Of a stretch of DNA of 32,000 nt, positions 1-32,000 are shown piece by piece. How positions within the stretch are numbered: the stretch's first letter is position 1; the number at the start of each line of letters is the position of its first letter. A model generated the notes under the pieces. That model worked only from the letters and a program-made list of their open reading frames with translations. It did no database searches and was not told the DNA's origin. Origin of the DNA: an uncultured archaeon (GTDB lineage: Archaea > Iainarchaeota > Iainarchaeia > Iainarchaeales > DATDZZ01); NCBI GenBank assembly GCA_964373795.1, contig CAYJVY010000001.1:39437-71436 (forward strand), given 5' to 3'. Both the position numbers and the translations under genes were made by a program.

Positions 1-1
1 A

Positions 2-214
2 ATTCTTTGCCACGAGTTTTTAATAAAAGAATATAGGTTAGGAGAAGTTGTTTTAGAAGAAAATGTTTTAATTGGAGCAAACTCTCTTGTATTGCCTGGA
101 GTAAGAATTGGAAAAAACTCAATTGTTTCAGCAATGAGTTTAGTGAATAAAGATGTTTTAGAAAACTCTTTTGTTGGAGGTGTGCCAGCAAAAAAAATTA
201 AAGTGAATTCATGA
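2..214 (+). CDS. Hexapeptide-repeat (left-handed beta-helix) acyl/acetyltransferase, C-terminal fragment; 5' end lies outside the window
   Basis: Frame 2 is open from the window edge and reads ...[58 protein letters not shown]. This shows tandem [LIV]-G-x4 hexapeptide units and the GVPAK-I tail usual for this family. TGA 212-214 overlaps the next ATG (ATGA). Confidence 0.6.
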
Positions 215-813
215 ATTTAAAAAAAATCTTGTTTTGGATTATCATTATTGCAAATGTTTTAGGAATTCTTTACGGAGTAATATTCTTTTATTCCACAGCA
301 TTAATGCAAGCAATCTCTATGGGAGAATTGTGGAAGGTTTTGTTTATTCCTGATTCTCCAATGTCAACTTTTTTTATTACTCTTTCATTGATTTTAATTT
401 TTTTTGGTTTTGAAAAAAAATTGAATTTAATTCACTTGCTTGCATTTGCTTTAGCAGTGAAATACGGTTTTTGGAGTGTATTTGTTTTAGCATTTTATTC
501 TTCAACTTATTTAACTCAAGGAATTGAATTGTACAGTGTTTTATTTCTTGCACACATTGGATTATTTTTAGAAGCATTTCTATTGATTTCAAAAGTTGAA
601 GTGAAGAAATGGATGATTGCAGTTGTTTTAATTCTGCTCTTAGTAAACGATGTAAGTGATTATTTTTTTGGAACACACCCTCCATTGCCTGAAAATTCCT
701 TGCAATTTATGTTTTTGTTTACTGGAGTTATATCAATTCTTGTAACTGCTTTTGCTTATGCTGTTTTAACTTTGAAAAAAACTCCAATACTGGATTTAAT
801 TGATCAGAAATGA
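211..813 (+). CDS. Polytopic integral membrane protein of unknown function
   Basis: 200-aa ORF with about six hydrophobic helices ([107 protein letters not shown]). Its start is coupled to the upstream stop. No family assigned with confidence. Confidence 0.55.
782..797 (+). repeat. Left copy of an exact 16-nt direct repeat CTCCAATACTGGATTT
   Basis: The identical 16-mer recurs at 1537-1552. This copy encodes ..TPILDL.. at the 3' end of the membrane-protein gene. Confidence 0.85.
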
Positions 814-859
814 CACTTATAAATTGTATGTGAGAATGATAATGTTGGAGGCAATTTAA

Positions 860-1477
860 TTGCTTAAAAATTTTTTCAAGTCTAGAGAAGAAAGTTTTTG
901 GAATTGGTTTAAAGAAAACTCTAAAGAATTGTTTGAATTTGATCCAGACAAGAACAGCCAAGAAATAGTTTCAGAACTCAGAAAAGAATTAAACAAAGTC
1001 AACCCTGGATTGGTTTGGGAACTTGGACCAACACTAAAAGGAAAAAGAGAATTCACTATAAGTGCCGATGGAATAAGGAAATTGTTTCCAGAGGTAATAA
1101 AACTCGTGGAGAAGGCTCCAAAGATTGAACAATGGAAAATTTTAGCATTCAGGCAGAGAACAAATCTAAAAAACACTTCAATCATTACAATAGACGGGTT
1201 AAAAGTTGCATTAAAGGAAATTTATTTCGAAGTCAAAGACGATAAAGGCAGGCTAGGAATAACTTTGTACATAAAAAACTACCATAAAGAAGACAAAAGA
1301 TTCAATCAAGCAGCCTTTCTGCTTTTAGACACCCTACTAGGCGAATATGATGTTGAAACAAAAATAGGATTCATCGAAATATTTCCACTTGCGGAAGATA
1401 AGAAAAAGTTACTGCAATTGAACAAACTACCAAATATTATTGACAGAATTGAACCAGAAAAAACAATTGCGGCATAA
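860..1477 (+). CDS. Hypothetical cytosolic protein (205 aa), no recognised family
   Basis: Long ORF with no internal Met. TTG start at 860 is preceded by GGAGG (847-851) at 8-nt spacing. Composition is non-membrane and mixed-charge. Confidence 0.55.
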   Translation: MLKNFFKSREESFWNWFKENSKELFEFDPDKNSQEIVSELRKELNKVNPGLVWELGPTLKGKREFTISADGIRKLFPEVIKLVEKAPKIEQWKILAFRQRTNLKNTSIITIDGLKVALKEIYFEVKDDKGRLGITLYIKNYHKEDKRFNQAAFLLLDTLLGEYDVETKIGFIEIFPLAEDKKKLLQLNKLPNIIDRIEPEKTIAA

Positions 1478-1536
1478 CCTTAATTGAAAGGAATTTTTTA
1501 TACATCTGAGAAGAAACACTCAAGTACAAAGAATTG

Positions 1537-1552
1537 CTCCAATACTGGATTT
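1537..1552 (+). repeat. Right copy of the exact 16-nt direct repeat CTCCAATACTGGATTT
   Basis: Identical to 782-797. In the equivalent frame it reads ..APILDLFENKKIKI*, echoing the ..[10 protein letters not shown] tail of ORF 211-813. Confidence 0.85.
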
Positions 1553-1628
1553 GTTTGAAAATAAAAAAATTAAAATTTAAGTTAAATTACAGTTAATCTC
1601 CCAGTTGAAATTATACTTTTTTCAAACA

Positions 1629-1646
1629 AAAATTTTGCAAAATTTT
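1629..1646. promoter_or_regulatory. Perfect 18-nt palindrome AAAATTTTGCAAAATTTT, candidate dimeric regulator site
   Basis: The sequence equals its own reverse complement. It lies about 45 nt upstream of the BRE/TATA-like element of the arsR-suf cluster. It is AT-rich, so chance occurrence is not excluded. Confidence 0.25.
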
Positions 1647-1686
1647 AAAAGAAAAAGCCATTAGTTTTAATCTCTAATTTTAAACC

Positions 1687-1700
1687 AAAACCTTTATATA
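1687..1700 (+). promoter_or_regulatory. Archaeal BRE/TATA-like promoter element AAAACCTTTATATA
   Basis: A purine-rich BRE-like AAAACC is followed by TTTATATA. A TSS about 25 nt downstream would fall near 1722-1726, upstream of GGAG (1734-1737) and ATG 1747. The same 12-mer AAAACCTTTATA recurs at 25571-25582 upstream of the RNR. Confidence 0.4.
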
Positions 1701-1746
1701 TCATATGAAACATAATTCATATATTCCTTGTTTGGAGAACTGTTTT

Positions 1747-2115
1747 ATGCAGATACTTGAATCGAAGCCGTATAATTTGTGTTTTGATACTCTTGCAAAC
1801 GAGTTAAGAATTAGTATTTTAAAGTCTTTAAGTAATGGATCTAAATCAGTTGAAGAAATAGTTAAAGAAACTCAGGCTGAACAATCCAGAGTTAGTCATT
1901 CACTGAAAATACTTAAAGTATGCAATTACGTTGAAGTGAAAAAAAAAGGAAAGCAACACATTTATTCCTTAAAAAAAGGTTTAACTGCTTCAACTCAAGT
2001 TAATACTAACAGCAAAAAACCATTGCATTTAGCTTTTCTAGATTACCATGTTGAAAACTTTTGCCATAATGAATGCAAAAAACACGAATTATTATCAGTA
2101 AATAAAAAGGAGTGA
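1747..2115 (+). CDS. ArsR/SmtB-family winged-helix transcriptional regulator (candidate suf cluster regulator)
   Basis: FDTLANELRISILKSLSNGSKSVEEIVKETQAEQSRVSHSLKILKVCNYVEVKKKGKQHIYSL matches the ArsR HTH plus wing. I prefer ATG 1747 (GGAG 9-10 nt upstream, downstream of the TATA-like box) over the ORF-track start at 1705, but 1705 remains possible. C-terminal CHNEC pair. Confidence 0.7.
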   Translation: MQILESKPYNLCFDTLANELRISILKSLSNGSKSVEEIVKETQAEQSRVSHSLKILKVCNYVEVKKKGKQHIYSLKKGLTASTQVNTNSKKPLHLAFLDYHVENFCHNECKKHELLSVNKKE

Positions 2116-2119
2116 AAAA

Positions 2120-2917
2120 ATGACTGCTTTAGAAATAATTGATTTACATGCAAGCGTGGAAGGAAAAGAAATCTTGAAAGGAATTAATTTAAGAATTGAA
2201 AAAGGAGAAATTCATGCAATCATGGGGCCAAATGGAAGTGGAAAAAGCACTTTATCAAACATTATAATGGGGCATCCAAAATATGAAGTCACTCAAGGAA
2301 AAATTTTCTTCAACGACAAAAATGTTTTAGGAATGACTCCAGATGAAAGAGGCAGAACAGGATTATTTTTATCTTTTCAATATCCTTTTGAAATTCAAGG
2401 ACTAGGTTTTACTAGATTTTTATTGGCAGCATTTAAGGCAAGGTTTCCTGAAAAAGAAATTAATCCACTTGACTTGCAAAAATTGTTAAAAGAAAAAGCA
2501 GAATTATTGCACTTCAAATCTGAAATGATTAGAAGAGAATTAAATGTAGGTTTTTCTGGAGGAGAAAAAAAACGCGCGGAAATTCTTCAAATGCTTGTAT
2601 TACAGCCTTCAATGGCTTTACTGGATGAAACAGATTCAGGACTAGATATTGATTCATTGAAATTAGTTTCCGATGCTGTTAACTCAATGCGTTCAAAAGA
2701 ATTCAGTGCATTAATTGTAACTCATTATAAAAGAATTTTAAATTACTTAAAACCAGATTTTGTTCACGTACTATGCAATGGAAAAATTATTGCTTCAGGG
2801 GATAAAACTTTAGCAGACAAATTAGAAGAAAAAGGATATAAAGAATTTTTAATTGAACAAGGAATTGAAGAAAAAGTTGTTAAAGAAGTAGAAAAAGCAG
2901 AGGAAACAAATGCCTGA
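2120..2917 (+). CDS. sufC: Fe-S cluster assembly ATPase SufC
   Basis: Walker [13 protein letters not shown] signature FSGGEKKR, Walker [13 protein letters not shown]. Soluble ABC ATPase with no TM domain. 8-nt overlap with sufB (ATGCCTGA). Confidence 0.9.
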
Positions 2918-4805
2918 AAACACTAAACAAGAAGTTTTAGCTTCTTCAAGAGATTACACTAAATATGACTTTCATTACAATACAAAAGACTATGATGTAA
3001 TTTTAGAAAAAGGATTAAATGAAGACATAGTTAAACAAATTTCTAAAATTAAAAACGAACCTCAATGGATGTTAGATTTTAGATTAAAAGCTTTAAAAGC
3101 ATTCATGGAAAAAGCAATGCCTTCATGGGGAGCTAATTTATCTAAGATTAATTTTGATGAAATAACTTATTACTTAAAGCCTTCAGGTGAAAAAAAAAGT
3201 TGGGAAGAAGTTCCTCAATACATTAAAGAAACATTTGACAGACTTGGAATTCCTGATGCTGAAAGAAAATTTTTAGCAGGAGTAGGAGCTCAAATTGATT
3301 CAGAAGTAGTATATCATAATATTAGAAAAGACTTAGAAAAACTTGGAGTAGTTTTTTTAAGCATGGATGAAGGATTAAAACAGTTTCCTGAAATAGTGAA
3401 AAAATATTTCGCAACAATTATTCCATTAAATGACAATAAATTTGCTGCACTAAATTCAGCTGTATGGAGTGGGGGAAGCTTTGTATTCATTCCTCCAAAC
3501 ACTAAAGTCCATATTCCTTTACAAGCATATTTCAGAATTAACGCTGAAAGAATGGGTCAATTTGAAAGAACATTAATTGTTGTAGGAGAAAACTCTCAAG
3601 TACATTACATTGAAGGCTGCTTTACTGCAGGAACTGAAATAAAAACTTATGAGAGTCCTAAAAAAATTGAGGAAATTAAAGTTGGCGAGAAAGTATTAAC
3701 TCATACAGGAGAATACAAAAAAGTTTATCACACTCAAGTAAGACCTTACACAGGAAAAATTTATTCAATTGAATATGTGATAAATGGAAAGAGTGTAAAA
3801 ACTGAGGCAACAGAAGAACATCCTTTTTTAGGTACAAAACAAAAAGAAGGAAAATTAGAATGGATTAATGCAAATAAATTACAACAACAAAATTATTTAG
3901 CAGTTTTATTAGAAAACACTCAAACAAGTGAAGAAATTTCAATTGGAAATCAACAAATGCTACAAAAAATTAACGCAAAATATGCATTTGTTCCAATAAA
4001 GAAAATCTCTGCTAAAGAAGTAGAAAATCTACCTGTATATAATTTTAGCGTAGAAAAAGATGAAAGTTATATTGCAAACGGCGTTGCAGTACATAACTGC
4101 ACTGCCCCACAATTTTCAAGTGATTCATTGCATGCAGCAGTTGTAGAAGTAATTGCTTTACCTGGAGCCCATGTAAGATATACTACAATTCAAAACTGGG
4201 CTGATAATATTTATAACTTGGTTACAAAAAGAGCTTATGCGTACAGGGATTCTACAGTGGAATGGATTGATTGTAATTTAGGTAGCCAAGTTACAATGAA
4301 ATATCCTTCTGTTTATTTAATGGAGGCAGGCTCGAAAGCAGAGATTTTAAGTGTAGCTTTAGCTGGAAAAAATCAGCACCAAGATGCTGGAGCAAAAGTA
4401 ATTCATTTAGCTTCAAACACTACTTCAAGAATTACAAGCAAAAGCATTAGCAAGGACGGAGGAAGAACTTCTTACAGAGGACAAGTAAAAGTGTATAAAG
4501 GAGCTAAAAACGTGAAATCAAATGTAGTATGTGATGCATTAATTTTAGATAAAGATTCTCGTTCAGATACTTATCCTTGCATTGATATTGATGAACCAAC
4601 TGCAACAATTGCTCATGAAGCAAGCGTTGGAAAAATCAGTGAAGAACAATTATTTTATTTAATGTCTAGAGGATTAAAAGAACAAGAAGCATTAACAATG
4701 ATTGTAATGGGTTTCATTCAACCATTTGCTAAAACCCTTCCAATGGAATATGCAATTGAATTAAACAGGTTAATTGAAGTGCAAATGGAAAACTCGGTTG
4801 GCTAA
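2910..4805 (+). CDS. sufB: Fe-S cluster assembly scaffold SufB, interrupted in frame by a 160-aa mini-intein
   Basis: Flanks of the insert join to [23 protein letters not shown] (the EGCTAP SufB motif). C-terminus [34 protein letters not shown] is typical SufB. 631 aa minus 160 leaves 471 aa of extein. Confidence 0.9.
3618..4097 (+). mobile_element. Mini-intein (Hint domain only, no homing endonuclease) in SufB
   Basis: It starts with Cys ([10 protein letters not shown], block A), has a TxxH block B (ATEEHPFL) and block F/G ([21 protein letters not shown]), and is followed by a +1 Cys (CTAP). Exactly 480 nt. Confidence 0.85.
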
Positions 4806-4835
4806 GCTTTTGAAACTGTTTCAACTGGTGAAAAA

Positions 4836-5999
4836 ATGCAGGAATTAAAATTAATTAAAACTTTTGCGCACGAACCTAAATGGCTTGAATTGTATAGAGA
4901 AAAAAATGCGCAAATAGTTAAAGAAAGGCCTTTGAAAAAACATTTATATTTTAATTTAAATGAATTAAATAAAGCAATTGAAAGCAAAGAAGTAAACAGC
5001 AATGCTGAAAATGTTTTGCCAAAAGAATTAGAAAAACTTGGATTAAAAGTAATGGATTGGAAAACTGCCTTGCAAAAAGTTGAATCTGAATTGCAAGCAA
5101 TTTTAGAAAACGAGCAAACAGCTAAAAACCAATTTGAAGCATTCATTAATGCAAACTTTAATTCTGGATTTATAGTAATTGTTCCAAAAAACTTTGATTC
5201 AAAAAAATTAATTGAATTAAATATTCGAGTTTCTGAAAACTGTATTGCCAAAAATATTTTTTTAATTGAAGAAAATATTCAAGGAATAAAAATTAGTGAA
5301 ACAATTGAAGGGCAAAAACTGTTTTGCAGCGAAGTAATTAAAGTAAAACCTGATTCAGAAATATTTTTTGTTCGAACTCATAATGAGAAAGGATTATGCT
5401 TTGCTTTTCAGCAAACAATTATTGAAAAAAATGCAAGGCTTCAAAACACTAATTTATGGATTGAAGCAGATTTCTTGAAAGGCGGAACAATTAATGCCTT
5501 GCATGGTCAAGGAGCAAATATACAGCAATTTGATTTAATTTTGTCAAACAAAAATCAAAAAGTTGATTTAAATCAAATGTTACTACATATTGCAACTGAT
5601 TCAACTAGTTTCAGTGTATTAAAAAACGTGTTATTTGATGAATCAAAAAATGTTTTTGATGGAATGATTAAAATTCTTCCTTCAGGGCAGAGAACTAATG
5701 CATTACTTCAAGCGCATTCAATTTTGTTGAGTGAGAATGCTTCAAGCAATAATTCTCCTGGACTAGAAATTGAAGCAGATGATGTAAAAGCAACTCATTC
5801 AGCTAGCGTTGAACAAATAGATGAAGAACAATTATTTTACTTACAGTCACGAGGAGTAAACAAACTTGAAGCAAAACAAATGATTGTATTAGGGTTTCTT
5901 GAAAGCATGGTAAATAAAATTCATGAAGAATTTCATGAAAAATTATTTAACGTGATTTCAAGTAAATGGAAAAAAATTCAAGGCGAAAAAAATGTTTAA
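4836..5999 (+). CDS. sufD: Fe-S cluster assembly protein SufD
   Basis: The C-terminal beta-helix/helical region THSASVEQIDEEQLFYLQSRGVNKLEAKQMIVLGF is paralogous to the SufB C-terminus. Position is between sufB and sufS. Confidence 0.85.
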   Translation: MQELKLIKTFAHEPKWLELYREKNAQIVKERPLKKHLYFNLNELNKAIESKEVNSNAENVLPKELEKLGLKVMDWKTALQKVESELQAILENEQTAKNQFEAFINANFNSGFIVIVPKNFDSKKLIELNIRVSENCIAKNIFLIEENIQGIKISETIEGQKLFCSEVIKVKPDSEIFFVRTHNEKGLCFAFQQTIIEKNARLQNTNLWIEADFLKGGTINALHGQGANIQQFDLILSNKNQKVDLNQMLLHIATDSTSFSVLKNVLFDESKNVFDGMIKILPSGQRTNALLQAHSILLSENASSNNSPGLEIEADDVKATHSASVEQIDEEQLFYLQSRGVNKLEAKQMIVLGFLESMVNKIHEEFHEKLFNVISSKWKKIQGEKNV

Positions 6000-7212
6000 T
6001 CCTGAAAAAGTTAGGGAAGATTTTCCAATACTGAAAAGAAAAATTAAGGGCAAGCCATTAATTTACTTAGATAATGCTGCTACAACTCAAAAACCAAGGC
6101 AAGTAATTGAGTCAATAGTGGATTATTATTCAAATTATAATGCAAATGTTCACAGAGGCTTGCATCAATTAAGTGAAGAAGCTTCTCAAGCATTTGAACA
6201 AGCTCATAAAAAAACAGCTGAATTCATTAATGCTAATTCAATACAGGAAATTGTTTTCACTAAAAACACTACTGAAGCATTAAATTTAGCTGCATATACT
6301 TTAACTCAAAATCTTTCAAAAGGAGACGAAATAGTGATTTCAAAAATGGAGCATCATTCAAATTTTGTTCCATGGCAGCAACTTGCTTTACAAAAAGGAT
6401 TAAAACTGAAATTCATTGAAGTAAACTCTAATGGAACTTTGAATTTGAATGACTTAAATGAATTGATTTCAAGGAAAACCAAGATTGTTTCAGTAAACTT
6501 TGTTTCAAATGTTTTAGGAACAATTAATGATGTAAAAAAAATTGAAAAAATTGCTCATGAAAATAATTCAATATTTGTAGTTGACGCGGCTCAAGCAGTT
6601 CCTCACATAAAAGTTGATGTAAAAAAATTGAATGCAGATTTCCTTGCCTTTTCAGGACATAAAATGCTTGGCCCTACAGGAATAGGAGTTTTATATGGAA
6701 AAAAACACATATTGGAAGAATTAAATCCATTCTTATTTGGAGGGGATATGATTTCAGAGGTTTCATTAAATGAAACTTCTTTCAATGAATTGCCTTGGAA
6801 ATTTGAAGCAGGCACTCCAAATATTGCTGGAGCAATTGGTTTAGCTGCAGCAATTGATTACTTGAATTTAATTGGATTGGAAAGCATTGAAAAACATGAA
6901 AAGGAATTGCTTAAATACTCTTTAGAAAAATTAAAAGAAATTGATGGAATAATTTTCTATGGATCTGAAGACTTAAATAATAGAACTGGAGTTATTTCAT
7001 TTAATTTGAAAGGCGTGCATCCACACGACGTTTCAACAATTTTAAATGAAAATGGAATAGCAATTAGAGCAGGAGATCATTGTGCTCAACCATTAATGAA
7101 AGAATTAGGAATAATCGGCTCGAATAGAATAAGTTTTTACTTGTACAACTTGAAAAAGGAAGTAGATGAAGTAGTGAAATCTTTAACTCAAACAATTAAA
7201 TTATTTAGGTAA
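5992..7212 (+). CDS. sufS: Cysteine desulfurase SufS (PLP-dependent, group II)
   Basis: YLDNAATTQKP N-terminus, PLP-lysine motif FSGHKMLGPTGIGVLYG, catalytic Cys loop RAGDHCAQPL. 8-nt overlap with sufD. Confidence 0.9.
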   Translation: MFNPEKVREDFPILKRKIKGKPLIYLDNAATTQKPRQVIESIVDYYSNYNANVHRGLHQLSEEASQAFEQAHKKTAEFINANSIQEIVFTKNTTEALNLAAYTLTQNLSKGDEIVISKMEHHSNFVPWQQLALQKGLKLKFIEVNSNGTLNLNDLNELISRKTKIVSVNFVSNVLGTINDVKKIEKIAHENNSIFVVDAAQAVPHIKVDVKKLNADFLAFSGHKMLGPTGIGVLYGKKHILEELNPFLFGGDMISEVSLNETSFNELPWKFEAGTPNIAGAIGLAAAIDYLNLIGLESIEKHEKELLKYSLEKLKEIDGIIFYGSEDLNNRTGVISFNLKGVHPHDVSTILNENGIAIRAGDHCAQPLMKELGIIGSNRISFYLYNLKKEVDEVVKSLTQTIKLFR

Positions 7213-7217
7213 ATTAA

Positions 7218-7643
7218 ATGAATTCACTTGAACAAGCAAACGAAATTTATTCAGAAATAATTTTAGATTTATTTAAACACCCAATTAATAAGGGTTTTTT
7301 AAAAGATTTTGACTTACAAGCATCTGGCGGAAACCCTATTTGTGGAGACAAAGTGCAATTCCAAGTAAAATTCTCAAACAACAAAGTTGAAGGAATTAAA
7401 TTCACTGGACAAGGATGCGCGATTTCAATGGCTTCGGCTTCAATGCTTACAGATTTAGTTAAAGGGAAAACAATTCAAGAAATAAAAAATTTAAATGAAA
7501 AAGACGTTTTTGAAGTTTTAGGAAACATTATTGAAACCAGAATTAAATGTTCTTTGCTTGGGTTAGTTGTTTTAAAGAAAGGCTTGGAAGAAATTGAAAA
7601 AAAGCCTGCAACAAAAGTCATAATTAGTTCAATTAAAATTTAA
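7218..7643 (+). CDS. sufU: SufU-type (IscU/NifU-like) sulfur transfer/scaffold protein
   Basis: Three conserved Cys contexts: GNPICGDKV, GQGCAISMASASML, RIKCSLLG. Immediately downstream of sufS. Confidence 0.85.
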   Translation: MNSLEQANEIYSEIILDLFKHPINKGFLKDFDLQASGGNPICGDKVQFQVKFSNNKVEGIKFTGQGCAISMASASMLTDLVKGKTIQEIKNLNEKDVFEVLGNIIETRIKCSLLGLVVLKKGLEEIEKKPATKVIISSIKI

Positions 7644-7651
7644 GTGAAAAA

Positions 7652-7870
7652 ATGAAGCTGCAAAAAATTTCTGAAACAAATACTGTAAGAGAAGTAATTG
7701 ATTCGTTTCCTGAAACAAAAAAAATTTTACTTAGACATGGAATTAATTGTATTGGTTGCCATGCAAGCTATGGTTCAACTATTGAACAAGCAATTTATTC
7801 AAGTGGAAAAAAATTTGTTGAATTAAATGAATTAATAAATGAATTAAATGAATCAATAGAGAAAGATTAA
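7652..7870 (+). CDS. DUF1858 / ScdA-N-like small CxxC protein
   Basis: TVREVIDSFPETKKILLRHGINCIGCHASYGSTIEQA resembles the DUF1858 domain found at the N-terminus of RIC/ScdA-type iron-centre repair proteins (recognition from memory). Confidence 0.55.
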   Translation: MKLQKISETNTVREVIDSFPETKKILLRHGINCIGCHASYGSTIEQAIYSSGKKFVELNELINELNESIEKD

Positions 7871-7911
7871 TAAAATTAAATCAATTAATTAATGCTTAAG
7901 GAGGACATTTA

Positions 7912-8166
7912 ATGGGTAAATACAAAATTGAACACGATCGCCCAAATTGCATTGGTTGCGCGGCTTGCGCTTCAGTTAACCCTGATTTTTGGGTAATGGA
8001 TGCAGACGGAAAATCAGACATAGTTGGAGGAAAAAAACTTCCAAATGGAGAAGAAGAATTGGATATTGAAGACAAGGATTTTAAATCAAATAAAGAAGCA
8101 GCAGATGTTTGCCCTGTAAACGTAATTCACATTCGCGATAAAGAACAAAATAAAAGAATAATTTAA
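7912..8166 (+). CDS. Small mono-cluster ferredoxin
   Basis: CIGCAACASVNP ... CPVNVIHI gives a CxxCxxC...CP ligand set for a single [4Fe-4S]/[3Fe-4S] cluster. GGAGG (7900-7904) precedes the start. Confidence 0.7.
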   Translation: MGKYKIEHDRPNCIGCAACASVNPDFWVMDADGKSDIVGGKKLPNGEEELDIEDKDFKSNKEAADVCPVNVIHIRDKEQNKRII

Positions 8167-8238
8167 TTTTTCAAAGCAAAGAGAGTTTTTAGTTGCTCAC
8201 CAAAAACACTTTAAAGATGTTTCTCTCTATTTAATTCA

Positions 8239-8979
8239 ATGATTGTTAAAGATGGAATTCCAACTCATTTAGGAAAACCAGAGCCATGGCATTTAAGAGA
8301 AGGCACTCTTTTAAGGCATTTTGTTTTCGGAGTAGAAGACGGATTAATTTCAACTTTGGGTTTTCTTGCAGGAGTTTCAGGAGCAGCTTTATCAAACCAA
8401 ATAATTTTGTTAGCAGGAGTTGCTGCAGCAGTTGCAGGAGCAATTTCTATGATGGCTGGAACTTATTTAAGTGTGAAATCAGAAAAAGAATTATATTTCT
8501 CTGAATTAGAAAGAGAAAAAAAAGAAATAAAAGAAATGCCTGAAGAAGAAAAAGCAGAAATACGAAAAATATTTGAAGCAAAAGGATTTAAAGGAAAAAA
8601 ACTTGACTTAATTGTTAAAACAATTTGCTCTGACGAACAATTATGGTTGGATGTAATGATGAAAGAAGAATTTGGATTAGTTGTTCCAGAAAATGAATCT
8701 CCATTAAAGTCTTCACTTGCAATGGGAGCTTCATTTGTAGTTGGAGCATTTTTTCCATTATCAGCTTACTTTATTTTTCCAAATCAATCAAATATAATAA
8801 TTTTTTCAATCATTATTACTGGAATAGCTTTATTTGCATTTGGAGCAATTAAAACAGTTTTCACCAAAAGAAATTTAATTAAAAGTGGAATTGAAATGTT
8901 AATTGTTGGATTAATTGCTTCAGGAATTGGATTTGCAATAGGAATACTTGTAAAAAACTATTTAGGAATAAATATTTAA
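8239..8979 (+). CDS. VIT1/CCC1-family iron (Fe2+/Mn2+) transporter
   Basis: FGVEDGLISTLGFLAGVSGA N-terminal motif, an acidic cytosolic helical insert (EKELYFSELEREKKEIKEMPEEEKAEI), and C-terminal TM helices. Confidence 0.75.
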   Translation: MIVKDGIPTHLGKPEPWHLREGTLLRHFVFGVEDGLISTLGFLAGVSGAALSNQIILLAGVAAAVAGAISMMAGTYLSVKSEKELYFSELEREKKEIKEMPEEEKAEIRKIFEAKGFKGKKLDLIVKTICSDEQLWLDVMMKEEFGLVVPENESPLKSSLAMGASFVVGAFFPLSAYFIFPNQSNIIIFSIIITGIALFAFGAIKTVFTKRNLIKSGIEMLIVGLIASGIGFAIGILVKNYLGINI

Positions 8980-8991
8980 AGGAGTGAAAAA

Positions 8992-10494
8992 ATGAAGGCA
9001 AACATTAAAACAGGATTTGAATTAAAAGAAAAAGCATTAAGTGTTTCACTTTTAAGTGACAGTTCATTAAATGAATTAAATAAAAAAAAGGTTTTAAATG
9101 AATTAGAAAAATTAATTCAAATAACAGTAAAAGATGAAGCGCTTGGAAAAAATGTGTCAAAAAGTATTTTCACTAAAATAGTGAAAAATTCCGCTCCATT
9201 AAATTTGTTAGTAATTGGTTTAGGGAAAGAAAAAGAATTAACTCTTGAAAAACTTAGAAGAAGTGTTTCAGGAATTACAAGCAAAGCTAGAGAACTTTCA
9301 TTAGAAGAAATTTCTCTTGAAGTTCCAAAACTAGAAAAATTTTCTTTCCAGGAAACTTTTACTGCTTTAAGTGAAGGATTAATTCTTGGAAGCTATTTAT
9401 TTGATAAATACAAAAATTATTCAAAAGATGAGCCAAAAAAAGAAGTGAAGAAATTGAATTTAATTGTTTCAGCAAACAATTCTAAAACAGCTGAAACATT
9501 GTTAAAAGAAGTTGAAACAATTACTGCAAATGTTTTCATGGTTAGAAACTTGCAAAACGATAACGCTGATGAAATAACTCCTTTAAAACTTGAACAAGTT
9601 TCCAAAGACATTGCTAAAAAATTTAATTTAAAAATCACTGTTTTAACTGAAAAAGAATTGAAAAAACTTGGAATGAATTTAGTTTTAGCAGTAAATCAGG
9701 GTTCAAAATTTCCTCCTAGAACAATAATACTTGAATTTAATGGAAACCCAAAAAGCAAAGAAGTTTACGCAATAGTTGGAAAAGGAATTACATTTGATTC
9801 AGGTGGATTAAATTTAAAGCCAACTGGGTATATTGAAACAATGCGAATGGATATGTCAGGAGCTGCAATTGTTTTGGGAACAATTAAAACCTTAGCTGAA
9901 TTAAAAGTTAAAGTAAATGTAATTGCTGCTTTAACTGCAACTGAAAACCTTATTGGAAAAGGGGCTTACAAACCAGGAGATGTATTCAGAGCATTTAATG
10001 GAAAAACAGTTGAAATAGGAAACACTGATGCAGAAGGCAGATTAATTTTAGCTGATACTCTAGCTTACTTGGAAAAAAACTTTAAACCAGATTTATTCAT
10101 TGACTTAGCTACTTTAACTGGTGCAATTAGAGTTGCATTAGGAGATGTTGTAGCAGGAATGTTTGGAAATTCAAAAGCTGAAAAGGCAATGAAAGAATTA
10201 TTTGAAGTAGGAGAAAAAACAGGGGAAAGAGTTTGGCAGTTACCATTATATGAAGAATTCAAAGAAGACTTGAAATCAGATTTTGCTGATATAACTAATT
10301 CAGGTAAAAGCAGAACAGCTGGAAGCATTAATGGAGCTTTATTCTTGCAAGAATTTGTTGGAGAAACTCCTTGGATTCACTTAGATATTGCTGGAACAGC
10401 AATGCCTGAAAAACCTTTAGGATATGTTCCAAAAAATGGTTCTGGATGGGGAGTGCGCTTGTTAACAGAATTCTTTAAAGAAAAACAAAAATGA
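8992..10494 (+). CDS. pepA: Leucyl aminopeptidase, peptidase family M17
   Basis: VGKGITFDSGGLNLKP and the M17 signature NTDAEGRLILAD. 500 aa. Confidence 0.9.
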   Translation: MKANIKTGFELKEKALSVSLLSDSSLNELNKKKVLNELEKLIQITVKDEALGKNVSKSIFTKIVKNSAPLNLLVIGLGKEKELTLEKLRRSVSGITSKARELSLEEISLEVPKLEKFSFQETFTALSEGLILGSYLFDKYKNYSKDEPKKEVKKLNLIVSANNSKTAETLLKEVETITANVFMVRNLQNDNADEITPLKLEQVSKDIAKKFNLKITVLTEKELKKLGMNLVLAVNQGSKFPPRTIILEFNGNPKSKEVYAIVGKGITFDSGGLNLKPTGYIETMRMDMSGAAIVLGTIKTLAELKVKVNVIAALTATENLIGKGAYKPGDVFRAFNGKTVEIGNTDAEGRLILADTLAYLEKNFKPDLFIDLATLTGAIRVALGDVVAGMFGNSKAEKAMKELFEVGEKTGERVWQLPLYEEFKEDLKSDFADITNSGKSRTAGSINGALFLQEFVGETPWIHLDIAGTAMPEKPLGYVPKNGSGWGVRLLTEFFKEKQK

Positions 10495-10498
10495 TTGA

Positions 10499-10906
10499 AT
10501 GCCTAGAAAAAGAATTTCAAGAAAAAATAAAACTACTAAAAGTGCTTCTGAAAGAAAGTTGCAAAACCCTAAAAAACCTAGTAAACTTGAAATTGAAAGA
10601 AGAAATATTGCTTACATTAGGAAAAACAATGAAAACCCTAAATGGAGGTCAACTGTGTTTTTCCAACCAGGACATTTTGTTACCTTGCAAAGAAGAGGTA
10701 ACACTTATTTTGGCAGAGTTGAAAATCTTGAAGGCTTTGAAGATGATTTAAAGATTGTAGCAAAGTTTACTCATAGAATTGATGCTCGAGGCAAATTTAG
10801 TTTATTAAAGGATTTTCTTGATGTAAGAAAAGCGCCTGTAACTGTGAGTGTTGGTTTTCGAAATCCAAGATTAAGGCGTTATATTAAAGAACCAAAAATA
10901 ATCTAA
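10499..10906 (+). CDS. Hypothetical highly basic protein (135 aa)
   Basis: ATG lies 4 nt after the pepA stop. Lys/Arg-rich N-terminal about 50 aa (MPRKRISRKNKTTKSASERKLQNPKKPSKLEIERR) followed by a beta-rich-looking C-terminal half. No family recognised. Confidence 0.5.
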   Translation: MPRKRISRKNKTTKSASERKLQNPKKPSKLEIERRNIAYIRKNNENPKWRSTVFFQPGHFVTLQRRGNTYFGRVENLEGFEDDLKIVAKFTHRIDARGKFSLLKDFLDVRKAPVTVSVGFRNPRLRRYIKEPKII

Positions 10907-11004
10907 TTTATTTCAATTAAATTATACGAGTATTAAATAACCCTAGGAATTGTTGCAGTAAAATAGCAATTCTTAAAAAGACTAAAACATAATATTGTTT
11001 AAAT

Positions 11005-12927
11005 ATGAGAAAATCCGCAGTAATTGTTTTCTTTGCGGTTTTACTAGTTTTCTTAGCCGTAAATGCATTTGCTACTGATATTGGTTCAAGAAACTCTTTA
11101 TGTGGTTATACTTCAGACCATTTAAACAAACCAAATGGCAGATGCGAACCAAACAAAGGAGAAACATCTGATACTTGCTACATTGATTGCTCTTATGTTA
11201 GTCCTTGTGGAGATCAATGGTGTCAAGGCTGGGAATTATATTCATGCCAGTATCCAAACAATCAATTAGATTCAAGCACTTGTGTGAAAAATGAAAACAA
11301 ATGTGGAGATTGTTCTTCTGTTTGCGGGGATGGGAGATGCGGAGAACTAGAATCCCTTGGATTTGCTTCAAGTCCTCAAACAAGATGGGATGGAACAATA
11401 ATTTATGCTTGCCCTCAAGACTGCAGACCTACTTCAACTTGTGGTAATGGAGTGTGTGAAAAAACCACAAATTATTATCCAGGCGAAGATCAAACAAGTT
11501 GTCCAAAAGACTGTGGATGTGGAACAGGTAAAAGCTTTGACTCAATAAGTGCAACATGTAAAACAAGCTCTGTTTGCGGAAACAAAGTATGCGAATCAGA
11601 TAATAAAACTTTTTTCCCTGTAGAGTCTCCGGCAAACTGTTTAATAGATTGTTCTTGCAATTCAGGGGAATACTTTGACTCAAGCACTGAAACTTGCAAA
11701 AAAATTCCTGAATGTGAAACTGGGACTGCCTTAAATGCAAACAATGTTTGTGTTCCAATTTGTTCTAAAAATAATCCAAGCGAATGTAAAACAAAAGAAG
11801 CATGCGAAGCGCAAAAAATTTATTGGTGTAAAAATCAATCAGGAATAGAAGCATGCTCTGCAACTCCTTGCACTATTGCTTGCAATGCAAACAATTTAAG
11901 TTCTTGCAACAGCAAAGAGAAATGTGAAACAGTAAAACTTTTTTGGTGCACTAAGGACAACAACAGTTATTGCTCTGTAACAGAATGTTCAAAGTGTTCA
12001 GCAAATAGTTTACAGTACTGTATTAATGCAAGTGATTGCGCGCAAGCAAAAGGAAAATGGTGCAAACAAGGCAATGATTTTTACTGCGCTGAATCTTCTG
12101 CTGACTGCCATGACAGAGAATCCCCAGAACCAGAAATAACTCCAAAAAACTTTAATCAGCAAATTCCTGCAATGGATTCAAACAATTTAGATGCAAACAA
12201 CAACCAAAAAAATTCAGGGCAAGAAATTCCAACAATAGACAAGCAACAACCAAATAAAACAGAAAAACAAGAAAAAACTGAAACAAATCCTAGTCAAGGA
12301 AGTTCAAGTAATGATTCAAGTGGAAGTGGAGTTAGCGAAAACCCACGCAGTGGAGGAAACACAGGCTCTGAAAAAGGTTTTGAAAAGATTACAAGAAAAA
12401 ATGAAACTCAAATAAAAGAAACAGAATTAGTTTCATCAAATGAAAAAGTAAATGAACCTGGAAGTGAAAAAAAAGTAAACCCATTAAACGAATTAAACCA
12501 ATCCAGTGAACCAACAAATTTTTGTGGAAACAGTGTTTGCGAAGAAAAAGAATCAAATTATAGTTGTGCAATTGACTGCCCTATTTTAGTCAGGGAAATA
12601 AAAGTTGGAAAAGTTACAAAAATTCCTTCTCAACAAGAAAAATTCGAAATAGCTAAAAAAGTTTCAACAGCAAAAAACAAGTTTGAAAAAGTTAAACAAA
12701 AATTGAAAACAATCAAAGAATATTACAAAAATTCAGGCAATAAAGAAAAAGAAAACAACATAATAATTGTTATAACAATTTTGGAATTAGGGCAAAAAAA
12801 TTTGGTGGAAAACGAGTCAAAATTGGTAAAATCTGAAAAACTAAGCACTGAAGAATTAACTGAAATAAAATATAATTTGAAATTTGTTTCAGAATTCTTA
12901 AAAGATGCTTTAGAAAAGCTTGGATGA
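11005..12927 (+). CDS. Secreted modular cysteine-rich surface/adhesin-like protein
   Basis: Signal peptide MRKSAVIVFFAVLLVFLAVNAFA. About 50 Cys by hand count in aa 33-368 and 507-525. Four CG[DN]xxC[EG]...CxxDC modules and three tandem C-x7-C-x5-C-x7-(W)C modules. Q/N/S/E/K low-complexity linker (aa about 370-505) and a C-terminal coiled-coil-like tail. Confidence 0.7.
   Translation: MRKSAVIVFFAVLLVFLAVNAFATDIGSRNSLCGYTSDHLNKPNGRCEPNKGETSDTCYIDCSYVSPCGDQWCQGWELYSCQYPNNQLDSSTCVKNENKCGDCSSVCGDGRCGELESLGFASSPQTRWDGTIIYACPQDCRPTSTCGNGVCEKTTNYYPGEDQTSCPKDCGCGTGKSFDSISATCKTSSVCGNKVCESDNKTFFPVESPANCLIDCSCNSGEYFDSSTETCKKIPECETGTALNANNVCVPICSKNNPSECKTKEACEAQKIYWCKNQSGIEACSATPCTIACNANNLSSCNSKEKCETVKLFWCTKDNNSYCSVTECSKCSANSLQYCINASDCAQAKGKWCKQGNDFYCAESSADCHDRESPEPEITPKNFNQQIPAMDSNNLDANNNQKNSGQEIPTIDKQQPNKTEKQEKTETNPSQGSSSNDSSGSGVSENPRSGGNTGSEKGFEKITRKNETQIKETELVSSNEKVNEPGSEKKVNPLNELNQSSEPTNFCGNSVCEEKESNYSCAIDCPILVREIKVGKVTKIPSQQEKFEIAKKVSTAKNKFEKVKQKLKTIKEYYKNSGNKEKENNIIIVITILELGQKNLVENESKLVKSEKLSTEELTEIKYNLKFVSEFLKDALEKLG
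11758..12108 (+). repeat. Three tandem 39-aa cysteine modules (protein-level repeat) within the surface protein
   Basis: ICSKNNPSECKTKEACEAQKIYWCKNQSGIEACSATPCT / IACNANNLSSCNSKEKCETVKLFWCTKDNNSYCSVTECS / KCSANSLQYCINASDCAQAKGKWCKQGNDFYCAESSADC. Shared spacing C-x7-C-x5-C-x7-C-x7/8-C-x4/6-C with a Trp before the fourth Cys. Confidence 0.75.
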
Positions 12928-12938
12928 AAAGTGATTAA

Positions 12939-13178
12939 ATGAATAAACAAAGTTTTACATTAATTGTCGTATTTCTAATAATTATTTTTTTAAGCGGGTG
13001 CATAAAGCAAAACTTGTTGCAAAACAATGCACAAAACAATTCAGATGATGGAACAGAACAAAAAATTGAAACAAATCTAGAAACTGAAGGGGAAGCACAA
13101 CAAGAGGCAAGTAAAGCAAAACAAGAAATCAGTGAAGTGCAAAAAGACTTAGATAAATTAGTTAATGATTTAAAGTAA
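12939..13178 (+). CDS. Small lipoprotein-like secreted protein (79 aa)
   Basis: N-terminal hydrophobic helix ending in the lipobox-like LSGC (FLIIIFLSGCIKQ), then an acidic/Gln-rich helical tail. Starts 11 nt after the surface-protein stop. Confidence 0.5.
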   Translation: MNKQSFTLIVVFLIIIFLSGCIKQNLLQNNAQNNSDDGTEQKIETNLETEGEAQQEASKAKQEISEVQKDLDKLVNDLK

Positions 13179-13231
13179 AATTCCTTTTCCTGTTCAATTA
13201 GTATTTAATTTGTTTTCTTTTTACTTTATTT

Positions 13232-14074
13232 ATGCAACCAACAACATTATTTTTTGGAACAGCCGGAATTCCTATTTCGACAAAGCCTTCTTCAATTGTA
13301 AACGGAGTTAAACAAATTAAAAAACTTGGATTGGAGTCAATGGAAATAGAATTTGTTCATGGAATTACAATTAAAAAAGAGGAAACAGCTCAAGAAATTA
13401 AAAAAACAGCTGAAACAGAACAAGTAATGCTTTCATGCCATGGACCATACTTTGTTAACTTGAATGCTCAAGAAGAAAAGAAAAAGCATGCAACAATGAA
13501 TTTCATTAAACAAGCAAGTGAAATGGCTTCACTTGCAGGAGCTTACTCTATTTGTTTTCACATGGCTTATTTAATGGGAATGCCAAAAGAAAAAGTAACA
13601 AAAATTGTTATTCAAAGATTGAATGAAATAATTTCAGACCTGCAATCCAAAGAACACAAAATATGGGTTCGACCGGAAACAGCTGGAAGAATTACTCAAT
13701 GGGGAGAAATAGAAGACATTATAGAGGTTTCAACTCAAGTAGATCAAGTACTTCCATGTGTGGATTTTGCACATTTATTTGCTCACTCTATTGGAAAAAA
13801 TAATTCAAATGAATTCTTTCACTCTGTTCTCGAAAAAATAGAGAAAGGTTTAGGAAAAGAAGCTTTGAAAAACATGCATTGTCATATGGAAGGAATTGAA
13901 TTCACTGAAAAAGGAGAAAAAAAACACGTTACTTTAAAGGAATGCAAATTTAATTTTCAAGGAGTATTAAAAGCATTAAAAGAATTCAATTGCAAAGGAA
14001 TTGTAACATGTGAATCTCCAAACCTTGAAACAGATGCATTAATTCTTAAAAAAGAATTTGAAAAAATTGGTTAA
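13232..14074 (+). CDS. AP endonuclease family 2 / endonuclease IV-like TIM-barrel protein
   Basis: Positional matches to Nfo metal-ligand contexts: SCHGPYFVNL, ICFHMAY, VRPETAG, VDFAHLFA, MHCHMEG, VTCESPN. Confidence 0.6.
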   Translation: MQPTTLFFGTAGIPISTKPSSIVNGVKQIKKLGLESMEIEFVHGITIKKEETAQEIKKTAETEQVMLSCHGPYFVNLNAQEEKKKHATMNFIKQASEMASLAGAYSICFHMAYLMGMPKEKVTKIVIQRLNEIISDLQSKEHKIWVRPETAGRITQWGEIEDIIEVSTQVDQVLPCVDFAHLFAHSIGKNNSNEFFHSVLEKIEKGLGKEALKNMHCHMEGIEFTEKGEKKHVTLKECKFNFQGVLKALKEFNCKGIVTCESPNLETDALILKKEFEKIG

Positions 14075-14104
14075 TATAATTAAGGATTAAAAGAAGTGGA
14101 TTAA

Positions 14105-14686
14105 TTGCTTGGCTTAAATGAAAAAGAATTAGAATTTTTACGTGACTTGAATAGTTGGTGCAGGCAAAACTTTGATTTTGTTTGGAGCATTCCATTTGAA
14201 GAAGGAGAATTCTTGTATTGGCTTGTTCGTTCACTGAAAGCAAAAAAAATTTTAGAAATTGGCACATCATATGGAATGTCAACTTGTTGGCTTGGCCTTT
14301 CTGCACGTGCAAATAAAGGAAAAGTTGTTTCATTAGAACTCCGCGAAGAAGCAGTTGAAGCGGCAAAAAAAAATTTGTCTGAATTAGGCTTGGAGAAAAC
14401 TGTTAAAGTAATTCAAGGAGATGCTTTTGAGATACTGAAACAATTTGCAGAGCAAAAAAAGAAATTTGATTTCATTTTCCTTGATTCCCATAAACAAGAT
14501 TACATTGAACAATTCAAACTCTTTTATCCAATGCTTTCAAAAGGAGCAATAATAGTTGCAGATAATATTCATACTCACTCTCAAGGAACCAAGCCTTATG
14601 TAGAGTTTGTTCAAAGCAATTCAAATCTTTTATCGCAAACAAATCCAATTGGAAATGGAGTGGAATTAACATTAAAACTTAAATAA
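14105..14686 (+). CDS. Class I SAM-dependent O-methyltransferase (caffeoyl-CoA OMT-like)
   Basis: Motif I KKILEIGTSYGMSTCWLG, FDFIFLDSHKQDY, GAIIVADN. TTG is the only in-frame start after the upstream stop. Confidence 0.7.
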   Translation: MLGLNEKELEFLRDLNSWCRQNFDFVWSIPFEEGEFLYWLVRSLKAKKILEIGTSYGMSTCWLGLSARANKGKVVSLELREEAVEAAKKNLSELGLEKTVKVIQGDAFEILKQFAEQKKKFDFIFLDSHKQDYIEQFKLFYPMLSKGAIIVADNIHTHSQGTKPYVEFVQSNSNLLSQTNPIGNGVELTLKLK

Positions 14687-14701
14687 TGGAGGAAAAATTA
14701 A

Positions 14702-15208
14702 ATGCCTTTAACACCTTTTCATTGGAGTATTGTTTTGCTAGGAATTCTTTTCTTTAACACTTTTTATATTCCGGCATTAGCTGTTTCAAGTGTTTTAATG
14801 GATTTAGAGCCTCTTTACTTTCACTTCCTTGTTCCAGATCCAGAAGGATATATTCACAGATTTTTTCATACATATATTGGAGTAACAATTCTTGGCTTGA
14901 TTGTAGGGATTGCTTTAATTAAAGGCAGAAAAATTGTTGACCAATTCATGGGTTTTTTTAAATTAGATCAAAGACTAGTTTCAAGCAAATTAATTTTATT
15001 TTCTTCTTTAATTGGCGCATGGTCGCACGTATTTTTTGACTCGTTTTTGCATAAAGACATTAAACCTTTCTGGCCAATTGAAGTCAATCCTTTTCTTGGA
15101 AAAATAAGTGTAATTAATGTTTATTTAATTACAGGGTTAATGCTTTTTTTAGTTTTCGCAATTTATTTTTGGAGATTAATGAAAAACTTTTCGCCAAAGA
15201 AAAAATAA
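14702..15208 (+). CDS. YdjM/DUF457-like membrane-bound metal-dependent hydrolase
   Basis: Four hydrophobic helices with His/Asp motifs HRFFHTYIG and WSHVFFDSFLHKDIKPFWP, resembling the HRGxTHS and SHLxLDxxT..G..LxxP motifs of this family (from memory). Confidence 0.5.
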   Translation: MPLTPFHWSIVLLGILFFNTFYIPALAVSSVLMDLEPLYFHFLVPDPEGYIHRFFHTYIGVTILGLIVGIALIKGRKIVDQFMGFFKLDQRLVSSKLILFSSLIGAWSHVFFDSFLHKDIKPFWPIEVNPFLGKISVINVYLITGLMLFLVFAIYFWRLMKNFSPKKK

Positions 15209-15240
15209 AAAAAATTTGATTTATTTAAATTTGTATATTT

Positions 15241-15492
15241 ATGTTTGCAAAAAATTTGGAAACAAAAAAAGCCGAAAAAGAAGTGGAAAAGTTTTACACT
15301 TTCTTAATTTTTTTATTTATCTTCAACTTTTTATTAGTGTTATCGTTTCTTTTTTTTGCAGGAATTTACTTAAAACTAATTCCCCTCAATTTTTTGATTA
15401 TATATTTTTTAATAGTAGTTTTTGCACTAATTTTCTTGCCAAAAACAATATACAAATTTTTTTATTCAAAACAAAAAAATAAAGGCAAATAA
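15241..15492 (+). CDS. Small two-helix membrane protein (83 aa), hypothetical
   Basis: ATG-initiated ORF with two long hydrophobic segments and a Lys-rich tail. The competing frame (15216-15482, TTG start) looks less protein-like. Confidence 0.35.
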   Translation: MFAKNLETKKAEKEVEKFYTFLIFLFIFNFLLVLSFLFFAGIYLKLIPLNFLIIYFLIVVFALIFLPKTIYKFFYSKQKNKGK

Positions 15493-15770
15493 TCAAAAAA
15501 TTGGGTTTTTTGAGTTCTAATATTTGGTTGACTGGCATGGCACATATCAATATTCAAAACAAATCACACAAAATTGGTTGCATGTAAAAAAAGTGAGCTA
15601 GACAACCACTAAAACAGCTTTTCTCCAGGTAAAAACACATTTTGAAGGCATTTTTTATACGTAATTAGCTATGCAAAAACATCTTGAAATTGCCATCTTC
15701 GTTTCTTGTCGTAATGTTTAAAAACTTGTTTTCCTTTTATTTTTTTGAACAGAAAAATAAATGATTAAGG

Positions 15771-16082
15771 ATGAATGAGCTTAGTAAAACAGTTAGTGAA
15801 TTAAAAGAAGCTGAAAAAGAAAAAACTTCCATTATTGAATCTGCTTTGAAAGAAAAAGAAGAAATAATTCAATCAGCTTTAGAAGAATCTAAGAAAACTA
15901 TAGAGGAAACTCAAAAACAGGCAACCCAACAACAAAACAAGTCCTTGGAAAAAGCCAGAAAACAATTAGATGAAGAAATTGAAAAAATTTCTAAAAAAGC
16001 TTTAAGCGATTCAGAAAAATTTTCTAAAACTAAAATGAACTCTTCTTTGAAAAAAAAATTAAGTGAAATAATAGAACTTTAA
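15771..16082 (+). CDS. atpH: A-type ATP synthase subunit H
   Basis: 103-aa Glu/Lys-rich helical protein at the first position of an H-I-K-E-C-F-A-B-D operon. Confidence 0.7.
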   Translation: MNELSKTVSELKEAEKEKTSIIESALKEKEEIIQSALEESKKTIEETQKQATQQQNKSLEKARKQLDEEIEKISKKALSDSEKFSKTKMNSSLKKKLSEIIEL

Positions 16083-16098
16083 AAAAAAGGTTTTTGAA

Positions 16099-17991
16099 AT
16101 GTTTAGTCCAGTAAAAATTGCAAAAACAAGATTAATTGGGTTACAAAAGGATAAAGAAACAGCCATAAATGCATTGCATTTCTATGGAAAAATTCATGTA
16201 AAAAGTTTTCCGTTTCAAGGAGTTTTAGAACAAGAAAAACCTTTCCAAAAATATAATGAATTAGTTGAACAATTAATTAAATTGGAAGGAATTTTATCAC
16301 TAATTCCTCCAAAACCGGTTTTATTCAGAAAAAAAACAATTCCAGTTGAACAGGCGTTACTTGAATGTAAAGAACTTGATTTGAGTAAAAAAATTTCTAA
16401 TGCAAAAAAAGAAGTGGAAGAAATTCGCATCTCAAAAGAAAAAATTGAAAGCGAATTAAAGACATTGGAATTAGTTAAAGACTTTCACTTAAATTTTTCT
16501 GATTTACGAAGTGAAAGCATTGACTTTGTTTTAGGAAAAATTTCTTCAACAAAAAATATAGATGATTTACAACACATTACTAAAAAAATTGAAATAATTA
16601 GAAAACCTTTAAGCAAAGAAAAAAAGATTATTTTAGTAATTGTTCAAAAAACTTTTTTACAAAAAGTAAAAGAAAAATTGTTTAAAAATAATTTTGAAGA
16701 AATAGTTTTGCCTGAAATTAGTGGAACTCCAAATGAAATAATGAGTAAATTGCATTCAGATTTAGGCGGGTTAACCACTAGAAAAAACTCTGCAGAAAAT
16801 GAATTAAAAAAAGTTAGTGAAAACTTTTATGAAAAAATTTTATTCTTGAAAGAAATTATTGAAATTGAAAAGAAAAAATTTGAAGTAATGTATAGTTTTG
16901 GAAAAACAAGTGACTTGTTTTATTTAGAGTTTTTCCTTCCAGAAAAGGAATTAGATTTATTTAAATCTTTTTTTCATAAACATTTTTCTTCAAAATATTT
17001 ATTGCAAGTGGAAAACAGTAAAGAATTAATGCATTCACATGAGGAAACTCCAACTGTAATGCAAAACCCGAATGCATTATCCCCTTTTGAGTTCATGATA
17101 AAGTTTGTTTCCTTACCTCAAAGCAATGAAATTGATCCAACAATAATTTTTTTCTGGTTTTTTCCAATATTTTATGGATTAATGGTTGGAGATGTAGGAT
17201 ATGGATTGTCTGCATTGATTTTAAGTTCAATTCTTTTTATTAAATTGCCTAAAAACCATTTACTTAAACCAATTTCAGCTATGTTAATTTATTCTTCTCT
17301 TCCAACTATTTTATTTGGAATTATATTTGATGAATATTTTGGATTTCCTCATCAAAAATTACTTGAATTATTTGGCTTTCATGAATTAGAGTTTTATCAC
17401 GGAATTGAAAGATTACAGAGCATTCCAATTCTTATTACTGCAACAATTTTAATTGGATTACTGACTATTTGCTTAGGATTTTTATTTGGAGCAATTAATG
17501 CTTTAATTGAAAAAAATTTCAAGCACTGTATTGCAAAAATTTCATGGATTTTTTTACTTTGTTCTGGAACAATAATGATTGCAGGCGGATTGTTTAATTT
17601 TTTGCCGGAATTCTTAATTCCTTCTGCAGTAATCTTTATTATTGCTTTAATTCCAATAATTTTATTTGAAGGAGTAATTGGGTTAATTGAAATTCCAAGC
17701 ACTGCTGGAAATATCTTGTCTTTTATAAGAATTTTAGCAGTAGGACTAGTTGGAGTAATGATTGCACTTATTTTAAATAAATTATTGCTTCCATCTCCAG
17801 AGCAAGGGTTAATATTGTTAATAACAATTCCATTATACTTGATTGGACATTTTGTTAACCTTGTACTAGCAATGTTTGAATCATTGGTTCAAGGAGCAAG
17901 ACTAAACTATGTAGAGTTTTTTTCAAAGTTTTTTCATGGAGGAGGAAAAATATTCAAGCCATTCAAGGCTGAAAGAAATTATACTCAGTAA
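16099..17991 (+). CDS. atpI: A-type ATP synthase subunit I (stator a-subunit)
   Basis: 630 aa. Soluble coiled N-terminal half plus a polytopic C-terminal half carrying the conserved Arg in LSFIRILAVGLVG. Confidence 0.85.
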   Translation: MFSPVKIAKTRLIGLQKDKETAINALHFYGKIHVKSFPFQGVLEQEKPFQKYNELVEQLIKLEGILSLIPPKPVLFRKKTIPVEQALLECKELDLSKKISNAKKEVEEIRISKEKIESELKTLELVKDFHLNFSDLRSESIDFVLGKISSTKNIDDLQHITKKIEIIRKPLSKEKKIILVIVQKTFLQKVKEKLFKNNFEEIVLPEISGTPNEIMSKLHSDLGGLTTRKNSAENELKKVSENFYEKILFLKEIIEIEKKKFEVMYSFGKTSDLFYLEFFLPEKELDLFKSFFHKHFSSKYLLQVENSKELMHSHEETPTVMQNPNALSPFEFMIKFVSLPQSNEIDPTIIFFWFFPIFYGLMVGDVGYGLSALILSSILFIKLPKNHLLKPISAMLIYSSLPTILFGIIFDEYFGFPHQKLLELFGFHELEFYHGIERLQSIPILITATILIGLLTICLGFLFGAINALIEKNFKHCIAKISWIFLLCSGTIMIAGGLFNFLPEFLIPSAVIFIIALIPIILFEGVIGLIEIPSTAGNILSFIRILAVGLVGVMIALILNKLLLPSPEQGLILLITIPLYLIGHFVNLVLAMFESLVQGARLNYVEFFSKFFHGGGKIFKPFKAERNYTQ

Positions 17992-18022
17992 ATTATGTTT
18001 AAAATTTTAAGGAGGAAAAAAT

Positions 18023-18259
18023 ATGGTATTATTTGAAGGCGCAGGAGCAATAGCTATTGCAGCAGGATTAGCAATTGCTGGAGGAGCAATTGGAACTGCT
18101 TGGGCTCAATCAGCTATTGGAAGCTCAGCAATGGGAGTAATAGCTGAAAGACCAGAAGAAGCATCCAGGCTAATAATTTGGTTAGCTTTACCAGAGACAA
18201 TGGTAATCCTAGGCTTTGTTGTAGCAGCAATGATGATGGTATTAAAAATACCAGTATAA
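18023..18259 (+). CDS. atpK: A-type ATP synthase proteolipid subunit K (c)
   Basis: 78-aa two-helix hairpin. Gly/Ala-rich helix 1 (AGLAIAGGAIGTAWAQSAIG), RPEE loop, and the carboxylate in helix 2 (LALPETMVILGFV). Confidence 0.85.
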   Translation: MVLFEGAGAIAIAAGLAIAGGAIGTAWAQSAIGSSAMGVIAERPEEASRLIIWLALPETMVILGFVVAAMMMVLKIPV

Positions 18260-18343
18260 AAGCTTTTTAAAAAAAGCTTACAAAAAAAATTGCAAAAACT
18301 TTACAAAAAAAAAGAAAACTTTTGCATAAATGCAGAGTTTTCT
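18260..18343 (+). other. Two stem-loops directly after atpK (18260-18279 and 18313-18343)
   Basis: AAGCTTTTT-AA-AAAAAGCTT inverted repeat starting one nt after the stop. Then AGAAAAC..TGCAT-AA-ATGCA..GTTTTCT, a nested hairpin followed by TTT. Confidence 0.4.
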
Positions 18344-18370
18344 TTAAAGAAATTATTTGGAGGTAGTTAA

Positions 18371-18928
18371 GTGGGAATTGAGTTACTTAGCAAAGAAATA
18401 CTTGAAGACGCAAAAGAAAAAGCTAAAGAAATTCATAGAGAAGCTTTAAGTGAAAAGAAAAAAATCTTACTTGAAGCAGAAAAGCAAAAACAAGAAATTC
18501 TTTCAAAAGCGGAAAAAACAGTTGAAAACATTATTGCAGTAGAAAAACGGGAAAAGATTTCAAGTGCACAACTTGAAGCAAAAAGAATGATTAATGAATC
18601 AAAAGAGTTAGCTGTAAATAAGGCTTTAGAAGAGTTATGGCAAGAGTTTATTAAAACTCGCGAATCAAAAAAATATTCCGAAAGTCTTTCAAAACTTGCA
18701 AGCCAAGGAGTTAAAGAAATTGGGAAAGACGCAATTATTAAAGTTAATTCAAAGGATTTAAAATTACTAAAAGAAAACTTTAATTTATCGAAAACTTCTG
18801 CAAACATTTCTGGAGGAGTAATTGTTTGCTCTGCAGATGAAAGAATTATTGTAAACAATTCCTTTGAAGCATTATTTGATGCAAAAAAAGATGAAATGAA
18901 GAAGATTTTATTCAAAGAATTATTTTGA
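18371..18928 (+). CDS. atpE: A-type ATP synthase subunit E
   Basis: 185-aa protein with a long N-terminal Glu/Lys helix and a globular C-terminus. GTG start with GGAGGT (18359-18364). Operon position. Confidence 0.75.
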   Translation: MGIELLSKEILEDAKEKAKEIHREALSEKKKILLEAEKQKQEILSKAEKTVENIIAVEKREKISSAQLEAKRMINESKELAVNKALEELWQEFIKTRESKKYSESLSKLASQGVKEIGKDAIIKVNSKDLKLLKENFNLSKTSANISGGVIVCSADERIIVNNSFEALFDAKKDEMKKILFKELF

Positions 18929-18939
18929 AATGATGAAAA

Positions 18940-20055
18940 ATGTATTCAGTTAAATTAATTCCGTTAATTGGCCCACTTATAGGGAATTCATTAGCTTACA
19001 GGGCATCTGTTTATGGGTATTCTAATTCAAGAATTAAGTCATTAAAAACTTCTTTACTTGAAAAAAAGTTTTTACAAGAATTAATTGAAGCAAATTCTTT
19101 CAATGAAATTATTTCCTTGCTTGAAAAAACTTCTTACAAAGAAGACTTGGCTCAGGCTTCTTTGGAAAACATTTCAAATCCAATTGATTTAATTGAATTC
19201 TCTTTATCAAAAAATTTAAGTCGAACAATTAGTTTTCTAGCAAAAATTGTTCCTATGGAGGCCTTGCCTTTTTTGAACACGGTATTCGAAAGATATTATG
19301 TTCATAACTTGAAAACAATTCTTTTAGCAAAACACTTAAATGAATCTAGAGAAACTGCAAAAAAACTTTTATTAAAGCCATTAAATGTTTCAGAATACAA
19401 ATTAAATGAATTACTTGAAGCAAAAGATTTACTTAATGTAATTGATAAACTGAAAAACACAGAATACTATAATGCTTTAATTAAGGCCTTACCAGAATAT
19501 AAAAAATCTAATGAAATAGTGTTATTGTTGCAAGAACTAGATTTATTTTATTTTCAAAAAATTGCAAAAACGGTTTCTGAAAGCAAGCAAATTAAGGGCG
19601 ATGAAAAAATTATTTCTTCATTAATTGAATCAGAAATTGATTCAAAAAATTTAATGAATATTTTGCGAGGAAAAATAAATCATTTGGAGAAAACATTTAT
19701 TGAAAAAATTTTAATTTCAGGCGGAACCTTGAAACAAGAGGTTTTGAAAACATTGTTAAAAGAAGACTCTATTGAAAAACTAGTGAAAAACATTCCAAAT
19801 TATAATCTTTCAAGTTCATTAGAAAAATTTAAAGAAGATAATTCGTTAATTCATTTTGAATTAGAACTTGAAAGCCAAAGACTGAAAAAAGGTTTAAGTG
19901 TTTTAAGAAGAAGCATTCTATCTATTGGGACAATAATGGGTTTTGCTTATTTAAAAGAACAAGAAATTGCAAATATTAAAAAAATTCTTAGAGCAAAAGA
20001 ATTTAATTTATCAAAACAGGAAACAGAAAAAATGCTTGTATTTATAGGAGCTTAA
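18940..20055 (+). CDS. atpC: A-type ATP synthase subunit C
   Basis: 371-aa all-helical protein at the C position between atpE and atpF. Confidence 0.75.
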   Translation: MYSVKLIPLIGPLIGNSLAYRASVYGYSNSRIKSLKTSLLEKKFLQELIEANSFNEIISLLEKTSYKEDLAQASLENISNPIDLIEFSLSKNLSRTISFLAKIVPMEALPFLNTVFERYYVHNLKTILLAKHLNESRETAKKLLLKPLNVSEYKLNELLEAKDLLNVIDKLKNTEYYNALIKALPEYKKSNEIVLLLQELDLFYFQKIAKTVSESKQIKGDEKIISSLIESEIDSKNLMNILRGKINHLEKTFIEKILISGGTLKQEVLKTLLKEDSIEKLVKNIPNYNLSSSLEKFKEDNSLIHFELELESQRLKKGLSVLRRSILSIGTIMGFAYLKEQEIANIKKILRAKEFNLSKQETEKMLVFIGA

Positions 20056-20058
20056 AAA

Positions 20059-20397
20059 GTGAATAACATGGATGAAAACTTTGCGCATAAAATTTTTGTC
20101 GTAGCAGACCATTCTACTTGCACAGGGTTTAGGTTAGCTGGAATAACAAATGCTTTTAAGTTAGAAGGATTTGAAGCTGAAAAAAAATTAGAAGAGTTAA
20201 TGAATTCACAAGAAGCAGGAATAATTATAATTAATGAAAAACTTTTGACTCAAATGAATTACAAGTTAAGGCAAAGAATTGATAAAACAGCTAAACCAGT
20301 TGTATTAGCTGTTCCAGATAAAAATGGGGCTTCAGAGGAAGCAGAGTCCTTAAAGTTTTTAGTTAAAAGAGCTTTAGGATTTGAATTAATTAAATAA
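20059..20397 (+). CDS. atpF: A-type ATP synthase subunit F
   Basis: 112 aa. IFVVADHSTCTGFRLAGI N-terminus is typical of subunit F. Start is GTG 20059 or ATG 20068. Confidence 0.8.
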   Translation: MNNMDENFAHKIFVVADHSTCTGFRLAGITNAFKLEGFEAEKKLEELMNSQEAGIIIINEKLLTQMNYKLRQRIDKTAKPVVLAVPDKNGASEEAESLKFLVKRALGFELIK

Positions 20398-20504
20398 CCT
20401 TTTAGGAAAAGGTTAGCGAAAAAAAAGTAAGCAAAAAAAATAACAAAAAAAGAAAAAATTGATGGAAAAAAATTTAAAAAATAGGGAAAGTTAGAGGTGA
20501 AAAA

Positions 20505-22274
20505 ATGGGATTACTTCATAGAATTGTTGGGCCTGTAGTTGTAGCTGAAGGAATGAGAGGAGCAAAAATTTACGATGTTGTAAAAGTTGGAAAAGAAAAA
20601 TTAATTGGAGAAATAATTAAAATTAATGGAGATTTTGCAACAATTCAGGTTTACGAAGACACTTCTGGATTAATGCCTGGAGAAAAGGTTGAAAATACTG
20701 AAATGCCGTTAAGTGTTGAATTAGGCCCGGGTTTATTGCAAAATATTTATGATGGAATTCAAAGACCTTTAGAGGCAATTAAAAAAGAATCAGGAAACTT
20801 TATTTCAAGAGGAATTCAAGTAAACGCAATTGATAGAAAAAAGAAATGGGATTTCAAAGCAGCAGCGAAAAAAGGAGAAGAAGTTTCAGAAGGAGATGTT
20901 CTTGGAATAGTTCAAGAAACTTCTTTAATAGAGCACAGAGTTTTAGTTCCTCAAGGAATGAAAGGAAAATTAATTGAAATAAAATCAGGAAAATTCAATG
21001 TAGAAGAAGTAATTGCAGTAATCAAAACCATGGAAGGAGAAAAAGAAATTGCCATGCTTCAAAAATGGTTTGTAAGAAAGCCTAGAAGGGTTGTGGAAAA
21101 ACTTGCTCCAGATAATCCATTAATTACTGGAATGAGAATATTAGATACTTTTTTTCCAATAGCTAAAGGAGGAACTGCAGCAATTCCAGGACCGTTTGGC
21201 TCTGGAAAAACTGTAACGCAGCAAGCACTTGCGAAATGGTCTGACGCACAAGTAATTGTTTACGTTGGCTGTGGCGAGAGAGCGAATGAGATGGCCGAAG
21301 TTTTAATTGAGTTTCCACATTTAATAGATCCAAAATCAGGCAAGCCTTTAATGGAGAGAACAATTTTAGTTGCAAATACTTCAAACATGCCTGTAGCTGC
21401 AAGAGAGGCTTCTGTTTATACTGGAATAACTTTAGCAGAATATTATAGGGACATGGGTTATGATGTTGCTTTAATGGCTGATTCAACTTCTCGTTGGGCT
21501 GAAGCAATGAGAGAAATTTCTTCAAGACTAGAAGAAATGCCTGGAGAAGAAGGCTATCCTCCTTATTTGGCAAGAAAGTTAGCAGAGTTTTATGAAAGAG
21601 CTGGAAGAGCAATTTGTTTAGGAAAAGATAAAAGAAAGGGAAGCATTTCAGTAATTGGAGCTGTTTCTCCTCCAGGAGGAGATATCTCTGAACCAGTTTC
21701 TCAAAACACTTTAAGGGTTACAAAGGTTTTCTGGGCATTAGATGCAAAATTAGCTCAAAGAAGGCATTTTCCTTCAATTAATTGGTTAAAGTCTTACACT
21801 TTATATCAAAATTCTTTGAAAAACTTTTATGCAAACAATGTATCCGCGGACTGGAATGATTTAAGAAATAATGCAATGGGTTTACTGCAAAAAGAATCAG
21901 AGCTTCAAGAAGTAGTGCAATTAGTTGGCCCAGATGCATTGCCTGAAAAAGAACAAGCAATTTTGTTTACATCTAAAATGATTAGAGAAGACTTTTTACA
22001 GCAATCAGCTTTTCATGAAGTTGATACATACTCTTCTTTGAAAAAACAATATGCAATGCTGAAAACAATAATGCATTTCTATGAAAAAGCACTTAACTCA
22101 ATTGATTTAGGAGTTCAATTAAAAGCAATTACCTCATTAGAAGTAAAAAATTCAATTGCTAGAATGAAAGAAATTCCTGAAAAAGAGTTTGAGAAAAAAA
22201 TTTCAGACATTAATTCAGAAATTGATTCTCAATTTGAAAAACTATTGCATCACTTGCAAGTAATAACAAAATAA
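20505..22274 (+). CDS. atpA: A-type ATP synthase catalytic subunit A (no intein)
   Basis: Walker A GPFGSGKT, a non-homologous region insert typical of A subunits, and the [11 protein letters not shown] motif. 589 aa. Confidence 0.95.
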
Positions 22275-22289
22275 TTTGGAGGAAGAAAG

Positions 22290-23675
22290 ATGATTAAAGA
22301 ATATCAAACTGTTACAGATGTTGCTGGGCCATTGATTTTTATTGAAAGAGTTGAAAATGTTGGATTCAATGAATTAGTTGAAGTAATTCTTCCTTCTGGA
22401 GAGAAAAAAAAAGGCCAAGTACTAGATGTATCAAAAGGAAAAGCAGTTGTACAAATATTTGGAACAACTACTGGATTAGATACAGATAAAACAAAAATCC
22501 GTTTTTCTGGAGAGACAATTAAGTTAGGAGTTTCAAAAGAAATGCTTGGAAGAATATTTAATGGCCTTGGCGAACCAATTGATTCAAGGCCAGCAATTAT
22601 TGCAGAAAAAAAAATCGACATAACTGGCTCGGCAATAAATCCTTCTTCTAGAGCAAAACCAGAAGAATTCATTCAAACAGGAGTTTCAGCAATTGATGGA
22701 ATGAATACTCTTGTAAGAGGACAAAAACTTCCAATCTTTTCCGGAAGTGGTTTGCCTCATAATGAATTAGCTGTTCAAATAGCTCGTCAAGCAAAGGTTT
22801 TAGGAGGAAAAGAAAAGTCTGATTTCGCAGTTGTATTTGCAGCAATGGGAATAACTCATGAAGAAAAAAACTTTTTCATGAAAGAATTTGAAAGAACAGG
22901 TGCATTAGACAGAGCCGTATTATTTTTGAATTTAGCTGACGATCCATCAGTTGAAAGATTAATCACTCCTAGAATGGCTTTAACTACAGCAGAATACTTG
23001 GCTTTTGAAAAAGACATGCACATACTAGTAATTTTAACTGACATGACAATGTATTGTGAAACCTTAAGAGAAATTGCTGGAGCAAGAGAAGAAGTTCCAG
23101 GAAGAAGAGGATATCCAGGATATATGTACACTGATTTATCAACTGTTTATGAAAGAGCTGGAGTAATTCAAGGAAAAAAAGGAAGCGTAACACAGTTATC
23201 AATTCTTTCCATGCCAGCAGATGACATTACTCATCCAATTCCTGATTTAACTGGATATATTACTGAAGGGCAAATAGTTGTTTCAAGAGATCTTCATAGA
23301 AAATCAATTGTTCCCCCAATAGATGTATTACCTTCTCTTTCAAGGTTAATGAATTCAGGAATAGGTAAAGGCAAAACAAGAGAAGACCATAGAGGAATAG
23401 CAGATCAGTTGTATTCTGCTTACGCTGAAGGAAGAGATTTGAGAAGCTTATCAGCAATTGTAGGAGAAGAAGCTTTAACTGAAAACGATAGAAAATATTT
23501 AAGGTTTGCTGACTCCTTTGAAAAAGAATTCATTAATCAAGGATTTTCAGAAGACAGAAACATTGAAAACACTTTAGAATTGGGTTGGAAATTGTTATCA
23601 ATTTTCCCTGAATCAGAGTTAAAGAAAATCAAATTAGAATTCATTGAAAAATATGGAAAAAAATTTAAAAAATAA
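22290..23675 (+). CDS. atpB: A-type ATP synthase subunit B
   Basis: [16 protein letters not shown] and [36 protein letters not shown] are typical of the A/V-type B subunit. 461 aa. Confidence 0.95.
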
Positions 23676-23716
23676 AGCGGGCAAAATATAACTCTTACCC
23701 GCCGGACGGTAAAGCA

Positions 23717-24352
23717 ATGGCTGAAGATTTTAGAATAACTAGATTAGAATTAATTGAAACAAAAAATAGGATTAAGTTAGCTGAAAAAGGCTATAAACTC
23801 TTGAAACAAAAAAGAGATGTATTAATTTTAGAGTTTTTCAAGATTTTAAAAAAAGCAAAAGATTTACGTTCAGAATTAAATAATTCCATGTCAAAGGCAT
23901 TCAAAGCATTAGCAATGACTGAAGCCTATCACGGAGTATATGAAATTGAAAACATTGCTTTAAGCGTTAAAAAAGCTCCAAACATTGATGTAACGCAAAA
24001 AAATGTAATGGGAGTAAAAATTCCTGAAATAAATTCAAACTATGTTTCAAAAACATTAATGGAACGAGGATACTCAATTCCTGGAAGCTCAGCTAAAATA
24101 GATGAAACAGCTTCTTCTTTTGAAAAAGCCTTGGAAATAGCAATCAAGTTAGCTGAAACAGAAACTGCTTTGAAGAGAATGTTAAAAGAAATAGAGAAAA
24201 CAAAGCGAAGAGTTAATGCATTAGAATATGTTTTAATGCCTCGCTTGCATGAAAAAAAGAAATTCATTTCAGCTTCACTAGATGAAATGGAACGCGGACA
24301 ATTTGTTTCACTAAAAGCAATTAAAGCCAAAATGGATAAAAAAAACAACTAA
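23717..24352 (+). CDS. atpD: A-type ATP synthase subunit D (central stalk)
   Basis: 211-aa coiled-coil protein with KRRVNALEYVLMP near the C-terminus. Last gene of the operon. Confidence 0.85.
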   Translation: MAEDFRITRLELIETKNRIKLAEKGYKLLKQKRDVLILEFFKILKKAKDLRSELNNSMSKAFKALAMTEAYHGVYEIENIALSVKKAPNIDVTQKNVMGVKIPEINSNYVSKTLMERGYSIPGSSAKIDETASSFEKALEIAIKLAETETALKRMLKEIEKTKRRVNALEYVLMPRLHEKKKFISASLDEMERGQFVSLKAIKAKMDKKNN

Positions 24353-24399
24353 TTTTTCAAAAGACTAAATATTAATACAACTTTTAAAGCAATTATGTA

Positions 24400-25311
24400 A
24401 TGCCTATAGCAATTGCTTCAAAACCTTTAATTAAACCAAGAGAAAGACTTGAAAGAATTAGAAAACAAAAAATAGAAGAAAGAAGGCTTCCAAGTAATCT
24501 TGGAAAAGCATTTCTAAGTTCTCCTAACACTGAAAGAGTTAAAACAGCAAGACAAAAAGCATTAAATGTTATTCAAACCAGACTTCAAGAAGCAAGAAAG
24601 AATTTAAGAGAAGCTCAAACATTAAAAGAAAAAACTATTTTAAGAGCCAGGATTGCAAAACTAGGTTTTCTAACTAGAATTCCTTTAACTACTAGAAGAT
24701 TATTTATTTCAGCAATTGCAGTAAAGGATAGGATCACTTTAGAACACAGTGAAAGAGTAGGATCACTTACTACTTTACTTGGAAGAGAATTAGGAGTAAA
24801 AATTCCCCAAGACATTGGATTATTTCACGACTTGGGAAAAATTGATACTCCTGACTCAATTTTAATGGGAACTGGAAGGCTAAGTGAAGAAGAATTTGCT
24901 AGAATGAAAGAACATCCAGTTAAAGGATTTGAAATGTTAAAAGGAATTGCATCAAGAGAAACCCTTGATGCAGCAAAATATCATCATGAAAAATTTTCAG
25001 GAGGAGGATATCCTGAAGGAATTTCAGGAAAAAGAATTCCACGAATTGCACGAATCTTAGCAGTAGCAGACGTATTTGATGCATTACAAAATGCTCGCTC
25101 ATATAAAGCGCCAAAAACAATTGCACAAGTAATGGAAATAATGAAAAAAGATATTGGAACTCATTTCGATCCAGAAGTGTTTGATGCATTAGAACGACTT
25201 AAAGCAAAAGGACTCTTAAGAGAAGCTCCAGAAATACAAAAACCAAGAGAAAAAATAGGTTTGCTTGATTTATTCTTTCCAAAACCTGCGCCAATTCCAA
25301 AACAAGCTTAA
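24400..25311 (+). CDS. HD-GYP domain protein with a basic helical N-terminal extension
   Basis: HSERVGSLTTLLGRELG, FHDLGKIDTPDSIL, MKEHPVKG, HHEKFSGGGYPEG, VADVFDALQNARSYK. This is the full HD...HHE.xxGxGYP signature set. Confidence 0.8.
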   Translation: MPIAIASKPLIKPRERLERIRKQKIEERRLPSNLGKAFLSSPNTERVKTARQKALNVIQTRLQEARKNLREAQTLKEKTILRARIAKLGFLTRIPLTTRRLFISAIAVKDRITLEHSERVGSLTTLLGRELGVKIPQDIGLFHDLGKIDTPDSILMGTGRLSEEEFARMKEHPVKGFEMLKGIASRETLDAAKYHHEKFSGGGYPEGISGKRIPRIARILAVADVFDALQNARSYKAPKTIAQVMEIMKKDIGTHFDPEVFDALERLKAKGLLREAPEIQKPREKIGLLDLFFPKPAPIPKQA

Positions 25312-25570
25312 TTAAATCAATTTTCTTTTTCAAAAAATAAATTACTTGAAAAAGAAAATCACAGAAGTAAATTAATAAAGTTAATTTGAATTGCAAACCA
25401 TTTAATTACCGAATTCAGTGGAATTAAATTGATTAAATGAATTAAAATTTTTTTAAACCAAATAAAAATAAGAAATCCAAACTAACAGAATTTTAAAAGT
25501 TTCAAAAAGTTGGAAATTCAAATAAAAAGTTAATTTTTGATTTGAAAATTTAAGTGAAATTTTTTTATAG

Positions 25571-25586
25571 AAAACCTTTATAAAGG
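25571..25586 (+). promoter_or_regulatory. BRE/TATA-like element AAAACCTTTATAAAGG (contains the 12-nt palindrome CCTTTATAAAGG)
   Basis: It shares the 12-mer AAAACCTTTATA with 1687-1698. It lies about 50 nt upstream of a short ORF and about 235 nt upstream of the RNR ATG. Confidence 0.4.
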
Positions 25587-25637
25587 CTTGAAACTTTACA
25601 TATACTGTTAATTTTTTTAATGAAAGAGAGGGAAAAA

Positions 25638-25781
25638 ATGTTTTTATCGTTAATAGGTTTTAACTCTAAAAAATCGAATCAAAGCTTTTTCTCAAGGCCT
25701 TATTTAAAGTTAAAATCTCTTAAGTTGACTTCTTTTTCATTAACTAATTCATCCTTTACTAAAAAAAAGTTTTTAATTTAA
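25638..25781 (+). CDS. Candidate 47-codon upstream (leader) ORF of the RNR gene
   Basis: ATG is preceded by GAGAGGGAAAAAA, the same 13-nt initiation context as the RNR start (25807-25819). Peptide is MFLSLIGFNSKKSNQSFFSRPYLKLKSLKLTSFSLTNSSFTKKKFLI. Coding status unproven. Confidence 0.2.
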   Translation: MFLSLIGFNSKKSNQSFFSRPYLKLKSLKLTSFSLTNSSFTKKKFLI

Positions 25782-25819
25782 GTAAAACTGCAAAGGAGCA
25801 AATATTGAGAGGGAAAAAA

Positions 25820-28800
25820 ATGACTGAATTGAAGTTTATTCAAAAAAGAAACAAGGAAACAGTTAAATTTGATGAAACAAAAATAACTGAAGCTATTTGG
25901 AAAGCAGCAAAAGCTGTTGGAGGAAAAAGTAAGGAAGTATCAGAACAATTAACTAAAACAGTTGTAGAAGAATTAAAGAAAAATTTAAGAGAAGGAGAAA
26001 ATCCTTCAGTTGAATTTGTTCAAGACATTGTTGAAAAGGCTTTAATTGAATCAGGGCATGCTAAAACAGCTAAAGCATATATTTTGTATAGACAAGAAAG
26101 AGCAAAACTGAGAAAAGAAAAACAATTAGTGTTAGAAAAAAATGAGTTAGATGAAGTTGATAAAAGATTTGACGTAAACGCTTTAAGGGTTTTAAAGTCC
26201 AGATATTTAAAGAAAAACGAGGAAGGAAAATTAATTGAAACTCCAAAAGAATTATTTACAAGAGTTGCTGTTCATGCAGCTTTACCAGATTTATTGTATG
26301 ATGAAAAAATTTTTGACTTAAAAGCAAAGCAACCCACTTACTCAGTTGAAGAATTTAATGTAAAAGAAAACAATTTAAAATACTCTATTGGAATATTTGC
26401 TTTAAACGAATTCCATTTAGAGGCATTAAAAAGAATGTATGACAGAGCTTCAAAAAACAAGTCAATGAAGGTTTCTTGGAGTACTTTTGTAGGAATGCTT
26501 GATAAAGGAGAATTTGATTCATATGAAAAAAACATTGAAAAATTCTATAACGTAATGACTGAAAAACGATTCATGCCAAATACTCCTGCAATAGCAAATT
26601 TTGGAAGCTTTCTAGGAATGGGAAGTGCTTGTTTTGCTTTAGGCGTTGAAGACTCAATTGATGCAATAATGGAGACATTAAAAAGCGCAGCAATAATATT
26701 CAAATCAGGAGGAGGACTTGGATATAATTTCTCTAAATTAAGGCCTGAAGGAGACTTTGTTTCAACTACTTCAGGAGTTGCTTCAGGGCCACTAAGTTTT
26801 ATGACTTTATTTGATAAAATGACTGAAGTAATAAAACAAGGAGGAATTAGAAGAGGAGCAAACATGGGAATATTAAATTCAAACCACCCAGACATAGAGA
26901 GATTTGTTTTAGCAAAAGCAGGAAACAAGGCTTTAACTAACTTCAATATAAGTGTTTTAATAATGCCTGATTTCTGGGAACACTATCACAATGGAACTCC
27001 ATATCCTTTAAGAAATCCTAGAACAAATGAAATAGTGAAAACAGTTGATGCAAGACTATTATTTGACAGAATTGTTTACCAAGCATGGGAATCAGCCGAA
27101 CCAGGAGTAATATTTTTTGACAAAGTAAATGAAACAAACCCATTCTATGAATACTTAGGGCCAATAGTTACAACAAATCCTTGCTTTACAAAAGGAACTA
27201 AGATCAAAACAGAGAAAGGAGTTAAGTCAATTGAAGAAGTAAAAATTGGAGAAATTGTTTTAACACATCTTGGAAGATATAAAAAAGTTTACCACACACA
27301 AGTTAGGAGATATACTGGAAAATTATATATAATTGAGTATCAGCTAAATACAAAAACTGTAAGGATTGAAGCAACAGAGGAACACCCTTTTTTAAGCACA
27401 AAACAAAAAGATGGAAAACTAGATTGGATTAATGCAAATCAATTAGAAAAAGGAAATTATTTAGCAATGCCAATAGAAAACAGTAAAACATTTGAAAAAA
27501 TTTCGTTTGGAAGCCAACAAATGCTCCAAGAAATTAATGTAAAGTATAACTTAATTGAAATAAAAAGTATTGAAGGCAAGGATGTTAAAAGTTTGCCTGT
27601 ATATAATTTTGCCGTAGAAGAAGATGAAAGTTATATTGCAAATGAGGTCGCAGTGCACAATTGCGGAGAAGTATTACTTTATCCAAATGAGCCATGCAAT
27701 TTAGGAAGCATTAATGTTCAATTCTTTGCAAAAGATGATGAAACTGGTAAAACATTTTTTGACTGGGAAGGATTAAAAGAAACAATTTTTACTTGCACAA
27801 GGTTTTTAGACAACGTAATAGATGTAAATAATTTTCCCTTGCCTGCAATTGAAGAAATGGCTTTAAAGACAAGAAAAATTGGTTTAGGAATAATGGGTTT
27901 AGGAGACTTAATGTATGAATTAAGAATCCCATTCAATACAGAGGAAGGAAGAAAATTCATGGAACAATTAATGGAATTCGTAAACTATTACTCTAAAGTT
28001 GAATCAATTGAATTAGCTAAAACAAGAGGAAAACTTCCATTATATGATCAAAGTTTTTACAAAGAAGGAAGACTTCCATTTAAAGGATTTGATTCACCAA
28101 AAGACTGGCATTTTGATTGGAATGAAATCTCTGAAAAAATTAAAACAATTGGAATAAGAAACGGGTATACAACAATTATTGCTCCAACTGGAAGCATTTC
28201 AATGATTGCAGGAACAAGTTCTGGAATGGAGCCAGTATACAGTTTAGTGTTTGAAAAAAACGTTAAAGTTGGATCGTTTTTTTATGCAGATCCAGTATTT
28301 GAAAAAGCAATGAAAGAAGAAGGATTATACGATGAAAAACTAATGGAAGAAATATGCAATAACTGCGGAAGCGTTCAAAGCATTCCATATGTTCCTCAAA
28401 GCTTAAAAGATTCATTTGTAACTGCAATGGACATTACTCCAGAAGAACACATTAGAGCATTAGCTTCATTCCAAAAATGGACTGATTCAAGTATTTCAAA
28501 AACAAACAATTTTCCAGCAAATGCAACAGTTGAGGACATGAGGCAAAGCTATTTACTTGCATATCAACTTGGATGCAAAGATGTAACTGTTTTCAGAGAC
28601 TCTTCAATTAAAAACCAGGTATTAAATGCTCCAAAGAAAAAAGAAGAACAAGAAACAAGTGAGCAAACAGAGTTAAAGAAAACTGAAACAAAGCCAAACA
28701 CTTTAACTGGAACAACAACTATTACTGCTAGTTCCGCTGTTACTTCAACTAAGACAAGTAAAGCAGTAATTGGTTCAAGTCCAAGATATGAACTAAAAAA

Positions 28801-28882
28801 CTGCCCTGAATGCAGTACCTCTCTTCAATTCAAAGAAGGGTGTGTAACTTGTCTTGGATGCGGATGGGGTTTATGCAAGTAA
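25820..28882 (+). CDS. nrdJ: Class II (adenosylcobalamin-dependent) ribonucleotide reductase with ATP-cone, interrupted by a 160-aa mini-intein
   Basis: N-terminal ATP-cone ([18 protein letters not shown]...YILYRQERA). Thiyl-radical loop [22 protein letters not shown] is restored on removing 27182-27661. C-terminal zinc ribbon [28 protein letters not shown] 25820 with a GAGG SD is preferred over the TTG at 25805. Confidence 0.9.
27182..27661 (+). mobile_element. Mini-intein (Hint domain only) in the class II RNR, paralogous to the SufB intein
   Basis: [10 protein letters not shown] (block A), ATEEHPFL (block B), [21 protein letters not shown] (blocks F/G), +1 Cys of CGE. Exactly 480 nt. Aligns without gaps to 3618-4097. 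Confidence 0.85.
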
Positions 28883-28930
28883 ACCTTTTCCTTTATTTTT
28901 TTTAAATTTTTTAATTCTCAGGTGATTTAA

Positions 28931-29488
28931 TTGGGTAAACATATTCCTAAATTTGGTTTAGTGCAAGTGTTTTGGGGAAATGGTAAAGGAAAAACAACTG
29001 CTGCTCTAGGCCAAGCACTGCGTTGCCTTGGACGAGGATTCAAAGTTCACTTAATTCAATTCATGAAAGGAGGAATTAAAACAGAAAAAGATTTTGAAGA
29101 ATACGGAGAATTAATTGCATTAAAAAAATTCAAAAATTTTTCTGTTCAAAGATTTGGATTAAAGGAATGGGTTATAGGAAAACCAAAACCAGAACATATT
29201 AAACAAGCCATACACGCATTAGAGGCTGCAAAAAATTCCGCTGGTTCTAAAAAGTTTGATATAGTAATAGTTGATGAAATTCTTTACGCTATTCAAATGG
29301 GTTTATTATCTGAAGAAAACGTTTTAGAATTAATTTCTGCAAAAGCTGCAAACGTAGAATTGATTCTTACAGGAAGCCATAAACCTTTTGAAAAAATCTT
29401 TGAAAAAGCAGATCTAGTAACAGAAATAAAGAAATGGAAACATCCATTTGATAAAGGCATTACTGCTCGCATTGGAACAGAATTTTAA
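28931..29488 (+). CDS. cobO: ATP:cob(I)alamin adenosyltransferase, CobA/CobO/BtuR family
   Basis: P-loop WGNGKGKTTAALGQALRCLGRGFKVHLIQFMKG and VIVDEILYAI. TTG start with AGGTGA upstream. Confidence 0.8.
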   Translation: MGKHIPKFGLVQVFWGNGKGKTTAALGQALRCLGRGFKVHLIQFMKGGIKTEKDFEEYGELIALKKFKNFSVQRFGLKEWVIGKPKPEHIKQAIHALEAAKNSAGSKKFDIVIVDEILYAIQMGLLSEENVLELISAKAANVELILTGSHKPFEKIFEKADLVTEIKKWKHPFDKGITARIGTEF

Positions 29489-29572
29489 TTCAATTCAAAG
29501 CATTTCATAAACGTGCATTTGCTCACCTTTAAAATAATTTGTGAAGTAAGTAAATATATTGATGGTGGTTTA

Positions 29573-30133
29573 ATGGGGGTTTTATCGGATAGAGACATTA
29601 AAGAATACTTGAAAAAAGGCAAACTGGTAATTCAAGGAATAAAAGAAGAACATATTGGGCCATGCAATGTAGATTTATGTTTGGGAAACGAATTCAAAGT
29701 ATTTGATAATTCTCGTTTAACGCACATTGATTTGAAAAAGCCTACAGATAATTTAATGAAAACAATTGTAATAGAAAAGGATAAAACATTTATTATTCAT
29801 CCAGGAGAATTTGTTTTAGGAGTAACAAAAGAATACGTTAAAATTCCAGACGAATTAATGGGAAGACTAGATGGAAGAAGCTCGCTTGGAAGACTAGGAT
29901 TAATTGTTCATTCAACCGCAGGAATAGTACATCCGGGATTTGAAGGACAACTAGTTCTAGAAATGGCCAATCTATCAAATCTGCCAATTTCTTTATACCC
30001 TGAAATGAAAATCTGTCAAATAAATTTTGAAAAACTTTTAACTCCAGCAGAAAAACCTTACAATAAAAAAACCGATTCAAAATACATTGGACAAAAAGGA
30101 ACTCAGTCAAGCAAAATATCTTTAGAAAAGTAG
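29573..30133 (+). CDS. dcd: dCTP deaminase (possibly bifunctional dCTP deaminase/dUTPase)
   Basis: LSDRDIKEYL, GPCNVDLCLGNEFKVF, IHPGEFVLGVTKEYVKIPDELMGRLDGRSSLGRLGLIVHSTAG, PGFEGQLVLEMAN. ATG 29573 with GGTGG upstream is preferred over the GTG at 29513. Confidence 0.85.
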   Translation: MGVLSDRDIKEYLKKGKLVIQGIKEEHIGPCNVDLCLGNEFKVFDNSRLTHIDLKKPTDNLMKTIVIEKDKTFIIHPGEFVLGVTKEYVKIPDELMGRLDGRSSLGRLGLIVHSTAGIVHPGFEGQLVLEMANLSNLPISLYPEMKICQINFEKLLTPAEKPYNKKTDSKYIGQKGTQSSKISLEK

Positions 30134-30140
30134 ATTAAAA

Positions 30141-30932
30141 ATGCTTGAACAAAAAATTCAAACAAGTTTTGAAAAAATAATTTCTCTAGCTCCAAGCAAC
30201 ACTAATTTAATGATTTCATTAGGATTGCAAAAAAAATTAATTGGAGTAACAGAATACGACAAAAACTTGTTTAAAGAAAAATTTCATCCACAAACCGTGA
30301 CAGGGTGGCTTAATGCGGATTTCAAAAAAATTGAACAATTAAATCCTGAATTAATTTTAACTTCAACTTTTTTACAAGAAAAACTTGCATTAAAATTGCA
30401 AGAAAAAGGATTTAATGTAAAACACTTCAATGTACGCAATCTCACAGATATGAAGAAAAGCATTCTAGAATTAGGCAAAATATTTGACGTTCAAGAAAAG
30501 GCTGAAAAATTAGTGCAAGAATTTGAAATGCAATTAAATAAAGTTAAAGCTTTAACTAAAAATTTGGTGAAAAAAAAAGTTTACTGCGAGGAATGGAATT
30601 CTCCTCCAATGGTTTCAGGAAACTGGGTTCCAGAATTAGTTGAAATTGCGGGAGGAACTCCAATGACAACGTCAGGACATCCAAGCCGAAAATTTGAGTT
30701 CATTGAATTAAAAAAATTCAATCCAGATTTAATGATTCTGCATTGGTGCGGATTTGAAGACAAAATAAATGTGCAAGAAGTACTGAATAGAAGGGAATGG
30801 CAAGAATTAAAAGCAGTGAAAGAAAAACAAGTTTTCACTGTAAATGATAATTACTTGAATGCCCCTGATTTAAGGTTAATTCAAGGAGTGAAAAAAATGG
30901 TAAAACTAATTCAGGGATTAGAGGTTATTTAA
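30141..30932 (+). CDS. BtuF/TroA-like (Peripla_BP_2) cobalamin/metal-chelate binding protein lacking a signal peptide
   Basis: KIISLAPSNTNLMISLGLQKKLIGVTEYD and LNPELILTS are typical of class III substrate-binding proteins. The N-terminus MLEQKIQTSFEK has no hydrophobic leader or lipobox. Confidence 0.65.
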   Translation: MLEQKIQTSFEKIISLAPSNTNLMISLGLQKKLIGVTEYDKNLFKEKFHPQTVTGWLNADFKKIEQLNPELILTSTFLQEKLALKLQEKGFNVKHFNVRNLTDMKKSILELGKIFDVQEKAEKLVQEFEMQLNKVKALTKNLVKKKVYCEEWNSPPMVSGNWVPELVEIAGGTPMTTSGHPSRKFEFIELKKFNPDLMILHWCGFEDKINVQEVLNRREWQELKAVKEKQVFTVNDNYLNAPDLRLIQGVKKMVKLIQGLEVI

Positions 30933-31112
30933 ATGGTGAAAGACAATAGAGACAGGTTTTGGAGCATTCTTGAAAAAGACATTCAGTCCAGAAAGAAAGG
31001 CAGAAATTTTGGCATACCCATATAACGACATGTAATAGTGAAATTAATGACAAATACGCTTAAGAGAATTATTAAATATTTCAAATAAGAAAATATATTG
31101 AAGTGAATTAAA

Positions 31113-31403
31113 ATGGTTTCAGTAGAAGATGTTAGAAACGTGTTAAGCAAGATAAACGATCCGGAAATTCAAATGGATTTAGTTACTTTAGGATTAATTT
31201 ACAATGTAACAGTAATTGAAAACAAAGTGCAAATTAAAATGACTTTTACTACTCCTTTTTGCCCTTATGGCCCGGCTTTAGTTGAAGAAATAAAAGAAAC
31301 AGTAAAAAAAGAATTGCCTTCAATAAAAGAAGTTGAAGTTGAAGTAGTTTTTGATCCGCCATGGCAACCACCAGAACAATTAAAGGCAATGATGGGTTTT
31401 TAG
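31113..31403 (+). CDS. DUF59 / SufT-MIP18-like Fe-S assembly accessory protein
   Basis: INDPEIQMDLVTLGLIYNV and the conserved Cys context TFTTPFCPYGPAL. 96 aa. Confidence 0.75.
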   Translation: MVSVEDVRNVLSKINDPEIQMDLVTLGLIYNVTVIENKVQIKMTFTTPFCPYGPALVEEIKETVKKELPSIKEVEVEVVFDPPWQPPEQLKAMMGF

Positions 31404-31846
31404 AAGGAATTAAATTGAAAGCCGGAATTGATTTCATCGGAGTGGGAATTGGTACTTGGATTTTAAATGAAAAACAAGAAATACTTTTTTTACTGCGTTC
31501 ACAAAACGCTAAAAACGAGAAAGGAAAATGGACTATTCCTGGAGGAGAAGTAAATTTTGGAGAAACACTTGAACAAGCAGCAATAAGAGAAGCATTTGAA
31601 GAAACAGGTTTAACAATTGAAATTGAAAAATTATTAAAAGTAGTTAACCATATTTTGCCAGAAGAAAAACAACATTGGTGTAATCCTCATTTCAAGGCAA
31701 AAATTGTTTCAGGGCAAGCAAAAATAATGGAGCCAAAAAAATTTGATGCAATGAAATGGTTTTCTTTTCAAGATGTTCCAGAAAACTTAACAGTAAATGT
31801 AAAAGAAGTTTGGAAAGAAATTCTAGAAAGAAAAATTCAGATTTAA
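31361..31846 (+). CDS. NUDIX hydrolase
   Basis: Nudix box GGEVNFGETLEQAAIREAFEETGL (Gx5Ex7REUxEExGU). The ATG 31361 start overlaps the DUF59 gene by 43 nt. An alternative TTG at 31415 with GAAGGA upstream is about equally plausible. Confidence 0.8.
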   Translation: MATTRTIKGNDGFLEGIKLKAGIDFIGVGIGTWILNEKQEILFLLRSQNAKNEKGKWTIPGGEVNFGETLEQAAIREAFEETGLTIEIEKLLKVVNHILPEEKQHWCNPHFKAKIVSGQAKIMEPKKFDAMKWFSFQDVPENLTVNVKEVWKEILERKIQI

Positions 31847-32000
31847 AAAAAAGATACAAGAAAGACTTTGTATATATTATTAGGTTTTGTTGGTTGTTAG
31901 CTTTCTTATCAAAGTAACCCATCTAATAAGTATTGATAAGTTTCCTTAAAAAAAGAAAAGATTTAATTTATTTTTTCAAAGGATTTACTGCTTTTATTCC

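Follow-up and report, generated by a model that had tools for sequence, protein, structure and literature searches.

The window analysed here, a 32,000-nucleotide stretch of archaeal DNA, carries two plus-strand genes that are each interrupted in frame by an intein-like insert. The nrdJ precursor gene (25820-28882, with an alternative TTG start at 25805) encodes a class II ribonucleotide reductase (RNR) with an ATP-cone, a barrel and a C-terminal Cys-rich tail, and its insert (27182-27661, plus strand) separates an N-extein (25820-27181) from a C-extein (27662-28882). The sufB precursor gene (2910-4805) is likewise interrupted, with its plus-strand insert at 3618-4097 lying between an N-extein (2910-3617) and a C-extein (4098-4805). 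The two precursors are identical to database proteins P0151 (NrdJ) and P0271 (SufB). Both inserts are 480 nt long and encode 160 amino acids that begin with Cys and end with His-Asn, followed directly by a Cys of the host. In SufB this +1 Cys (codon 4098-4100, plus strand) belongs to the conserved EGC[ST]AP motif. In NrdJ it lies in the conserved NPCGE motif (codon 27662-27664, plus strand) and, from established knowledge of RNRs, we take it to be the thiyl-radical active-site Cys. The same assignment of the NPCGE Cys is given in PMC2677866. Scanning the window for Rfam families and tRNAs returned no matches.

When the inserts were removed in silico, SufB came to 471 aa with VHYIEGCTAP restored, the form seen in 21 of 22 intein-free homologues; NrdJ came to 860 aa with TTNPCGEV uninterrupted, matching its intein-free homologues. 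The sufB region was also recovered in two independent Logan assemblies, at 100% and 99.96% nucleotide identity, which rules out an assembly artefact for the SufB copy. The target DNA flanking the nrdJ and sufB insertion points matched at 13 of 39 positions against 11.5 ± 3 expected (P=0.36) and was alike only at the TGC codon; since target-site similarity goes no further than this codon, the choice of the nrdJ site is unexplained. GC content was 29% in the inteins, 32% in the host genes and 30% in the window.

The catalytic features expected of inteins are present in both inserts. Cys1 and Cys+1 are in place, and the translations place block B (TxxH, T65-E-E-H68) at 27374-27385 (plus strand) in the NrdJ intein and at 3810-3821 in the SufB intein; block F and block G (VAVHN, with its penultimate His and terminal Asn) are intact in both. 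The Pfam model Intein_splicing scored 45.6 and 41.8 bits in the two inserts (cut-off 35.8), and Hint_2 was above its cut-off in both. The same Pfam scan of both inserts detected no endonuclease domain (LAGLIDADG/HNH), in keeping with a length of 160 aa as against the 360-390 aa of relatives that carry PF14528. On their motifs, both inserts are ordinary class-1 mini-inteins with every catalytic motif present, and splicing is predicted for both. An AF2 model, built from a two-sequence alignment only, reached moderate confidence, with a mean pLDDT of only 67, and Foldseek comparison of this model with the PDB at E≤1e-3 returned only intein, BIL and hedgehog HINT domains (target TM 0.55-0.68). A PDB sequence search with the two-sequence profile gave nothing at E≤1e-3.

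The two inteins are strikingly alike. BLASTP aligned them without a gap, with 108 of 160 residues identical and 134 of 160 positive (E=2e-81); the number of identities is exactly the one that the earlier note had reached by a hand count on two inserts of equal length. The shared runs quoted there, and both junctions (YIEG|C...HN|CTAP and TTNP|C...HN|CGEV), were all found in the translations. The two DNA segments are identical at 357 of 480 positions (74.4%), with 76, 83 and 64% identity at codon positions 1, 2 and 3. The dN/dS comparison that had been proposed gave dN=0.22 against dS=0.92, a ratio of about 0.24. The two inserts are true paralogues; as had been stated, their hosts are unrelated, the sites are non-homologous and neither copy holds a Pfam endonuclease domain. 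A search of the 32-kb window for a third intein copy found none.

The SufB copy sits at HYIEG|CTAP, a case of the classical SufB site HYxEG|C[ST]AP, where the same intein family occurs in more than 100 relatives, mostly as LAGLIDADG forms of about 380 aa. The Mycobacterium tuberculosis SufB intein, of 359 aa and with an endonuclease, occupies this same site (PMC8891592). Like the SufB copy here, SufB inteins including that of M. tuberculosis combine a site with a conserved His at -5 with the class-1 set of Cys1, block-B His, His-Asn and Cys+1. Over the splicing domain, SufB inteins from DPANN archaea and bacteria (P0001, P0275, P0281, L001-L003 and L030) are 50-55% identical to the window copies, and both copies have LAGLIDADG inteins of 381-388 aa as their nearest kin. 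Unlike the SufB inteins with an endonuclease, the window copies lack LAGLIDADG, share a unique set of four indels and have one member outside SufB. Relative to full-length SufB inteins, these shared indels are a gain of 1 aa, a loss of 7 aa, the endonuclease deletion and a loss of about 11 aa. About 11 other SufB mini-inteins, of 151 to 186 aa, were examined; the end points of their endonuclease deletions all differ, and none carries the four-indel set. The SufB copy is thus where its family belongs, and the NrdJ copy lies elsewhere, in NrdJ, yet groups with the SufB-site inteins.

The nrdJ insertion point has an intein family of its own. TTNP|CGEV is the commonest RNR intein insertion point (PMC2677866), and 44 of the 119 closest NrdJ homologues hold a different family there (CV[AT]GDTLISTENG...HSFIANGIVVHN), full-length in 27 of the 44. 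These native NrdJ inteins of Woesearchaeota and Nanoarchaeota, with mini forms of 140-147 aa and longer forms of about 392 aa, resemble the window NrdJ copy in their identical insertion point and in Cys1 and Cys+1. They are nonetheless a separate lineage despite the identical TTNP|CGEV junction: identity to both window copies is about 30% (38 of 126) with several indels, and the native family scores about 2 bits against the window-intein profile. A chimera of native NrdJ and SufB inteins was also considered and rejected. Neither overall nor at its two termini does the NrdJ copy come nearer than the SufB copy to the native family, and so it bears no sign of a chimera.

Searches of sequence collections agree on the kinship of the pair. 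Among 390 collected proteins, each window intein found the other as its best non-self match (228 bits), after which only SufB-site inteins matched, at 195 bits or less. A profile search covered 1.84 billion representatives exhaustively; its eight top individual inteins were all from the SufB site, and none of the 276 intein units extracted from it lay at an NP|C..|CGE site. When GTDB genomes, IMG/VR and JGI metagenomes were scanned with patterns, no copy above about 54% identity came up, and the matches with at least 43% identity over roughly at least 100 residues were SufB-site inteins without exception. A short match of 71% identity, L012, was set aside, as it is a HINT domain that ends a secreted Cys-rich protein and hence is not an intein relative. 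The 160-aa intein by itself gave no matches in a word-indexed protein search. The NrdJ copy turned up in no other genome of the collections searched, so that neither a date nor a position on a host tree can be assigned to the event. Of the relatives that had been proposed as worth looking for, full-length forms with an endonuclease and intein-free sufB and nrdJ homologues were both found, and further close copies of the pair were not, in any of the collections searched.

A neighbour-joining tree of 172 inteins (144 columns, 300 bootstraps) places the window pair as sisters in 296 of 300 replicates, the relationship that the earlier note had proposed to test; the tree is distance-based, the sequences are short, and its deeper nodes are weak. 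The clade around the pair comprises the two copies, 24 SufB-site inteins and one intein from another site. The nearest clade with at least eight leaves is exclusively SufB-site in 173 of 300 replicates, with one non-SufB intein inside it in the best tree. On the 144 tree columns, identity is 0.70 within the pair, at most 0.61 to SufB-site inteins, at most 0.45 to inteins of other sites and at most 0.29 to native NrdJ-site inteins. Unique departures from the family consensus number 10 in the SufB copy and 21 in the NrdJ copy, a relative-rate asymmetry that is weak (chi2 0 to 3.5 across individual outgroups).

Sister grouping of the pair, nesting among SufB-site inteins and the four shared indels together lead us to conclude that the NrdJ copy is probably a SufB-lineage intein that was copied once, long ago and ectopically, into nrdJ, and that the two are now paralogous class-1 mini-inteins. 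Ectopic movement between genes had been one of the explanations offered beforehand and is the best of them; the direction, from the SufB lineage to NrdJ, is new. Each copy resembles the other more than either resembles allelic inteins of other genomes, the mark of ectopic transfer.

Synonymous divergence along the intein suggests that the history did not end with the copying. In a tract of 39 codons (codons 69-107; plus strand, 27386-27502 in the NrdJ intein and 3822-3938 in the SufB intein), dS is 0.16 as against 1.66 and 1.22 in the flanks. The tract includes the shared 7-aa deletion and ends at the endonuclease-deletion junction. The heterogeneity is of modest significance (P=0.02) and dN in codons 69-107 is not reduced. 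The dS of 1.2-1.7 in the outer thirds indicates that the ectopic event is old: since synonymous sites have reached saturation in two thirds of the element's length, it must be ancient. The description of the pair as closely related is therefore to be read in relative terms. The low-dS tract itself hints at a later gene conversion between the copies. Since it adjoins the deletion junction, the deletion may have passed from one copy to the other by conversion, and for this reason an endonuclease-less state at the time of the jump, or mobility without an endonuclease, is unproven.

Our proposed course of events begins with an intein family whose home is the SufB site HYxEG|C[ST]AP, which would be the donor of the NrdJ copy. 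The jump would have taken place in the DPANN-like archaeal lineage of this genome or in the donor of its nrdJ, as a non-allelic, in-frame copying to the point directly 5' of the NPCGE-motif Cys codon of the class II RNR. The most likely route would be a double-strand break at or near this Cys codon followed by illegitimate repair from the sufB intein, with selection sparing only the exact in-frame product. At least one gene-conversion exchange between the copies may have followed the jump. Inteins without a homing endonuclease cannot home, so homing is not available to either copy, and both would now be inherited vertically. They would persist under purifying selection, with the dN/dS of about 0.24 as its sign, because an essential enzyme would be lost through any mutation that impairs splicing and through any deletion that is not exact.

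In which form the intein moved is less clear. The four shared indels, with identical endonuclease-deletion end points that differ in every other SufB mini-intein, are explained most parsimoniously if the intein was miniaturised once in sufB and the endonuclease-less element was then copied to nrdJ via a foreign break, a reading that we entertain tentatively. The break could have come from a trans-acting or free-standing homing endonuclease, from the native NrdJ-intein endonuclease of related archaea or from chance, and native inteins that carry an endonuclease are known to target the nrdJ site, as the 27 full-length forms among 44 attest. However, the 32-kb window yielded no endonuclease gene, to our knowledge no mechanism mobilises mini-inteins, and the dS heterogeneity beside the junction indicates that the copies probably exchanged sequence, in which case the junction may postdate the jump. 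Mini-inteins pass mainly by vertical transfer (PMC4071816). The earlier suggestion of mobilisation in trans by an endonuclease encoded elsewhere gained no support from the window, where ORFs of at least 100 aa contained no detectable endonuclease domain. It is also possible that off-target cleavage of nrdJ by a full-length, endonuclease-bearing SufB intein led to the copying of that intein into the gene, after which one copy lost its endonuclease and conversion spread the deletion. The nearest relatives are indeed LAGLIDADG inteins, ectopic homing is usually ascribed to off-target cleavage (PMC1635734), and the low-dS tract runs up to the deletion junction. Against this, the two target sites are as dissimilar as random sequence, synonymous identity C-terminal to the junction is not clearly raised (8 of 12 informative codons, read by eye), the tract is of modest significance without a lowered dN, and one additional event is required.

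Parallel loss of the endonuclease from two full-length copies, with the same end points by chance or structural constraint, had also been proposed. Such loss does recur in the SufB family, where at least 11 mini-inteins arose independently, but each of these has its own junctions, which makes parallel loss very unlikely here, and the pair has three further small indels in common outside the endonuclease region. We consider it improbable that the jump took place in another organism and that an nrdJ allele with a SufB-type intein was acquired horizontally, making the pair partly coincidental. Intein-bearing alleles do transfer horizontally (PMC4071816), and no sister genome was found that would show vertical descent; yet the NrdJ copy is nearest to the SufB copy of its own genome in all collections searched, the GC content of the inteins fits that of the host genes and window, and the low-dS tract implies physical exchange inside one genome. 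Convergence, a faulty hand alignment or an assembly chimera can be practically dismissed in view of the gapless software alignment, the common indels, a DNA identity of 74%, which is insufficient for mis-assembly, and the recovery of the sufB region in two more assemblies. A bolder view is that mini-inteins are no dead ends, and that this one reached a new essential gene after endonuclease loss perhaps by using breaks that the endonuclease of the unrelated native NrdJ intein, or a trans-acting one encoded elsewhere in the genome, had opened at the nrdJ hot spot. The conservation of codons 69-107 would then be a possible mark of mobility or ongoing exchange. We regard this view as rather unlikely.

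The cysteine chemistry of both hosts invites the idea of redox control. The M. tuberculosis SufB intein is described as stress-sensitive in work cited in PMC4760082, and the DnaE 'redox trap' structure 3nzm was among the PDB matches of the AF2 model; these redox-responsive inteins share Cys1, Cys+1 and cysteine-chemistry hosts with the pair. Redox-trap inteins, however, have a disulfide partner for Cys1, such as a Cys at -3, which the window inteins lack. The N-exteins end in IEG and TNP, and neither copy has a Cys at -3 or an internal one, so that only Cys+1 is available. Cys1 and Cys+1 are moreover found throughout the SufB family and in the native NrdJ family, and nothing separates the window inteins from any other Cys1/Cys+1 intein. 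For these reasons a special redox gate common to both hosts is not indicated, and the idea is speculative.

The accepted view is that non-allelic inteins are normally only distant kin (PMC1635734, PMC4071816), as the earlier note had assumed. Intragenomic transfers have been proposed for fungal glutamate synthase and chitin synthase inteins (GLT/CHS) and for chloroplast DdRP and ClpP inteins (PMC5784728), as well as for the Cre RPB2 and ThrRS inteins (PMC1635734). In the RPB2/ThrRS and RPB2/ClpP pairs no likeness between the flanking DNAs was noted (PMC1635734), and 118 haloarchaeal genomes yielded at most one ectopic case (PMC4071816). Like the fungal pair, the inteins described here are non-allelic inteins of one genome that are mutually closest in unrelated hosts; they are more alike, at 84% positives and 68% identity as against 48-57% similarity. 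Unlike the earlier proposals, the present case is archaeal, both copies lack the endonuclease and show the same architecture of deletions, it is possible to name the donor family and the direction, and the recipient site is a hot spot of another intein family.

Ectopic intein transfer is thus a known but rare phenomenon, of which this pair is a directional case, from SufB to NrdJ, and no new type of molecular system is revealed by it. Ectopic invasion creates new intein 'alleles' and has been deemed very rare, with few and weakly supported cases (PMC1635734; PMC4071816; PMC5784728). To these the pair adds a donor family, a recipient site, a direction, the occupation of that recipient site by another family and a hint of later gene conversion. 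The two copies also amount to a natural experiment on extein dependence, as domains that are 68% identical are predicted to splice in both the IEG|C..|CTA and the TNP|C..|CGE contexts, which may be of practical interest for engineering promiscuous mini-inteins.

Both inserts lie in frame on the + strand and comprise 160 residues, with Cys first, His-Asn last and Cys following. The NrdJ intein (27182-27661) is carried by a class II ribonucleotide reductase ORF (1020/1025 aa) with ATP-cone, RNR all-alpha and RNR barrel domains, and the SufB intein (3618-4097) by a 631-aa SufB ORF. BLASTP aligned the two with 108/160 identities, 134/160 positives and 0 gaps (E=2e-81) which, together with the translations, bore out the hand count, coordinates, shared runs and junction contexts of the earlier note; DNA identity is 357/480. 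Pfam placed Intein_splicing and Hint_2 above threshold in each insert and found an endonuclease domain in neither; no third intein copy occurs within the window. Excision of the inserts in silico regained VHYIEGCTAP and TTNPCGEV, identical to intein-free homologues, and the first 6.7 kb of the window, sufB intein included, recurred at 100% and 99.96% nucleotide identity in two independent Logan assemblies. The predicted structure was of moderate confidence (pLDDT 67), and its significant PDB matches were exclusively inteins or HINT domains. The catalytic residues are intact and both inteins are under purifying selection; both are predicted to splice.

Most of the nearest SufB homologues have an intein at the SufB insertion point, HYxEG|C[ST]AP. 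Among the 120 best matches, which include the window's own protein, 88 were ~830-880 aa long with a 360-390-aa intein and a precomputed LAGLIDADG_3 domain, 8 were of mini-intein size class, 22 were intein-free and 2 had two inteins. Because of the conserved His at -5, this is the site of the M. tuberculosis SufB intein (PMC8891592). The SufB copy was 50-55% identical to full-length members of the family (database proteins P0001, P0281 and P0275) over the splicing domain. The NrdJ insertion point, TTNP|CGEV, lies immediately before the NPCGE-motif Cys and is the most frequent RNR intein site (PMC2677866). It was filled in 44/119 other nearest NrdJ homologues, in each case by a different family (CV[AT]GDTLISTENG...HSFIANGIVVHN) of 17 mini-inteins (~140-147 aa) and 27 full-length inteins (~392 aa). 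This native family scored ~2 bits against a profile of the two window inteins and was ~30% identical (38/126) to either copy, the NrdJ copy being no nearer to it than the SufB copy. Another insertion point in NrdJ, GMGSA|CF, was filled in 21/119 nearest homologues, 12 of which also have a thiyl-Cys-site intein; in the window's nrdJ this site (GMGSA|CFALG, 26600-26640) is empty. The GMGSA|CF inteins matched the window profile at 36-69 bits over the N-terminus or whole domain and are therefore moderately related to the SufB family.

In a regex-free BLAST search, the best match of the NrdJ copy was its SufB counterpart in the window (228 bits), followed by SufB-site inteins only. An exhaustive profile search over 1.84 billion representative proteins yielded 6652 HINT-containing proteins; its top eight individual inteins were all SufB-site, and none of 276 extracted units occupied an NP|C..|CGE site. 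The searched collections contained no sister genome with the NrdJ copy. A distance-based neighbor-joining tree was built from 172 splicing domains and 144 columns (the window pair with 88 further SufB-site, 25 native NrdJ-site, 20 GMGSA|CF and 37 other-host inteins). The window pair were sisters in 296/300 bootstraps, within a 27-leaf clade otherwise made up of 24 SufB-site inteins and one other-site intein. On these columns, identity was 0.70 within the pair, and that of the NrdJ copy was at most 0.61 to SufB-site inteins, 0.45 to any other-site intein and 0.29 to native NrdJ-site inteins. Four shared indels distinguish both copies from full-length SufB inteins (an insertion of 1 aa, and deletions of 7 aa, of the endonuclease and of another ~11 aa), with end points absent from ~11 other SufB mini-inteins (151-186 aa). 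Measured against a consensus built from the 20 nearest SufB-site inteins, unique changes number 21 in the NrdJ copy and 10 in the SufB copy. The match ranking, the tree, the shared indels and the unique-change counts together show SufB to be the native host of the intein family, and the NrdJ copy to be derived and ectopic. Ectopic movement between genes, one of the explanations offered in the earlier note, is the best supported, and the two inteins are paralogues whose donor family and direction are identified.

Next best to SufB-site inteins against the window profile were inteins, both mini and full-length, at the catalytic Pro-Cys motif of DNA cytosine-5 methyltransferases (GGFP|C...HN|CQSFS; P0045, P0061, P0062, P0071, P0072, P0100, P0104 and P0113), which may represent another, older link between non-allelic sites. 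A Woesearchaeota MAG (L012) encodes two large Cys-rich, apparently secreted proteins (4810-6435, +; 6484-10659, -) with terminal HINT domains (CFLAGTEIETEFGSKSIEEIKIGERV... and CFAKDTKISTP...), followed by short tails rather than a host C-extein. The first domain shares 71% identity with the window intein over its initial 28 residues, and both domains look like bacterial-intein-like/pretoxin-HINT modules, not true inteins.

Over their full length the two copies differ by dN=0.22 and dS=0.92. At identical degenerate amino acids, 70/106 codons were identical, where host codon usage by itself would give 62.5; synonymous sites are therefore near saturation and the duplication is old. The dS was not uniform (P=0.02, scan-statistic permutation test): codons 1-68 gave dS 1.66 and dN 0.23, codons 69-107 gave 0.16 and 0.20, and codons 108-160 gave 1.22 and 0.21. 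The middle tract (27386-27502 in nrdJ, 3822-3938 in sufB), with dS ~10-fold below the flanking thirds and dN unchanged, includes the shared 7-aa deletion and stops at the endonuclease-deletion junction. Later gene conversion between the copies, then nearly neutral change in a surface/linker region, would explain this most simply; alternatively, nucleotide-level constraint may have kept dS low. Under either reading, the identical deletion end points are no proof that the endonuclease was lost before the move.

We give roughly equal weight to movement of the mini-intein itself and to movement of a full-length intein whose deletion later spread by conversion. Both present copies lack an endonuclease, and no such domain was found in window ORFs of ≥100 aa. 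The two target sites (±21 nt) have nothing in common but the TGC codon; elsewhere 13/39 positions match, against 11.5±3.0 expected (P=0.36). Most likely, a SufB-lineage intein was copied into nrdJ by illegitimate, break-induced copying, with selection keeping only the precise in-frame product. The break may have come from the intein's own former endonuclease acting off-target, from the native NrdJ-intein endonuclease, or by chance. The native NrdJ-intein endonuclease is common in related archaea.

Every gene in the window (30% GC) is on the + strand. The suf cluster (1705-7643; ArsR-type regulator, sufC, sufB, sufD, sufS, sufU) is accompanied by VIT1 and M17 aminopeptidase genes, an A/V-type ATPase operon and the nrdJ region (HD protein, NrdJ, corrinoid adenosyltransferase, dCTP deaminase, periplasmic binding protein, NUDIX). 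The other markers of this genome, namely the A-type ATPase operon and the NrdJ and SufB relatives, look DPANN-archaeal. Among named homologues, the best matches to NrdJ and SufB carry Diapherotrites, Woesearchaeota and Nanoarchaeota annotations, and on these best hits the source is probably a DPANN archaeon. The intein family of the SufB copy is found in SufB relatives from DPANN archaea as well as from bacteria (Anaerolineae, Deltaproteobacteria, Omnitrophica), suggesting that the sufB gene or the intein has been exchanged between domains. Pfam detected no intein domain in the A-type catalytic subunit (20505-22274, 589 aa) and, at E≤1e-3, no match in four + strand ORFs (11005-12927, 860-1477, 10499-10906 and 15771-16082; 640, 205, 135 and 103 aa), the first being the largest unannotated gene of the window. 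The NrdJ C-terminus (28640-28882) has a low-complexity Thr/Ser/Lys-rich linker and then a Cys-rich tail (CPEC...), presumably akin to the C-terminal zinc-finger domain of many class II RNRs.

Redox gating of both hosts, also raised in the earlier note, found nothing specific in its favor: Cys1/Cys+1 are common to both whole families, and no Cys occurs at -3 or inside either intein. Ectopic intein movement is considered very rare, since homing depends on homology in the flanks. Allelic inteins are held to be nearer each other than non-allelic ones, even in one species (PMC1635734). Among 118 surveyed haloarchaeal genomes, no more than one ectopic invasion was supported, and mini-inteins were regarded as passed on mainly by vertical descent (PMC4071816). 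Proposed cases of intragenomic transfer include the fungal GLT/CHS inteins (48-57% similarity) and the chloroplast DdRP/ClpP inteins (PMC5784728). Compared to these, the window pair is more similar and shares indels, its donor family is identifiable, and the recipient site is usually that of another family. The pair is not a new kind of element but a further, cleaner example of ectopic transfer.
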